A stretch of 64,000 nucleotides of DNA from Devosia sp. Its GTDB lineage: Bacteria; Pseudomonadota; Alphaproteobacteria; Rhizobiales; Devosiaceae. Numbering within the stretch: position 1 is the first letter of the stretch; every line of letters starts with the position of its first letter. Below are positions 1 through 64,000 of the stretch, piece after piece. The position numbers and the translations under genes were made by a program. Below the pieces are notes generated by a model. It saw only the letters and a program-made list of their open reading frames with translations, was not told where the DNA came from and ran no database searches. Where the stretch lies: NCBI GenBank assembly GCA_036675975.1, contig JAKFDU010000032.1:5-64004 (forward strand). The letters are read 5' to 3'.

Positions 1-61
1 TTTCGGCCGCAATAGGGCGAGCGTCCCCGGGGCCGCCGGAACAGTTCCAAAAACCGGCACT

Positions 62-114
62 CCGAGACGGCTTCCGTCTCATATTTTATTACTACGAGGC
101 GAAAGCCGTCTCGG
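62..114. repeat. 12-bp inverted repeat CCGAGACGGCTT / AAGCCGTCTCGG around an AT-rich core, with an internal GAGACGG-ctt-CCGTCTC hairpin
   Basis: Arms at 62-73 and 103-114; alternative short hairpin 64-80; downstream of the phoR stop. Confidence 0.6.
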
Positions 115-164
115 GGTCCGCTCGTTCTTTGACAACCGCATCGCAGGCGGCGCTCGTGCACGCG

Positions 165-1445
165 CTAAGGCAGGAACACATCCACCCGCATGCCTTCGCC
201 CGGCTTGCTCTTGAACGACAGCTGGCCGCGATGGCGGTTGACGATGTGCTTGACGATGGCGAGGCCGAGGCCCGTGCCCTTCTTCTTGCGGCTGACATCG
301 GCGTCGATGCGATAAAACCGCTCGGTCAGGCGCGGCACGTGCTCGGGCTCGACGCCGGGGCCGTGGTCGATGACCGTGACCTGATGCTGGAAGCCCGGCC
401 GGCCCGCCGGGGCGAGGCTAACTTCGACATACTTGCCAGCCGCGCCATATTTGACCGCATTGTCCAGCAGGTTCTCGAACACCTCGTAGAGCTGGCCGCG
501 GTCGCCGATCGTGGTGCTCGGTCCCTCAAACAGGCTGAGCCGGATTTCGACATCGGCCGCCTTGGCCTGCATCATCAACCCCTCGCGCACTTCGCGCAGC
601 AGTGCCGCCAGGTCGATGCTGCCGGTGGGCCGCACATGCTGGTGCATCTCGATGCGTGACAGGCTCAGCAGGTCGTCGATCAGCTTGCTCATGCGCTCGG
701 CCTGGCCGCGCATGATACCGAGGAATTTCTCACGCGCCGCCGCATCCTTGGCGGCCGGTCCGAGCAGCGTATCGATGAAGCCGCGCAACGAGGCCAGCGG
801 GGTGCGCAATTCGTGGCTGGCATTGGCGATGAAATCGGAACGCAGGGCATCGACGCGCTTGAGTTCGGTGAGGCTCTGGAAGGTCACCACCAATTGCCTG
901 TTGTCATCGGCGAACCACTCGCGACCCGGCCGGCGCAGCGGAGATACCACGACCTTGTCCCAGGTTTCGGACGGCACCGTCTCATGCAGCTCGACGGTGC
1001 GGACGACGCCGTTGCGCATGGCCAGGTCGATCGCCCCGACCAGTTCGGGATTGCGCAGCGAGAAGGTGATCGGGTTGCCATTGGTTACCGACGGGAACTG
1101 CCGGTGGGCTGCCGCATTGGCGTGGAGCACGACGCTACGACGGTCGAGCACCAGGCATGGATCGGCCAGCGCGTCGGCAAAGGCAAAGACCGCGTCATCA
1201 GCGACCTCATCCGACCGCGGCGTCTCGATGGCCTGGGTCACGGTCACCGGATTGACGGGTAGCACGAGGACACCGGCCAGTATGGCTAGAAATCCCACCA
1301 GCGCGGCAACGATACTGATCTCGCCAAACAGCACCAGGCCCACGAACACGGCAACGATCCCGGCCAGCAACCCGCCCTGCGCGACGATGCGCGCTCGTGC
1401 GACCGTCAGCGGTGAAATGGGGCGGCTCGCCCGAAGGTCATCCAT
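165..1445 (-). CDS. phoR: Phosphate regulon sensor histidine kinase
   Basis: N-terminal TM, PAS-like region, H-box DFIANASHELRTPL, HATPase N/G boxes (ENLLDNAVKY, DHGPG, GTGLGL), LSLSRIE motif typical of PhoR. Confidence 0.85.
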   Translation of the reverse strand: MDDLRASRPISPLTVARARIVAQGGLLAGIVAVFVGLVLFGEISIVAALVGFLAILAGVLVLPVNPVTVTQAIETPRSDEVADDAVFAFADALADPCLVLDRRSVVLHANAAAHRQFPSVTNGNPITFSLRNPELVGAIDLAMRNGVVRTVELHETVPSETWDKVVVSPLRRPGREWFADDNRQLVVTFQSLTELKRVDALRSDFIANASHELRTPLASLRGFIDTLLGPAAKDAAAREKFLGIMRGQAERMSKLIDDLLSLSRIEMHQHVRPTGSIDLAALLREVREGLMMQAKAADVEIRLSLFEGPSTTIGDRGQLYEVFENLLDNAVKYGAAGKYVEVSLAPAGRPGFQHQVTVIDHGPGVEPEHVPRLTERFYRIDADVSRKKKGTGLGLAIVKHIVNRHRGQLSFKSKPGEGMRVDVFLP

Positions 1446-1535
1446 GTTTTGTTTCTGTGAATCAGCCAGTTGCGAGGCCCCTTGCGCGCGGGGGCGCCTT
1501 CATAGCACGGTGAAGATGACAACGGAGAGACACCA

Positions 1536-2393
1536 GTGACCGACCCTCTTGATGGTTTCGACCTCGAAAATCCGGAACTGCCCAAGGCCATCAACAAGTA
1601 CGCGATGACCTCGGGCGGCTATCCTTACGAGGATAAGCTGGATGGCGATATCTATGAAGCGCAGATGTATGAGCTGCAAAAGCAATTGGTGCTGCTGCAG
1701 GCCCATCTGGCTTCGAGCGGCGAGCGTGTCATGGTGGTGTTCGAGGGGCGCGATGCGGCCGGCAAGGGCGGCACCATCAAGACCTATCTCGAAAACCTCA
1801 ATCCACGCTACAACCTCATCGCCGCCCTGCCCAAGCCCAACGACCGGGAACGTACGCAATGGTATTTCCAGCGCTATGTCGACTGGTTCCCCGCGGCAGG
1901 CGAAACCGTGCTGTTCGACCGCTCCTGGTACAATCGCGCCGGTGTGGAAAGGGTCATGGGCTTCTGCACCCCGGAGCAGACCGAGCGCTTCCTGGAGGAA
2001 GCGCCAGAATTCGAGAAGCGCATCACGCGGGATGGCATCCACCTCTTCAAGTTCTGGCTGTCGATCGGCCGCGAGATGCAGCTCAAGCGCTTCCATGACC
2101 GCCGCCACGATCCGCTCAAGGTGTGGAAGCTGTCGCCGATTGACCTCGAGGCCCTCAACAAGTGGGACGCCTATACCGTGGCCCGCGACGAAATGCTCAG
2201 GCGCACCGATTGCCCACATGCGCCCTGGACCGTCATCCGCGCCAACGACAAGCGCCGCGGCCGCATCAACGTCATCCAGACCGTGCTGGGCAGCCTTACC
2301 TATCCGGACAAGGACAAGAAGGCGATCGGCGAAATCGACCCCAACATCACGATGAGCGCCGGGGATTTCCTGAAGCTGAAGAAAACGGACTGA
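1536..2393 (+). CDS. ppk2: Polyphosphate kinase 2 (single domain)
   Basis: Walker A FEGRDAAGKGG, QWYFQRY, FDRSWYNRAGVE, DPLKxWKLSPID motifs; GTG start. Confidence 0.93.
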   Translation: MTDPLDGFDLENPELPKAINKYAMTSGGYPYEDKLDGDIYEAQMYELQKQLVLLQAHLASSGERVMVVFEGRDAAGKGGTIKTYLENLNPRYNLIAALPKPNDRERTQWYFQRYVDWFPAAGETVLFDRSWYNRAGVERVMGFCTPEQTERFLEEAPEFEKRITRDGIHLFKFWLSIGREMQLKRFHDRRHDPLKVWKLSPIDLEALNKWDAYTVARDEMLRRTDCPHAPWTVIRANDKRRGRINVIQTVLGSLTYPDKDKKAIGEIDPNITMSAGDFLKLKKTD

Positions 2394-2412
2394 GGGGATA
2401 CCCCCTCCTAAC

Positions 2413-3255
2413 CTAAGAAGAAGTTCCCTCGATGCTGCCCATGCGCTTGCTCGCGGTTGGCCAGCTCAATTCGGTCGTCCGGGCAATCACGGCTTCGACC
2501 ACGGTGAACAGCGCGCCGTTGGCGTCCCAGGTGCGCCCCATGTCGGTCCGGCAGGGCAGTACCAGCTTGGCAAAGCGGCTCACCGGGCTCATCCATTCAT
2601 CGGTGACCAACACGATCTGCGCCCGGCGCGCGGCGAGCTCGACGGAGACGTCGACAAGCCCCGGATCGTAGCGCCGGACGTCGAAAATGATGGCGACGTC
2701 GCCCGGCTTGACGTCGATCAGCTGATCGGCGCGCGTGGCAACCCGGCCGTCAAGCCGCCGCACTCCCTGCCGGATCAGCCGCAGATGGGCCTCCATATAG
2801 CCGGCGACGAAGTCGGTGAACCGGCCGCCGGCCAGCCAGCAGGCCCCTCTTGTGTCGGCCAGCCGCTCGCAGACCTCCTCGAATTCGGAGGCAGGGATCA
2901 GCGAGGCCGAGCCGCGCAGGTTCTCGATTTCCTGGGTCACGAACCGGTCGAGAAAATTCTTGTCCCCGGCTGGCTGGCCGGTGGCAGACTGACTGCGTTG
3001 CAGCGGCGATTTGGAGCGCTCCTCCAGTTCCTCGCGCAGGGCGCGCTGGAAATCGGGGTAGGACTTGTAGCCGAGCTGGGCCACGAAACGCAGCACCGTG
3101 GCCGAACTGGCGCCGGCCTGCTGGGCAAATTCGGCAACCGGCGCCAGACCCAGCGTCGGATAGGACCCCAGCAGCCCGCGCGCCGCCCGTTTTTCAGCCG
3201 ATGTCAGCCGGTGGATCGCGTCGTGGATGCGTCCCGCGACCGATTTACCCTCCAT
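2413..3255 (-). CDS. MurR/RpiR-family transcriptional regulator (HTH + SIS)
   Basis: HTH SSATVLRFVAQLGYKSYPDFQ, SIS domain; start moved to ATG 3255 with GAGGGG RBS; divergent from the catabolic operon. Confidence 0.85.
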   Translation of the reverse strand: MEGKSVAGRIHDAIHRLTSAEKRAARGLLGSYPTLGLAPVAEFAQQAGASSATVLRFVAQLGYKSYPDFQRALREELEERSKSPLQRSQSATGQPAGDKNFLDRFVTQEIENLRGSASLIPASEFEEVCERLADTRGACWLAGGRFTDFVAGYMEAHLRLIRQGVRRLDGRVATRADQLIDVKPGDVAIIFDVRRYDPGLVDVSVELAARRAQIVLVTDEWMSPVSRFAKLVLPCRTDMGRTWDANGALFTVVEAVIARTTELSWPTASKRMGSIEGTSS

Positions 3256-3347
3256 GCGCCCCTCTGAATTTATGATTTCAGCATTGACAGTTTTCGCCAA
3301 TGTGGAACTACTGATACAGAAGTTAATCGACGATGCGTAGAGGCTAA

Positions 3348-4118
3348 GTGGACATCAGCGGACAAAAGGCGGTGCTGGTTTCCAATGCGCGGGGGCGATC
3401 ACCCTTCGTCATCGTCTGCGACCATGCCAGCAACCGCATTCCGGACAAGTATGGCGATCTGGGCCTTAGTCATACCGAGCGGCTGAGCCACATTGCCTGG
3501 GACCCGGGCGCGCTGGCGGTCAGCCACCAGCTCTCCGACCTGCTCGATGCCCCGCTGGTGCAATCCACCGTCTCGCGCCTCGTCATCGACTGCAACCGCG
3601 ACCTGGATGCGCCGGACCTGATCTGGACCCTGTCCGAGACGACGCGCATCGCCGCCAACGAGAACCTCGCTCCCGAGGAGCGCCAGTATCGGATCGAGCA
3701 TTTCCACAAGCCCTACCACGCTTCGATAGAGACGCTGCTGGAGGCGCGGCGCCATGCCGGACAGGAAACCGTGCTGGTCTGCATGCACTCCTTCACCCCG
3801 GTCTATCACGGCGTGGCGCGGCCATGGCCCATCGGGCTGATCCATGGCGCCGACCCCGCCTATACCCGGGCGCTGTTCGATGCGCTCACCGATTCCGAAC
3901 CCGGCCTCGACGTGGGCTGGAACGAGCCCTATGCGGCGCTGAACGGGGTAACGCTGACGCTGGAGCGGCATGGTGACGGGCACGGGCTCGACGCCACCAT
4001 GATCGAAATCCGCAATGATGAAATTCTCGAACCTGCCGGCGTGACCCTGTGGTCGACCCGGCTGGCAAATTGTCTCGAAACGGCGCGGCTGGCGCGCAAA
4101 GGGGCAATGGCAGTCTAG
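3348..4118 (+). CDS. N-formylglutamate amidohydrolase family (probable gamma-glutamyl-glycine amidohydrolase)
   Basis: VCDHASN, HIAWDPGA, SRLVIDCNR, HSFTP, NEPY, MIEIRND motifs; cluster context. Confidence 0.85.
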   Translation: MDISGQKAVLVSNARGRSPFVIVCDHASNRIPDKYGDLGLSHTERLSHIAWDPGALAVSHQLSDLLDAPLVQSTVSRLVIDCNRDLDAPDLIWTLSETTRIAANENLAPEERQYRIEHFHKPYHASIETLLEARRHAGQETVLVCMHSFTPVYHGVARPWPIGLIHGADPAYTRALFDALTDSEPGLDVGWNEPYAALNGVTLTLERHGDGHGLDATMIEIRNDEILEPAGVTLWSTRLANCLETARLARKGAMAV

Positions 4119-4151
4119 ACTTAACCGTGGGCTATTCAGGGGGACGTGACT

Positions 4152-5660
4152 ATGACTGATACCAAGAGGGTCGGCAGTGTCGCCTATGCGACGCGCGACA
4201 AGGACTATTTCGCAAAGCGCGGTCTCGAACGCTATGCCGGCATCTGGTCGCTGTGGGCATTGGGCGTCGGGGCCGTGATCTCAGGCCACTTCTCAGGGTG
4301 GAACTTCGGCTTCATGACCGGCGGCTGGGGCGGCATGCTCGTCGCCGGCATCATCATCGCCATCATGTATCTGGGCCTGGTCTCGTCCATTGCCGAAATG
4401 AGCCCGGCTTTGCCCCATACCGGCGCGGCCTATTCCTTCGCCCGCACCTCGATGGGCCCATGGGGCGGCTTCATCACCGGCCTCTTCGAAAATGTCGAAT
4501 ACGTCCTCACCCCCGCGGTGATCGTCACCTTCATCTCGGGCTATTTCGGTTCAATCACCGGCATGGATACGGCGCTCTACCCAATCCTGTGGGTGGTGTT
4601 CTATGCGGTGTTCCTCGCCCTCAACATCTATGGCGTGGCCCTCAGCTACAAGGTGACGCTGGTCGTGACCCTGATCTCGCTGGCCGTGCTGGTGGTGTTC
4701 TGGATTTCGGCCATCACCCATATGGATTTTGGCCGCTGGGCGCTCAATATTGGCGTCGGCGAAGACGGCAAGGCCGTCGAGCTGCCCGAAGGCAACGGCT
4801 CGTGGTTCCCCTTTGGCTGGCAGGGCGTTCTCGCCACCCTGCCCTTCGCGGTCTGGCTGTTCCTCGCCATCGAGCAGGTACCGCTGGCTGCCGAGGAATC
4901 GGTCGATCCCAAGCGTGACCTGCCGCGTGGCATCCTGCTCGGCTTTGCCACGCTCCTGCTCTCGGCCTTCATGATCGTGCTGCTCAACCCGTCGGTGATG
5001 GGCATCGGCTCGTTCGCCCTGGGCACTTCGCTTGAGCCGCTGCTCGACGGCTTCCGCGCCATCTATGGCGACGCGGGCGCAACGGTCCTGGGCATCGTGG
5101 CCCTCACCGGCCTCATCGCCTCGTTCCACACCATCCTCTACGCACAAGGCCGCCAGGTCTATTCGCTGAGCCGTGCCGGCTACTTTCCGTCGGCGCTCTC
5201 GGTGACGCACGAGAAGTTCAAGACTCCGCATATCGCCATGATTTCGGGCGCATTGCTGGGCCTGGCCGTCATGCTGATCATCTGGTTCGCCAATGGCGGC
5301 GGCGGTGGTGGCGAAACCCAGCTGGGCGACGACATCATCGGCACGGTGCTGCTCAACATGGCGGTGTTCGGCGCGATGCTGAGCTACATCATGCAGGCCC
5401 TGAGCTTCATCCTGCTGCGCCGCAACCAGCCCAATATCGAGCGGCCGTTCCGCTCGCCGCTGGGCATTCCCGGCGCCATCGTCACCATCATCATCGCGGC
5501 GGTGACGCTGTTCTACCAGATGCAGGACCCCAACTTCTTCAAGGGCGTCATCTGGGTCGTGCTGTGGTGCGCCGTGGGTATCGCCTACTTCGCCGCGATC
5601 GGCCGCAACAAGCTGATTCTGTCGCCGGAAGAAGAGTTCGCGCTGGCGCACAAGGCGTAA
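4152..5660 (+). CDS. eat: APC-superfamily permease, ethanolamine permease (Eat)-like
   Basis: About 12 TM segments; WALGVGAVISGHFSGWNFG and LAAEE motifs resemble the Eat family; ATG 4152 fits the GGGGG RBS better than GTG 4146. Confidence 0.75.
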   Translation: MTDTKRVGSVAYATRDKDYFAKRGLERYAGIWSLWALGVGAVISGHFSGWNFGFMTGGWGGMLVAGIIIAIMYLGLVSSIAEMSPALPHTGAAYSFARTSMGPWGGFITGLFENVEYVLTPAVIVTFISGYFGSITGMDTALYPILWVVFYAVFLALNIYGVALSYKVTLVVTLISLAVLVVFWISAITHMDFGRWALNIGVGEDGKAVELPEGNGSWFPFGWQGVLATLPFAVWLFLAIEQVPLAAEESVDPKRDLPRGILLGFATLLLSAFMIVLLNPSVMGIGSFALGTSLEPLLDGFRAIYGDAGATVLGIVALTGLIASFHTILYAQGRQVYSLSRAGYFPSALSVTHEKFKTPHIAMISGALLGLAVMLIIWFANGGGGGGETQLGDDIIGTVLLNMAVFGAMLSYIMQALSFILLRRNQPNIERPFRSPLGIPGAIVTIIIAAVTLFYQMQDPNFFKGVIWVVLWCAVGIAYFAAIGRNKLILSPEEEFALAHKA

Positions 5661-5706
5661 CACTAACGAGGGCGCGGTCACGCACTGCGCCTTCCCCACC
5701 CCCGAT

Positions 5707-5805
5707 GTCATTCCGGCGCAGGCCGGAATCCATGCGGTGTCCCATCCCCGCGCTGGATGCATGCGGAACACCACGGACATGGATCCCGGCCTGCGCCGGG
5801 ATGAC
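5707..5805. repeat. REP-like palindromic doublet (GTCA-tagged family)
   Basis: GTCATTCCGGCGCAGGCCGGAATCCAT (5707-5733) inverted with ATGGATCCCGGCCTGCGCCGGGATGAC (5779-5805); each arm is itself a hairpin. Confidence 0.85.
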
Positions 5806-5836
5806 CCGGTGGGAATGACCAAACGAGGAGAATTCA

Positions 5837-7198
5837 ATGCCCTACACGCTCGCCGAACTGCGCAAAGACGTCGCGGCCGGAGCCATCGACACCGTGCTCG
5901 TCGCCTTTCCTGACATGCAGGGGCGGATGATCGGCAAGCGTTTCCAGGCCGAGTATTTCCTCGAAGTCGCCAATGACGAAACCCATGGCTGCGACTACCT
6001 GCTCGCCGACGACATCGACATGGAGCCGGTGCCTGGCTACGAGGCCGCCAACTGGGGCAAGGGCTATGGCGATTTCGTCATGAAGCCTGACCTCGGCACA
6101 CTGATGAAAGCGAGCTGGCTCGAGGGCACCGCGATCGTGCTCTGCGATCTCAGCGACCACCATCACCACGAGCCGATTGCCCACAGTCCGCGCGCCATTC
6201 TCAAGGCGCAGATCGCTCGCCTTGCCGCCATGGGCTACACCGCCAATGCCGCGACCGAGCTCGAATTTTACCTCTTCGACGAGGATTACCGCACCATTAC
6301 CCAGAAGGGGCACGCGCGCGCGCAGACCGCTGGCGACTACATCCAAGATTACCACATCTTCCAGACCACCAAGGAAGAAGGCGTGATGCGTGCCCTGCGC
6401 AAGCACCTGCAGGCTTCAGGAATTCCAGTCGAAAGCTCCAAGGGTGAATGGGGGCCGGGACAGGAAGAGATCAACGTCAAATATTCCGACGCCCTCACCA
6501 TGGCCGACCGCCACGTGGTGCTCAAGAATGCCACCAAGGAAATCGCCTGGGCCCAGGGCAAGGCCGTGACCTTCATGGCCAAGTGGGACTATGGGCTGGC
6601 CGGATCATCGAGCCACATCCACATGTCGCTGGCCGACAAAGCCGGCAAGCCGCTATTCGTCGACGGCAAGGACGAGCGCGGCATGAGCGACCTGATGAAG
6701 CATTTCATGGCCGGCCAGCTGGCCTATGCCCGCGACATCACCTATTTCCTCGCGCCCTATATCAACAGCTACAAGCGCTTCCAGGCCGGCACCTTCGCGC
6801 CCACCAAGGCGATCTGGTCCCCTGATAACCGCACCGCCGGCTTCCGCCTCTGCGGTGAACACTCCAAGTCCATCCGTGTCGAATGCCGCATGGGCGGCGC
6901 CGATCTCAATCCCTATCTCGCCATCGCGGCTTTGCTTGCCGCGGGCATCAAGGGCATCGAGGACAAGCTGCCGCTGGAGCCGGCCTTTGTCGGCGACGCC
7001 TATATCACCAAGAAGCTGCGCGAAATTCCCAAGACGCTGCGCGAAGCCACCGACACACTCCGCAAATCGAAAATGCTCAAGGACGCGTTTGGCGAACAGG
7101 TCATCGGCCATTATGTGCACACAGCCGAATGGGAACAGTTCGAATATGATCGTCGGGTGACCGATTGGGAGCTGAAACGCGGGTTTGAACGGAGCTGA
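5837..7198 (+). CDS. Glutamine synthetase-like gamma-glutamyl-amine ligase
   Basis: FPDMQGRMIGKR, ATELEF, EWGPGQEE, TFMAKW, GSSSHIHMS, DNRTAGFR, RVECR motifs of the PuuA/GlnA4-type subfamily. Confidence 0.88.
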   Translation: MPYTLAELRKDVAAGAIDTVLVAFPDMQGRMIGKRFQAEYFLEVANDETHGCDYLLADDIDMEPVPGYEAANWGKGYGDFVMKPDLGTLMKASWLEGTAIVLCDLSDHHHHEPIAHSPRAILKAQIARLAAMGYTANAATELEFYLFDEDYRTITQKGHARAQTAGDYIQDYHIFQTTKEEGVMRALRKHLQASGIPVESSKGEWGPGQEEINVKYSDALTMADRHVVLKNATKEIAWAQGKAVTFMAKWDYGLAGSSSHIHMSLADKAGKPLFVDGKDERGMSDLMKHFMAGQLAYARDITYFLAPYINSYKRFQAGTFAPTKAIWSPDNRTAGFRLCGEHSKSIRVECRMGGADLNPYLAIAALLAAGIKGIEDKLPLEPAFVGDAYITKKLREIPKTLREATDTLRKSKMLKDAFGEQVIGHYVHTAEWEQFEYDRRVTDWELKRGFERS

Positions 7199-7229
7199 CG
7201 GTCTTGGCAAAACCCCATTCCACCCCCAG

Positions 7230-7315
7230 CGTCATTGCCGGGCTTGTCCCGGCAATCCATTGAGCCATCCCCCTCTGCGGATACGTGGATTACCCGGACA
7301 AGCCGGGTAATGACG
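7230..7315. repeat. REP-like palindromic doublet (CGTC-tagged)
   Basis: CGTCATTGCCGGGCTTGTCCCGGCAATCCA ... TGGATTACCCGGACAAGCCGGGTAATGACG. Confidence 0.85.
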
Positions 7316-7378
7316 TGGTGGATAGGCAAATCGCGCGGCAGGCATTAGGCCTCCGCCAGTCCGAGCGAAAGGCAAGCC

Positions 7379-8761
7379 ATGACCGAAACGGTCAAGATCA
7401 TCTCCCCCATCGACGGCAGCGTCTATGCCGAACGCCCTCTCGCCACATCAGCCGAGATCGACAGCGCCGTCACCCGCGCCAGGGCCGCGCGACGGGCCTG
7501 GGGCGAGACCACCATTGCCGAGCGCCAGAAGATCCTCAGCCATTTCGTCGATGCCCTGCTGTTGATGAATGACGAGATCGTGCCCGAACTGGCCTGGCAG
7601 ATGGGCCGGCCGATCCGCTTCGGGGGCGAGAAGCGCGGCGTCGAGGAACGCAGCCGCTACATGATCGAGCTGGCCGCCGAAGCCCTCGTGCCCTCGATGC
7701 GGCCCGAGAAGGAAGGCTTCATCCGTTACATCACCCGCGAGGCACTCGGCACGGTGATGGTGATAGCGCCGTGGAACTACCCGTTCCTGACGGCGGTCAA
7801 TTCCATCGTGCCGGGCCTGATGGCCGGTAATGCCATCATCCTCAAGCATGCCAGCCAGACGCTGCTGGCCGGCGAACGCTTCGCCGCTGCCGCCGAAAGT
7901 GCGGGGCTGCCGGCGGGGCTGTTCCAGAATCTGGTGCTCGGCCATGCCGATACCGAAAAGCTCATCGCGTCTGGCCAGATCGACCACATCAATTTCACCG
8001 GCTCGGTCGAAGGCGGCCGCCGCATCGAGAAGGCCGCTGCCGGCACCTTCGCCACGCTCGGCCTCGAGCTGGGCGGCAAGGACCCCGCCTATGTTCGCGC
8101 CGATGCCAATCTCGACAATGCGGTCGAGAACCTGGTCGATGGTTCCTTCTTCAATTCGGGGCAGAGCTGCTGCGGCGTCGAGCGCATCTATGTGCATGAG
8201 AGTGTCTACGGCAATTTCGTCGAACGCTTCATCGACAGCGCGCGCGGCTGGACGCTGGGCAATCCGCTCGATCCCGACACCATTGTCGGTCCGATGGCTC
8301 GCGGCAATTTCGCCGACCATGTCCGCCAGCAGACCGAGGAAGCGTTGCGCAGTGGGGCCACGCGACATCTGAACTCAAAGCATGAGTTGGACACGCCCGG
8401 CTCGCCCTATCTGGCGCCGGAAGTGCTGACCAACGTCAACCACCAGATGTCGGTCATGCGCGAGGAGAGCTTCGGCCCGGTGGTCGGCATCATGAAGGTC
8501 GCTGACGACGCCGAAGCCATCACCCTGATGAACGACAGCCCCTATGGCCTCACTGCCTCTGTCTGGACCGAGGACCTTGACGCAGCGGCAAGGCTGGGGG
8601 GACAGATTGAAACCGGCACTGTCTTCGCCAACAGGTGCGACTATCTCGATCCGGCACTGGTCTGGACCGGGGTCAAGGACACCGGCAAGGGCGGAGGATT
8701 GAGCGAAATCGGGTATGCGAATTTGACACAGCCGAAGAGTTATCATTTGAAGCGGGTGTAG
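7379..8761 (+). CDS. NAD-dependent aldehyde dehydrogenase
   Basis: APWNYP, FTGS, LELGGKDP, catalytic GQSCC, EESFGP motifs. Confidence 0.92.
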   Translation: MTETVKIISPIDGSVYAERPLATSAEIDSAVTRARAARRAWGETTIAERQKILSHFVDALLLMNDEIVPELAWQMGRPIRFGGEKRGVEERSRYMIELAAEALVPSMRPEKEGFIRYITREALGTVMVIAPWNYPFLTAVNSIVPGLMAGNAIILKHASQTLLAGERFAAAAESAGLPAGLFQNLVLGHADTEKLIASGQIDHINFTGSVEGGRRIEKAAAGTFATLGLELGGKDPAYVRADANLDNAVENLVDGSFFNSGQSCCGVERIYVHESVYGNFVERFIDSARGWTLGNPLDPDTIVGPMARGNFADHVRQQTEEALRSGATRHLNSKHELDTPGSPYLAPEVLTNVNHQMSVMREESFGPVVGIMKVADDAEAITLMNDSPYGLTASVWTEDLDAAARLGGQIETGTVFANRCDYLDPALVWTGVKDTGKGGGLSEIGYANLTQPKSYHLKRV

Positions 8762-8785
8762 TGCCCGCGATTGTCCCACCCACGG

Positions 8786-8915
8786 CGTCATTCCGGCGGA
8801 GGCCGGAATCCATGTCCGTGGTCAACAGCAACATCCAGCGTGTGGCGCGCCCACCGCATGGATTCCGGACCAGAGTGTACCCTCGGGCGCGACGCGACCC
8901 GGGGGCCGGAATGAC
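8786..8915. repeat. Composite REP-like doublet with a second palindrome inside the right arm
   Basis: Left arm CGTCATTCCGGCGGAGGCCGGAATCCAT; right arm ATGGATTCCGG...GCCGGAATGAC interrupted by CCCTCGGGCGCGACGCGACCCGGGGG. Confidence 0.75.
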
Positions 8916-8940
8916 ACCGCGAATGTGAAGGCACAGCGCC

Positions 8941-10095
8941 ATGACCAAAGCCAACTGGAACTACCCCACCACCATCAAGTTCGGCCCCGGCCGCATCGCC
9001 GAGCTGCCCGAGGCGCTGAAAGCCGCGGGCATAACCAGGCCCTTGCTGGTCACCGATGCCGGCCTCGTCAACCTGCCGGTCACCCAGAAGGCCATCCAGA
9101 TCCTCAAGGACGCTGGCGTCCCCGTGGGCGTCTTCGCCGATGTGAAACCCAACCCGATCTCGGCCAATGTCGAAGCCGGGATCAAGGTGCTGCGCGAGGG
9201 CGGCCATGATGGCGTCATCGCCTTTGGCGGCGGCTCGGGGCTCGACGTGGGCAAGGTTATCGCCTTCATGGCGGGGCAGACCCGCCCGATGTGGGACTTC
9301 GAGGATATCGGCGACTGGTGGACCCGCGCCGATCCAAAGGGCATCTTCCCGATCGTGGCAGTGCCCACCACGGCCGGGACCGGCTCGGAAGTCGGCCGCG
9401 CCGGCGTCATCACCGATGAGACGACGCACACAAAGAAGGTGATCTTCCACCCGCTGATGATGCCCAAGGTCGTGATCGCCGACCCTGAACTCACCGTCGG
9501 CATGCCCAAATTCATCACCGTCGGCACCGGCATGGATGCGCTGGCCCATTGCCTCGAGGCCTATTGCGCGCCTAGCTATCACCCGCTGGCCGACGGTATC
9601 GCGGTCGAGGGCATCCGCCTGGTTTTCGAGAACCTGCCCAAGGTTCACCTCGATCCCAACGATGTCGAGGCGCGCGGCCACATGATGAGCGCCGCCGCCA
9701 TGGGCGCCACCGCCTTCCAGAAGGGGCTCGGCGCCATCCATGCCCTCAGCCATCCGGTCGGCGCGCTCTACGACACCCATCACGGCATGACCAACGCCGT
9801 ATTCATGCCCTATGTGTTGGCGGTCAACAAATCGGCGATCGAAGCCCGCATCGCGCGGTTGGCTGCCTATCTGGGGCTGGCACCTAGCTTCGAGGCCTTC
9901 CAGCACGCCGTCATTGGCCTGCGGATGCGGCTCGACGTGCCGCACACGCTGGCCGAGTTCAAGGTGGACGGCGGCAAGCGGGACCTGATTGGCGATATGG
10001 CCATCGTGGATCCGACGGCCGGCGGCAACCCGATTGAGTTGACCAAGGATCGGGCGCTGGAGATTTTCGATCGGGCCATGGAGGGGCGGGTCTGA
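8941..10095 (+). CDS. Iron-containing alcohol dehydrogenase
   Basis: GGGSGLDVGK, VPTTAGTGSEV, DALAHCLE, HALSH, HHG metal-ligand motifs. Confidence 0.92.
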   Translation: MTKANWNYPTTIKFGPGRIAELPEALKAAGITRPLLVTDAGLVNLPVTQKAIQILKDAGVPVGVFADVKPNPISANVEAGIKVLREGGHDGVIAFGGGSGLDVGKVIAFMAGQTRPMWDFEDIGDWWTRADPKGIFPIVAVPTTAGTGSEVGRAGVITDETTHTKKVIFHPLMMPKVVIADPELTVGMPKFITVGTGMDALAHCLEAYCAPSYHPLADGIAVEGIRLVFENLPKVHLDPNDVEARGHMMSAAAMGATAFQKGLGAIHALSHPVGALYDTHHGMTNAVFMPYVLAVNKSAIEARIARLAAYLGLAPSFEAFQHAVIGLRMRLDVPHTLAEFKVDGGKRDLIGDMAIVDPTAGGNPIELTKDRALEIFDRAMEGRV

Positions 10096-10118
10096 AACGA
10101 ACCAGCTGACCGCGCGTT
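10094..10118 (+). promoter_or_regulatory. Candidate EcfG (sigmaT/RpoE2) general-stress promoter
   Basis: GAAAC-N16-CGTT, one mismatch to GGAAC-N16/17-CGTT; 27 nt before ATG 10146. Confidence 0.45.
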
Positions 10119-10145
10119 GGACCCGGACCTCATGGAGTACCCGAT

Positions 10146-10466
10146 ATGCGCGCGATCCTGCTTGCGACCTGCCTCACCCTAATCGCCGGCGTGGCCAGCA
10201 CGTCGGCGCATCACAAGCCCGGCCACCCCATGCCGCCGGGCCAGGCGAAGAAACTGTTGCCACCGGAACTGGTGATCATAGCGCCGCCGCCCGAAGTGGA
10301 GGACGTATGCCTCGTCACTACTGATACGCCGGGTGATCCCTTCGCACCGGTGATCGTTACCGAGTGGCTGCCGCGCGACATCGCCGAGGACAGGGCCGAG
10401 GCCGGCGACAGCTTCGTCATCTACCATCCCGACTTCAACAGCGAAGTCGGTTGCGTGAGCTTCTAG
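10146..10466 (+). CDS. Small secreted hypothetical protein with HHKPGHPMPPGQAKK motif
   Basis: GGAG RBS, signal-peptide-like N-terminus, two Cys in the mature part. Confidence 0.7.
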   Translation: MRAILLATCLTLIAGVASTSAHHKPGHPMPPGQAKKLLPPELVIIAPPPEVEDVCLVTTDTPGDPFAPVIVTEWLPRDIAEDRAEAGDSFVIYHPDFNSEVGCVSF

Positions 10467-11932
10467 CCGGCGACGACTTCGGCAACGGTGGCCTTCACCC
10501 CATCCTCGAACAACGCGTCCAGGTGAGTTGCCACCGTCTCGCCGAACGCCTGGTTCTCGGCCAGATCGCTGCCGAATACTTCGGTCAGCGCCACCAGGCC
10601 CATATAGAGCGCCTCGGCGTCATCCCCGGCGTCGGCGGCGATGGCCATCATGCGCATGGCCAGGGGATCGCGCACGTCGATGCTCTCGCCCTTCTCGTCG
10701 ATACCCACGACATAGCGCATCCAGGCCGCTACGCCGAGACCCAGCCGCTCGAAGGGTTGCCCCGCCTTGAGGCGGTCGCGGATCGTCCCGAGCAGGCGCT
10801 GCGGCAACTTCTGGCTGCCATCCATGGCGATCTGCCAGGTGCGGTGCTTGAGGGCAGGATTGCGGAAGCGGTCGAGCAGCTGGTCGCGATAGGCGCCGAG
10901 GTCGACGCCGGGCATGTCCAGCGTCGGCATGGCTTCCTCGGTCATCAGCCCGTGGATCAGCTTGACGAAATCAGCGTCGCCCATAACGTCGGAGATATAT
11001 TCGTAGCCCGCCAGATAGCCGAGATAGGCCATGGTCGAGTGGCTGCCATTGAGCATGCGCAGCTTCATGCGCTCGAAGGGCTCGACATCCTCGACCATCT
11101 GCGCACCGGCCTTTTCGAATGGCGGCCGGCCATCCGGGAAGTGGTCCTCGATCACCCACTGGGTAAACGGCTCGGTCATGATCGGCCAGGCGTCCTCCGC
11201 GCCGATCAGCCCGGCGACGGTGTCCCGATCGGCATCGGTGGTCGAGGGCACGATGCGATCGACCATGGTGCCGGGGAAGGCCACCTTGCCGACCCACTCG
11301 CCCAAAGCCGCATCGCGCAAAGCGGCAAATTTAGTGACGATGCGCTTCACCGTCGCGCCGTTGCTTGGCAGGTTGTCGCAACTCATCACGGCGAAAGGGG
11401 CAATCCCCGCCGCCTTGCGCCGTGCCAGTGCTTCCACCAGCATGCCGGGCGCCGACCTGGGCGCGGCCGGATTGGCCAGGTCATGCACGATATCGGGATG
11501 CCTTTGGTCGAGCTCGCCGGTGGCCGGATCGTGGCAATAGCCCTTTTCCGTCACCGTCAGCGAAACGATGCGGATCTGAGGGCTGGCCATCAGCGCCAGC
11601 AGTTCGTCGCGCTCGGTATTGGCATCGAGCACCCTGAGGATCGAGCCGATGACGCGCGGATGGGTGCCCGAGGCGTCGCGTACCGCCACCGTATAGAGCC
11701 CGTCCTGCGGCTCCAGCGCTTCCTTGGTGTCGGGCCGGCGCAGGCTGGCGCCGACAATGGCCCAATCCGGATTGTCCCGGAGCAGGTCATCGACATAAGC
11801 CGCCATATGCGCGCGATGAAAGGCGCCAATGCCCAGATGCACGATGCCTGGCGTGATCTTGCTCCGATCGTAGTTCGGCACGGCAACGCCTGATGGAACG
11901 TTGCTCAGGGTCTTGGCGCTCAGTCGCGTCAT
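10463..11932 (-). CDS. uxuB: Mannitol dehydrogenase family, D-mannonate oxidoreductase (fructuronate reductase)-like
   Basis: IVHLGIGAFHRAH, VSLTVTEKGY, MSCDNL, MVDRIVP, KLRMLNGSH, QIAMDGSQKLPQR; start moved to ATG 11932. Confidence 0.75.
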   Translation of the reverse strand: MTRLSAKTLSNVPSGVAVPNYDRSKITPGIVHLGIGAFHRAHMAAYVDDLLRDNPDWAIVGASLRRPDTKEALEPQDGLYTVAVRDASGTHPRVIGSILRVLDANTERDELLALMASPQIRIVSLTVTEKGYCHDPATGELDQRHPDIVHDLANPAAPRSAPGMLVEALARRKAAGIAPFAVMSCDNLPSNGATVKRIVTKFAALRDAALGEWVGKVAFPGTMVDRIVPSTTDADRDTVAGLIGAEDAWPIMTEPFTQWVIEDHFPDGRPPFEKAGAQMVEDVEPFERMKLRMLNGSHSTMAYLGYLAGYEYISDVMGDADFVKLIHGLMTEEAMPTLDMPGVDLGAYRDQLLDRFRNPALKHRTWQIAMDGSQKLPQRLLGTIRDRLKAGQPFERLGLGVAAWMRYVVGIDEKGESIDVRDPLAMRMMAIAADAGDDAEALYMGLVALTEVFGSDLAENQAFGETVATHLDALFEDGVKATVAEVVAG

Positions 11933-12057
11933 GGCGGTCTCCGGCAGTAAAATCGGGCGCACCATAGGGCGTTCCGGGCTTGTATGGAAGATAGTGACTT
12001 GCGGCCAAATCGGCTTTCCCGGCATAAGCCTGATGGCATTCGTGGAGGGCAGGGATT

Positions 12058-12978
12058 TTGGCACAGCAGCGTTTCGTCAGCATCGGGGAATGCATGATCG
12101 AGATGAGCGGCGGCGAGGATCGCCAATATCGCCTCGGCTATGCCGGCGATACGCTCAACACGGCCTGGTACATGCGCGCATTGCTCGGCGAGGACTGGTC
12201 CGTGGATTATTTCACCGCCCTCGGCGAAGACAAGTACTCCGCCGACATCCGCGCCTTCCTTGATGCCAACCACATCGGCACCAACCACATCCGCACCGTG
12301 CCCGGCCGCCGCCCCGGCCTCTACCTGATCCACCAGGAAAAGGGCGACCGCCACTTCACCTATTGGCGCGACACCTCCGCCGCCAAGCTGCTCGCCGATG
12401 ACAAGGACGCGCTCGCCGCGGCGGTTGACGGCGCCAGCATGGTCTACTTTTCCGGCATTACCCTCGCCATCCTGGCGCCCCGCGCCCGCGGCCGGCTGCT
12501 TGGCGCCATCGTCAAGGCGCGCGATGCCGGTGCCAAGGTGGTGTTCGATACCAATATTCGCCCCGCTCTGTGGACCAGCCCGCGCGTCATGACCGCGGTG
12601 CTCACCGCCGCGGCCACCATGTGCGACATCGTGCTGCCCACCCATACCGATGAAGCGCCGCTCTTCGGCGACAAATCCATCGACGATACTGCCGACCGGT
12701 ATCTCGAGCTTGGTGTCGAGGAAGTCGTGGTCAAGGACGGCGCTGGCGATGCACTGATCGCCACCGCGTCGGAGCGCGTCAAGGTTGCGCCCAAGCCCGG
12801 CGCCAAGGTGGTGGACGCCACCGGCGCCGGCGACAGCTTCAATGGCGCCTATCTCTCGGCGCGGCTGGCCGGGAAGTCGCTGCGCGAAGCGGCCGAGGCC
12901 GCGCACCGCGTGGCCGGTGTGGTCATCGGGCAAAAGGGTGCCTTGGTCGACCCTGCTCTGCTGGGCCAGCTCAGCTAG
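12058..12978 (+). CDS. kdgK: PfkB-family sugar kinase, 2-keto-3-deoxygluconate kinase-like
   Basis: IGECMIE, AGDTLNTA, FTYWR, FDTNIRP, DATGAGDSFNG; TTG start. Confidence 0.75.
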   Translation: MAQQRFVSIGECMIEMSGGEDRQYRLGYAGDTLNTAWYMRALLGEDWSVDYFTALGEDKYSADIRAFLDANHIGTNHIRTVPGRRPGLYLIHQEKGDRHFTYWRDTSAAKLLADDKDALAAAVDGASMVYFSGITLAILAPRARGRLLGAIVKARDAGAKVVFDTNIRPALWTSPRVMTAVLTAAATMCDIVLPTHTDEAPLFGDKSIDDTADRYLELGVEEVVVKDGAGDALIATASERVKVAPKPGAKVVDATGAGDSFNGAYLSARLAGKSLREAAEAAHRVAGVVIGQKGALVDPALLGQLS

Positions 12979-13052
12979 CTCGCGTCGCGGTCTTCCTTGG
13001 CATAGTCATGCCGGGGTTGCGGCTGCAGTGGCCGGGCGAAGAGTTGCGGCCG

Positions 13053-13598
13053 CTAGAAGCCCCGGTCACTCCACTCTTTCATATAGGCCAACTCCTCGGG
13101 CGTGCTCTCGCGGGCCAGGGCCTTATTGCGGAACGGAAAGCGGCCGAAGCGGGCCACTGCGTCCCGATGCTTGCTGGCGAAATCGATCCCTTCGGCAATG
13201 CCGAGCTTTTCGTGCAACCGCATCGACTCGGCCTGGATGACCACTGATTCCGAATGCATGAAGGGCAACAGCAGGAACATCATTTCATCCACGGCGAAGC
13301 CATCGTCCAGCCCAAGGAGCAACACCTCCTGGGCCAGCGTCAGCGCCATGGCGTCCTGCGCAAAGGCCTGCGGCGTGCCCCGGTGCAGTTGGCGGGAGAA
13401 CTGGTCGAGCACGATGATCTCGGCCAGTCTTCCCCTGGCCGTCGTGCGCCATTGCCAGGCTTCGCCCTTGGCCACGCGCGCATGCGTGTCCGCGAAGGCC
13501 CCGGCGAGCGCCGCATCGAATGCGGGCTTGCCGCCGAACCAGTCCTCGCGACCATGATCGACGAACCAGAATTGCAGCACATCCTCGGCAGTGCGCAT
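13053..13598 (-). CDS. DUF924 family protein
   Basis: IIVLDQFSRQLHRG, LPFMHSE, RFGRFPxRN motifs. Confidence 0.85.
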   Translation of the reverse strand: MRTAEDVLQFWFVDHGREDWFGGKPAFDAALAGAFADTHARVAKGEAWQWRTTARGRLAEIIVLDQFSRQLHRGTPQAFAQDAMALTLAQEVLLLGLDDGFAVDEMMFLLLPFMHSESVVIQAESMRLHEKLGIAEGIDFASKHRDAVARFGRFPFRNKALARESTPEELAYMKEWSDRGF

Positions 13599-13606
13599 AT
13601 TGGCTC

Positions 13607-14608
13607 CTAGAGGGTAATTATCGCCTTGATCAACCCGTTCCGTTCATGGGCCCATTTCGGCAGATTGACCGGCACATCATCGAATCTCGTCGTATGGGTC
13701 GCAAGCCGGTCTGTCGGGACGTCGCCATTGCGGATCGATGCCATGACATGGTCGAAGTCCTCGCGCGTCGCGTTGCGCGAGGCGCGGATGGTCAGCTCCC
13801 GCCTGTGGATCTCCGGATCCTCCCAGGCCAGGGTGCCCTTGACCACGCCAACCAGCGTCAGCGCCCCGCCATTGCGGCAATAGCCGACGGCCTGGTTCAT
13901 CGCCGGAATGGCGCCGGTCGCATCAAATACTGCGTCGAAGCCGGTTCCCATCCTGGCCTTGAACACGGCCCCCTCGCGCTCGTCCAGACCCGCCGCTGCA
14001 AAGCCGAAGCTGCTTGCCGCCTCCAGCTTGTCGTGCGCCGCGTCGAGAATAGTCACATCCGCACCGGCAATGTGCGCGAAGAAGGCGACACCCAGCCCGA
14101 TCGGTCCGCCGCCAACCACAAGGGCGCGCCAGCCCGGCTTGAGTTCGGTCCGCCGCACCGCGTGGGCGCCGATGGCGAGGAATTCCACCATGGCCGCGTC
14201 GCGCAGGCTCAGGCCCTCGGCCTTGTAGAGGTTGGCTTCCGGCATGACGATTTCCTCGGCCATGCCGCCATCGCCATGCACGCCGATAACTGTCAGCGTC
14301 TCGCAGCAGTTGGTCTTGCCTTCGCTGCAGGCGGGACACTGGTAGCACGGCAGATAGGGATTGATGACCACGGCGTCGCCATCGGCAAGGGTGACCGCGC
14401 CGTTGGCGTCGAGCACGACCCCGCTCAGTTCATGCCCCATGATGCGGGGATATCGCAGAAACGGGTGCTTGCCCTCGTAGATATGATAGTCGGTACCGCA
14501 GATGCCGATGTGGCGAATGCCGACCCGTACCCAGCCGGGCTTGAGCGCGGGCCGTTCGATGTCGACCAGCACCAATTCGCCCGGCGCCGCACAAGAAATA
14601 GCCCGCAT
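13607..14608 (-). CDS. Zinc-binding dehydrogenase, L-galactonate/L-gulonate 5-dehydrogenase-like
   Basis: CGTDYHIYEGKHPFLRYPRIMGHE, structural Zn Cys cluster CxxCxxCx7C, GGGPIG, ASRNAT. Confidence 0.78.
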   Translation of the reverse strand: MRAISCAAPGELVLVDIERPALKPGWVRVGIRHIGICGTDYHIYEGKHPFLRYPRIMGHELSGVVLDANGAVTLADGDAVVINPYLPCYQCPACSEGKTNCCETLTVIGVHGDGGMAEEIVMPEANLYKAEGLSLRDAAMVEFLAIGAHAVRRTELKPGWRALVVGGGPIGLGVAFFAHIAGADVTILDAAHDKLEAASSFGFAAAGLDEREGAVFKARMGTGFDAVFDATGAIPAMNQAVGYCRNGGALTLVGVVKGTLAWEDPEIHRRELTIRASRNATREDFDHVMASIRNGDVPTDRLATHTTRFDDVPVNLPKWAHERNGLIKAIITL

Positions 14609-14639
14609 GGGAAATCCTCCAGATCAGTGACCGGAGTGA

Positions 14640-14651
14640 CTAACATGTTAG
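14640..14651. promoter_or_regulatory. Perfect 12-bp palindrome CTAACATGTTAG, candidate operator
   Basis: 32 nt upstream of the dehydrogenase start; near-copy at 28122-28133. Confidence 0.5.
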
Positions 14652-14686
14652 CTGAGCAGAAGGAAGACGTTGGTCCCAACACGGCA

Positions 14687-14751
14687 TCACCCCGGCGAAA
14701 GCCGGGGCGCGGCGAACAGTCAGGATGGATTCCGGCCTTCGCCGGAATGAC
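14687..14751. repeat. REP-like palindromic doublet (degenerate left arm)
   Basis: TCACCCCGGCGAAAGCCGGGG ... TGGATTCCGGCCTTCGCCGGAATGAC. Confidence 0.75.
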
Positions 14752-14771
14752 ATCGATGACGCCGGACACCC

Positions 14772-15692
14772 TTAGCCGATAACGATCCTGATCCGGTTGC
14801 CGAACGGGTCCTGGGTCTCGATGCCGCCCTCGACTGCCAAAACCGGCGCCTTGCCCGCCACCAGCCGGCTCTCGACACCCTCGAGTGTCACCGCATCCGG
14901 CACTGATATGGTGAACCAGCGCAACCCAGCAGCGCCTGATGACGGCAGGCCTGCATTGGGCCCGGACCAGATGTTGAAGGCAATGGCATGGGGCATGTAG
15001 TCGAGCCCAACATCGCCCATGCCGAAGGACGAAATCAGCAGGAAGCCGGCAAAGCCGATGACATCGCGATAGAAATTCATGGCAATGTGGAGGTCATTCA
15101 CATGCACATGCACGTGCCCTATCCGCGTGCCCTCGGGCATCCGTGACGCCAATGTCGGAGCGGGCCCCAGTTCGGCCAGCAAACGGTCCATGTCGATGGG
15201 CTCGCGCCCCGAATGCGGCTTGCCACCTGAGGTCACCGCATAGGTCTCGCCCTTGTCGGGGTCACCCAGCGAGCCGCGCCACGGCGTTTCGAAGGTGATT
15301 TCGATACCATTGCCATCGAGGTCCCAAAGGTAGATCGCCTCGGAGACAAGATGATCGGTCGGGGAAATGCGCACATTGCGCTGCAGCGCCCGGACCGCCA
15401 TCTGCGCCAGGTCGGCTCGCTTGGGCACGTGGATAGCCACGTGATAGAGCCCGATCGTGCGCGGCACCACCGGTCGCACTGCGCCGGTCTGGAGCACGAT
15501 CAGCGGCTTGCCGCCGGCGCCCAGCGTCAGCGCATTGCCATGTTCGGCGATGAGATCGAGGCCCACCACGTCCTGCCAGATGGCGAGCGCCTTGGCGCGG
15601 TCGGTCACCGCTATATGCACCGGGCCCAACTTGGTGGTCAGTGGCAGGATAGGCGCGGACCTCACATTGGTCGAATGGGATGTGTCGATCAT
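14772..15692 (-). CDS. Two-domain VOC/glyoxalase protein, CatE-like
   Basis: LGPVHIAV, GLYHVAIHVP, DHLVSEAIYLxDxDGNGIE, IGHVHVHV, GLRWF; start at ATG 15692 with GGAG RBS. Confidence 0.8.
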   Translation of the reverse strand: MIDTSHSTNVRSAPILPLTTKLGPVHIAVTDRAKALAIWQDVVGLDLIAEHGNALTLGAGGKPLIVLQTGAVRPVVPRTIGLYHVAIHVPKRADLAQMAVRALQRNVRISPTDHLVSEAIYLWDLDGNGIEITFETPWRGSLGDPDKGETYAVTSGGKPHSGREPIDMDRLLAELGPAPTLASRMPEGTRIGHVHVHVNDLHIAMNFYRDVIGFAGFLLISSFGMGDVGLDYMPHAIAFNIWSGPNAGLPSSGAAGLRWFTISVPDAVTLEGVESRLVAGKAPVLAVEGGIETQDPFGNRIRIVIG

Positions 15693-15855
15693 GGCGATCT
15701 CCAGGTTCAGCATTGCCCAGCATATAGGCCGAGCTCAAGGCTCTCACCATCGGGTCCCCGGCGAAGGCATTGTTCGGTAAAGCGCTGGCAATGCGATGCA
15801 GCTTCCCCGCCCAGCGCTTTCGTGCTGAACTCGGTGCGGATTTGGGAGGCCACAA

Positions 15856-16182
15856 ATGAAACTGAGAAGTCTGATCGCGGCTGTTGCGCTGCTGGCAAGC
15901 ACCAGCGCGGCCATGGCGAATTGCTACGAGATCATCGGCTGCGATGACAGCGACTACTTCCAGCGCGGCGACCTGCGGCAGCTCAGCTGCCAATCGCTGT
16001 GGGAGGTGCGCAACCTTATCTACCAGCAGAACGGCTACTGCTTCCAGACCGACCGGGCTCGTCGCGCCTTTGGCAATCAGGGCTGCTGGATCAACGAACA
16101 GGGCCAGGTGCGGCTCAACGCCTATGAGCGCGAAAACGTCGCCCAGATCACCGCGGTCGAGAATTCCAAGGGTTGTAACTGA
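15856..16182 (+). CDS. Secreted YARHG-domain protein
   Basis: Signal peptide; LWEVRNLIYQQNGYCF matches the YARHG core; LNAYERENV; six Cys; GGGAGG RBS. Confidence 0.75.
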   Translation: MKLRSLIAAVALLASTSAAMANCYEIIGCDDSDYFQRGDLRQLSCQSLWEVRNLIYQQNGYCFQTDRARRAFGNQGCWINEQGQVRLNAYERENVAQITAVENSKGCN

Positions 16183-16205
16183 CGATCGGACTATCAGTCG
16201 GCTTT

Positions 16206-16250
16206 CCCTCCCCTTGTCGGGAGGGTGGCCCCGAAGGGGTCCGGTGGGGC
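16206..16250. repeat. CCCTCCCC...GGGAGGG-type palindromic repeat, single arm
   Basis: CCCTCCCCTTGTCGGGAGGGTGGCCCCGAAGGGGTCCGGTGGGG; related to copies at 24282, 32558 and 41392. Confidence 0.6.
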
Positions 16251-16285
16251 TATCCGTCCGCAAACGCAGCGGCGTCACTCCCCCC

Positions 16286-16314
16286 AAAAAAACGCCGGGG
16301 CTCACACCCCGGCG
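16286..16314 (-). terminator. Intrinsic terminator of the ABC exporter gene
   Basis: 8-bp GC stem CGCCGGGG/CCCCGGCG with 6-nt loop, followed by T7 on the minus strand, just after stop 16323. Confidence 0.8.
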
Positions 16315-16322
16315 CTTTCGTT

Positions 16323-18122
16323 TCACGCGATCTTCAGGCCCTTGGTCAGCTCCAGCGCCTGCCGCTCGAACAGCCGACGATAGATACCGCCACCGAGGCG
16401 GATCAACTCGGCATGGTTGCCCTCCTCGACGATGCGGCCCTTGTCGAAGACCAGCAGCCGGTCGAGCGCCCTGACCGTCGACAGCCGGTGCGCGATGACC
16501 AGCGTGGTCCGGCCGACCATCAGCCGTTCCATCGCCTGCTGGATCTGCACCTCGCTCTCGCTGTCGAGGCTCGATGTGGCCTCGTCCAGGATCAGCACCC
16601 GCGCATCGGCGAGGAAAGCCCGGGCGATGGCGACGCGCTGGCGTTCGCCGCCCGAGAGCTTCACGCCGCGTTCGCCGACCAGGGTTTCGTAGCCCTTGGG
16701 CAGATCGAGGATGAAGTCATGCGCGTTGGCCTGCTTGGCCGCCAGCTCGATCTCGGCGCGCGTGGCGTCGGGGCGGGCATAGGCGATGTTCTCGGCCAGG
16801 GTGCGGTGGAACAGGATCGGCTCCTGCTGCACGATGGCGATCTGGCCGCGCAGGCTCGCCTGCTTGCACTCCGCGATGTTCTGTCCGTCGATGGTGATGG
16901 CACCCGATTTCACGTCGTAGAGCCGCTGGATCAGCTTGACGAAGGTTGTCTTGCCCGACCCAGAGTGACCCACAAGGCCCACCCGCTCGCCCGGCGCGAT
17001 GCGCACCGAGAAGTCGCGGTAGAGCGGCGTCGGATGGGCGCCATACTGGAAGGTGACATGGTCAAAGACGATCTCGCCCTCGCCGATGGCAATGGCCTTG
17101 GCGCCAGCCTTGTCATCGATACCGAGCGGCGTGCGGTCGAGCGCAACCAGCTCTTCCATATCGTTGACGGCACGCTGCAGGTTGCGGATGTGCTGGCCCA
17201 CGTCCCGCAGGTAGCCCTGCAGCACGAAGAACATGGCGAGCACGAAGGTGATGTCGCCGGGTGTCGCCAGCCCGCGCTGCCACATCAGCAGACCTGTGCC
17301 CAGAATGCCGGCCTGCATGGTCACCATCATGAAGCCCTGGATGGTGCCGCTCAGCGTGCCGCGCTTCCAGGTGCGGCGCGTGCGGTTATCCCACTTGCCC
17401 AGCACGTGGCGCAGGCGCTGCTCTTCACGCTCCTCCGCGCCGAAGGCCTTGACCACGGAGTTGCAGCTAACCGCATCCGCCAGGGCGCCGCCAAGCCGGG
17501 TGTCCCAGGCATTGGCAAGGCTGGCCGCCGGCGAGACGAAGCCCATGGACAGAGCCACCGTGACGCCGATGTAAATCACCGAGCCGAGGCCCACGACGAG
17601 ACCCATGACCGGCCAGTAGGAGCCCAGGATGACCGTGGCGCCGACCAGCATGACGATGGATGGCAACAGCGCGATCAGCAGCACGTCGTTGAGCGAATCG
17701 AGCGCCCACATGCCGCGGGTGATCTTGCGCACGGTGGAGCCGGCGAAGCTGTTGGCATGCCAGTCGGTCGAAAAGCGCTGCACGCGGTGGAAGCCGTTAT
17801 TGACGATCTCGGCCATCATGCGGATCGTCAGCCGGATGATGCCCTGAAAGATGAACCAGCGCAGGATGACGCTGGTCAGCCCCAGGCCGACCACGATGGC
17901 AAAGGCGCGCAGGGCCGCGTCCGCGCCGGTGCCGGTACCCCCGGCAATGGCATCGACGATCTGGCCCGAAAACACCGGCACCATGACTTCGGCAAGCGTC
18001 GACACGATCACCAGCACGCAGATGATGGCGATCAGGGCCGGACGGCCCGACCAGTGGCGGAAAGTAAAGCCGAGCACGTTGCGATAGGCATCGGCGCGAA
18101 AATCGAGTTTCTTGCGACTCAT
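16323..18122 (-). CDS. ABC exporter, fused TMD-NBD half transporter (MsbA/multidrug type)
   Basis: Six TM helices, Walker A GHSGSGKT, signature LSGGERQR, Walker B ILDEATS, IAHRLST. Confidence 0.92.
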   Translation of the reverse strand: MSRKKLDFRADAYRNVLGFTFRHWSGRPALIAIICVLVIVSTLAEVMVPVFSGQIVDAIAGGTGTGADAALRAFAIVVGLGLTSVILRWFIFQGIIRLTIRMMAEIVNNGFHRVQRFSTDWHANSFAGSTVRKITRGMWALDSLNDVLLIALLPSIVMLVGATVILGSYWPVMGLVVGLGSVIYIGVTVALSMGFVSPAASLANAWDTRLGGALADAVSCNSVVKAFGAEEREEQRLRHVLGKWDNRTRRTWKRGTLSGTIQGFMMVTMQAGILGTGLLMWQRGLATPGDITFVLAMFFVLQGYLRDVGQHIRNLQRAVNDMEELVALDRTPLGIDDKAGAKAIAIGEGEIVFDHVTFQYGAHPTPLYRDFSVRIAPGERVGLVGHSGSGKTTFVKLIQRLYDVKSGAITIDGQNIAECKQASLRGQIAIVQQEPILFHRTLAENIAYARPDATRAEIELAAKQANAHDFILDLPKGYETLVGERGVKLSGGERQRVAIARAFLADARVLILDEATSSLDSESEVQIQQAMERLMVGRTTLVIAHRLSTVRALDRLLVFDKGRIVEEGNHAELIRLGGGIYRRLFERQALELTKGLKIA

Positions 18123-18293
18123 ATTGGCAGCCCGGTCCCGTTATCCGGCGACCGGCCCTCAAAACACAGGGATGAAAGGCACAGCCGGAACGGGGCGAAA
18201 ATGATCCCGTCAGATCAAGTGGGGCTGTGATGGTAAGAACCGCTGATGGCAGTCCTCGGGGCTAACCCAAGGAGGGCCACGGATGGCAACGAC

Positions 18294-18341
18294 CTAACGT
18301 CGAGGGTTGCCCATAGGGAGAGGGATGAATGTCACTGCCAT
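18294..18341 (-). CDS. Putative leader peptide MAVTFIPLPMGNPRR (15 aa)
   Basis: GGGAGG RBS 6 nt before ATG 18341; TAG at 18296-18294; lies in the 5-prime leader of the ABC exporter. Confidence 0.45.
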   Translation of the reverse strand: MAVTFIPLPMGNPRR

Positions 18342-18374
18342 ACAACGCCTCCCTGGTTCGAGATCTGAAGCGGT

Positions 18375-18409
18375 GGACGGTTTGTAGCGAAACCGTCCGG
18401 GCTTGCCAA
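18375..18409 (-). promoter_or_regulatory. Candidate sigma70 promoter with overlapping 9-6-9 inverted-repeat operator
   Basis: TTGGCA (18409-18404)-N17-TACAAA (18386-18381); GGACGGTTT-N6-AAACCGTCC at 18375-18398. Confidence 0.5.
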
Positions 18410-18594
18410 CAGGGTATTTGCAACGTCGCAACCGATGATGCGGGAAAGACACAGGACGCGGCGCAGTTGCGTCACGCTCTGCGTTCCATCAGACATAGTC
18501 GGAGTGGCCGCTCGTCGCATGAGCGGTCTTGTAAGGTCTCGGGCCTCGAGGAAACAGTATAGGGCGGGCTAGTCGCTTGGGACCTGGGTCGGTT

Positions 18595-18720
18595 TCAGCG
18601 CGTCTCGGCCCGATAGACCTCGATGCCGCGCGTCGACCATTGGGCATAGGCCAACGCGGCCACGAATACACCGAACAGCGTCAACACCGCTGTTATGACC
18701 AGATGCAGATTGGCAGCCAT
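18595..18720 (-). CDS. 41-aa single-pass membrane microprotein
   Basis: MAANLHLVITAVLTLFGVFVAALAYAQWSTRGIEVYRAETR; GAGGAG RBS 6 nt upstream; one hydrophobic helix. Confidence 0.7.
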   Translation of the reverse strand: MAANLHLVITAVLTLFGVFVAALAYAQWSTRGIEVYRAETR

Positions 18721-18774
18721 TCCTGTCTCCTCATGAAGCTGGCATGACCTTGTTTTTCCGCGCATCGTTTCACC

Positions 18775-18788
18775 TTGATCCAGGTCAA
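18775..18788. promoter_or_regulatory. FNR/FixK-type box
   Basis: TTGAT-CCAG-GTCAA, one mismatch to TTGAT-N4-ATCAA; between the divergent microprotein and aminopeptidase genes. Confidence 0.6.
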
Positions 18789-18879
18789 TTTGATTTTTGG
18801 ATACATGGATGTGGCGCCGATCCGAGCCGGCGGCTAACCTTCCGGCCAACCGATTCAAAACCAAGAGGCATTCGCCCAA

Positions 18880-20112
18880 ATGACCATCGATCCCGTCAAG
18901 CTCGACAAGCTCGCCCAGGTTGCCATCAAGGTCGGCCTGCAATTGGCCGAGGGCCAGGACCTGATCATGACCGCGCCGATGACGGCCGCGCCACTGGTCC
19001 GCCGCATCACCGAGCATGCCTACAAGGCCGGCGCCGGACTGGTCACGACAATCTATTCAGACGAGGAAGCCACCCTCGCCCGCTACAAGCACGCCAACAA
19101 TGCCAGCTTCGACAAGGCCGCCGGTTGGCTCTATTCGGGCATGGCTGAAGCCTTCAAGAACAATGCCGCGCGCCTCGCCATTGCGGGCGACAATCCGATG
19201 ATGCTGGCCGGCCAGGACCCCGACAAGGTGACCCGCGCCATGCGCGCCAATTCGGCTGCCTACAAGCCGGCACTCCAACTCATCACCGGCTTCGATATCA
19301 ACTGGAACATCGTCTCCTATCCCAGCGCCGCCTGGGCCAAGCTGGTATTCCCCGAGGACAGCGAGGAGGAAGCCGTCACCAAGCTGGCCGACGCCATCTT
19401 CAAGGCGTCGCGTGTCGATCAGGACGATCCGATCGCCGCCTGGGCCGAGCACAATGCCAATCTCAAAAAGCGCTGGACCTGGCTCAACGGCAAGAGCTTT
19501 GCCTCGCTCAAATATACCGGCCCCGGCACCGATCTCACCGTGGGCCTCGCCGACGGTCACCGCTGGAAGGGCGGCGCGTCGGAAGCCAAGAACGGCATTA
19601 CCTGCAACCCCAACATTCCGACCGAGGAAGTGTTCACCACGCCGCACAAGCTGCGCGTCGAGGGTCATGTCGCCGGCACCAAGCCGCTCAGCCACAATGG
19701 CGCGCTGATCGAGGAGATGCAGGCCCGCTTCGAGGGCGGACGGCTGGTCGAATTCAAGGCCGCCAAGAACCAGGACCTGTTCAACAAGGTGCTCGACACC
19801 GACGAGGGCGGACGCCGTCTCGGCGAAGTGGCGCTGGTGCCCCATTCCTCGCCGATCTCGGCCTCCGGCATCCTGTTCTTCAACACGCTCTATGATGAAA
19901 ACGCTTCTTGCCATATTGCGCAGGGCCAGTGCTATTCGGACTGCTTCGTCGACGGCAAGAACCTCACGCCGGAGCAGATCTCGGCCCAGGGCGGCAACAC
20001 CTCCAACATCCACATCGACTGGATGATCGGCAGCGACAAGATCGACATCGATGGTGTGCACGCCGATGGCAGCACCGAACCAGTGATGCGCGGCGGCGAG
20101 TGGGCCAACTAG
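18880..20112 (+). CDS. Aminopeptidase, M29 (AmpS/PepS) family
   Basis: PNIPTEEVFTTP, RRLGEVALV, LYDENASCHIA, SNIHIDWMIG motifs. Confidence 0.92.
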   Translation: MTIDPVKLDKLAQVAIKVGLQLAEGQDLIMTAPMTAAPLVRRITEHAYKAGAGLVTTIYSDEEATLARYKHANNASFDKAAGWLYSGMAEAFKNNAARLAIAGDNPMMLAGQDPDKVTRAMRANSAAYKPALQLITGFDINWNIVSYPSAAWAKLVFPEDSEEEAVTKLADAIFKASRVDQDDPIAAWAEHNANLKKRWTWLNGKSFASLKYTGPGTDLTVGLADGHRWKGGASEAKNGITCNPNIPTEEVFTTPHKLRVEGHVAGTKPLSHNGALIEEMQARFEGGRLVEFKAAKNQDLFNKVLDTDEGGRRLGEVALVPHSSPISASGILFFNTLYDENASCHIAQGQCYSDCFVDGKNLTPEQISAQGGNTSNIHIDWMIGSDKIDIDGVHADGSTEPVMRGGEWAN

Positions 20113-20856
20113 GTGACAGAGGCCCTTGCCGACTTCGCCGCACGTCTGATCGCCGGCCATGACGGCGGCCAGGCGATCGACACCGTAGCGGCGCATCTGG
20201 TCCCGGCCGACATGGCCGGGGTCTATGCCCTCCAGGACGAGATCATTCGCCAGATCGGGCCGGTCGGCGGCTGGAAAATCCTGGCCGGCGCCGCGGGTGA
20301 ACCGACCTGTTCGCCCATTCCGGCCAAGCGCTACTACACCAGCGGCGATACGATCAGCGCCAGCAGGCATCGTTTCGTGCTCGCGGAAGTGGAGATCGCT
20401 GTGAAGCTCGGCGCCGACCTTCCCGCTGGTGCCGATGCCGTCATGGCGGAGGCCGCCATCGCCTCGCTGCACCCCGTACTTGAAATGGTGGGCAGTCCCT
20501 TCGTCGATCGCGATACCATCGCGGCCAATGCCAAGCTGGGTGACCTGCAGAGCAATGGCGCCGTCATCGTCGGGCCGGCAGTTGATCCGGCCATCAGAAG
20601 CGAACTGCCCCATCTCGGGGTGAGCCTGTGCCTCGATGGCGCCGTGGCAAAAGCCACCGAGACCGGCGCGAGTTGGGATGCAATCCTCGCGGCCCTGCGC
20701 TGGCTCGCCAGCCACGCCGCCTCGCGCGACCTGCCGCTCAAGGCCGGCGATATCATCATCACCGGCGCACGGGTCGTGGCGCCGCATGGTTCGGCGGCCC
20801 TGGTCGAGGGCGACCTGGGCAAATGGGGCAAGGTCAGCGCCCGCATGACCTACTAA
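20113..20856 (+). CDS. Fumarylacetoacetate hydrolase superfamily, 2-keto-4-pentenoate hydratase-like
   Basis: GGWKI, AEVEIA, LEMV, DLQSNGAVIVG, LKAGDIIITG; GTG start abuts the peptidase stop. Confidence 0.7.
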   Translation: MTEALADFAARLIAGHDGGQAIDTVAAHLVPADMAGVYALQDEIIRQIGPVGGWKILAGAAGEPTCSPIPAKRYYTSGDTISASRHRFVLAEVEIAVKLGADLPAGADAVMAEAAIASLHPVLEMVGSPFVDRDTIAANAKLGDLQSNGAVIVGPAVDPAIRSELPHLGVSLCLDGAVAKATETGASWDAILAALRWLASHAASRDLPLKAGDIIITGARVVAPHGSAALVEGDLGKWGKVSARMTY

Positions 20857-20883
20857 CCGGCCAAGCGGGCAGGAGAAGCGAAT

Positions 20884-21330
20884 ATGAGACGCGCGTTTTG
20901 TATTGTTACCATCCTGACCCTGGCGCAACCCGCCCTGGCGCAGACGGTGCTGGAGAGCGACTTTACCATCTCGGTGCCCAATGGCGAGGGCGAGCCAGTG
21001 GTCGAAAGCACGACGCTGGTGCCGCTGCTGGCCGGTACCTGCTACGACTGGCACCTGCGCCTGGGCAAGGCGAAGGGCGACGTCGAGGTCACCGAGATTT
21101 ACACGCTGCCATCGGCGCCGGCGACCTGGGGACTGGGCGAAAACAGCAACATTGTCGTCTCAGACGACCAGCTGTCGGCAACGTCGGCCCTGTCGCTGAC
21201 GCCGGAAGATGGCTGGATCGCCAGCGGCTGGTGCGTCTCGGAGGGCGATCCGGAAGGGGATTACACGTTCGAGATCAGGTCCGGCGACAAGGTGCTCGAG
21301 ACCTTCGAGTTTGAGCTGCGGGCGATGTAG
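20884..21330 (+). CDS. Secreted hypothetical protein
   Basis: AGGAG RBS, signal peptide ending ALA, acidic beta-rich mature region with two Cys. Confidence 0.7.
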   Translation: MRRAFCIVTILTLAQPALAQTVLESDFTISVPNGEGEPVVESTTLVPLLAGTCYDWHLRLGKAKGDVEVTEIYTLPSAPATWGLGENSNIVVSDDQLSATSALSLTPEDGWIASGWCVSEGDPEGDYTFEIRSGDKVLETFEFELRAM

Positions 21331-21333
21331 CCT

Positions 21334-22608
21334 TCAGCCCCTGAACTCGTTCTCCCGGATGCTTTCCGGCTTCATCTGGATTGAGAACCCCGGCAGCTTC
21401 GGCGGCATGTAGGCCGCGTTGCGAATCTCGCACGGCTCGATGAAGTGCTCGTGCAGGTGATCGACATATTCGATCACGCGGCCTTCCTTGGTGCCCGATA
21501 CGACCAGATAGTCGATCATGCTCAGGTGCTGCACATATTCGCAAAGACCCACGCCGCCAGCATGCGGCCAGACCGGCAGACCATATTTCGCCGCCATCAG
21601 CAGCACGCTCAACACCTCGTTGAGCCCGCCAATGCGGCAGGCGTCGATCTGGACGATGTCGATGGCGCCGTCCTTGATGAACTGCTTGAACAGGATGCGG
21701 TTCTGGCACATTTCGCCGGTCGCCACCTTGACCGGGGCGATGGCCGCGCGGATAGCCTTGTGGCCGGAGACATCATCGGGGCTGGTCGGCTCCTCGATGA
21801 AATAGGGGTTGAAGCGCGAGAGTTGCTTGACCCAATCAATCGCCTGACCGACCTCCCAGACCTGGTTGGCGTCGATCATCAGATAGCGGTCCGGCCCCAT
21901 GATCGAGCGGACGATTTCGAGCCGGCGGATATCGTCGTCGAGGTCGCGGCCGACCTTCATCTTGATATGCTGGAAGCCCTCGGCCACTGCCTCGGTCGCC
22001 AGCCGCGTCAGTTTCTCGTTTGAATAGCCCAGCCACCCCGCCGAGGTGGTGTAGCACTGGTAGCCCTCGGCCTTGAGCGTCGCGATGCGCCCGGCCTTGC
22101 CCGCCTCGGCCTTGCGGAAAATGGCCAGGGCCTCATCGGGCGTGATGGCGTCCGTGAGGTAGCGGAAGTCGATGATATCGACCAGCTGCTCGGGCGTCAT
22201 GTCGGCGACGAGCTGCCAGACCGGCTTGCCCGCTTCCTTGCCTAAGAGGTCCCACACTGCATTGACCACCGCGCCGGTCGCCAGATGCATGGCGCCCTTG
22301 TCCGGGCCGATCCAGCGCAACTGGCTGTCGCCAGTCACATGCCGCCAGAAGCGGCCGGGATTTTCGGCGATCCAGTTCAGCTCGAGGCCGATCACGCGGC
22401 TTTCCAACGCCTTGATCGCGGCCACCACCACTTCGTTGCCGCGGCCGATGGTGAAGGTCAGCCCGTGCCCCTCATAGGCGCCATCGGTGCCCAAGATGAC
22501 ATAGGCTGCCGAGTAATCCGGATCCGGATTCATCGCATCGGACCCATCGAGCGAAGCCGAGGTGGGGAAGCGGAGATCGTGGGTGGAGAGAGAGGTGATC
22601 TTGGTCAT
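21334..22608 (-). CDS. L-fuconate dehydratase (enolase superfamily)
   Basis: RFPTSxxLDGSDAMNPDPDYSAAYV, YTTSAGWLGYS, KMKVG, MIDANQ, FIEEPTSPDD, VATGE, PHAGGVGLCE, EYVDHLHEHF. Confidence 0.88.
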   Translation of the reverse strand: MTKITSLSTHDLRFPTSASLDGSDAMNPDPDYSAAYVILGTDGAYEGHGLTFTIGRGNEVVVAAIKALESRVIGLELNWIAENPGRFWRHVTGDSQLRWIGPDKGAMHLATGAVVNAVWDLLGKEAGKPVWQLVADMTPEQLVDIIDFRYLTDAITPDEALAIFRKAEAGKAGRIATLKAEGYQCYTTSAGWLGYSNEKLTRLATEAVAEGFQHIKMKVGRDLDDDIRRLEIVRSIMGPDRYLMIDANQVWEVGQAIDWVKQLSRFNPYFIEEPTSPDDVSGHKAIRAAIAPVKVATGEMCQNRILFKQFIKDGAIDIVQIDACRIGGLNEVLSVLLMAAKYGLPVWPHAGGVGLCEYVQHLSMIDYLVVSGTKEGRVIEYVDHLHEHFIEPCEIRNAAYMPPKLPGFSIQMKPESIRENEFRG

Positions 22609-22726
22609 TTCAAACTCGACTGAAACTGAGAGTGCGGCGCTGAGATGCGTTAAGTATGCGGGTTAACCCAGGCGGAGCCCCGGGCGTGACATTGTCCTGG
22701 CGCGGGTTGGACCATGGGGATGCGGA

Positions 22727-23518
22727 GTGTCGGACAAGATCATCAGGCAGAGCTACCGACGCTTCTATGGCTGGCTGCTGCGACTGGGCCGCGTGCGCGC
22801 GATGATGCTGGGCACTTCGATCGCGATCACCACGTCGGTGCTGGTCACCGCGCTGGTCATGGCCGTGCTCCCGGGCTCCAGGGACTACTTCTGGTACAAC
22901 ATGATCGTTGCGGTCGTATCGCCGCTGGTCAGTGCGCCCGGCCTGACGCTGGTTGCCATTTCGATGGTCTACCAGCTCAATGCGGCCCAGACCGCCCTGA
23001 CGCTGGCGGCGGAAACCGATGCGCTGACCGGCGTTTCCAACCGCCGTTCCTTCATGGCGCAGGCCGAACTGGCCTTCGCCCAGACCAAGGCGGGTGGTCC
23101 GCCCTTCGCTGTGATCATGCTCGATATCGATCACTTCAAGGCCATCAACGACAATCACGGGCATATTGTGGGCGACGACGTGCTGCGCAACGTGGCGCAT
23201 GCCTGCAAGGCGGCGCTGCGCGGCAGCGACTGCTTTGCCCGGTTCGGCGGGGAGGAATTCGTCGCCCTGCTGCATTTGACCGATGGCGAAGCCGGGGTGG
23301 CCGTCGCCGAAAACCTGCGCAAGACTGTCGCAGCGCTGGCGTTCGAGAACCGGACGCCACCTGCCGTGACTGTCAGCCTGGGGGTCGCAGGTTATCTGCC
23401 GAGCAGCGAAAGCCTGCATGATATCCTCAATAAAGCCGATCGGCAGCTCTATGCCGCCAAGGCGGCCGGCCGGAATCGGGTGATGGCGGCCGGCAATGAC
23501 AGGCGCCGGGCGTCCTGA
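22727..23518 (+). CDS. Membrane-anchored diguanylate cyclase
   Basis: Two TM helices, DALTGVSNRR, DIDHFKAINDxxGH, RxxD I-site (RGSD) and intact GGEEF. Confidence 0.88.
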   Translation: MSDKIIRQSYRRFYGWLLRLGRVRAMMLGTSIAITTSVLVTALVMAVLPGSRDYFWYNMIVAVVSPLVSAPGLTLVAISMVYQLNAAQTALTLAAETDALTGVSNRRSFMAQAELAFAQTKAGGPPFAVIMLDIDHFKAINDNHGHIVGDDVLRNVAHACKAALRGSDCFARFGGEEFVALLHLTDGEAGVAVAENLRKTVAALAFENRTPPAVTVSLGVAGYLPSSESLHDILNKADRQLYAAKAAGRNRVMAAGNDRRRAS

Positions 23519-23520
23519 CC

Positions 23521-24252
23521 TCAGGCCGTCCAGCCACCATCGATGATGTGAACCTGTCCCGTCGTATAAGTCGCGCCCGCCAGGTAGACCGCCAGGTCGG
23601 CCACCTCATCGGGCCGCGCGATCCGCCCGATGGGCTGGCGGGCAATGAAGGCCTTCCTGGCCGCCTCGAAATCGCCGGTCGCATGCCAGCGCTCGTGCAG
23701 GCTGGGGGAATCCACCGTGCCCGGCGCGATGGCGTTCACGCGGATGCCCTGCGTCGTGTAGTCGGCGGCGATGGACTTGGTCAGCCCGATCACCGCGGCC
23801 TTGGAAATGGTATAGGCGGCGCGGTTGGGCACGCCCTTCACCGAGCTGGCGACTGTCGCCATGTTGATGATGCAGCCATCCTTGCGCGCGAGCATCTGCG
23901 GCAGCACCGCCTGGATGGTGCGGATCTGCGCCTTGATGTTGAGGTCGAAGGCGAAATCGAGGTCCTTGTCGCTCATTTCCAGCACCGTGCCGGAATGCAC
24001 CACGCCGGCGCAGTTGAACAGCACATCGATATGACCGATCTCGGCCACAGCCTGGTTGACAGCGTCGGCGCTGAGCACATCAAGCAGGCGCGTGGTGACG
24101 CCGGCCATGCCGTCGAGCTCGGCCAGTTTGCCGGCGTTGACGTCGGTCGCGATCACACTGGCCCCAGCCTTGACGAAGGCCTCCACCGACGCGCGGCCGA
24201 TGCCCTGCGCGGCGGCGGTGATGAGTACGATTTTGCCTGATAGGTCAGCCAT
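23521..24252 (-). CDS. SDR, 2-keto-3-deoxy-L-fuconate dehydrogenase-like
   Basis: TAAAQGIG, LFNCAG, YxxSK (YTISK), PGTVDSPSL, RQPIGR; start at ATG 24252. Confidence 0.78.
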   Translation of the reverse strand: MADLSGKIVLITAAAQGIGRASVEAFVKAGASVIATDVNAGKLAELDGMAGVTTRLLDVLSADAVNQAVAEIGHIDVLFNCAGVVHSGTVLEMSDKDLDFAFDLNIKAQIRTIQAVLPQMLARKDGCIINMATVASSVKGVPNRAAYTISKAAVIGLTKSIAADYTTQGIRVNAIAPGTVDSPSLHERWHATGDFEAARKAFIARQPIGRIARPDEVADLAVYLAGATYTTGQVHIIDGGWTA

Positions 24253-24281
24253 GGCGCGTTCCTGAAAATTCTCAGTCAACA

Positions 24282-24380
24282 CCCTCCCCCTTGTGGGAAG
24301 GGATCAAGTGAGGGGGTGTTTGGCCCCGATACCGTGGCTCTCAACACCCCCTCCCAACCTCCCCCATCGAGGAGGAGGTG
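24282..24380. repeat. CCCTCCCC...GGGAGGG-type palindromic doublet
   Basis: CCCTCCCCCTTGTGGGAAGGG ... ACCCCCTCCCAACCTCCCCCATCGAGGAGGAGG between the SBP and SDR genes. Confidence 0.7.
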
Positions 24381-24425
24381 CCGTTCAGTGAGAGTGGCGA
24401 TATCTCGCCACACCCAGACGCGTTC

Positions 24426-25370
24426 TTAGTCGTACAGCACGGCCGCGATCTTGGGATCGGTCATGTTGTCCTTGTCGTAGTAGTAGAAGCCGGTGTCGAT
24501 GATGGCGGGCAGGGTTTCGCCCTTGAGCGCGCTCACAGCGGCCTGGACGGTCTGGTAGCCGATGCCGACCGGGTTCTGCGTGATGGCGCCGGCGATGACG
24601 CCGCTTTCGATCAGGGCCTTCTGTGCAGCACCGGAGTCGTAGCCGATGATGACGACATTGCTGCCCAGTTCCTGCTTGCCGTTGGCAACGCCGAGGACCG
24701 AACCTTCATTGGCGCCGAAAATGCCCTTGAGGTCGGGGTTGGCGAGCAGGATCGACTTGGTGATTTCGGTCGAGGCCAGCTGATCGCCACCGCCATACTG
24801 CACCGAGACGACCTCGATGTTCGGATAGGCTTCCTTGATGCGGTTGGAGAAGCCTTCGACGCGGTCAATGCCGGTGCGGCTGGTCTGGTCATGCGCTACG
24901 ATGGCGACCTTGCCCTCGCCGCCGATCAGCTCGGCCATGACGTCGGCCGCCAGCGCGGCGGCAGCAACGTTGTCGGTGGTCGCGGTGGTCAGCGGAATGT
25001 CGCTATCGACGCCGGAGTCGAAGGCGATGACCGGAATGCCGGCATCCTTGGCCTGCTGCAGCAGCGGCGTTGCGGCCTGGCTGTCCAAAGCGGCAAAACC
25101 GATGGCGTCGGGGTTACGCGACAGGGCAGCGGCCAGCATGTCCATCTGGCGGTCGACCTGGCTTTCGGTTTCCGGACCTTCGAAGGTCACGGTCACGCCA
25201 AGATCCTTGCCGGCCTGATCGGCACCAGCTTTCACGGCCTGCCAGAACTGGTGCTGGAAACCCTTGGAGATCAGGGCGATGTCGTAGGCGTCCTGGGCCG
25301 TGGCAGCGCCGCCGGCGGTCAGGAGAGCGAGCGCGCTGATGGCGCCAAGCAGGGTACGTCTATTGAGCAT
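24426..25370 (-). CDS. Sugar ABC transporter periplasmic binding protein (RbsB-like)
   Basis: Signal peptide, ISKGFQHQFWQAV, VIAFDSG, TDNxAA, ITQNP. Confidence 0.9.
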   Translation of the reverse strand: MLNRRTLLGAISALALLTAGGAATAQDAYDIALISKGFQHQFWQAVKAGADQAGKDLGVTVTFEGPETESQVDRQMDMLAAALSRNPDAIGFAALDSQAATPLLQQAKDAGIPVIAFDSGVDSDIPLTTATTDNVAAAALAADVMAELIGGEGKVAIVAHDQTSRTGIDRVEGFSNRIKEAYPNIEVVSVQYGGGDQLASTEITKSILLANPDLKGIFGANEGSVLGVANGKQELGSNVVIIGYDSGAAQKALIESGVIAGAITQNPVGIGYQTVQAAVSALKGETLPAIIDTGFYYYDKDNMTDPKIAAVLYD

Positions 25371-25488
25371 TTGAAGTCCTCCCTTAGAGTGTGAATTCGT
25401 CTTCCGGTGAGGCGTTGCCGCCTTCTTATTGGCACCCTCGAGCGCGATCCCTATGGATCGCGGTCTGGGCGCGGGGGATCGTCGGCGC

Positions 25489-26484
25489 CTAAAGTGTACG
25501 GCGCCGCAGGATATCGGCGTAGACCGCCAGGATGATGATGAGGCCCGTCACGACCGTCTGCCATTCCTGGGGGACCGAAAGGATGCGCAGGCCATTGGCC
25601 AGCACGGAGATGATGAGGGCGCCAATCAGCGTACCGATCACGGTGCCGCGGCCGCCCGAAAGCGACGTGCCGCCAATGACCACCGCCGCGATGGCGTCGA
25701 GTTCATAGCCCTGGCCTAGCGCGGGCTGCGCCGAATTAAGGCGGCTGGCGATGAGCAGTCCGGCGACGCCACAGATGCCACCGGCCGTGGCATAGACGGC
25801 GATCTTCCAGCGATCGATGTTGACGCCCGAGAGGCGAACCGCCTCTTCATTGCTGCCGAGCGCGAAGGTGTAGCGGCCGAGCGCCGTCTTCCCCAGCACG
25901 AAGGCCGCCAGCAGCGCTACCACGAACAGGATCAGCACGCCGTTGGGCAGCGGCACGGCGGGGAATATGGTGCCGACCCAGGAGCCCAGCGCGATCTGGT
26001 TGAAGCCAGGCGTGTCGTTGAAATAGATCGGTTTGGTGCCCGATATGACCAGGGACAGGCCCTTGAGGATCAGCATCATGCCCAGTGTGGCGATGAAAGG
26101 CGGCACTTTGAGCTTGGCGATGATCGTGCCCGAAACGAGGCCGCAGCCCGTGCCGGCCAGGATCGAGGCAACGATGCCCAGCGGCAGCGGCAGCCCCAGA
26201 TAGGTCAGCACCACGCCGGTGATGACGGCGCAGAACGTCATCAGCGTGCCCACCGACAGGTCGATGCCACCGGTGATGATCACCAGCGTCGCCGCAATGG
26301 CGAGCACGCCGTTGACCGAAGTGGCCTGCAGGATGGCCAGAACGTTCTGGGTCTGCATGAAATTGGGCGAGGCCAGGGAAAACACCACGACCAGCGCGAT
26401 AAGTCCCGAGAAGGCCAGGAGCCGGTGGAATGCGCCCGAGATGCGGATGCCGGATTTGGTCGCGGGGGCTGCAGTATCGGTCAT
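25489..26484 (-). CDS. Sugar ABC transporter permease (RbsC-like)
   Basis: [46 protein letters not shown]. Confidence 0.92.
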
Positions 26485-28043
26485 GCCGAGCTCCGTTCAG
26501 TATTGATGTCGGCCACGGCGCTGGGCCGCAATGTGGCAAGCCGCATGATGTCTTCCTGGCTCGAACCACCCGGCAGCGTGCCGGTCAGCCGTCCCTCGCA
26601 CATCACCGCGATGCGGTGGCTGAGGCGCAGGATTTCGGGCAGTTCAGAGGAGATGACGATGATCGCCCTGCCCTGTTCGGCCAGCGCATTGAGCAGCTTG
26701 TAGATTTCGGCCTTAGCGCCGACATCGATGCCGCGCGTCGGCTCGTCGAAGATCAGGATATCGCAGTCGCGCAGCAGCCATTTGGCGATGACCACCTTCT
26801 GCTGGTTGCCCCCGGACAGGAGCCGCGCTTCCTGAGTGTCGCTGGGGGTCTTGATCGACAGTTGGCGAATATACTTCTCCGCCACATCATGCATGGCGCC
26901 GTCATTGATGACGCCGCCCGGCCCCACGAAGCGCTCGAGGCTGGCCAGCGCGATATTGTTGCGGACGTCGAGGCCGGTGGCGAGGCCGAAATGCTTGCGG
27001 TCCTCGGAGAGGTAACCGATGCCTGCCCGCACTGCGTCCTTGGGCGAGGAAATGCCGACGCGCTTGCCATTGACCCAGATTTCGCCGCTATCGCGCGGAT
27101 CGGCACCAAAGATGGCGCGGGCGACCTCGGTGCGGCCGGCGCCCATCAGGCCAGCCAGCCCCAGGATTTCACCCTTGCGGACGGTCAGGCTGACGTCGCG
27201 GATCTCGCGGCCGCGATTGAGGTTGCGGACCTCGAGGGCCACCGGCGCGCTGGCGGTGTTGGGAATGTTGAGCGCTTCGTTGGTCAGGGTGCGCCCCACC
27301 ATCATCGAGATGATGGTTTCGATGGGCGTGTCGGCGGCCGGGACGGTGCCGACATATTCGCCATCGCGCATCACGGTCACGCGGTCGGAGATGCGTTTGA
27401 TCTCGTCCATCTTGTGGCTGATATAGACGATGCCGACGCCTTCCGCCTTGAGCCGATTGATGATGGTGAAAAGCTCGGCGATCTCGGCGTCGTTCAGCGC
27501 CGCGGTCGGCTCGTCCATGATCAGCACGCGTGAGCGGTAGCTCAGCGCCTTGGCGATCTCGACCATCTGCTGGCGGGCAATGGTCAGCGTCTCGACGCGA
27601 ACGGTCGGCGAGAGCTTCAAGTTCATTGAGTCGAAGATAGCCTGGGTGTCGCGGTTGAGCGCCGCCTCGTCGAGCAGGCCGAAGCGGCGTGGCTCGCGGC
27701 CGATAAAAATGTTCTGCGCCGCCGTCAGGTCGCGCATCAGCGCCAGTTCCTGATGGATGATGCCGATACCCATGTCCTGCGCCTGGCGCGGCGAGGCGAT
27801 CTCGACGGGCTGGCCATCGAGGCGCACCTCACCGGCATCGCGGGAATAGACGCCCGAGAGGATTTTCATCAGCGTCGACTTGCCAGCGCCATTCTCACCC
27901 ATCAGGGCGTGGACTTCACCTGCATGCAGCTCGAAACGAGCCCGCGACAGCGCCCGCACGCCGGGAAATGCCTTGTCGACATCGATCATCTCGACAAGCG
28001 GCGTCAGCTGTCCGGTCGCCGGGGGGGCGGGGGTGGGCGGCAT
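26481..28043 (-). CDS. Sugar ABC transporter ATP-binding protein (two NBDs)
   Basis: [39 protein letters not shown]; start uncertain (28043 or 28082). Confidence 0.9.
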
Positions 28044-28094
28044 GGGTTTTGATATCCTCCAGCGCATTCTTGCGATGCGCATGCAAACAATCTA

Positions 28095-28106
28095 TTCATA
28101 AATGAA
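28095..28106. promoter_or_regulatory. Palindrome TTCAT-AA-ATGAA, candidate IclR operator
   Basis: AT-rich divergent promoter region between the ABC operon and the IclR gene. Confidence 0.45.
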
Positions 28107-28201
28107 AGTGCGTTGCAAGAGCTAACATGTCAGTTCGGAACAGCACGAGCAGCCGATGGGTGACTGCAAAGGCTAACGGTGTGTTAGCGTTGGAGGGGAA
28201 A

Positions 28202-28966
28202 TTGGACGAGGATGCGAACGATCGCTATCGCGCGCCGGCGCTAGACAAGGGGCTCGATATTCTCGAGCTGCTGGCGCGCACGGATGACGGGCTGAGCCAG
28301 GCGGAAATCGCCAAGGCGCTCGACCGCTCGCCCAACGAAATCTACCGCATGCTCGACCGGCTGGTGCGTCGCGACTATGTGCGCCGCACGCCGGAAGACC
28401 GCTACGAAATCACGCTCAAGCTGTTCGAGCTGGCCCATGCCAAGCCGCCCATGCACCGACTGATCAGCCAGGCAACGCCAGTGCTGCGCAGCTTCTCGCT
28501 GCGGGCCGAGCAGGCGGTGCACCTGGTGGTGCAGGATCGCAATATCCTGGTTGTGGTCGCCCAGTTCGACGGGCCGGGCTACTGGAACGTTTCGATCCGC
28601 GTCGGCTCGCGCATCGGGCTGGTCAATACCGGCTCCGGCCATGTGTTCCTGGCGTTCGCGACGCCCGAGGAACGGACCATGATGCTGGAAGCGCAGGAGC
28701 TGGGGCGGCCGCAGAAAATGCCCAACGGGCTGGAGCCGCGACTGGCCGGCATCGCCGCCCAAGGCTATGAAAGCATGCCGAGCGCCCAGACCCCTGGTGT
28801 GTTCAACCTGTCGGTGCCGATTTTTGGTCCGATGGGCAGCGTGCTGGCGGTCATTACCTGCCCTTACACCCAGCGCCTGGACAAGTATGATGCGCCCAAC
28901 ATGCAGCAGGCTCTTGAGCTGCTGCAGGCCGCGGGCCAGGAGCTATCGCGGCGGACCAAGGAGTAA
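28202..28966 (+). CDS. IclR-family transcriptional regulator
   Basis: APALDKGLDILELL HTH, TGSGHVFLA, LSVPIF; TTG 28202 with GGAGGGG RBS. Confidence 0.88.
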   Translation: MDEDANDRYRAPALDKGLDILELLARTDDGLSQAEIAKALDRSPNEIYRMLDRLVRRDYVRRTPEDRYEITLKLFELAHAKPPMHRLISQATPVLRSFSLRAEQAVHLVVQDRNILVVVAQFDGPGYWNVSIRVGSRIGLVNTGSGHVFLAFATPEERTMMLEAQELGRPQKMPNGLEPRLAGIAAQGYESMPSAQTPGVFNLSVPIFGPMGSVLAVITCPYTQRLDKYDAPNMQQALELLQAAGQELSRRTKE

Positions 28967-28969
28967 ACT

Positions 28970-29797
28970 GTGCGCATCGTCGATACCCACCTGCACCTGA
29001 TCTACCCTGATCGCTTCAGCTATCCCTGGCTCGCCACCAAGCCGAAACTGAACTGGCAGCCCTGGACGCACGAGGCGTATTTTGCCGAGGCGGTGCCGCT
29101 GGGCATCGAATCGGCCCTGCATATGGAGGTCGATGTCGCCGAGGCTGACATCATGGGCGAAACCGAATTCGTGCTCGGCCTGCCGCGCATTGCCGGCGCC
29201 ATCGCAGCCTGCCGCCCGGAACACATGAATTTCGTCGACCAGATCGAGCATCTGTCCGATCATGCTCACGTCAAGGGTGTGCGCCGGATCCTCCATGAAT
29301 CCCCCGACGATCTCAGCCAGTCGGACCTGTTCATCGAGAATATCCGCCACCTGCCCGACTACGACCTGAGCTTCGATCTCTGCCTGCGCGACGACCAGTT
29401 GCATCTGGGCGTTGCCCTGGCGCAGCGGGCGCCCGATGTCACCTTCATCCTCGACCATTGCGGCAATCCCCTGCCCAATGGCGCAGGGCTCGACCCGTGG
29501 CGCGCCTCGATCACCGAGATCGCCCGCAATCCCAATGTCGTCGGCAAGATCTCGGGCCTCGTCAACCACTGCGATCCCGGCTGGACCGCGGCGACGCTCC
29601 GCCCCTATATCGAGCACATGATCGAGAGCTTCGGCTGGGACCGCGTGCTCTGGGGTTCGGACCACCCCGTCGCCACCGTCACCGGCGGCACCCTGACCGA
29701 CTGGGTCAATGCCACCAGGGAGGTCGTCGCGGGCGCCAGCCAGGACGAGCAGTCACGGTTGTTCCATCGCAATGCCGAGCGAATCTACAAGATATGA
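28970..29797 (+). CDS. Amidohydrolase-family sugar lactonase (L-fuconolactonase-like)
   Basis: VDTHLHL, KGVRRILH, ILDHCGNP, KISG, FGWDRVLWGSDHPV. Confidence 0.8.
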   Translation: MRIVDTHLHLIYPDRFSYPWLATKPKLNWQPWTHEAYFAEAVPLGIESALHMEVDVAEADIMGETEFVLGLPRIAGAIAACRPEHMNFVDQIEHLSDHAHVKGVRRILHESPDDLSQSDLFIENIRHLPDYDLSFDLCLRDDQLHLGVALAQRAPDVTFILDHCGNPLPNGAGLDPWRASITEIARNPNVVGKISGLVNHCDPGWTAATLRPYIEHMIESFGWDRVLWGSDHPVATVTGGTLTDWVNATREVVAGASQDEQSRLFHRNAERIYKI

Positions 29798-29826
29798 ATT
29801 ATCTATTTGCTAGCAAATGAAAGCAC

Positions 29827-29857
29827 GCCAGCAGCATGCCTTGGATCTGCTGCTGGC
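29827..29857. terminator. 10-bp stem-loop after the lactonase gene
   Basis: GCCAGCAGCA-N11-TGCTGCTGGC; no clear U tract. Confidence 0.35.
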
Positions 29858-29930
29858 ATGCCGGCAGATTTCTTGTCGGTTGCGCGCGGGGGCAACCCGT
29901 TGCACTGTCGGATGAAAGAGGAGAGCCCGA

Positions 29931-30764
29931 ATGGCCCGCATAGACCCCGACCGCATCGCCGTATCCACCTGGTCGCTGCACCGCCTGCTCGGCACGATCT
30001 ATCCGCACGACCTGACGACGTCGGACATCGGCCCGGAAACCGACACCTATGGCGAGGGCGAGGAATCGCTGCTCGGCCTGCCCTCGGTGCTGGCCAATCA
30101 CGGCTATCATCGCCTCGAGATCGTCTCGTTCCACCTGCGCAGCCGCGACCCGGTCTATCTGGGCGAGTTGCGCGACCAGCTCAAGATCTCCAATGTCCGG
30201 CTGCAGACGCTGCTGATCGATGCCGGCGACATCAGCCACCCCGAACATGGCGCCCGTGACACCGCCTGGGTCGCGAGCTGGATCGAGATCGCCAACGAAC
30301 TGGGGGCCGAGAATGCCCGCATCATCGCCGGCAAGCAGAAGCCGACCCGCGACGCGCTCGATCGCTCGGTCAAGGCGCTCAACACCCTCGCCGACGGCAA
30401 TGCCGGCTCGTCCGTGCGGCTGGTCACCGAGAACTGGTTCGACCTCTTGGCAGGGCCGGCGCATGTGCATTACCTGCTCGACAAGCTCGAGGGGCGCATT
30501 GGCCTGCTGGGTGATTTTGGCAATTGGGGCGGCGCCAACAAATATGCCGACCTCAAGTCGATCTTCGGCCGCGCCGAGTTGTGCCACGCCAAGGCGAGCT
30601 TCATCGATGGCGATCTCGACGAGGCTGACTATGGCGCCTGCATCACTCTGGCCGAAGAGGCCGGCTACAAGGGCCCCTATACACTGATCTTCGACAGCGA
30701 AATCCCCGGGGAATGGCATGGCCTGGCCACGGAACGGGACTTCATCACATCGCGCGATGTGTGA
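29931..30764 (+). CDS. Sugar phosphate isomerase/epimerase (AP endonuclease 2 TIM barrel) family
   Basis: VSTWSLHR, LVTENW, LLGDFGNW, HAK motifs; GAGGAG RBS. Confidence 0.72.
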   Translation: MARIDPDRIAVSTWSLHRLLGTIYPHDLTTSDIGPETDTYGEGEESLLGLPSVLANHGYHRLEIVSFHLRSRDPVYLGELRDQLKISNVRLQTLLIDAGDISHPEHGARDTAWVASWIEIANELGAENARIIAGKQKPTRDALDRSVKALNTLADGNAGSSVRLVTENWFDLLAGPAHVHYLLDKLEGRIGLLGDFGNWGGANKYADLKSIFGRAELCHAKASFIDGDLDEADYGACITLAEEAGYKGPYTLIFDSEIPGEWHGLATERDFITSRDV

Positions 30765-30840
30765 CGGGTCTTAAGCCAGTTATTAAGGGACTGTAACGCA
30801 CACTGGGTGAATGCGCGCCCGCACGCCCAAATCTGCTCCG

Positions 30841-32529
30841 ATGAAGATGCCCCGCTTCGAGCCGGTGGGCTCGATGCTGGCCCAGATTGTCGACAGCGCG
30901 CCCGTGGGCATGGTCGTGGCCGACATGGATGGCCGCATGGTCTATGCCAATGCAGCTTTCGCCGCACTGCTGGGACGTGGCGTCGACGATGCGGATGCCG
31001 ACCTCTTCGCGTTGATTCACCCCGATGACAGCGCTGCGGCCCGGCAGCGGCTGACGCTGCTGATGCGGGGCGAGGCAAACGACTACCGAGGCGAACACCG
31101 GTTCCGGCATGCCGACGGCATGCCGCTCTGCGTGATGGTCGCGGCCTCGGTGCTGCGCTCGGACAGCGGCGAGCCGGCCTATCTGATTACCCAGCTCACC
31201 AGCATCGAGCGGCAGAAGAAGGCCGAAGAAGCGCTGGCACATTCGGAAAGCCGCTGGAATTTTGCGCTGGAAAGTGCGCGGCAGGGCGTGTGGGACCACG
31301 ATATCCGCACCGACACCATGTTCTACTCGCGCATGTGGCGTATCATGCGCGGCATTCCGCCCGATGAGGAAGTGGATGGCGACCAGCAGAAATGGTTCGC
31401 TCGCATCCATCCTGACGACCTGCAGCATGTGATGGACAATGTGGACCGGCAGGACAAGGGCGACGCCAGTTTCGACGCGCTCGAATACCGCGAGCGCAAG
31501 CGCGACGGCAGCTATGTGTGGATCCTCAGCCGCGGCAAGCCAGTGGAATGGGACGAGCATGGCAACCCGGTGCGTACGCTGGGCACCGATACCGACATCA
31601 CCGGCCTCAAGACCATCGAATTCGAGCTGGCGGCGGAGAAAGAACGCCTGCGCGTCACGCTCGACGCCATCGCCGACGGCATGATCTCCACCGATCAGAA
31701 TGGCCGCGTCGTGCTGATGAATCCGGCGGCCGAGCAATTGACCGGCTATGGCTCGGCGGAGGCCCTTGGCCGGGAGGTCCGCTCGATCTTCACCCTGCGG
31801 GACGGGCTCACGGGCGACATGCAGGAATGCCCGGTCGCCATATGCCTCGCCACCGACCAGCCAGCGCACCTCGATGACGACATGATCCTGGTCAGCCGCA
31901 ATGGCCTGGAACGCGACATCCGCTGCACGGCGGCACCCGTGCGCACGCCATCAGGCAAGCTCAGCGGCGCCGTGCTGGTGTTCCAGGACGTGACGCAGAG
32001 CCGCACCATGCAACGCGAATTGGCCCATTCGGCCACGCATGACGACCTGACGGGCCTGCCCAACCGGGCGGCGTTCGAGCGGGTCCTCAACGGCGCGATC
32101 GCCTCGGCGCGCGACGGCAGCCGACGTCATTGCCTGCTCTATATCGATCTCGACCGCTTCAAGCCGGTCAATGACAATGCCGGCCACGCCGCCGGCGACG
32201 CCCTGCTCAAGCAGGTGGCACAGACCATTCGCGGCTCCTGCCGCAGCCACGACGTGGCCGCCCGCATCGGCGGCGACGAGTTCGCGGTGCTGTTGACCGA
32301 TTGCCCGCTCGAAGGGGGCCAGCGCATCGCCGACAAGATCGTGCGAGCCATCGCCGCCCTGGCCTTCGGCTGGGCCGGACGCACCTATCACATCGGCGCC
32401 AGCGTCGGCTTGACGATGGTCACCAACCAACCCGCCTCCCCGCTCGGCTTCATGGGCGAAGCCGACGCCGCCTGCTACGCCGCCAAAGGCCGCGGCCGCG
32501 GGCTGGCGGTGGCGTTCGGGGATTTGTAG
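30841..32529 (+). CDS. PAS-PAS-PAS-GGDEF diguanylate cyclase
   Basis: Three PAS/PAC repeats, HDDLTGLPNR, DLDRFKPVND, RSHD I-site and GGDEF; no EAL domain. Confidence 0.9.
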   Translation: MKMPRFEPVGSMLAQIVDSAPVGMVVADMDGRMVYANAAFAALLGRGVDDADADLFALIHPDDSAAARQRLTLLMRGEANDYRGEHRFRHADGMPLCVMVAASVLRSDSGEPAYLITQLTSIERQKKAEEALAHSESRWNFALESARQGVWDHDIRTDTMFYSRMWRIMRGIPPDEEVDGDQQKWFARIHPDDLQHVMDNVDRQDKGDASFDALEYRERKRDGSYVWILSRGKPVEWDEHGNPVRTLGTDTDITGLKTIEFELAAEKERLRVTLDAIADGMISTDQNGRVVLMNPAAEQLTGYGSAEALGREVRSIFTLRDGLTGDMQECPVAICLATDQPAHLDDDMILVSRNGLERDIRCTAAPVRTPSGKLSGAVLVFQDVTQSRTMQRELAHSATHDDLTGLPNRAAFERVLNGAIASARDGSRRHCLLYIDLDRFKPVNDNAGHAAGDALLKQVAQTIRGSCRSHDVAARIGGDEFAVLLTDCPLEGGQRIADKIVRAIAALAFGWAGRTYHIGASVGLTMVTNQPASPLGFMGEADAACYAAKGRGRGLAVAFGDL

Positions 32530-32557
32530 CGGGCGCTTTGGTGTCCGGTGCGTGACT

Positions 32558-32680
32558 CACCCCCCTCATACCCCCCAAGAGGGAGGGAGGCGCATGACAG
32601 CATTCCGAGTTTCGCTGGACATCGCCTCGGTCACCAGACGGCTTCCCTCCCCCTTATGGGGAGGGTGTCAGGGTGGGGGT
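32558..32680. repeat. CCCTCCCC...GGGAGGG-type palindromic doublet
   Basis: CACCCCCCTCATACCCCCCAAGAGGGAGGGAGG ... CCCTCCCCCTTATGGGGAGGGTGTCAGGGTGGGGG between convergent genes. Confidence 0.7.
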
Positions 32681-32753
32681 TGGTCGAGCAGGCTCGGAGT
32701 TCCCGTCAACACCCATCGATATTGCGGATACCCAGAAACTCACCTCCGCCCCC

Positions 32754-34133
32754 TTAAACCAGCGGCTTCAGGTCCGCCAATAGTGTCGGGATCAGTTCGG
32801 TCACGGTGGGGTGGATGTGCATGGTGTGCATCATGGTCGTATAGGGCGTGCCCGCGGCCATCAGCTGCAGTAGGGACTGCACCACTTCGTCGCCGCCAAT
32901 GCCCAGGATGGCGGCGCCCAGGATTTGCCTGGTCTTGGCATCGACCAGCACTTTCATCAGGCCCTGGGTCTCGCCCCGCTCCTTGGCGCGGCTGACGCGG
33001 GACATGGGCATGATCGCCATCAGCGCCTTGCGACCGGATGTGCGAACCTCGGCCTCGCTCATGCCGACGCGGCCCAGTGGCGGGTCGATGAACAGGCCAT
33101 AGACCGGGATACGGCCGGCCAGCGAGCGCTTGCCGCTGCCCAGCACATTGTCCGCAACGATCTCGAACTCGTTGTAGGAGGTGTGGGTGAAGGCGCCCCG
33201 TCCGTTGACGTCGCCCATGGCCCAGATGCCGTCCACCTTGGTGCGCAGCCTGTCGTCGACCGGGATGAATCCGTGCTCGTCGACATCGAGGCCCGCGGCG
33301 CCCAGGTTCAGCGCCGCCGTATTGGGCTTGCGGCCCAGCGCCACCAGCAGGTGGGTCCCCTCCACCGACGCCAGCCGCTTCCCCGATTTCAGCGACAGCA
33401 GCACGCCATGCCCGGCCTTGGCCACCGCCTCGACCGTGGTGCCGAACATGAAGGTGACGCCCTCGGTTTCGAGGATATCCTTGATGGCTGCCGAAATGTC
33501 GGGGTCCTCGCGCGAGGCGGGGCGCGCACCGCGTTCGATCACTGTGACCTTGGAGCCGAAGCGCGCATACATCTGCGCGAATTCGAGCCCGACATAGCTG
33601 GCGCCGACAATGATCAGATGCCCGGGCAGGGAATCCAGGTTCATCATCGAGGTGTTGGTGAGGTGCGGCACGGACTTGATGCCCGGCCAATCGGGCACGC
33701 TGGCAGTGGCACCAGTGTTGATGAATATCTGCGGCGCGGTCAGCACCCGCTTGCCGACCTTGACCTCAGTGGGGGAAACGAAGCTGCCCTCACCCTTGAA
33801 GTATTTGAGCGTCCTGAGGCCACCCAGCCAATCGGTGAGGCCATTGACGGAGGCCGCCACCACCTTGTCCTTGCGGGCCTTGACCGCCGCCATATCGACG
33901 GTCACCGGACCCTTCAGCACCACCCCGAACTGGGCGGCGTGGCGGGCGCTCCAGGCCGCGCGGGCGCTGGCCACCATGGTCTTGGTGGGCGTGCAACCAT
34001 CATTGACGCAGGTGCCGCCCAGATGGTCTCGCTCGATCAGCGCCACCGTCCGGCCTGCATCGGCAAGCCGGGCGGCCAGGAAGGGGCCAGACTGGCCGGC
34101 GCCGATAATGATGGCATCGAACTGTTCCGGCAT
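32754..34133 (-). CDS. Flavoprotein disulfide reductase (RclA/MerA-like, lacking the C-terminal Cys pair)
   Basis: GAGQSG, redox disulfide CVNDGC, C-terminal HIHPTVTE. Confidence 0.85.
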   Translation of the reverse strand: MPEQFDAIIIGAGQSGPFLAARLADAGRTVALIERDHLGGTCVNDGCTPTKTMVASARAAWSARHAAQFGVVLKGPVTVDMAAVKARKDKVVAASVNGLTDWLGGLRTLKYFKGEGSFVSPTEVKVGKRVLTAPQIFINTGATASVPDWPGIKSVPHLTNTSMMNLDSLPGHLIIVGASYVGLEFAQMYARFGSKVTVIERGARPASREDPDISAAIKDILETEGVTFMFGTTVEAVAKAGHGVLLSLKSGKRLASVEGTHLLVALGRKPNTAALNLGAAGLDVDEHGFIPVDDRLRTKVDGIWAMGDVNGRGAFTHTSYNEFEIVADNVLGSGKRSLAGRIPVYGLFIDPPLGRVGMSEAEVRTSGRKALMAIMPMSRVSRAKERGETQGLMKVLVDAKTRQILGAAILGIGGDEVVQSLLQLMAAGTPYTTMMHTMHIHPTVTELIPTLLADLKPLV

Positions 34134-34244
34134 TTTACCCCCAAATCGGCTGCAAGTTTATGGCGGCTGAAGCACGTGCGCCAGTGGGACGTTGGGCATA
34201 ACGCCCCTGTGCACGAGGCGCTGCGTTCTCCTGTGGGAGGAGGC

Positions 34245-35660
34245 CTAGGGAACCTGTGCGATGGGCGTGGTGCGTGGCATGCGGTTCCAGGCGTCGAGCG
34301 CGGCGATCTTGTAGGCCTCGGCGAGCGTCGGATAATTGAAGGCGTTCTCGACGAAATAATCGAGGGTGCCGCCCAGATTGAGCACGGCCTGGCCGATATG
34401 GATCAGCTCGGTGGCGCCCTCGCCCACGATGTGGACGCCGAGGAGTTTCCGTGTCTCGAGCGAGAAGATCATTTTCATCATGCCCGACTGCAGGCCCATG
34501 ATGTGCCCGCGCGAGGTTTCGCGGAACCGCGCAATGCCGGCCTCATAGGCGATGCCCTGCTCGCGCACCTGCGCCTCGGTGAGGCCGACGGTGGAAATTT
34601 CGGGCACGGCATAGATGCCATAGGGGAAGAATTCGGGGGCCGGCGGCATGGCTGCGCCACAGGCGTGAAGGGCGGCGATGCGGCCTTGCTCCATCGAGGT
34701 GGAGGCCAGCGAGGGCCAACCGATGACGTCGCCGGCGGCGTAGATATTGCGCACCGAGGTCTGGAACGTTACCGGATCGACCTTGAGGCGACCGCGATCG
34801 ACAGGTTCGATGCCGCAGGTTTCAAGGCCCAGATTGGCTGTCGCCCCCGAGCGGCCGGCGGCATAGAGCAGCATGTCGCTGCGCAGGCGCCGGCCATCGG
34901 TCAGCACGGAAACGGCCCAGCCCTGTTCGTCGAGCTCCACCTTTTCGACCTTGGCGCCCAGGCGGATGGTCACGCCGCGATTGCGCAGATCGTGGATGAA
35001 TTCCTCGATAATCTCGCGATCGATGAAATCGAGAATGGTCTCCTTGGGCTCGACGATGGTGACGGGCACATCGAGCGCCGAGAAGATGGTGGCGTATTCG
35101 ATGCCGATGACGCCGGCGCCGACCACGGTGAGGCTGCGCGGCACGCGCGGCTCGGAGACCAGGCTGTCGCTATCGACCACGGAATGGTCGTTGAACGGGA
35201 TGTTGGCGGGGCGATAGGGCGTGGTGCCGACGGCGATGACGGCGTGATCGAAGCTGAATTTGACCTCGTCGCCATCGGGGGGCAGCACGGCGACATGATC
35301 GGTATCGAGAAAGCGGGCCACGCCGCCGAAGGTGCGCACGCCATTGCGGGCGAACTGGTGTTCGAGCACCTCGATCTCGTGATCGAGCGTCATGCGCAGG
35401 CGGGCGCCGAGGTCCTTGCCCTCGATGTCCTTCTTGACGCGATAGGCAAGGCCGTAAAAGCCGCGTTCGCGCCAGCCGGAGAGATTGAGTACCGTCTCGC
35501 GCAGCGTCTTGGACGGGATGGTACCGGTATGGACCGATACGCCGCCCAGACGCAGCCGGTTTTCCACCACCAGGACCGACTTGCCCAGCTTGGCCGCCTG
35601 CACGGCCGCTCGCCGCCCTGCCGGACCGCTGCCGATGACGATGACGTTGAAATGTTCCAA
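34245..35660 (-). CDS. sthA: Soluble pyridine nucleotide transhydrogenase
   Basis: [23 protein letters not shown] (no redox Cys pair), [24 protein letters not shown]; TTG 35660 with GGGAG RBS. Confidence 0.9.
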
Positions 35661-35763
35661 GACCGGCTCCCGACTCGCTGATGGCGAACGCCTACCGGGC
35701 GAGTGTGACACTGCCGTTGCAAACGATGCAATCGGGGCGGCGGCAAGGCTGGGTTGCTGGCGA

Positions 35764-35791
35764 TTGACACTGTGGCGCTCGCCGCTATGGT
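35764..35791 (+). promoter_or_regulatory. sigma70-type promoter of dapD
   Basis: TTGACA-N16-TATGGT, 30 nt upstream of ATG 35821. Confidence 0.5.
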
Positions 35792-35820
35792 CCGCACCGC
35801 AATTCCCGGGGAACCATGCC

Positions 35821-36663
35821 ATGTCCTATGCCGATCTCGCCAAGACCATCGATGAGGCCTTCGAGGCGCGTGCCGACATCAAGTTCACGACGCAGGGACC
35901 GGTGCGCGAGGCCGTGGAGGAGGCGCTGCGCCTGCTCGACACGGGCAAGCTGCGGGTAGCCGAGAAGGTGGATGGCGCCTGGCAGGTCAACCAGTGGCTC
36001 AAGAAGGCGGTGCTGCTCAACTTCCGGCTCAACGACAACAAGCTGATCGAGGGCGCCCCGGGCGGCTCGCACTACTGGGACAAGGTGCCGACCAAGTTCG
36101 AGGGCTGGAGCGAGAACACGTTCCGCGAGGCCGGCTTCCGCGCCGTGCCAGGCGCCGTGGTGCGCAGCCCGGCCTTTATCGGGCGCAATGTCGTGCTGAT
36201 GCCCAGCTTCGTCAATGTCGGCGCCTATGTCGACGAGGGCACGATGGTGGATACCTGGGTCACGGTCGGCTCCTGTGCGCAGATCGGCAAGAACGTGCAT
36301 ATTTCGGGTGGCGTCGGCATTGGCGGCGTGCTCGAACCGCTGCAGGCGGGACCCGTGATCATCGAGGACAACTGCTTCATCGGCGCGCGCTCGGAAGTCG
36401 TTGAGGGCGTGGTGGTTGGCGAAGGCTCGGTCATTTCGATGGGCGTGTTCATCGGCGCCTCGACCAAGATCGTCGACCGCAATACCGGGGAAATCCATAT
36501 CGGCAAGGTGCCGCCTTATTCGGTGGTGGTGTCGGGAAGCCTCCCCGGCAAGCCGCTACCCAATGGCAATCCCGGACCGAACCTTTATTGCGCCGTGATC
36601 GTCAAAACTGTCGATGCGCAGACCCGCAGCAAGACCGGGATCAACGAATTGCTGCGCGACTGA
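35821..36663 (+). CDS. dapD: Tetrahydrodipicolinate N-succinyltransferase
   Basis: [44 protein letters not shown] hexapeptide repeats. Confidence 0.97.
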
Positions 36664-36747
36664 GGCAGACTGGCGGGATTTCCGCGATTCACCTAGAGTG
36701 GAGGCGCCGGAGGGCTTCCGGTTGGCTGATTTCCGAGGGGGAAGATC

Positions 36748-37227
36748 ATGGACACGCTTATTCCACTTTTCACGACAACTGACGGCCGCATCTCGCGCAA
36801 GCAATGGTGGACAGGCACGGTTGTGCTGATCGTCATCAACATCGCGCTCTATCTCATCCTGAGCCTGATCGGTCTGGGTGGCCTCTTGGGCTGGCTCTCG
36901 CTGATTATCTACGCCATCTACTTCTACCCGGCCTGGTGCATCGGCCTGAAGCGTCGTCAGGACCGCGACAATAACGGCATGGATTTCAAAATCATGATGG
37001 GCATCTACGCCGTGCTCACGATCGCGCAGGCGCTTGGCATCGGCATGTCGCCGACCGACCTGGGCAATGGCATGGTGGTGATGGCTCCAGCCGGCTGGAT
37101 GATGTTCGTGCAGTTTGCCGTGGGCATCTTTGGCATCTACATGCTGGTGCAGCTCGGTTTCCTCAAAGGGACTCCCGGCCCGAACAGCTACGGCGCTGAT
37201 CCGCTGGGCCATGCCGTAACAGCCTGA
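36748..37227 (+). CDS. DUF805 membrane protein
   Basis: GRISRKQWW, KRxxDR, GTPGPNSYGADP motifs. Confidence 0.85.
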   Translation: MDTLIPLFTTTDGRISRKQWWTGTVVLIVINIALYLILSLIGLGGLLGWLSLIIYAIYFYPAWCIGLKRRQDRDNNGMDFKIMMGIYAVLTIAQALGIGMSPTDLGNGMVVMAPAGWMMFVQFAVGIFGIYMLVQLGFLKGTPGPNSYGADPLGHAVTA

Positions 37228-37248
37228 ACCTAAGGACGGGATCGCTTC

Positions 37249-38409
37249 GTGACTTCGACAGCAGCGGGCGATCCCGTCCGCCTTCTCAAAGACCTCATTG
37301 CCTGCCCCTCGGTGACCCCCGAGGAAGCTGGCGTACTTGACGTGCTCGACCGCGCGCTGAGCGCCATCGGCTTTACAGTCACCCGCCTGCGCTTTGAGGG
37401 CGACGGCTCTTACCCCGTGGACAATCTCTTTGCCGTCAGGGGCACCGGCGGGCGCCGGCTGCTGTTTGCCGGGCATACCGACGTGGTGCCGCCGGGGGAG
37501 CTGGCCAACTGGACGAGCGATCCATTCGTAGCCCGCGAGGCTGAGGGTAGGCTCTATGGCCGTGGCGCGGCCGACATGAAGTCGGGCATAGCAGCATTCG
37601 TCGCGGCGGCGGCCGCCATTCCCGCCGATGCCGGCACGGTTATGCTTGCGATCACCAATGACGAGGAAGCCGACGCCATCAACGGCACCGAAAAGCTGAT
37701 GGCCTGGGCCGAGGCCCAGCAACACCATTTCGATTTCGCCATTGTGGGCGAGCCGAGCTCGGCGGCGCAACTGGGCGACAGTATCAAGATCGGCCGGCGC
37801 GGGTCACTGTCGGGCACCATTACGGTTGCCGGCACGCAGGGCCATGTCGCCTACCCCGACAAGGCCAACAATCCGCTGCCGGCTTTGGCGCGTATCGTCA
37901 CGGCGCTCGATATCGAGATCGATACCGGCACCGCGCATTTCCCGGCGACCAACCTCGAGGTCACCTCGATCGATGTCGGCAATGCCATCTCCAACGTCAT
38001 TCCGGCCGCCGGCACGATCCGCTTCAACATCCGCTACAACGATCTGTGGACGCCTGACACGCTGGCCGATTGGGTGCGCGGGCGGATTGCCGGGGTACAG
38101 CATGGCGGCGCGACGGTGAGCTTTGCAGTGGCTGGCGTGCCGTCGCGGTCGTTCCTGTCGCCACTCAGCGGTGACGTCGATATCCTCGGCGACGCCATTG
38201 CCGAAGTCACCGGGCGCCGTCCGGAATTCTCGACCGGCGGCGGCACGTCCGACGCGCGTTTCATCGCTCAATACGGCCCGGTGGTGGAATGCGGCCTGGT
38301 TGGCCCTTCCATGCACAAGGCCGACGAGCATATCGCCATTGCCGACCTGATCGGGTTGACCGAAATCTATCGGGGTTTCATGGACCGCTTCTTTGGAGTG
38401 CCGGCATGA
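37249..38409 (+). CDS. dapE: Succinyl-diaminopimelate desuccinylase
   Basis: FAGHTDVVP, GRGAADMK, DEEAD, VGEPS, GRRGS, GHVAYP, GGTSDARF, MHKADE. Confidence 0.95.
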   Translation: MTSTAAGDPVRLLKDLIACPSVTPEEAGVLDVLDRALSAIGFTVTRLRFEGDGSYPVDNLFAVRGTGGRRLLFAGHTDVVPPGELANWTSDPFVAREAEGRLYGRGAADMKSGIAAFVAAAAAIPADAGTVMLAITNDEEADAINGTEKLMAWAEAQQHHFDFAIVGEPSSAAQLGDSIKIGRRGSLSGTITVAGTQGHVAYPDKANNPLPALARIVTALDIEIDTGTAHFPATNLEVTSIDVGNAISNVIPAAGTIRFNIRYNDLWTPDTLADWVRGRIAGVQHGGATVSFAVAGVPSRSFLSPLSGDVDILGDAIAEVTGRRPEFSTGGGTSDARFIAQYGPVVECGLVGPSMHKADEHIAIADLIGLTEIYRGFMDRFFGVPA

Positions 38410-38951
38410 AGATCTGGACCGCCTTGCGTAATGCTACCATCGGCTGGGTCATGCTGCTACGCGGCGAGGACGGCTGGCGCGAACGCTTCACCTTCACGAC
38501 CGCGGGCCTCGTGACCGCGCTCATCATCTTCGTTTTCACGACGTTCCTCGCTGTCGCCATCACCTCTGCCAGCATCGGCATGCCCAGCCTTGTCGGCGTT
38601 GTAGCCGCCATGTTCGTGCTGGCGCTGCCACTGACCTCGCTGGTGGTGGTGCTGATTGGCACGCGCATGGCACTGGGCAGCACGACACCGGCGCTGGACA
38701 TAATGGTGCCCGGGACCTATGCGCTGACAGCGTTCCTGCTCACCGAAGGCTTCCTCGCCATGTTGGGCGGGCCGGTGGTGATGCTGGCCTGGCTTGGCCT
38801 GGGCTACATGCTCTACCAGTTGGCTCGTGCGGCCGCGGCATGGACCGTAACGATTTCGGCCGGCTTTGCGGTTTTGACCGTCGTGCTTCTTGTGGCCATG
38901 CGGCTGGCGCTCTACATGCTGTCCACCACCGCCGCTGGTTCACCCATCTGA
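38406..38951 (+). CDS. Hypothetical multi-pass membrane protein (paralog 1)
   Basis: ATG overlaps the dapE stop (ATGA); about 5 hydrophobic segments. Confidence 0.75.
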   Translation: MKIWTALRNATIGWVMLLRGEDGWRERFTFTTAGLVTALIIFVFTTFLAVAITSASIGMPSLVGVVAAMFVLALPLTSLVVVLIGTRMALGSTTPALDIMVPGTYALTAFLLTEGFLAMLGGPVVMLAWLGLGYMLYQLARAAAAWTVTISAGFAVLTVVLLVAMRLALYMLSTTAAGSPI

Positions 38952-38966
38952 GCATCGAGACTGCAC

Positions 38967-39551
38967 TTGGCCCAACCGACCACGACCTTCCTCGATGAAC
39001 TGATGGCCGCTGCGCGCGGCTGCGCCGCTTTGCTGATCGGCAACCGGCAGGCGCCGTCCTACTTCGATTTCAGCCAGCGGGGCTTGGTCGGCTCGTTCAT
39101 CGCTCTGGTGATCGGCCTGTCCGCGCAGGCCTTCGGCCCACAGCCGGTCAGCCCGCCCGACACCGGGAGCGTCGCCGGCGTCCTGATCCTGACGGCCATG
39201 GTCATCGCCATCCAGATCGGCGTTGCCTATGTTGTCCTGCGCCTGCTGGGGCGTGGGGATGGCTTCACGCCGTTCGTTGTGGTGCTGAACTGGGCCAGCA
39301 TGTTCCAGGGCCTCATCGCCGTGATGCTGATCGTTGCTTTCGGCCCGATCCTGGTCGTCGACCCCGCCAGCAAGATGATGCAATTCACCAGCGGCAGTGT
39401 GCCCTACATGGCGCTGTCGATTGCAGCACTGGTGGTGTGGGTGAACATTGCCCGGCTGGTCCTGACATTGCGGCCCAAGCATGTGGCGCTGTTCGTCATC
39501 GCCCAACTTGGCGCCGCCTTCATCATCCAGCTCTTTGTGAGCGTGGCCTAG
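38967..39551 (+). CDS. Hypothetical multi-pass membrane protein (paralog 2)
   Basis: TTG start; about 5 TM segments; N-terminal motif shared with the upstream gene. Confidence 0.75.
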
Positions 39552-40285
39552 TAGCTCACGCCTGTCAGATAGAGCCCCGATGACGGCGCCATGGCGCCGC
39601 AGCGGCTGCGGTCGCGCGCATCGAGCGCCGCCCGAAAATCGGCTGGCGACCACTTGCCCTCGCCCACCATGCGGAGCGAACCCACCATGGAACGCACCTG
39701 GTGGTGGAGGAAGCTGCGGGCGCTGGCCGATATGACGACGTGGTCGAGCTCGCGTCGCGCCGAGAACTTATCCAGGGTGCGCAAAGGTGAGTTGGCCTGG
39801 CACTCCGACGAGCGGAACGTGGTGAAGTCATGGGTCCCCAGGATCAAGCCAGCCGCCTGGTCCATGGCCTCGGCATCGAGGGTTTTGGGAATATGCCAGA
39901 CATGGTCACGCTCGAGCACCGGCGGGGCGCGGCGGGTGAGGATGCGGTATTCGTAGTGACGGGCTGTCGCCGAGAAACGCGCCTCGAAGTCGTCACCCAC
40001 CGCCTCGGCGGTGATGATCGCCACGGGCGCCGGCCGCAGGTGATAGTTCAGCGCTTCGCGGATGCGGAAGGGGTCCCATTCCTTCACGAGATCGAAATGC
40101 GCCACCTGACCAAGCGCATGAACGCCCGCATCGGTGCGGCCGGCCGCCTGGGTGGTGACCGTTTCGCCGGACATCGCGAGGATGGCCTCCTCGAGCGCCT
40201 GCTGCACGCTGGGCCGCGCGCTCTGGCGCTGCCAGCCCGAGAACGGGGTTCCGTCATATTCGATGGTAAGCTTATAGCGGGGCAT
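39548..40285 (-). CDS. truA: tRNA pseudouridine(38-40) synthase
   Basis: [30 protein letters not shown]; start moved to ATG 40285. Confidence 0.96.
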
Positions 40286-40332
40286 GATCGGCCGTCCCGG
40301 ATATCGCACCACTGTCAGTCATCCCACGGGCT

Positions 40333-40417
40333 GTCACCCTCGGGCTGGACCCAAGGGATCTGCACTTCCCGAACGTCCCGCAGGTATAGTCCCCTCGGGT
40401 CAAGCCCAAGGGTGACG
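40333..40417. repeat. REP-like palindromic doublet (GTCA-tagged)
   Basis: GTCACCCTCGGGCTGGACCCAAGGG ... CCCTCGGGTCAAGCCCAAGGGTGACG between fmt and truA. Confidence 0.8.
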
Positions 40418-40453
40418 CGCGGTGGGTGGCGCAAGCGCGGTGGATCGGGGGCA

Positions 40454-41374
40454 CTAACCCACCCGCTCCGGCAGTGCCCCTGCGCCGCGCAGGAACGTCG
40501 CGGCATCCATGGCGCCCTTGCCTTCGCGCTGCACCTGGGTCAGCCGCACGGCGCCCGTGCCGCAAGCGATCGTGAGATCATCGAGCAAGGTGCCCGGCGC
40601 GCCACTGCCCTGCCCCAGCGTCGAGCGCAGAGCCTTGACCCGCACGGGCTTGCCTGACAGCTCCAGCTCGAACCAGGCGCCGGGAAAGGGCGAGAGGCCG
40701 CGGATGTGGTTGTGCACTTCTTCGGCCGGCCGCGACCAGTCGATGCGGGCCTCGGCTTTTTCGATCTTTTTGGCGTAGGCTACGCCCTCGTCAGGCTGCG
40801 GCTTGAAGTCGAGACTGCCGCGCTCCAGTGCCGCCAGCGCCCGGCCCATAAGGTCGGCGCCGACGCGCATCATCTGGTCGTGCAATTCGCCGGCTGTCAT
40901 GTCCTTGCCGATGGGGATCAGGTCGGCCAAGGCGACGGGGCCGGTATCGAGCCCCTCGTCCATCTGCATGACCATGACGCCGGTCTCGCGGTCGCCGGCC
41001 ATGATGGCACGCTGGATGGGTGCAGCGCCGCGCCAGCGGGGCAACAGCGAGCCATGGAGGTTGAGGCATCCCAGCTCGGGCGCATCGAGGATGGGCTTGG
41101 GGAGCAGCAGGCCATAGGCCACGACAATGCCGACCTCGGCGCCATGGCTGGCAAAGACGATCTGTTCGGCCTCGCCCTTGAGCGATTTCGGAGTGAAGAC
41201 CGGAATACCGAAGCCTTCGGCCGCCAGGTGGACCGGGGACTTGCGTTCTTCCTGGCCGCGGCCGGCTGGCTTTGGCGCGCGGGTATAGACCGCGACGACC
41301 TCATGTCCCGAGGAGACGATCTCGGTCAGAACAGGGACGGAAAAATCCGGCGTGCCCATGAAGACGACGCGCAT
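40454..41374 (-). CDS. fmt: Methionyl-tRNA formyltransferase
   Basis: [43 protein letters not shown]; start moved to ATG 41374. Confidence 0.97.
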
Positions 41375-41391
41375 TGGCTCTGCTTTCTTCT

Positions 41392-41540
41392 TCCTTGTCC
41401 CCCGAGGGAGAAGGTGGCGCGCAGCGCCGGATGAGGGGTGCTGCGCTATCAAACAGTCTCAAGCATGGGAGAGCGCAGCACCCCTCACCCTGCCTTTCGT
41501 CTGAACGACGAAAAGCTGCCCTCTCCCCATGGGGAGAGGG
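41392..41540. repeat. CCCTCTCCCC...GGGGAGAGGG-type palindromic doublet
   Basis: TGAGGGGTGCTGCGCT / AGCGCAGCACCCCTCA inner inverted repeat plus terminal CCCTCTCCCCATGGGGAGAGGG hairpin, between def and fmt. Confidence 0.75.
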
Positions 41541-41546
41541 AAAAGG

Positions 41547-42062
41547 TTACCCGGCAGCCCGCTTGGCCTGCTTGTCGAATTTCTTGATCACCCGGTCGCG
41601 CTTGAGGCGGCTCAGATAATCGATATAGAGCACGCCATCGAGGTGATCGAGTTCGTGCTGGATGCAGACGGCCAGCTTGCCCTCGGCCTGCTTGACCACT
41701 TCCTTGCCGTCGAGATCGGTATATCTCACCGTGACCTCGTTGGGGCGCTCGACCTCGTAATAGAGCTCGGGGATGGACAGGCATCCCTCTTCGGTGACCT
41801 GCATCTGCTCGCCGAACTGGGTGATCTCTGGATTGATCAGCACCATGGGGTCGGGCGTTTCACCCTCGCCGGCCAGATCCATCACCACGATGCGCTTCAT
41901 CACGCCGATCTGCGGCGCGGCCAGGCCAATGCCGGGCGCGTCATACATGGTGTCGAGCATGTCCTTGGCCAGCGTCTTGATCTCGTCATCGACATCGATG
42001 ATGGGATCGGCAACGGCACGCAGGCGCGCGTCGGGAATGATGAGAATGGGGCGAATGGCCAT
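41547..42062 (-). CDS. def: Peptide deformylase
   Basis: GIGLAAPQ, EGCLSIP, QHELDHL; true start ATG 42062 inside a longer antisense ORF. Confidence 0.96.
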   Translation of the reverse strand: MAIRPILIIPDARLRAVADPIIDVDDEIKTLAKDMLDTMYDAPGIGLAAPQIGVMKRIVVMDLAGEGETPDPMVLINPEITQFGEQMQVTEEGCLSIPELYYEVERPNEVTVRYTDLDGKEVVKQAEGKLAVCIQHELDHLDGVLYIDYLSRLKRDRVIKKFDKQAKRAAG

Positions 42063-42185
42063 GGGCAGAGGTCCGGCGGAAAGGGGTTTGCCTCTCGATA
42101 TGGTATTTGTCGCGCCGCGGTCAACTCTTGTGGGCAGCCCGGTGAGAACATTATGCGAACACGCGAATCGCGGTAAGATGCGCGG

Positions 42186-43601
42186 ATGGATGATGTGCTC
42201 TTTGTCATTGGCAGTTTTCCGGTAACCATTGCCCAGGCGAGCATTGCCGGCGTGGCGCTGGCCGGGCTGTTGCTGGTCGGCTTCACCATTGCGACCATGC
42301 GGTCGGCGGCGGCGCGAACCGCCGAGGCCAGCGCGCAGCTGGCCGAGCAGATGCGGGCGGGCCTTGTCGCCCAGCTTGGCGAGCGGGACCGCCGCATCCA
42401 GGAACTGGACCATCAGGTGCGGGTCGAGCGCGAGCGTGGTGCCGAGCAGGCCGAACGATTGCAGGAACGGAATTCGGAACTGCTGGCCGAGGTCTCGGCG
42501 CTGCGAGCCCGGATGGCCGAGCAGGTGGCGCAGGCGCAGGCGAGCGAGGCGCGCTTCATGGCCGCCCGGCAGCAGATGACCGACGAGTTCAAGGCCATTG
42601 CCGGCGACGTGCTCAAGGTACAGAGCGAGACATTTACCCGGCAGAACCGCGAGCAGGTCGATACGCTGCTCAAGCCGCTCAACGACAAGATCGCCGAATT
42701 TCAGACCGGCATGATCACCGACCGGGCGACCATGGCTGAACAGATAAGGGCGCTGGCGGCGAGCAACCTGCAGATCACCACCGAGGCGCACAACCTGACG
42801 CGGGCGCTCAAGGGCAATGCGCAAACGCAGGGCGCCTGGGGCGAGATGATCCTGTCGACGATCCTGGAGCGTTCGGGCCTGCGCGAGGGCGAGCAGTTCA
42901 TCACCCAGAAGAGCCATAGCGGCGAAGATGGCGGACGGGTGCGCACCGATGTCGAAGTGCTGATGCCAAACAATGACCGGCTGGTGATCGATTCCAAGGT
43001 CTCCCTCACCGCCTTCGAGGCCTATACCAGTTGCGAGGACGAGACGCGCGAGCAGCACCTGGCAGCGCATATCGTGTCGGTGCGCAACCATATCCGCACC
43101 CTGGGCGACAAGGGCTATCAGCGGCATGCCCAATCCAAGATGGACTATGTGATGATGTTCGTGCCGATCGAATCGGCACTGGCCACCGCGATCCAGCATG
43201 ATGCGGGGCTGGTGGAATTCGGCATGTCCCGCGGCGTCATGCTGACAACGCCCACCACGCTGATGACGGTATTGCGAACGGTGCGCAACATCTGGGACAT
43301 CGAAAAGCGCCATCAGAACGCCGAGGAAATCGCCAACCGGGCCGGCGCGCTCTACGACAAGGTGGTGGGTTTCCTTGCGACCATGGACAAGATGGGGGGC
43401 CATCTCGACCGGGCGCAGCAGAGCTATGCCGACGCCAAGGGGCAACTCGCCACCGGCAAGGGCAGCGTAGTGCGCCAGGTGGAAATGCTGCGCGAACTCG
43501 GGGCTAAATCGAGCAAGCAGCTGCCCGGCGGCTGGGACAGCGGCGGCGACGACGTGCCGATGCTGCGGCTGGTGGGCGAGGAGCCCGGCGACCTGTCCTG
43601 A
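42186..43601 (+). CDS. rmuC: DNA recombination protein RmuC
   Basis: N-terminal TM and coiled coil, GAWGEMIL, IDSKVSL, MFVPIES, TPTTLM motifs. Confidence 0.93.
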   Translation: MDDVLFVIGSFPVTIAQASIAGVALAGLLLVGFTIATMRSAAARTAEASAQLAEQMRAGLVAQLGERDRRIQELDHQVRVERERGAEQAERLQERNSELLAEVSALRARMAEQVAQAQASEARFMAARQQMTDEFKAIAGDVLKVQSETFTRQNREQVDTLLKPLNDKIAEFQTGMITDRATMAEQIRALAASNLQITTEAHNLTRALKGNAQTQGAWGEMILSTILERSGLREGEQFITQKSHSGEDGGRVRTDVEVLMPNNDRLVIDSKVSLTAFEAYTSCEDETREQHLAAHIVSVRNHIRTLGDKGYQRHAQSKMDYVMMFVPIESALATAIQHDAGLVEFGMSRGVMLTTPTTLMTVLRTVRNIWDIEKRHQNAEEIANRAGALYDKVVGFLATMDKMGGHLDRAQQSYADAKGQLATGKGSVVRQVEMLRELGAKSSKQLPGGWDSGGDDVPMLRLVGEEPGDLS

Positions 43602-43611
43602 TCACGATATT

Positions 43612-43636
43612 CGAACTTGTTGGTCGTCCCCGCGTT
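43612..43636 (+). promoter_or_regulatory. Candidate EcfG general-stress promoter
   Basis: CGAAC-N16-CGTT, one mismatch to GGAAC-N16/17-CGTT; 31 nt before ATG 43668. Confidence 0.5.
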
Positions 43637-43667
43637 TCTTGGCAATAGTCAGCCAAGGGAGACTGAT

Positions 43668-44165
43668 ATGGCACAGCATCAGGACCATCACGGCACCATG
43701 GTGCCGCAGGAAACCAATTTCGATAATGCCGACCAGCCGGGCATTGCCCAGCCCTATACGCAAACCGAGGTCGAGGAGTTGCTCTATGGCAATGATCGCC
43801 CGGCCTCCGAGCGACTGGCGCGCCTGCGTGAGCTGCGTAACGAGAGCGCCATCCGCGAAAGCGGCGACTGGGGCGACCAGGACCCGGCAGCGATGCTCGA
43901 GGAACTCGACCGCGCTATCGATGAGTTGAGCGCCACTATTGCCAATTCCGAGGACAATGAGGATTTCGCGGGCCTCGCCGCCACCTATGACAACGATCCG
44001 GCCGGGCGGCTGGATACGCTTTCGCCCGACGACGAGGACGGGCGCTACGCCATCGAGGGCGACGAGGACGCCTTCTTCGATGACGAGGACGAAGAGGACG
44101 ACAGCCTCGAGGAAGAAGCCTGGGATGGCGGCGAGGAATTCAGGACCGACAGGGACCTGCACTAG
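43668..44165 (+). CDS. Very acidic hypothetical protein (165 aa)
   Basis: AAGGGAG RBS; about 51 Asp/Glu by hand count, no Lys; normal codon style. Confidence 0.8.
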
Positions 44166-44758
44166 ATCTCGGTGCGGGCTCGCAGGGCCTGGCTGAGCGT
44201 GCCTTCATCGAGGTAATCAAGTTCGCCGCCCACGGGAACGCCGTGGGCGAGGCGGGTGACCTTGGTGCCCGAGCCGGCGAGGCGATCGGTGATATAATGG
44301 GCGGTGGTCTGGCCTTCTACCGTGGCGTTCACGGCGAGTACGACCTCCTTGAAGGTCGGCGCCCGGCGCAGGAGGTCATCGATGGCAATGTCGTCGGGAC
44401 CCACGCCGTCGAGCGGCGAGAGTACGCCGCCGAGCACATGATATTTAACCTGCCCGACGCCGGCACGCTCAAGGGCCCACAGATCGGCGACATCCTCAAC
44501 CACAATGAGCATGCCGCTTTCGGAGCGGCGTGGGTCCGCGCAGATCGAGCAGGGGCTGATGGTATCGACATTGCCGCAGACTTCGCAGGTGCGGACGGCA
44601 ACCACAGCTCGATCGAGCGCGGCCGAGAGCGGGATCATCAGCTGATCCTTCTTCTTGATCAGGTGCAGCACGGCACGACGGGCCGAACGCGGGCCGAGCC
44701 CCGGCAGGCGCGCCAGGAGCTGGATCAGCTGTTCAATCTCGGGTCCGCCGTTGGCCAC
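44162..44758 (-). CDS. recR: Recombination mediator RecR
   Basis: [10 protein letters not shown]4 zinc finger, Toprim [18 protein letters not shown]. Confidence 0.97.
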
Positions 44759-44767
44759 TTGTGCTGC

Positions 44768-45091
44768 CTAGAACGGGAATTTCATGCCGGGCGGGAGGGG
44801 CAGGCCGGCGGTAACCTCGCTCATGCGGCGCTGCATCTCGGCTTCGGACTTGGCCTTGGCATCGGCATGGGCGGCGACAATGAGGTCTTCGAGCACCTCG
44901 ACATCGTCCTCCCTAAAGAGGGACGGATCGATCTTGAGCCCCTTGAGGTCGCCTTTGCCGCTCAATGACACCACCACCATGCCGCCGCCGGAGCGGCCTT
45001 CGACGACGAGATTGGCGAGTTCGGCCTGCATGGCCTCCATCTTGCCTTTCATCTCACTGGCGGCCTTCATCATACCCATGATGTCTTTCAT
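44768..45091 (-). CDS. ybaB: Nucleoid-associated protein YbaB/EbfC
   Basis: [15 protein letters not shown]; position between dnaX and recR. Confidence 0.95.
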
Positions 45092-46833
45092 TCGTCGTCC
45101 TCTTCAGGTGGCGGTGGCGGCATATCGGGCGCCGCAACTTCAGCTTCGTCCTTGACCTTCACATTGACCACCTTGGCCCCGGGGAAGGTGTTGAGAATGG
45201 CCTGCACCAAGGGGTCGTCGTGGGCCTGGGCGCGTTGCAGAGCTGCGCGCTCCTCCTTCTCCTGGCGGAGGGTGAGGCCCTCGGTCGGCTTGCTGGAGAC
45301 GGTGATCAGCCAACGCTGGCCGGTCCAGAGCTGGAGGCGCGCCGAAAGCGTTGCGATCATGCCCGGATCGGCGCCGTCGGCGAGCGCCACCTCGATGCGG
45401 CCCTGTTCGAAGGAAATCGGCCGCATCTGGCCCTCCAGCGCCAGCTTGACCAGCACGTCGCGTTTGGCCGTGGCCAGAGCGATCAGTTCCTTATAGCTGG
45501 CGACGGTGGCCAGCGCGGCCTGCGGCTGAGCGGCTGAGGGTTGCTGGGCCACCGCCTCGGTCATGACAGGACGTGGCGCTTCGATGCGCATGGCCGAGGG
45601 GCCACCGCCACCGCCGTTTGACGGGCCGCGCGAAATCGGCGCCATGGGCGCCAAGCTTGGCGCGGGCGCCGGCTGGTTAGCGAGGCGGGCGATGAGGTCG
45701 TCGGGGCTCGGCAAATCGGCCGCATAAGCGAGCCGGATCAGTGCCATTTCGGCGGCCTGCAGGCCGTTGTTGGCGCGGGCGACTTCGTCATAACCCTTGA
45801 ACAGGATTTGCCAGGCGCGGGTGAGCGCCCGCATCGGCAGCTTGCCAGCGAGTTCCGCGCCGCGGCGGCGCTCATCCGGGGTCAGAGAGACGTCGTCGGC
45901 GGCGGCCGGGACGACCTTGATGCGGGTTACCAGATGGGTGAAATCGGCGAGATCGGCGACCAGGGTCTGCGGATCGGCGCCCATGTCGTAGAGGGCGCGC
46001 ATGGTCCCGATGGCGTCGCCGATCTGGCCGCCCATCAGTTCCTCGAAGAGATCGATGATACGGGCGCGGTCGCCCAGGCCGAGCATGGCCTTGACGGTGG
46101 CCGACGTGACGGTGCCGTTGCCATGGGCAATGGCCTGATCGAGCAGGCTGAGATTGTCGCGGGCGGAGCCTTCGCCCGCGCGGACGATCATGGCCAGCGC
46201 TTCGGGCTCGAAGGAAATACCCTCCTGCCCCAGGATCGATTCCAGATAGGCCGTCATGATCTCGGGCGTGATGCGGCGCAGGTCGAAGCGCATGCAGCGG
46301 CTGAGGATCGTCACCGGCACCTTGCGGATTTCGGTGGTGGCGAAGATGAACTTCACATAGGGCGGCGGCTCTTCGAGCGTCTTGAGCAGCCCGTTAAAGG
46401 CCGCCGTCGAGAGCATGTGCACTTCGTCGATGACATAGACTTTGTATGGCGCCGAGCTTGGCGCGTATTTCACCGAGTCGATGATCTCCCGGATATCGTT
46501 GATGCCGGTATTGCTGGCGGCGTCCATTTCGATGACGTCGACGTGGCGCCCCTCGATGATGGCCCGGCAATGCTCGCCCTCGACGCGAAGATCGAGTGTC
46601 GGGTGCGGACCCGATGCATCTTCATAGTTGAAGGCGCGCGCGAGGATGCGGGCCGTGGTGGTCTTGCCCACCCCGCGCACGCCGGTGAGGATAAAGGCAT
46701 GGTGGATGCGGTTCTGCGCGAAGGCATTGCCCAGCGTCTGGACCATTGCATCCTGGCCGACAAGCGTGGTGAAGTCGCGCGGCCGGTATTTGCGCGCCAG
46801 CACGAGATAGGGCGAGGTCGGTGCGTCAGCCAT
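45088..46833 (-). CDS. dnaX: DNA polymerase III subunit gamma/tau
   Basis: [30 protein letters not shown]; C-terminal LSxRLxxWTGxRW domain. Confidence 0.97.
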
Positions 46834-46899
46834 CGAGCCCTTCTGTCGCTTGCGGTGGGAATCTGCCTGAGATCATGCTCCGACCATAGGCAATGGCGC

Positions 46900-46933
46900 C
46901 CGTCCGCAAAAGCCTCAAGCCGGTTTGCGGAAC
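46900..46933. repeat. Degenerate palindromic repeat remnant (CCGCAAAA...TTTGCGG type)
   Basis: CGTCCGCAAAAGCCTCAAGCCGGTTTGCGGAACG, with GATCATGCTC just upstream. Confidence 0.35.
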
Positions 46934-46963
46934 GTCAAACACCATATGTGAACAGATTAAGTA

Positions 46964-47055
46964 GGAGGCTGGCAACGACCCGTGAAGGTCTCGTTGGGGC
47001 TGCTTCCTTCCGGACCTGACCCGGTTGGCGAGGAACACGTCCGCGCCAACCTCCC
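46964..47055 (-). ncRNA. ffs: Signal recognition particle RNA (4.5S)
   Basis: Minus strand contains GGGTCAGGTCCGGAAGGAAGCAGCC (domain IV); GGAGGTTGGC pairs with GCCAGCCTCC; lies upstream of dnaX. Confidence 0.95.
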
Positions 47056-47185
47056 GGAGCGCTATATGCGAACAAAATGGGGCGAGCGCAAGACCAGGCG
47101 TGCGAAGTTGGCGCACAAGATGCCTGGAGCCGTGCGGGACGTCCGTCCTCGACGTAACGAGGGAGTTCACACTGGGAGTGTTCAG

Positions 47186-47848
47186 ATGAAACCGACCATC
47201 ACTGCCTTCAGGAGTTCGCCCGACCGGGGCGCCGGGCTGGCCCGTGACATGCGGGTGCGCTGGGCGCTTGAGGAGGTGGGGCAGCCCTATGACGTGCGGT
47301 TGGTCACGTTTGCCGAGATGAAGCAGCCCGCGCATCGGGCGCTACAGCCGTTCGGGCAGATCCCGACCTATGAGGAAGGTGAGTTAGCGTTGTTCGAGAC
47401 TGGATCTATTCTACTCCACGTCGCTGAACGTCATGGTGGACTGCTGCCGGATGAACCGAATGCACGAGCGCGGGCGATCACCTGGATGTTTGCTTCGATC
47501 GGCACGGTGGAACCGCCGATCGTCGACCTCGAGGTGGCCGAACTGGTGGAGGGCAAGGAGAGCTGGTCGGAGCAGCGCCTGCCGTTGGTCAAGGATCGCA
47601 TCCGCCAGCGACTGCGTGAACTCACCGCGCATCTGGGCGATGCGGAATGGCTCGATGGCGGCTTCAGCGCGGCCGATATCATGATGGTGCACGTGCTGAG
47701 GCGACTGGAGGGTTCGGGTATCATCGAGGAGTTCCCGAGCCTTGCCGCTTATATCGCCCGCGCTGAGGCCCGACCGGCCTACAAGCGTGCATTTGCGGCA
47801 CAGCGGGCCGTCTTCACCGGCAGCCGATTTGACGGCTATCCTGCATAG
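47186..47848 (+). CDS. Glutathione S-transferase family protein
   Basis: MRVRWALEE, QPFGQIP, LFETGSIL, FSAADI; GGGAG RBS before ATG 47186. Confidence 0.9.
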   Translation: MKPTITAFRSSPDRGAGLARDMRVRWALEEVGQPYDVRLVTFAEMKQPAHRALQPFGQIPTYEEGELALFETGSILLHVAERHGGLLPDEPNARARAITWMFASIGTVEPPIVDLEVAELVEGKESWSEQRLPLVKDRIRQRLRELTAHLGDAEWLDGGFSAADIMMVHVLRRLEGSGIIEEFPSLAAYIARAEARPAYKRAFAAQRAVFTGSRFDGYPA

Positions 47849-48507
47849 GCCACCCAGCCGCGAAAGCTGAAGGCGGCGTAGAACTGGGTGATGTCGGAAA
47901 AGCCGGCCTCGCGGAGCAGGTGTTCTTCCTCAGCGGGATCGAGAATGGAGAGCCTCGTGCCGATGGCCTGGCGAGCACTTTCGGTCTGCTCGGGGGTCAG
48001 GCCGGCCGCGGCGCCAAAGGCGACGTGGCGCGCGATCCAGAGCGAACGCTCGGGCTCGGTTTGCGGGAAACTGATATGGGCGAGCACGAAAGGCGCGCCG
48101 GGTTTCACGCGGCGGCGGACCTGACGTAGCGAATCGAGGCGCTGCTCACGGGTCATGAAGTGGAAAACCAGAATGCAGGTGGCGGCGTCAAAGGGGCCAT
48201 CGGGCGCCGCGTCGATATAGCCCTCGTGCAGTTGGATACGACTGGCGTGGTCGGCGGCAGTCTTTCCTGCCAGCGCCAGCATTGGCCCGGACGGGTCGAC
48301 GCCGTCGAATGACCAGTTCGGATGGGCATCAGCGAAGGCCTTGAGTTCGAGCCCGCCGCCCGCACCCAGAACCAGCACACGCCCGTCCGTTGGCACGCGT
48401 TCGGCGAGGAGCAGCGTCGCCATGCGCAGCAGGCCCGCATAACCGGGGACCTGCCGCGGCGGTCCGTCGATGTAGGACGCGGCAGCCTGTTCGTTGAAGA
48501 AGGACAT
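47836..48507 (-). CDS. Class I SAM-dependent methyltransferase
   Basis: VLVLGAGGGLE, GVDPSxxML, FDAATC; GGAG RBS before ATG 48507. Confidence 0.87.
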   Translation of the reverse strand: MSFFNEQAAASYIDGPPRQVPGYAGLLRMATLLLAERVPTDGRVLVLGAGGGLELKAFADAHPNWSFDGVDPSGPMLALAGKTAADHASRIQLHEGYIDAAPDGPFDAATCILVFHFMTREQRLDSLRQVRRRVKPGAPFVLAHISFPQTEPERSLWIARHVAFGAAAGLTPEQTESARQAIGTRLSILDPAEEEHLLREAGFSDITQFYAAFSFRGWVAYAG

Positions 48508-48526
48508 GGGCACTCCAGAGCGTGTA

Positions 48527-48547
48527 ATGTAACTTCTATTGTTACAT
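48527..48547. promoter_or_regulatory. Perfect inverted repeat ATGTAAC-N7-GTTACAT, candidate operator
   Basis: 20 nt upstream of the methyltransferase start, in an AT-rich patch. Confidence 0.6.
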
Positions 48548-48619
48548 GACTAGCTCCGCGTCAAGCCACGGCCGTAAACCATGATTGCACATCGGGCCGG
48601 ACGGACGGCCCCGCCCGCG

Positions 48620-48638
48620 TTAAGGTTTCGTCAACCAT
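48620..48638 (+). promoter_or_regulatory. CtrA-like box
   Basis: TTAA-N7-TCAACCAT versus consensus TTAA-N7-TTAAC; 15 nt before ATG 48654. Confidence 0.5.
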
Positions 48639-48653
48639 AAGCGGGAGGTTGCC

Positions 48654-48821
48654 ATGCGTGTTCCATCTGTCGGCCTGACGCGTGACGAGCGGCATATCGT
48701 TGAGGAAGGCTATCGCCTGGCCGAACACATGCTGCGCAACTACCAGGACCCGCCAAGTCTCGTCGCTACGCTTGGCAAGTGGCTTGCCCTGTTGCGCACA
48801 AGCGTGCTGGCGCGCGACTGA
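48654..48821 (+). CDS. 55-aa microprotein (below the ORF-track cutoff)
   Basis: GGGAGG RBS; MRVPSVGLTRDERHIVEEGYRLAEHMLRNYQDPPSLVATLGKWLALLRTSVLARD; fills the gap before the DUF817 stop. Confidence 0.6.
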   Translation: MRVPSVGLTRDERHIVEEGYRLAEHMLRNYQDPPSLVATLGKWLALLRTSVLARD

Positions 48822-48827
48822 ACCGCC

Positions 48828-49682
48828 CTACCGTTCGGCGTGATACGCCCTCGGCGGATGCACCAGCGTCACCAGCACGACCGAGATCAGCATCAGCAGA
48901 TACCAGGAGCCGAGCTTGCTCCAGCTGACCAGAGCCCAGCCATCGAGTTGGTCGGGATAAATCCAGGCCCGCGACCAGGTGCCGATATTCTCGGCGATCC
49001 AGATGAACAGGGCCACCAAGAGGAATGCCAGCAGCATCGGCATGCGGTGGCGGAAGCGGAACACCCGGTAGTGCATGGTGCTGCGCCCATAAAGGGCGAC
49101 GACGGCGGCGAATAGTAGCCAGCGGAAATCGAAAATGTAGTGGTGGCTGAAGAAGTTGACGTAAATCGCCACGGCCAGCAGCACCGTCATCCAGACCGGC
49201 GGGTAGCGCGTGAAGGTGATGTCGAAGATGCGCAGGATACGCGCCATATAGGAGCCGACACAGGCATACATGAAGCCGGAAAACAGCGGCACGCCCCCAA
49301 GGCGGAACAGAGCATCCTCAGGGTAGATCCATGAGCCGGCAGCGGTTTTGAACAGCTCCATGCCTGTGCCGACCACGTGAAAGATCAGGATGACCTTGGC
49401 TTCGCCAAGGGTTTCGAGCCGAAACACCAGCATGCCCGTTTGAATCAGCAAGGCGGCGACGAAAAAGACGTCGTAGCGATCAATGCCGTTATCGGGCCAC
49501 CAGAAGGTGGTGACCAGAATCATGCCCAGCATCAAGCCGCCGAACAGGCAGGCCCAGGCCTGCTTGAGGCCAAACACGATAAACTCGATGAGGCCGTCGG
49601 CCAGCTTGCCGCGTGGCAGGCGCGCGAGAACACCATGCGCCGCGGCGTCGATCCGCGCTTCCAAACTCGTGAACTGGATCAA
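48828..49682 (-). CDS. DUF817 membrane protein
   Basis: FGLKQAWACLFG, FHVVGTGMELFKT, PLFSGFMY, IWIAENIGTW, KLGSWYLL. Confidence 0.85.
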   Translation of the reverse strand: MIQFTSLEARIDAAAHGVLARLPRGKLADGLIEFIVFGLKQAWACLFGGLMLGMILVTTFWWPDNGIDRYDVFFVAALLIQTGMLVFRLETLGEAKVILIFHVVGTGMELFKTAAGSWIYPEDALFRLGGVPLFSGFMYACVGSYMARILRIFDITFTRYPPVWMTVLLAVAIYVNFFSHHYIFDFRWLLFAAVVALYGRSTMHYRVFRFRHRMPMLLAFLLVALFIWIAENIGTWSRAWIYPDQLDGWALVSWSKLGSWYLLMLISVVLVTLVHPPRAYHAER

Positions 49683-49769
49683 GCCCCGTGCCCTTGCTCA
49701 CATCGCCCGGGCTGGATATGCCCTGTCCGAGGGTTCGGAATTATGGCGATGCTTCGCCGACCGATACCA

Positions 49770-49831
49770 CAATCTTTGGCGCGCTTTCGAACCAGAAAAA
49801 TGGTCCGCCACTTTTCCTGGAAACGCTCAAT
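49770..49831. repeat. Rhizobiales-type palindromic intergenic repeat (GAGCGTTTCCAGGAAAAGTGG family on minus strand)
   Basis: Minus strand TTGAGCGTTTCCAGGAAAAGTGGCGGACCATTTTTCTGGTTCGAAAGCGC; family recognised from memory. Confidence 0.5.
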
Positions 49832-49843
49832 GGAGAAGCCGGA

Positions 49844-50704
49844 ATGGCCAGACGTCGCCCCACCTCGCTGCGCACTTCGGTCCAGGACGTAGCCGCGTCC
49901 AAACGCGCGCCATCGACGCCACAGACCCAATCGGCGGCGTTCCGGCTGGCTTTTGCCGATGACGAGTTCATGACCTCGGAGGATACGCGCGGTATCCGCT
50001 TCCAGCTCGAATATCTCAAGCCCGAATTCAGGCTGCGCGAGCGGGGCATCAATTCGACCGTGGTGCTGTTCGGCGGCGCGCGCATTCCGGCGCCGGGCAT
50101 GCCGGCCTGGGCGGCCAAGAACGAGGTGCAGAAGAAGAACCTCGAAGCGGCGTCGCGCTATTACGACGAGGCACGGCGCTTCGCGCAGCTGGCCTCGTTC
50201 ACCTCCAAGGCGCTCGGCTTCAGCGACTATGTGGTGGTGACCGGCGGCGGGCCGGGCGTGATGGAGGCGGGTAACCGCGGCGCGGCTGATGTGGGCGCAC
50301 CCTCGATCGGGCTCAATATCGTGCTGCCGCACGAGCAGGCGCCCAATCTCTATGTGACGCCGGATCTCAGCTTCAACTTCCACTATTTCGCTACGCGCAA
50401 GATCCACTTCCTGATGCGGGCCAAGGCCGTGGCGGTTTTCCCCGGAGGGTTCGGTACGCTGGACGAGTTCTTCGAGACGCTGACGCTGATCCAGACCGGT
50501 CGCATGGAAAAGGTGCCGCTGCTGCTGTTCGGCGCCGAATTCTGGAGCAAGGTCATCAATTTCGAGGCGTTGGCCGAAGCCGGCACCATCGCCCCTGACG
50601 ATCCGAAGCTCTTCACCATCGTCGACACGGCCGAAGAAGGCTGGGACGTCATCCGGCAGTTCTACAACCTGCCCGAGATCGACGAGGTCTTGCGCGGGGA
50701 CTGA
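49844..50704 (+). CDS. LOG family nucleotide monophosphate nucleosidase (TIGR00730-like)
   Basis: VTGGGPGVMEAGNRGA, LPHEQ, FHYFATRK, PGGFGTLDE; start at ATG 49844. Confidence 0.9.
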   Translation: MARRRPTSLRTSVQDVAASKRAPSTPQTQSAAFRLAFADDEFMTSEDTRGIRFQLEYLKPEFRLRERGINSTVVLFGGARIPAPGMPAWAAKNEVQKKNLEAASRYYDEARRFAQLASFTSKALGFSDYVVVTGGGPGVMEAGNRGAADVGAPSIGLNIVLPHEQAPNLYVTPDLSFNFHYFATRKIHFLMRAKAVAVFPGGFGTLDEFFETLTLIQTGRMEKVPLLLFGAEFWSKVINFEALAEAGTIAPDDPKLFTIVDTAEEGWDVIRQFYNLPEIDEVLRGD

Positions 50705-50788
50705 GCGGCCGGACGGGAGCGTCGCCCGTATTGGTTAGGGATCGGCGCTGCGAGGTGATAGGCCCTGCTGCAGATCAGGAGCGACCCA

Positions 50789-51025
50789 ATGGCGACAATG
50801 TATCTCGTTCAGGCCTTCAAACTCAGCGGCAAGAAGCTGGTTGCCGATCCGGTGCAGCAAGCCAAGACCTCCGAAAAGGCAATGGCCACGGCCGAGCGAT
50901 TGGCGCCCAGCCGCGCCGGCGTCATCGCTTTCTCGCAGGAAGTCGATATCGAAACCGACACCTATGACGAGCCGCGCGTCTTGCTGCGAATCGGCTCGCT
51001 GCCGCCCGGTTTGATGGAAGGCTAG
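50789..51025 (+). CDS. Small hypothetical protein (78 aa)
   Basis: AGGAG RBS; typical codon usage; YLVQAF and GVIAFS beta-strand-like segments. Confidence 0.75.
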   Translation: MATMYLVQAFKLSGKKLVADPVQQAKTSEKAMATAERLAPSRAGVIAFSQEVDIETDTYDEPRVLLRIGSLPPGLMEG

Positions 51026-51055
51026 GCATTCAGCTGATGCTGGTCTGATGCGCGC

Positions 51056-51913
51056 TTACTTGTTTTCGCTGGCGGGCCGAAGAGCCAATTGGCTCTCGGC
51101 GGGATAGACGCCGAGCACCTTGAAATAGTCGGTGAAGAATTTCAGCTCGTCGAAGGCGTGCTGCACGCCGATGTCGGAGGGGTGGCCCTCGATATCGGCG
51201 TAGAACTGGGTGGCGGTGAAAGCGCCGCCCACCATGTAGCTTTCGAGCTTGGTCATATTGACGCCGTTGGTGGCAAAGCCGCCCATGGCCTTGTAGAGCG
51301 CCGCCGGCACGTTGCGCACGCGGAAGACGAAGGTGGTCTTGACCTTGCCACTGCCAGCCGGAGCCTCCTGCGGCTCGCGCGAGAGCACGAGGAATCGCGT
51401 GGTGTTGTGGTCGGCGTCCTCGATATTGGAGGCGAGGACATCAAGGCCATAGATCTCGCCTGCGAAGCGCGAGGCGATGGCAGCCACCGATTTGTCGGCC
51501 TTCTGCGCCACTTCGCGGGCCGAGCCGGCGGTGTCGACGGCGTTGATGGTTCGGAAGCCGTTCTCGGAGATGAATTTGCGGCACTGGCCCAGCGCCACCG
51601 ACAGCGACTGCACTGCCTTGATATCGGCCAAAGTCGCACCGGGCACGCCAAGCAGGTTCATCTCGACGCGCAGATAGGTCTCGCCGATGATGAAGAGGCC
51701 GCTTTCGGGGAGCAGGTGGTGAATGTCGGTAATGCGGCCATAGAGCGAATTTTCGACCGGCACGACCGCGAAATCGGCGCGACCGGATTGCACTGCGGCG
51801 ATGGTCTCCTCGAAGGTGACGCAGCCGATCGCCTCTTCGCCGGGGAAGACATTGCTGGCGGCGGCGTGGCTGAAGGCGCCGGGCTCGCCCTGGAAAGCGA
51901 TCTTCTTGGTCAT
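51056..51913 (-). CDS. pheA: Prephenate dehydratase
   Basis: IAFQGEPGAFS, PVENSLxGR, NTTRFLV, ACT domain NVPAALYKAMGGFATNGVNMTKLESY; start at ATG 51913. Confidence 0.95.
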   Translation of the reverse strand: MTKKIAFQGEPGAFSHAAASNVFPGEEAIGCVTFEETIAAVQSGRADFAVVPVENSLYGRITDIHHLLPESGLFIIGETYLRVEMNLLGVPGATLADIKAVQSLSVALGQCRKFISENGFRTINAVDTAGSAREVAQKADKSVAAIASRFAGEIYGLDVLASNIEDADHNTTRFLVLSREPQEAPAGSGKVKTTFVFRVRNVPAALYKAMGGFATNGVNMTKLESYMVGGAFTATQFYADIEGHPSDIGVQHAFDELKFFTDYFKVLGVYPAESQLALRPASENK

Positions 51914-52002
51914 CGTGGAGGTCCGTTGCTGGTAGGCGAAAGGCTTTTGGACCGGGGCCGAAACGGAGTCAATTGAAGGACACCGCCGAGGCCGCCAGAG
52001 CG

Positions 52003-52157
52003 GTGCCATTCGAGCGTAGCTCTCATGGCCTTCTCGCCTAAAATTGCTCCACTGGCGCAATTTCACCCTGCGGGCCGGCCGTGCCATTCGAGCGTAGCTC
52101 TCATGGCCTTCTCGCCTAAAATTGCTCCACTGGAGCAATTTTGCCCTGCGGGCCGGC
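52003..52157. repeat. Two tandem 78-bp units, each with a 25-bp palindrome
   Basis: Units 52003-52080 and 52081-52157 differ at about 4 positions; AAAATTGCTCCA-C-TGGAGCAATTTT is perfect at 52118-52142. Confidence 0.9.
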
Positions 52158-52323
52158 TCGAAGTGTCGCAGTGCGGCTTTGCCTGGTTGCGCCGCACCGG
52201 CCTTTGCGACTATCTTCCGCGCGCGTCGAGCCCCTCCGTTGAGGTCGATTTTCCTTTGGGATATCGAAAGTTGGGCCGGGTTCGACTACAAGTCCACAGG
52301 GGATGGACCGGCAGAGAGACCAA

Positions 52324-53118
52324 ATGGATTCGTTCGAGCTTAACAAGATCATGGGCGCCGTGCTGGGCACGCTGTTGTTCGTCATGGGCGCCGGCTTTGT
52401 CGCAGAAGCCATCTACCATCCTATCGAAGGCCGCGGCCCGGGCTATGCCCTGCCTGAGCCCGAAGCTGCCGAGCACGGCGAGACGGCGGAAGCCGCGCCC
52501 GAGGTTCCCCTCGGCGTGCTGCTGGCCAGCGCCAGTGCCGAACGCGGCGCCGCAGCGGTCAAGAAGTGTGCCTCTTGCCATAACTTCGGCGAGGGCGAGC
52601 CCAATAAGCAGGGTCCTCTGCTGTACGGCGTTGTCGGACGGCTCGAGGGCAGCCACGAGGGCTTCGCCTATTCGGATGGCATGATGGCCCATAACGCTGC
52701 GGGCGACACCTGGACCTACGAGAATCTCGATCACTTCCTGACCAAGCCGGCCGATTATGTGCCCGGCACCAAGATGAATTTCTCCGGCGTTCGGACCGCC
52801 GAAGAGCGCGCCGACATCCTGGCTTACCTTGCGACGCTGTCGGCCGATCCGGTGCCGTTCCCGCCTGCCGAAGCAGCGCCGGCTGAAGGCGCTGAGGCCG
52901 CCGATCCGGCTGCACCGGCTGCGGAAGCGACCGGGACTCCGCGGCCCGATGCGACCGCGCCGACCGACCCTGCCGCGACTGAGCCTGCCAATGCAGCAGA
53001 ACCCGCTGCGCCGGCAGAAGTCGTCGATACGCCGACCACGACGCAGAGCGAAACCCCGGTTGAGGGTACGCCCACCACCAGCGGCACCGAAGCTGCGCCG
53101 GCGCCTGCCACTCACTAG
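52324..53118 (+). CDS. cycM: Membrane-anchored cytochrome c with long Ala/Pro/Thr/Glu tail
   Basis: MDSFELNK N-terminal anchor, heme motif CASCH, axial Met PGTKM; about 85-aa low-complexity C-terminus. Confidence 0.85.
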   Translation: MDSFELNKIMGAVLGTLLFVMGAGFVAEAIYHPIEGRGPGYALPEPEAAEHGETAEAAPEVPLGVLLASASAERGAAAVKKCASCHNFGEGEPNKQGPLLYGVVGRLEGSHEGFAYSDGMMAHNAAGDTWTYENLDHFLTKPADYVPGTKMNFSGVRTAEERADILAYLATLSADPVPFPPAEAAPAEGAEAADPAAPAAEATGTPRPDATAPTDPAATEPANAAEPAAPAEVVDTPTTTQSETPVEGTPTTSGTEAAPAPATH

Positions 53119-53142
53119 GCTCGCCGCGATACCGTTTCTCAT

Positions 53143-53180
53143 AGGAGCCGCGCCCGAAAGGGTTGCGGCTCCTGGCTTTT
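53143..53180 (+). terminator. Stem-loop/terminator between cycM and ghrA
   Basis: AGGAGCCGC...GAAA...GCGGCTCCT followed by GGCTTTT. Confidence 0.5.
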
Positions 53181-53194
53181 GCAAGGATCCGATC

Positions 53195-54133
53195 ATGCTG
53201 CTGCTGCACCTGTCCGATGTCGATGAAGCCAGCTGGGCCGAGAAGCTGCGGGTGGCGCTGGCGCCCTACCCGGTGGTGCGGCGTGAGGATGCGTTCGATC
53301 CGGCTGATGTGCGCTACATCTTCGTGTGGAAGCCCAAGCCCGAGGCGTTCGATGGATTGACGGGGCTCAAGGCTGTGCTGTCGCTGGGCGCTGGCGTCGA
53401 TGCGCTGCTCAAGCATCCTCGCCTGCCCGAGGTGCCTATCGTGCGGTTTGTCGATGCCGATCTCAGCCAGCGCATGAGCGATTATGTGGTCGCCCATGTG
53501 ACGATGCATCATCGGCTTTACACGCGCTTCCGCGCCGACCAGAAGGCACGGCGCTGGACCCAGCTCTATCCGCCGGCCGCATCGGAAACGAGTGTGGGGA
53601 TCATGGGCATGGGCGTATTGGGGCAGGACGCCGTCACGCGCCTCAAGCCGCTCGGCTTCACGCTGCGCAGTTGGAGCCGCACGCCCAAGGCCATCGATGG
53701 CGTCGAGGGGTTTGCCGGCACCGAGACGTTCAATACGTTTCTAGGTGGTACCGATATCCTGGTGAACCTGCTGCCGCTGACGCCGGAAACCACTGGTATT
53801 CTGAACTATGAAACGTTCGGCAAGCTGCGACGCGACAGGCTCGATGGCGGGCCTGTGATCGTCAATGCGGCGCGCGGCGGACACCAACGGGAGGCCGATA
53901 TTGTGCGCGCCTTGGGCGATGGTACGCTGGGCGCGGCGAGCCTCGATGTGTTCGAGACCGAGCCTTTGCCGGAGGGTAGCCCGCTCTGGGACATCGAGAA
54001 TTGCTACATCACGCCCCATATCGCGGCGATCAGCAATGAGAAGAGCGGCGTGACTTACTTCACCAGGATTATCCGCGAGCACGAAGCGGGCAAGCCGCTG
54101 ATCAACGTGGTGGATCGCGATCGGGGCTACTAA
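53195..54133 (+). CDS. ghrA: Glyoxylate/hydroxypyruvate reductase A (D-2-hydroxyacid dehydrogenase)
   Basis: SLGAGVD, GMGVLG, WSRTPK, LLPLTPET, NAARG, LDVFETEPL, TPHIA; start at ATG 53195. Confidence 0.85.
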   Translation: MLLLHLSDVDEASWAEKLRVALAPYPVVRREDAFDPADVRYIFVWKPKPEAFDGLTGLKAVLSLGAGVDALLKHPRLPEVPIVRFVDADLSQRMSDYVVAHVTMHHRLYTRFRADQKARRWTQLYPPAASETSVGIMGMGVLGQDAVTRLKPLGFTLRSWSRTPKAIDGVEGFAGTETFNTFLGGTDILVNLLPLTPETTGILNYETFGKLRRDRLDGGPVIVNAARGGHQREADIVRALGDGTLGAASLDVFETEPLPEGSPLWDIENCYITPHIAAISNEKSGVTYFTRIIREHEAGKPLINVVDRDRGY

Positions 54134-55059
54134 AGCTCAAGCGCCCAATACTGGCCGTTCAGATCAGCGCCGAAGGAGCGATGGGGTTCCTCGCGGACCA
54201 GAGTGAAACCGGCGCCCTGATAGATGCGGCGAGCCGAAACCAGGCTGTCCTGGGTCCAGAGGATAATGCGCTTATAGCCTGAAGCGCGCGAGAAGCGGAC
54301 GGCCTCTTCGACCAGGCGCTTGCCGATACCCCGGCCGCGGAAGGCCGGTTCGGTATAGAGCATGCGCAGTTGCGCGGTGCCTGCTGGATCCTCAGCGGCG
54401 GGAATGATGAAGATGGAGCCGGCGACCTGGCCATCCTGCTCGGCGATCCAGAGCGCTTTGGGCGGATTGGCCGGTGCGGCCTCGTATTCGGCATAGATGG
54501 TTGTGATGAGCGTCTCGAACTCGCCGTTCCAGCCTTGCTCCAGATGGTAGAGCAAGCCCTGGCGGTGAATGAGCCAGCCGATCTCACCGATGCGGTGAGG
54601 GCGCAGGATCAGCGGCTCGTCGCCCGGCTCGGCCAACAGGGCCTCGATGCGGCGCATGGCACTGACGAGGTCACGACGACCGAACTCGTCGAGCGGCTCC
54701 AGCAGGCCATTGGCGGCCGCTGCGTCGCTCATTTCGTTGAGGCGGCGGAACATCGCATCACCCTCTGATGTCAGCGCCAGCGGGGTTGAGCGCCGGTCCC
54801 GGCTGCGCGGCAGCACAGCGACAATGCCCTGGTCCACCAGCCGCAGGACCAGCCGGCTCATCTGGCCGCGGTCCATGTCCAGTTCCTCGGCTATGGTCGA
54901 GGACGTGGCGTGGCCGCGCTTGCCCAGTTCGTAGATGACCCGTGCTTCACTCAGGCTGTGCGGACTCTTATGCATGCCCTCTTCGAGCAGGCCGATGATG
55001 CGGGTGTAGAAACGATTGAAGGCGCGCACCTGCGCGACGTCGGCGGCACTGACGGACAT
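54130..55059 (-). CDS. Bifunctional MarR-family HTH / GNAT acetyltransferase
   Basis: RAFNRFYT, SLSEARVIYEL, MDRGQMSR winged helix; GNAT AQLRMLYxEPxFRGRGIG; GGAG RBS before ATG 55059. Confidence 0.9.
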   Translation of the reverse strand: MSVSAADVAQVRAFNRFYTRIIGLLEEGMHKSPHSLSEARVIYELGKRGHATSSTIAEELDMDRGQMSRLVLRLVDQGIVAVLPRSRDRRSTPLALTSEGDAMFRRLNEMSDAAAANGLLEPLDEFGRRDLVSAMRRIEALLAEPGDEPLILRPHRIGEIGWLIHRQGLLYHLEQGWNGEFETLITTIYAEYEAAPANPPKALWIAEQDGQVAGSIFIIPAAEDPAGTAQLRMLYTEPAFRGRGIGKRLVEEAVRFSRASGYKRIILWTQDSLVSARRIYQGAGFTLVREEPHRSFGADLNGQYWALEL

Positions 55060-55080
55060 AGGCCCGCTCCAGGAATTGAC

Positions 55081-55119
55081 TATTGACACAGTCAACTAGA
55101 TAGTTGTCAGAGTCAACTA
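55081..55119. promoter_or_regulatory. Two tandem GTTGAC-N3-GTCAAC-type operators
   Basis: TATTGAC-ACA-GTCAACTA (55081-55098) and TAGTTGTC-AGA-GTCAACTA (55101-55119). Confidence 0.65.
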
Positions 55120-56466
55120 TGCCGGATAACGCTGCTTCAGAACGCTATAAATGGCGCGAATACCCTGATCGGTGCCGCCCGCCGGACGGGCCGGCCGCGC
55201 CTCGGGTGCCCAGCCAAAGATATCCAGATGCACCCAGGCCGCGGCATTGTCGACGAACCGGCGCAGGAACAGGGCCGCAGTGACCGACCCGGCAAAGCCG
55301 CCACTGCCCGCATTGTTCACATCGGCGATCTTGGAACTCATCATGGCATCGTAGGGCGACCAAAGCGGCATCTGCCAGAGTGGATCGTCTGCCGCGGCGC
55401 CAGCAGCCATGAGGTCGCGGGCCAGGGCGTCGTCGGTGCTGTAGAGCGGCGGCAGGTCAGGGCCGAGCGCGACACGGGCGGCGCCAGTCAGGGTGGCCAT
55501 GTCGAGCAGCAATTCGGGCCGCTCCTCATCGGCCAGCGCCAGCGCGTCGGCCAGGATAAGCCGTCCTTCGGCATCGGTATTGCCGATCTCGACGGTAATG
55601 CCCTTGCGGGACTTGAGCACGTCGCCGGGCCGGAATGCCGCGCCGGCGATGGAATTTTCGACAATCGGGATCAGCACCCGCAGGCGCAGGCACAGCCTGG
55701 CCGAGACGATAGCATGAGCCAGGCCCAGCACATTGGCGGCGCCACCCATGTCCTTCTTCATCAGCAGCATGCCGGAGGCCGGCTTGATGTCGAGGCCACC
55801 GGTATCAAAGGTCACGCCCTTGCCAACCAGGGTGACCTTGGGATGATGGGTATCACCCCAGGTCAGATCGATGAGACGCGGGGCTTGCAAGCTGGCGCGG
55901 CCCACGGCGTGGATCATCGGGAAATTGGCCCGCAGCAGGTCGTCGCCTGATGTCACCTTGATCTTCATCTTGTGGGCGGTGGCAAAGGTCCGGATCTCGC
56001 TCTCAAAAGCGTCGGGGCCGAGGTCATTGGCCGGCGTGTTGATGAGATCGCGCGCCAGCACCGCTGCCTCGACGAGACGAGCGACTTCGTCGGCGTCGGC
56101 GAGGTCGGGGGCTGCGAGCTTGGGCGCGGCCCTGCCCTGGCGGTAGCGGTCATAGCGATAGGCGCCCAACCGGAAGCCGATGGCGGCCAGCGTCGGATCG
56201 CCATAGGCGCCCTCGAGCCGATAGGTGCCAGGCCCAAGCGCCGCGCCGGCAAGGCCGGTAACGAGCGCGGGTCGATCTGCTGTTTCGCCGAGACCGAACA
56301 CATAACCGGAAAGCGCGCCATCACCTGATGGCAGCGCCAGCAGGCGCCCACGCTGACCGGAAAAGCCGTTGGCATCGGCCCAGACCCGTTGCGCTTCGGG
56401 AAGCCCGGCTTCGGCGAGCCTGCCATCCTCGACGCAGATCAGGGGGGTGATTTGGGTCTTGGGCAT
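55117..56466 (-). CDS. Leucyl aminopeptidase family (M17)
   Basis: LVGKGVTFDTGGLDIK, MKKDMGGAA, EIGNTDAEGRL, DMATLTGA; start at ATG 56466. Confidence 0.92.
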   Translation of the reverse strand: MPKTQITPLICVEDGRLAEAGLPEAQRVWADANGFSGQRGRLLALPSGDGALSGYVFGLGETADRPALVTGLAGAALGPGTYRLEGAYGDPTLAAIGFRLGAYRYDRYRQGRAAPKLAAPDLADADEVARLVEAAVLARDLINTPANDLGPDAFESEIRTFATAHKMKIKVTSGDDLLRANFPMIHAVGRASLQAPRLIDLTWGDTHHPKVTLVGKGVTFDTGGLDIKPASGMLLMKKDMGGAANVLGLAHAIVSARLCLRLRVLIPIVENSIAGAAFRPGDVLKSRKGITVEIGNTDAEGRLILADALALADEERPELLLDMATLTGAARVALGPDLPPLYSTDDALARDLMAAGAAADDPLWQMPLWSPYDAMMSSKIADVNNAGSGGFAGSVTAALFLRRFVDNAAAWVHLDIFGWAPEARPARPAGGTDQGIRAIYSVLKQRYPA

Positions 56467-56538
56467 GGCGACTCCAGAACATTGAGACGTCTGTTGTACC
56501 GGGCACGGCCTGCTGCGGCAACGCGCGCGCACCCGTCT

Positions 56539-56559
56539 TTAACCGGCTGTTAGGGTTAA
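56539..56559 (+). promoter_or_regulatory. CtrA-like box upstream of tadD
   Basis: TTAA-N7-TTAG followed by a further GTTAA. Confidence 0.45.
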
Positions 56560-56605
56560 TGATTTATTGAAGACCTATCGTGCCGCCTGGCTCGGGGAGT
56601 TGCCC

Positions 56606-57376
56606 GTGACGTCGCTGAACCGCCTCTATACACCCCTGCGCAACCTGCTGTTTGCCGGGGTGGCGGTCGTGGCGATCAGCGCCTGCGCATCCAACCGCGG
56701 CAACATGCCGTCGCCTGAGTATTCCGGCATGGCGGCCGGCCAGAGCCAGCAAAGCCTGGGCGAGCTGACCGCCCGCTACAAGGCCAATCCCAAGGACAAG
56801 GGCATCGCCATCCACTATGCGGCCGCATTGCGCGCCGTGGGGCAAAGCCAACAGGCGGTGTCGGTGCTCGAAATCAGCATGAGCCAGTATCCTGGCGACG
56901 TCGACATATCGGTCGCCTATGCGAAGGCGCTGACGGCGGAGGGTCGGTTCGAGCAATCGCTGCAGGTGCTCGACAACGTGATCCGCCCCGAAGCACCGGA
57001 CTGGAACGCCCTATTGGTCAAGGGCGCCACGCTCGACCAGTTGGGCCGCAACCAGGAAGCGCGCGCGCTCTATACGCAGGCCCTGGTCTTCGCACCGGGC
57101 GAGGCCTCGATCGAGGCCAATATGGGCCTGAGTTACGCCATGACCAGCGAATTGCCGGCCGCCGAACAGCATCTGCGCCGTGCCGTGCAAATGCGCGGCG
57201 CTACAAGCCGGATTCGCCAGAACCTGGCACTGATCATCGGGCTGCAGGGGCGGTTCGACGAATGCCGGGCCATCTACGCGGCGGAACTGCCGCCCGAACA
57301 GGTGGAGAGCAACATGGCCTATGTGCGCGCGCTGCTTACCCAGCAGAACCGCTGGGATATGATCGACAAGGGCTGA
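56606..57376 (+). CDS. tadD: Tad pilus TPR lipoprotein
   Basis: GTG 56606 with GGGGAG RBS, lipobox ISAC, TPR helices, NMGLSYAM, RQNLALIIGLQG; next to the tad genes. Confidence 0.75.
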   Translation: MTSLNRLYTPLRNLLFAGVAVVAISACASNRGNMPSPEYSGMAAGQSQQSLGELTARYKANPKDKGIAIHYAAALRAVGQSQQAVSVLEISMSQYPGDVDISVAYAKALTAEGRFEQSLQVLDNVIRPEAPDWNALLVKGATLDQLGRNQEARALYTQALVFAPGEASIEANMGLSYAMTSELPAAEQHLRRAVQMRGATSRIRQNLALIIGLQGRFDECRAIYAAELPPEQVESNMAYVRALLTQQNRWDMIDKG

Positions 57377-57421
57377 CGCCGTCCGCCTCTCCTGTAGGGT
57401 GTCAATCAACAGGAGGTTGTC

Positions 57422-57880
57422 ATGACGGACAGCAGCAAGCATCGCCAACTGGCGGTCGCGATAGTCAGGGACATTTCGCCAAAGGACCTAGTGGCCGTTC
57501 AGGCCTGGGCGGAAGGCCTGATAGCGATCAAGGAGGGCAACCAGTCTCGCTTGAACAAGGCGAGAGCAGCCATTGCGCTCACGCTGGTCAGCAAGATCGT
57601 GTGGCCGGCCGTTAAGTCGGCTGCGGCAACGACCAAGAAAATTGGCTGGGATGACCGGAGCAGCACAGCACGGCTCGGCTTGGCCGGCGCGGGCGTAGGC
57701 TTGGCACTCTTTGGTGGTCAGAGTGCCGGAATTGCCGCGCTGGGTACCGCTATTGGCCTTCCCTTGTGGATCGTACTTGGCGCAGGTTCTGCTTTTGCGG
57801 GTGTTTTCGTGGAAGAAATACGACGAGCGCGCGCTTCAACAACCGACCAGAGCAACCCTAGTCAGAATCCGATGGACTAA
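57422..57880 (+). CDS. Hypothetical protein with Gly/Ala-rich hydrophobic hairpin
   Basis: AGGAGG RBS; GC about 60% by hand count; stop overlaps the tadC stop. Confidence 0.7.
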   Translation: MTDSSKHRQLAVAIVRDISPKDLVAVQAWAEGLIAIKEGNQSRLNKARAAIALTLVSKIVWPAVKSAAATTKKIGWDDRSSTARLGLAGAGVGLALFGGQSAGIAALGTAIGLPLWIVLGAGSAFAGVFVEEIRRARASTTDQSNPSQNPMD

Positions 57881-58884
57881 CCACCGACCGTCGCCGCCAC
57901 CGGACCGCCGAAGACCTTGATCATGGCCGGCGCCATGATGACGATGAACAACACCGGCAGGAAGAACAGGATCAGCGGCACGGTCAGCTTCGGCGGCAGC
58001 GAGGCAGCCTTCTTTTCGGCGTCCATCATGCGACCCTCGCGGCCTTCCTCGGCCATGACGCGGAGGGCCTGGCCCACCGAGGTGCCGTAGCGATCGGCCT
58101 GGATCAGGGCCGTCATCACCGACTTGACGCCGTCGAGACCGGTGCGGCGGCCCAGATTGTCGTAGGCGCGGCCGCGGTCTTCAAGGAAAGACAGCTCCGC
58201 GGTGGTGAGCGTCAGCTCTTCGGCCAGCTCGACGCTCTGCGCACCGATTTCCTTGGCCACACGCTTGAAGGCATGTTCCATCGACATGCCCGCCTCGACG
58301 CAAAGCAGCAGCAGATCAAGGCAGTCCGGCCATGCCTTCTTGATCGATGCTTGACGCTTGGAGGTGGTATTCTTGAGCATCAGATTGGGCAGATAGACGC
58401 CCAAGAGGCCAGCACCAATGGCGTAGACGAGGTTGAGGTAAAGCGGCCGGTCGCCCGACGCCAGTATCATGACGTAAACGCCCACCACCACGAAAACGAC
58501 CAGCGGCGTGATGAAACGCATGAACAGGAAGGTGGTGAGGTGCCCCTGCCCGCGATAGCCGGCCATGGCCAGCTTATCGACAGTGGCATCGTCCTGGAAC
58601 GCCTTCTTGAGATCGAAGCGCTCCACCACATTCTTCATATAGGTCTTGGTTTCGGCATTGCGGCGAATGCCCCGGCCCTCGGTGACCCCGCCGCCGCCGC
58701 GCAGACGGGCCATTTCTTCGGCGCGCATCTTTTCGCGCTCCAGGGCGACGCGCTTGATGCGGTCGCGCATTTCGGAGCGGACGATGAAGCTGGAGCCGAA
58801 GGTGAAGACCACGGCCGCCATCGAGATGGCCGCCAGGATAGCGATCAGGGAATCGCGCTGGGTCAGAAGCTCGATGATGTTCAT
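57877..58884 (-). CDS. tadC: Tad inner-membrane platform protein
   Basis: PDCLDLLLLCVEAG, LIQADRYGTSV, KLTVPLILFFLP (T2SSF domain). Confidence 0.92.
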   Translation of the reverse strand: MNIIELLTQRDSLIAILAAISMAAVVFTFGSSFIVRSEMRDRIKRVALEREKMRAEEMARLRGGGGVTEGRGIRRNAETKTYMKNVVERFDLKKAFQDDATVDKLAMAGYRGQGHLTTFLFMRFITPLVVFVVVGVYVMILASGDRPLYLNLVYAIGAGLLGVYLPNLMLKNTTSKRQASIKKAWPDCLDLLLLCVEAGMSMEHAFKRVAKEIGAQSVELAEELTLTTAELSFLEDRGRAYDNLGRRTGLDGVKSVMTALIQADRYGTSVGQALRVMAEEGREGRMMDAEKKAASLPPKLTVPLILFFLPVLFIVIMAPAMIKVFGGPVAATVGG

Positions 58885-58899
58885 GGCAACCTTCCCCCG

Positions 58900-59874
58900 T
58901 CAGTAATCGAACTGGATCATGCGGTTCATGATGAATATGCCCAAGGCCAGCATGAACACGCCAATGCCCAGCCAGATATGACCCAGCGGGGTGAAGAAGA
59001 GTGGTGCGAGATAGGCCGGCGAGACCACGCTCACCAGAATGCCGACGACGAAAGGCAGTGAGCCGATGATGCCGGCGGAAGCCTTGGCTTCGGAGGACAT
59101 GGCCTTGATCTTCTGCTTCATCTTCTTGCGGTTGCGCAGCACCTTGGCAAGGTTGCCCAGAGCTTCGCTGAGATTGCCGCCGGCCTGCTGCTGCACGGTG
59201 ATGACGACGACGAAGAAGTTGACCTCGGCTAGCGGCACCCGGTCGAGCAGAATGGTCACCGCCTCGGTCATGGACATGCCGAAGGCCTGTTGATCGAGCA
59301 CGCGACCGAATTCGGAGCGCACCGGCTCCTTGGCATCCTTGGCGACCACGCGGATGGAGTCATTGAGCGGCAGGCCAGTCTTGACGCCGCGCACGATAGC
59401 TTCCACGGCATTGGGCAACTCGTCGAGAAACTTGTCCTGATACTTCTTGCGCCGGCGGCCGACATACATGCGTGGCAGCAGATAGCCCGCGGCCAGCGCG
59501 AATACCGGCGCGAGATAGACCGGCACCTGCACGAGCACCAGGATGACCAGCACGACGACGCCAAAGATGATGCTGTTGCGGATAAAAGCTGATGGCTTGA
59601 TGGTCATGCCGGCCTGGAACAGCAACTGCGGCAGCTTCACGCGCTTTTTGGCATTGAGCGCGTCAGTTTGGGATTTCAGCGCCTGCTGCACGGTTTTGCG
59701 CCGGTCGTCGCGGCTGCGGGCGGCGGTGGCTTCCAGGCGATTGACCCTGATATCGCCCTGCAGCGCCTTGCGCCGCTTCTCGGCGCGGCCACCGCCAAGT
59801 GCCGACGGCACAAGCGCAAACCCCGCCGCACCGACGGTGACCATGGCCAGAATGACGAGCAGGATGGTGGTCAT
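58900..59874 (-). CDS. tadB: Tad inner-membrane platform protein
   Basis: LPNAVEAIVRGVKTG, QQQAGGNLSEALGNL, MSSEAKASA. Confidence 0.92.
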   Translation of the reverse strand: MTTILLVILAMVTVGAAGFALVPSALGGGRAEKRRKALQGDIRVNRLEATAARSRDDRRKTVQQALKSQTDALNAKKRVKLPQLLFQAGMTIKPSAFIRNSIIFGVVVLVILVLVQVPVYLAPVFALAAGYLLPRMYVGRRRKKYQDKFLDELPNAVEAIVRGVKTGLPLNDSIRVVAKDAKEPVRSEFGRVLDQQAFGMSMTEAVTILLDRVPLAEVNFFVVVITVQQQAGGNLSEALGNLAKVLRNRKKMKQKIKAMSSEAKASAGIIGSLPFVVGILVSVVSPAYLAPLFFTPLGHIWLGIGVFMLALGIFIMNRMIQFDY

Positions 59875-61370
59875 CAGGAATCCAGCAGCTGATGCTGTTC
59901 GGTATTGGACTTTTCGAGAGCTTCGATGAGGTTGGCCTCCTCGTTGAAGTAGCGGGCGCGCTCGGCAAATTGCGGCTTGGTAATGCCGGTCGAGCGATGC
60001 TTGCCCACCAGCATGCCGTTCCCGTCTTCGCCCATGATGTCGTAGAGGAAGATGTCCTGGGTCACGATCACGTCGCCTTCCATGCCGAGGATCTCGGTGA
60101 TGTGGGTGATGCGGCGCGAGCCGTCGCGCAGGCGGGCGGCCTGCACCACGACATCGATGGACGAGGTGATCATCTCGCGGATGGTGCGGCTGGGCAGGCT
60201 ATAGCCGCCCATGGTGATCATGGATTCAAGGCGGCTGAGCGCCTCGCGCGGGCTGTTGGCGTGGAGCGTGCCCATGGAGCCGTCATGGCCGGTGTTCATG
60301 GCCTGGAGCAGGTCGAAACTCTCGGGGCCACGGACTTCGCCGACGATGATGCGTTCGGGACGCATACGCAGGCAGTTCTTGATGAGATCGCGCATGGTGA
60401 TCTCGCCTTCGCCCTCGAGGTTGGGCGGGCGGGTTTCGAGACGCACCACATGAGGCTGCTGCAGCTGGAGTTCGGCCGAGTCTTCGCAGGTGATGACGCG
60501 CTCATCCTTCTCGATGAAGGCGGTGAGGCAATTGAGCAAAGTGGTCTTGCCCGAACCGGTACCGCCCGAGATCAGCACATTGGCGCGGACGCGGCCGAGA
60601 ATGCGCAACACTTCAGCGCCCTCGGGCGAAATGGAACCGTATTTGACGAGCTGCTGGAGGGTCAGCTTGTCCTTCTTGAACTTGCGGATGGTGAGCGCGG
60701 CGCCGTCGATGGCCAGCGGCGGGGCGATGACGTTGACGCGGGAACCGTCAGGGAGGCGGGCGTCGCAGATGGGGGAGCTTTCATCGACGCGGCGACCGAC
60801 CTGGCTGACGATACGCTGGCAGACATTCATCAGGTGGGCATCGTCGCGGAAGCGCACATTGGTCAGGCGCACCTTGCCGGCGACTTCGATGTAGCACTTT
60901 TGCGACCCGTTCACCATGATGTCGGCGATGTCGTCGCGGGCTAGCAACGGCTCAAGCGGGCCATAACCCAGCACGTCGTTGCAGATGTCCTCGAGCAGGT
61001 CTTCCTGCTCGGAAATCGACATGATGATGGACTTGAGCGCGATGATTTCGGCGACGATATCGCGGATTTCCTCGCGTGCCGCGTCCTGATCCATGGTCGC
61101 GAGCTGGCTAAGGTCGATCGAGTCGATCAGCGCGTTGAAGATGGCCGACTTGGTGTGGAAATATTCCTTGTCGCGTGCGGCATCGGCGGGGGCGCGGACG
61201 TCGACGACGTCCTCGCTGCCGGCGCGCATGCGGCCGGCCATGGTGTCCATGTCGGCGGCACGGCGCGCCGGCGCCGGCGGTTCAGCGCGGGGTGCGGCAC
61301 TGGGAATCGGGCGCGGCATTTCGCCGACGCCCGGTGTATTGCCGCCAAAGGATGTGCGCTTGCCAAACAT
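59874..61370 (-). CDS. cpaF: Tad pilus assembly ATPase
   Basis: [52 protein letters not shown]. Confidence 0.96.
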
Positions 61371-61403
61371 GGTCGTCCTACCGTTCGAAAGGTCAGAGCC
61401 GCC

Positions 61404-62675
61404 CTAGGCCCGCTTCTTCAGGAACGAGGGCAGCTTCATCATGCTCGATGATTTGCCCCCGGAATGGGTCGCCTGCCGTCCCGTCACATGCATGCTGATG
61501 GCGCGGTAGACGTCGTTGATCTTGTTGTTGGCAGCGACCTCGGCGATCATCTGCCCATTATTGGCGGCAGTGCCGAACAGGGCCGCGTCGAACGGCAGCT
61601 GGCCGATGAGCTGGCACTCCACGGAACTGGCGAACTCAGCCGGATTGATTTCGGGGCGGCGCGGCATGGCGACCTTGTTGAGCACCAGGCACGGCGCGTT
61701 TTCCGTCGGGCGCAGCGCGCGCACCGTGTCGGCAAGATTCTTCGCATTACGGAGATTGGCGAGATCTGGCTCGGCGACGATCACCACCTCGTCGACGGTA
61801 GCCAGGGTCTGCCGCACCCAGGCGTTCCAGGCATGGGGAATGTCGAGCACGACCATCGGCATGGTGTTCTGGCACAGCTCGAGCACCTGCTCGAACTCAC
61901 GCTCCTCGAAATCGTAGGTGCGGTCCAGGGTGACCGGCGCGGTCAGCAAGCTGATGTGGTTGGCCGCCTTGCTCATCAGGCGATCCAGCATGGTCTGGTC
62001 GACCTTCTGGTTGGCCATCAGCGCGTCGGCGAGGCCATGTGGCGGATCCTGGTTGAAGTTGAGGCCGGCTGTGCCGAAGGCCAGGTCCATGTCGAGGATC
62101 AGGCTGTCCTGCCGCAGCGCCGTGGCAATGGCCCAGGCCACGTTATGCGCAACGGTGGAGCTGCCAGCGCCACCTTTGGCGGAGACAAAGGCCACGGTGC
62201 GGCCGATGGGGGCGGCATTCTCGGAGGCGAAGAGCTCGGTGATGGCGCCGACGATTTGCTGGGCGGTCGCGGGCAGCACGATATATTCGGAAATGCCCGA
62301 GCGGATCAGCTCGCGGTAAAGCAGCACGTCGTTGACGTGGCCCAGCACCACGACGCGGGTCGAGGCGTCGCATACATCGGCCAGCCGCTCGAGCGCGCCC
62401 GGAATTTCATCCGGAGGCAGGAGCGTCTCGACAATGATCAGGTTTGGGGTCGGGTTCGACTTGTAGGTCTCGACCGCGCCGTCGATACCGCCATTGTGCG
62501 TCGTCAGGGCGACCTTGGACATGCGCCGGTCATAGATGGCGCTTTCAACCAGCTGGGCAGTCTGGGAATGCTCGCAGAACGCCTGGATGGTTATGCGCGG
62601 GATCAGCCGGGCGCCTGGGGCAATATCGGCCGACGGCTCTTCGCCCCGCTTGGGCTCTGATGACAGGAAACTCAT
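61404..62675 (-). CDS. cpaE: Tad pilus localisation protein (receiver-like + MinD-like)
   Basis: RITIQAF, LGHVNDVxLYRELIxxGISEY, deviant P-loop AKGGAGSST. Confidence 0.92.
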   Translation of the reverse strand: MSFLSSEPKRGEEPSADIAPGARLIPRITIQAFCEHSQTAQLVESAIYDRRMSKVALTTHNGGIDGAVETYKSNPTPNLIIVETLLPPDEIPGALERLADVCDASTRVVVLGHVNDVLLYRELIRSGISEYIVLPATAQQIVGAITELFASENAAPIGRTVAFVSAKGGAGSSTVAHNVAWAIATALRQDSLILDMDLAFGTAGLNFNQDPPHGLADALMANQKVDQTMLDRLMSKAANHISLLTAPVTLDRTYDFEEREFEQVLELCQNTMPMVVLDIPHAWNAWVRQTLATVDEVVIVAEPDLANLRNAKNLADTVRALRPTENAPCLVLNKVAMPRRPEINPAEFASSVECQLIGQLPFDAALFGTAANNGQMIAEVAANNKINDVYRAISMHVTGRQATHSGGKSSSMMKLPSFLKKRA

Positions 62676-62701
62676 TAAACCGATACTCCTTGACGCTGGC
62701 C

Positions 62702-64000
62702 TCAGTCGAGGACGAAGCCGACCGAACCGCTGAAGGCGCCGCGCATTTCGCCATTGCTGCCGACCCCATACATGGTCTCCAGCTTGCCCAGGAAGATGGC
62801 CTCAGCATCGCTCGCCACTGCCGTACGGTCGGTGGGCACGGGGATGGAATTGGCCGGGCTGGGGCCTACCAGATAGGGGGTGACCAGAATGACCAGCTCG
62901 GTTTGCTGCGTCTGGAAGTCCCGCGAGCGGAACAGGGCACCCAGGATCGGGATATCACCCAGCAACGGCAGCTGGTCGATCTGCTGACGGGTGGTCTCCT
63001 GCAGCAAGCCGCCGATGGCCAGCGTGGTGCCAGCCGGGAGCTCGACGGACGTCGCCGCCTGCCGCTTCGTCAGCGCGCCGTTCGTCTGGGGTTCGGACAC
63101 CGACGTGTCGACCGCAAGGGCGATCATGCCGTTGGACTTGACCACCGGCGTGAAGGCCAGTTCCACGCCATAGGGTCGGAAGACGATGGTCCGAACGCCG
63201 TTGGCGTCCGTGGTGCCGTAGGGAATCTCGCCGCCGGCGAGGAAAGTGGCCGCCTGTCCGGAGATGGCAGTCAGGGTCGGCTGGGCGAGAACGCGCAGGG
63301 CGCCGCGGGTCTCCAGCGCGCGGATTGCGGCATTGATGTTGAGGTCGCCGATGCTGCCGATTGCGCTGACACCGTTCGTCGCCAAGCCACTGGCGACATC
63401 GTTATTGAAGCCCAGATTGACATTGCCAACACTCATGCTGCCCGACAGATTGATACCAAACTGCTTGGCGACGTCGCGGTTGACCTCCGAGACGGTGACC
63501 TGGAGCATGACCTGCTGCGGCCCGATGACCTGGATGAGACTGCCCTCGCTGTCGGACTCGGAGATGCCGTTGGCCATAGCCTCGGCGTTGGCCTTATCCT
63601 CCGCAGTAAGGACCGTCCCCGTCAGCACGAAGTAAAGTTTGTCGTTGACCGAGGAGTCCGAAAGGGTTTCGACTTGGATGTTGGACCCGGGAATAACACG
63701 TGCCAATGCCGCCTCGAGCGCACGACCAGCCTCGAAAGGCGGCTGCACGATCGTCACACTCAATACGCTGATGGTGCGGCCGGCATCATCGAGGAAGAAA
63801 ATGTTGGTCGCCCCTTCGGCCATACCCTGCAGAATGGCGCGAGTGCGCGTGCGCATGATGGCTGCAGCAAGGTTGGGCTGCGACACAATTACCTCTGCGA
63901 CGCCTGCCGGTAAGTCGACCAGTATGGATTTGTTGACCTGAATCTCCACCGGCCGGGTCGCTCCATAGGCGGCAGAGGCGATGGTGATGTGCGTTTCCTC
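62702..64000 (-). CDS. cpaC: Tad secretin (5-prime end outside the window)
   Basis: QQVMLQVTVSEV, LAQPTLTAISGQxAxFLAGGE, IPILGALFRS, LVILVTP; frame open to base 64000. Confidence 0.92.
   Translation of the reverse strand, partial: EETHITIASAAYGATRPVEIQVNKSILVDLPAGVAEVIVSQPNLAAAIMRTRTRAILQGMAEGATNIFFLDDAGRTISVLSVTIVQPPFEAGRALEAALARVIPGSNIQVETLSDSSVNDKLYFVLTGTVLTAEDKANAEAMANGISESDSEGSLIQVIGPQQVMLQVTVSEVNRDVAKQFGINLSGSMSVGNVNLGFNNDVASGLATNGVSAIGSIGDLNINAAIRALETRGALRVLAQPTLTAISGQAATFLAGGEIPYGTTDANGVRTIVFRPYGVELAFTPVVKSNGMIALAVDTSVSEPQTNGALTKRQAATSVELPAGTTLAIGGLLQETTRQQIDQLPLLGDIPILGALFRSRDFQTQQTELVILVTPYLVGPSPANSIPVPTDRTAVASDAEAIFLGKLETMYGVGSNGEMRGAFSGSVGFVLD

Follow-up and report, generated by a model that had tools for sequence, protein, structure and literature searches.

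The window is a 64,000-nt stretch from Devosia sp. (assembly GCA_036675975.1, contig JAKFDU010000032.1, positions 5 to 64,004 of the forward strand). Its minus strand encodes, at 16323..18122, a 599-aa ABC exporter with fused transmembrane and ATPase domains (ABCB/Sav1866/MsbA-like). Pfam matches: ABC_membrane and ABC_tran. PDB relatives: ABCB1/ABCB19, NaAtm1 and Sav1866. The exporter scores under every cut-off of the NCBIfam equivalogs. The pump is conserved to an unusual degree, with an amino-acid identity of about 85% between Devosia and Rhizobium and 60-71% order-wide. The gene appears to be monocistronic, and its neighbours vary between genera. A 354-aa ORF abutting the pump (15262-16326) was considered as an operon partner and rejected as spurious: it has no family match and is Arg/Pro/Gly-rich, and its similarity to relatives is confined to the part overlapping the glyoxalase gene.

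All leader elements given here are on the minus strand. The putative sigma70-like promoter (18381..18409) consists of a -35 hexamer TTGGCA (18409-18404), a 17-nt spacer and a -10 hexamer TACAAA (18386-18381). The sequence TTGGCAA is found once per locus in 80 of 80 related loci, 263-297 nt 5′ of the exporter ATG, and the promoter columns are invariant in the alignment of related loci. This promoter had been proposed by the first-pass annotation. Its hexamers and spacing are present and conserved from Devosia to Rhizobium and Agrobacterium, but a consensus promoter scan of the window does not call it, because the -10 hexamer is non-canonical; it is conservation alone that supports the assignment. 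An upstream motif, TGTGTCTTTCCCGCATCA (TGTGnCnTTnnnGCATCA), lies at 18436..18453, about 27 nt 5′ of the -35 hexamer. It is conserved in the alignment of Devosia and Rhizobiaceae and may be a transcription-factor site. From the position of the -10 hexamer, transcription is predicted to start at about 18374, with ACCGCUUCAGAUC (18362..18374) as the transcript 5′ end.

A Shine-Dalgarno sequence (SD), GGGAGG (18348..18353), precedes an upstream ORF (uORF) of 15 codons plus UAG, MAVTFIPLPMGNPRR (18294..18341; ATG at 18341, TAG at 18296-18294), and can pair with CCCUCUCCC (18324-18316) within it. The uORF end is separated from the exporter ATG (18122) by 171 nt, as read from the window sequence. A stop-codon hairpin GGCAAC...GUUGCC (18285..18311) carries the UAG in its loop. 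It is followed by a GC-rich hairpin and U-rich tract (18232..18282; terminator-like candidate 1), in which GUGGC..GCCAU (18280-18246), extended apically in a lineage-specific manner, is followed by CAGCGG (18245-18240) and UUCUUACC (18239-18232). The long stem CACAGCC/GGCUGUG (18172..18229; terminator-like candidates 2 and 3) encloses UGAUCUGACGGGAUCA-UUUU (18217-18198, highly conserved) and CGGG/CCCG; CCUUUCAU comes next. The exporter initiation module (18123..18164) opens with UUUUGAGG, which contains an SD-like GAGG (18160-18157); a hairpin, CCGGUCGCCGGAUAACGGGACCGG, follows at 18155-18132, and the 9 nt GCUGCCAAU lead to the AUG. No SD is found within 10 nt of the exporter ATG in the window sequence. 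Every sequence element listed in the first-pass annotation was confirmed on the minus strand at the coordinates given there, among them the promoter hexamers, GGGAGG site, 15-codon uORF, leader length and SD-less exporter ATG. An nhmmer search of the genome for further copies of the leader matched this locus only.

The opposite strand carries a 77-aa ORF (18329-18562, plus strand). An opposite-strand protein was rejected as the cause of conservation, this ORF behaving like out-of-frame GC-rich sequence: relatives match only its first ~42 residues, over the conserved promoter and leader start, and longer matches are found in only a few close Devosia relatives. Antisense ORFs of at least 60 aa are present in 57 of 78 loci. 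In Sinorhizobium sp. B11, a similar antisense ORF is annotated "hypothetical protein".

Conservation of the promoter, SD, uORF and hairpins extends from Devosia to Rhizobium and Agrobacterium. A uORF with a strong SD was found in all examined loci of Devosia and Rhizobiaceae, its indels being multiples of three; the SD bases G26, G27, A28 and G29 are invariant in A1. An order-wide pump search gave 49 matches, in 46 of 301 genomes. All but three of them have a uORF 5′ of the pump; the three exceptions occur in genomes where another copy does have the uORF, and are themselves second copies or divergent homologues. Several pump homologues from other alphaproteobacterial orders also have the uORF. 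Such uORFs, found with nearly all orthologous pumps of the order and homologues from other alphaproteobacterial orders, have 13-28 codons, a strong SD and the same distance from the pump. The same uORF search finds one in 2.7% of the other upstream regions of this Devosia genome. As in leader-peptide transcription attenuators of the trpL, bmrB and ermK type, the leader contains a small ORF that has a ribosome-binding site (RBS) of its own and is conserved with the gene that it would regulate. Loss of the uORF from orthologous leaders had been named in the first-pass annotation as one observation that would refute the proposed switch; the uORF proved to be the most conserved leader feature, throughout the order and beyond. 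Its translation is inferred from these sequence features.

Conservation of the peptide is concentrated at its end. The C-terminal tail follows the pattern P-x-G-x-x-R-R/H, which is kept despite synonymous changes in its P, G and R codons. Among 40 lineage representatives, the frequencies are 38% for P(-7), 45% for G(-5), 45% for R(-2) and 58% for R/H(-1); the same residues make up 7-12% of these peptides overall, an enrichment of 4-6 fold in lineages that are not independent samples. Outside the last 7 residues the peptide is poorly conserved. The two final Arg codons, CGA and CGU, are rare (3.5% and 8.9% of the Arg codons of the genome). The stop codon is UAG in about 80% of uORF sequences and about 65% of lineages (with the same non-independence), vs 35% in the genome and 19% among chance uORFs; UGA or UAA is found in about 7 of 20 lineages. 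Conservation focused on C-terminal residues and stop codon is the pattern expected of arrest at termination. In the Rhizobiaceae uORFs, conservation is higher at third than at first codon positions, which indicates that part of the uORF's conservation is at the RNA level.

The strong SD, the conserved C-terminal tail and the constant association with one pump would also suit a 15-residue peptide that is itself the product, either as pump substrate or as a trans-acting small regulator; peTrpL of Sinorhizobium (PMC7298713) is a precedent. This is scarcely probable. The peptide lacks a signal or double-glycine leader, the pump lacks a peptidase domain, conservation does not extend to the N-terminal two thirds of the peptide, and a peptide gene would have no need of a 171-nt structured, covarying spacer and a split ribosome-binding site.

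The leader RNA is predicted to be structured, and covariation, named by the first-pass annotation as a check, is present: compensatory changes exceed those of shuffles. Paired cells amount to 87% vs 34-46% in slid controls. Double changes are found in 24 pairs vs 13.2±2.2 in shuffles (reached by 0 of 500 shuffles). The hairpin proposed over the uORF stop is conserved with compensatory changes: its GGCAAC/GUUGCC stem has double changes in 6 of 9 pairs, and the stop codon lies in an apical hairpin loop in 24 of 35 lineages vs 14.3 expected. In the long stem, the outer helix CACAGCC/GGCUGUG has double changes in 5 of 9 pairs and the inner helix in 3 of 4. The 5′ UCAGAUC can pair with GAUCUGA (18216-18210); this helix is 91% paired, and both of its sides have changed in 17 cells, with UA replaced by GC in one clade. 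The 5′ ACCGC and the GCGGU just before the U tract are 95% paired. The helix between GGGAGG and CCCUCUCCC is 92% paired, with zero double changes and a mean pair probability of 0.53. Mutually exclusive conserved pairings occur in the leader. Whole-leader RNAalifold on a MAFFT alignment gave a weak, uninformative consensus; segment-wise and clade-wise folding performed better, and the clade-wise folds of two clades differ in their long-range solutions.

Long-range 5′/3′ pairing that covaries, the very strong conservation of UGAUCUGACGGGAUCAUUUCGUCUCCCG and its surroundings, in a covarying stem, and the conserved third codon positions of the Rhizobiaceae uORF would all suit a metabolite- or protein-binding structured RNA (riboswitch-like), in which the uORF is an accessory, e.g. 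for standby ribosome loading or RNA stabilisation. We consider this very unlikely: the UGAUCUGACGGGAUCAUUUCGUCUCCCG domain is conserved only in Devosia and Rhizobiaceae and replaced by unrelated sequence in other families, where the uORF, its SD and the split RBS persist; the peptide motif survives synonymous changes; and the leader has no Rfam match.

The particular pairings proposed by the first-pass annotation fared less well than the leader as a whole. The uORF-start pairing, AUGGCAGU with ACUGCCAU (18253-18246), is an exact match in the window that the closest Devosia relatives have lost (L002 reads ACCGCCGC there). Rhizobiaceae do not keep GGCCCUC/GAGGGCC (GGCCCGCC vs GAGGACC), which also fails the helix scan. 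CCUUGGG/CCCGAGG, limited to the window, L001, L002 and L007, extends the apex of a GC hairpin in a lineage-specific way. UGAUCU-GACG-GGAUCA followed by UUUU is strongly conserved in sequence, but its stem is a weak one of 6 bp and its role as an attenuator is unsupported: two other conserved pairings compete with it, and hits to it in the consensus scan are no more frequent than by chance. The specific switch built on the uORF-start, GGCCCUC/GAGGGCC and UGAUCU pairings is therefore not the one that conservation favours.

A consensus scan of the window finds no canonical intrinsic terminator, and relatives give chance-level matches. Our own scan gives terminator-like hairpins followed by short U tracts in many, not all, lineages. 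GCGG and the U tract following it are nearly invariant, 40-45 nt 3′ of the stop. Candidate 1 is a simple hairpin with a U tract in some Devosia (L078, L080, L005 and L008). A local partner for the GCGG preceding the U tract is missing in most Rhizobiaceae; in single-sequence folds of 67 leaders, GCGG pairs with the transcript 5′ end. The proposal that the 5′ end always pairs with the bases before a U tract is kept as a hypothesis only, the per-sequence shuffle test being mostly not significant. Suggestive cases are ACCGC/GCGGU of Devosia and Rhizobiaceae and CCGCG/CGCGG-U6 of L089, with others in L106 and L105.

The leader 3′ of the uORF is richer in C (0.352) than in G (0.275), C exceeding G in 95% of 64 leaders, whereas C and G are 0.295 and 0.300 upstream of the promoter. 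A C-rich, G-poor, rut-like stretch beside the stop is recognised on composition alone, and predictions have much of it paired. The 3′ arm of the stop hairpin shows no 2:3-type pairing with the GC hairpin. Footprint masks placed at the stop, codon 4, codon 8 and initiation leave the equilibrium pairing of the pre-U-tract bases and of the pump SD unchanged (pre-U-tract pairing P = 0.93, 0.92 and 0.92). A classical 1:2/2:3/3:4 attenuator was thus rejected: no antiterminator, no canonical terminator and no effect of footprint masks were found.

Equilibrium folds that are insensitive to ribosome position would be expected if there were no switch at all, the leader being constitutive and fixing a low expression and the mRNA stability of a costly membrane pump. 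No inducer or regulator is evident, and pairing of the 5′ end could merely protect the mRNA. Such a passive leader is most improbable, since the retention of so elaborate an arrangement, order-wide and further afield, can hardly be explained unless it regulates something; it would have no use for a peptide motif fixed in position or for a preferred stop codon, and mutually exclusive conserved pairings are present.

The exporter start reads as a discontinuous (split) ribosome-binding site, a function suggested by its geometry. The arrangement GGAG/GAGG, CCGG hairpin, 8-10 nt and AUG is found in nearly all lineages, and the hairpin covaries (GC/AU/GU and UG/CG/UA). The mean unpaired probability of the pump SD is 0.21. 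No RBS-sequestering hairpin with an arm in the leader ORF, of the ermC, cat and cmlA kind, was found: both arms of the pump RBS hairpin (18155-18132) are outside the uORF.

This module, the most widely conserved RNA feature, opens the way to purely translational control: the full leader would always be transcribed, and translation of the uORF or stalling on it would refold the RNA, forming or sequestering the split RBS. The candidate for sequestration is pairing of CGGUUUU, just 3′ of the GC hairpin, with AGGNCCG; Rho termination would be secondary, as in toiL-topAI, which is the precedent. CGGUUUU/AGGACCG is 98% paired over 67 leaders and excludes the RBS hairpin, but its covariation is not above that of shuffles. 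The low accessibility of the pump SD and the failure to find a canonical terminator also favour translational control, whereas footprint masking leaves the equilibrium accessibility of this SD unchanged, 171 nt separate the uORF from the pump start with the RBS hairpin wholly outside the uORF, and the conserved U tract and C-rich spacer are left unexplained. It is given a low probability.

The leader of this monocistronic ABCB-type pump is most likely a ribosome-dependent attenuator, a reading held with moderate confidence. The transcript would be initiated at about 18374 by the sigma-70-type promoter; the strong GGGAGG site would load a ribosome and the 15-codon uORF would be translated. The tail P-x-G-x-x-R-R/H, the two rare Arg codons and the looped UAG would cause a programmed dwell or arrest at the uORF end. 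A ribosome held there would open the stop-codon hairpin and would also cover about 10 nt leading into the GC-rich hairpin/U tract and the C-rich, G-poor spacer. Premature termination (intrinsic or Rho) would then be suppressed, and RNA polymerase would continue into the pump gene. With prompt ribosome release, the leader would adopt its compact fold, and either transcription would end or the full-length leader would close the pump start. Pump translation would rely on the split ribosome-binding site (GGAG, CCGG...CCGG hairpin, 8-10 nt, AUG) as a second, structural layer of control. We infer ribosome dwell time as the signal, as well as the type of termination and the existence of a dwell-lengthening agent; the latter could be a drug that targets the ribosome, a shortage of RF1, or a transported compound that the nascent chain senses. 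Counting against this reading are the failure to find a canonical intrinsic terminator or a 2:3-type antiterminator, the GCGG of most Rhizobiaceae that lacks a local partner, the insensitivity of equilibrium pairing to footprint masks, the RNA-level share of the uORF's conservation, the variable peptide outside its tail and the lineages that stop at UGA or UAA.

The ribosome-sensing drug or peptide exporter switch proposed by the first-pass annotation is partly upheld, as a conserved uORF leader. Its erm/ABC-F type is disfavoured, since the C-terminal motif, the looped UAG and the C-rich spacer favour arrest at termination of the speFL and tnaC kind; ribosome sensing, drug induction and the pump substrate are conjectural. 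A more specific reading is offered tentatively, as an unlikely one: the uORF would be a sensory arrest peptide whose tail blocks RF1 at UAG only when a small molecule is bound to the ribosome. Candidates for this molecule are the substrate of the pump itself and a soil or plant compound targeting the ribosome or the release factor, and the pump would be made on demand. The transcription stop may in addition be a helix of the transcript 5′ end with the bases before the U tract, which may close only when no ribosome is on the enclosed uORF.

The leader was called undescribed by the first-pass annotation, and stands so as far as is known. Rfam 15 gives no match in the region at the gathering threshold or at E<=10, and none in the leaders of L046, L039, L089 and L099 at E<=1; no published description of such a leader was found in full-text searches or in uORF and Ribo-seq papers on Sinorhizobium. 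Rhizobium leguminosarum, R. etli, R. tropici, Agrobacterium and Neorhizobium, laboratory workhorses and agriculturally important bacteria among them, carry this leader too, as do many further lineages of the order. A conserved sensory uORF would give a handle on the purpose of the pump, because the agent that lengthens the dwell is likely to be related to the exported compound.

The leader is best read as closest in layout to speFL and tnaC, and in logic to bmrB and toiL. In gamma-proteobacteria, speFL-speF encodes an ornithine-sensing arrest peptide (Arg34 then UAG, rare Arg codons, Rho; bioRxiv 10.1101/604074). Both leaders have a short uORF ending with Arg-UAG, a hairpin over the uORF 3′ end, rare Arg codons and a long untranslated spacer (257 nt in speFL, 171 nt in the Devosia leader), and in the proposed logic a ribosome held at the stop codon would likewise block premature termination. 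They have no sequence similarity. SpeFL has 34 codons and a defined sensor domain, whereas Devosia-type uORFs have 13-28 codons and only the P-x-G-x-x-R-R/H tail; the rare Arg codons are in the middle of the uORF in speFL and at its very end here; the regulated gene encodes a decarboxylase there and an ABC exporter here.

In tnaC-tnaAB of E. coli (PMC8450073) and PepNL (PMC11890864), the nascent peptide blocks release at its own stop, controlling the downstream gene. Conservation focused on C-terminal residues and stop-codon identity is shared with them. They arrest at UGA with RF2, whereas the uORF described here mostly ends with UAG and would depend on RF1; the peptide motifs are unrelated, and arrest in the Devosia leader is a proposal only. 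If UAG arrest is true, this leader would be an alphaproteobacterial, RF1-linked addition to the very small termination-arrest set (TnaC, SpeFL, PepNL, MsrDL).

In bmrB-bmrCD of Bacillus subtilis, a multidrug ABC exporter is controlled by ribosome-mediated transcription attenuation (PMC4191407). In both cases a leader peptide gene lies 5′ of an ABCB-type exporter, and read-through is proposed to hinge on how far the ribosome advances along the leader. The two differ in phylum and sequence. A clear terminator/antiterminator alternative is present in bmrB, whereas scans of the Devosia leader give no canonical terminator and no 2:3 antiterminator; the pump is a heterodimer pair in bmrCD and a single homodimer-type gene here.

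The uORF of toiL-topAI in E. coli senses several classes of ribosome-targeting antibiotics (PMC12121999). It lies, as here, in a long structured leader in which ribosome position is proposed to remodel a distant RBS, with Rho termination as a consequence. As a generic translation-stress sensor, toiL is a proposed likeness. It controls a toxin-antitoxin pair and has neither a conserved C-terminal/stop motif nor a split RBS.

A discontinuous ribosome-binding site is present in gene 38 of phage T4, where a hairpin between SD and AUG brings both within working distance. The Devosia-type arrangement, whose function is suggested by geometry, recurs across many bacterial lineages, 3′ of a uORF; its SD-hairpin-AUG start module would exemplify a split ribosome-binding site that recurs in nature.

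The ABC exporter gene (16323-18122, minus strand; Pfam ABC_membrane and ABC_tran), here called the pump, is separated by 757 bp from a divergent M29 aminopeptidase gene (18880-20112, plus strand), its true neighbour. All elements named in the first-pass annotation are present on the minus strand within the pump-proximal 290 bp: -35 TTGGCA (18409-18404), a 17-nt spacer, -10 TACAAA (18386-18381), the Shine-Dalgarno sequence (SD) GGGAGG (18353-18348), an upstream ORF (uORF) encoding MAVTFIPLPMGNPRR (ATG at 18341 to TAG at 18296-18294), a 171-nt gap and the pump ATG at 18122, without SD within 10 nt. The pump is a generic ABCB-type half-transporter. It falls under every NCBIfam equivalog cut-off; the closest solved structures are ABCB1/ABCB19 halves, NaAtm1 and Sav1866. 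It appears to be monocistronic, and its neighbours vary from genus to genus.

Other features of the surroundings are as follows. In R. leguminosarum pSK02, the leader is immediately preceded by a co-oriented Rrf2-family regulator gene (locus L081, 5200-5655); this neighbour is not kept in Devosia or Sinorhizobium sp. B11. In the window, a 41-aa ORF with one hydrophobic helix (MAANLHLVITAVLTLFGVFVAALAYAQWSTRGIEVYRAETR; 18595-18720, minus strand) lies on the leader's strand upstream of its promoter; the DNA around it aligns only with related loci L001, L002 and L004, at 72-78%. A 354-aa ORF overlapping the pump stop codon (15262-16326, minus strand) is almost certainly spurious as a gene: it is rich in Arg, Pro, Gly and Ala, has no family match and matches relatives only where it overlaps a glyoxalase-family gene (14772-15713). 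The bacterial small SRP RNA (RF00169; 46960-47055, minus strand; 55.3 bits) is the sole Rfam match in the window at gathering threshold.

The leader is conserved far beyond chance. Scanning relatives, with one genome per species, gave 80 loci with the pump (identity to that of the window: 76-97% in Devosia; about 85% in Rhizobium, Agrobacterium, Neorhizobium and others). Devosia and Rhizobiaceae share about 69% nucleotide identity over the 330-360 nt immediately preceding the pump; DNA farther upstream fails to align. TTGGCAA and the core GGAG of the uORF SD (GGGAGG in the majority) are invariant over the 80 loci. The -10 hexamer, GCGUUG-N-AUG and the first ~20 transcribed bases CACCGCUUCAGAUCGAAC, counted from a start site predicted from promoter position only, show almost no variation. 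A uORF of 15-17 codons with a TAG stop is present at every locus, and its length differences are multiples of three. In an order-wide sample, the pump is found in 46 of 301 genomes (49 matches, 60-85% identity); 46 of the 49 matches are preceded by a uORF with a strong SD, 13-28 codons long, whose start lies 158-250 nt upstream of the pump ATG. The remaining three, all from genomes in which another copy has the uORF, are second copies or else divergent homologues. By the identical detection rule, such a uORF precedes only 2.7% of 1,327 other long ORFs of the window's genome. Loss of the uORF from orthologous leaders, which the first-pass annotation had named as grounds for rejecting its proposal, is thus clearly contradicted. 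Pump homologues of other alphaproteobacterial orders (47-61% identity) often have the same layout, and their GGGAGGCnUGCAUG start region is nearly identical.

Variants and overlapping features were also noted. In L095 and L097 (lineage f34), the uORF MTRFALYLSMIPVRS ends in UAA and precedes the pump by ~300 nt. A TTGTCA-N17-CATAAG promoter lies ~8-10 nt ahead of it (read by eye), and the mRNA from which it is translated may be leaderless or nearly so. The motif TGTGnCnTTnnnGCATCA (18436-18453, minus strand), upstream of the -35, is kept in Devosia and Rhizobiaceae, and a similar TGTGACACGGTTGCATCA is found in locus L088; this candidate transcription-factor site may add a layer of control. A 72-aa "hypothetical protein", LVY75_06735, is annotated antisense to the leader start in Sinorhizobium sp. 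B11 plasmid p1 (L082, 5583-5801). It is probably spurious, because conservation of the window's equivalent (18329-18562, plus strand) is confined to the part over the promoter and leader start.

The N-terminal two thirds of the uORF peptide are hydrophobic and freely variable, with mostly T or A at position 2. The C-terminus is constrained: among 40 lineage representatives, phylogenetically non-independent, P is found at -7 in 38%, G at -5 in 45%, R at -2 in 45%, and R or H at -1 in 58%, vs an overall share of only 7-12% for these residues. For the P, G and R codons, the alignment of Devosia with Rhizobiaceae shows third-position changes that keep the amino acid, which argues for selection on the peptide. 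A peptide functional in itself is given the lowest probability of the readings considered, a very small one. Third codon positions of the Rhizobiaceae uORF are overall more conserved than first positions, so the RNA is selected too. UAG terminates the uORF in ~80% of sequences and in about two thirds of lineages, vs 19% in chance uORFs and 35% in long ORFs of the window's genome (1,395 long high-GC3 ORFs: TGA 47%, TAG 35%, TAA 17%). A TAG share of 35% seems high for a high-GC alphaproteobacterium. In the window, the coding part of the uORF closes with CGA and CGU, which account for 3.5% and 8.9%, respectively, of the genome's Arg codons.

A hand-assembled helix set was tested on the 67-sequence leader alignment. 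It comprises the uORF SD/anti-SD, a hairpin whose loop contains the stop codon, a GC-rich hairpin, another hairpin shortly before the pump AUG, a CACAGCC/GGCUGUG stem enclosing CGGG/CCCG, and the long-range pairings of the transcript 5' UCAGAUC with GAUCUGA and of ACCGC with GCGGU. The set is 87% paired, vs 34-46% with partners slid one to three columns. Pairs changed on both sides number 24, vs 13.2±2.2 in shuffles (0/500), a control that ignores relatedness among essentially two large clades and hence few independent events. The clearest covariations are a UA-to-GC change in the 5'/GAUCUGA pairing, seen in one clade, a UA-to-CG change at the GC hairpin base, and the occurrence of GC, AU and GU pairs in the hairpin preceding the pump AUG. 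The stop codon lies in an apical loop in 24 of 35 lineage representatives, likewise non-independent (14.3 expected with shuffled flanks). Some pairings compete: GAUCUGA can pair with the transcript 5' end, UAGGUC at the stop codon or a local GGAUCA; CGGUUUU/pump AGGNCCG, 98% paired, excludes the hairpin before the AUG. Such mutually exclusive conserved pairings would be expected of a switch, although the alignment does not tell which states are used. An RNA that binds a ligand or protein, with the uORF as accessory, is considered very unlikely.

An SD-like GGAG/GAGG/GGGA sits right next to a 19-26 nt CCGG...CCGG hairpin in almost all lineages, and the AUG comes 8-10 nt further on (window, minus strand: GAGG 18160-18157; hairpin 18155-18132; GCUGCCAAU before the AUG). 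This split site accounts for the lack of a good SD reported in the first-pass annotation. The formed hairpin would bring SD and AUG within working distance; capture of its 5' arm elsewhere would cost both SD and geometry. A second, translational layer of control is plausible. That control is purely translational, through this split site, is unlikely.

The termination signal is the weak point of the case for attenuation. A consensus terminator scan gave nothing in the window and chance-level matches in relatives; only among the latter is the UGAUCC..GGAUCA stem, previously read as the attenuator. A separate hairpin scan gave, in many lineages, GC-rich hairpins with a short U tract behind them (UUUCC, UUUUC), 20-45 nt past the stop codon, and a second long hairpin with CCUUUC farther downstream. 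In L115-L117, L020, L039 and L046, the closing stem starts within the last uORF codons. GCGG with Us after it hardly varies, and single-sequence folds of most Rhizobiaceae pair it best with the 5' end of the transcript itself. Downstream of the uORF, the leader is rich in C and poor in G (C 0.352 and G 0.275, vs 0.295 and 0.300 in controls), and C exceeds G in 95% of leaders (n = 64); Rho-loading sites have such a composition. Premature termination, if it takes place, may be intrinsic or Rho-dependent.

The leader is probably a ribosome-dependent attenuator, with ribosome dwell at the uORF end as the signal. Three features would set the dwell site: the conserved peptide tail, the two rare Arg codons and a UAG placed in a hairpin loop. 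A ribosome held there would melt the stop hairpin and cover the ~10 nt leading into the GC hairpin, U tract and C-rich spacer, countering premature termination; prompt release would let the leader fold and shut off the pump. Conservation is observed; uORF translation, arrest, termination type and inducer we infer. Against this attenuator model, masked ribosome footprints leave equilibrium folds unaltered, the 2:3 antiterminator tested for was not found, and the window has no canonical terminator. Co-transcriptional kinetics may be what matters. A constitutive leader is also very unlikely, ranking just below the ligand- or protein-binding RNA.

No Rfam family matches the leader, and the literature searched, including Sinorhizobium uORF and Ribo-seq work, describes no such leader, in agreement with its initial description as undescribed. 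It belongs to a familiar kind, the uORF/leader-peptide attenuators. Because an antiterminator was sought and not found, it does not qualify structurally as a classical trp/bmrB-type attenuator; its sequence features suit termination-arrest leaders better. The regulatory logic proposed resembles that of bmrB-bmrCD (PMC4191407) and toiL. The layout is parallel to that of tnaC (PMC8450073) and closely so to that of speFL-speF, with Arg directly before UAG, a hairpin spanning the uORF 3' end, rare Arg codons, a long spacer (257 nt in speFL-speF) and, as a feature of speFL-speF, Rho.
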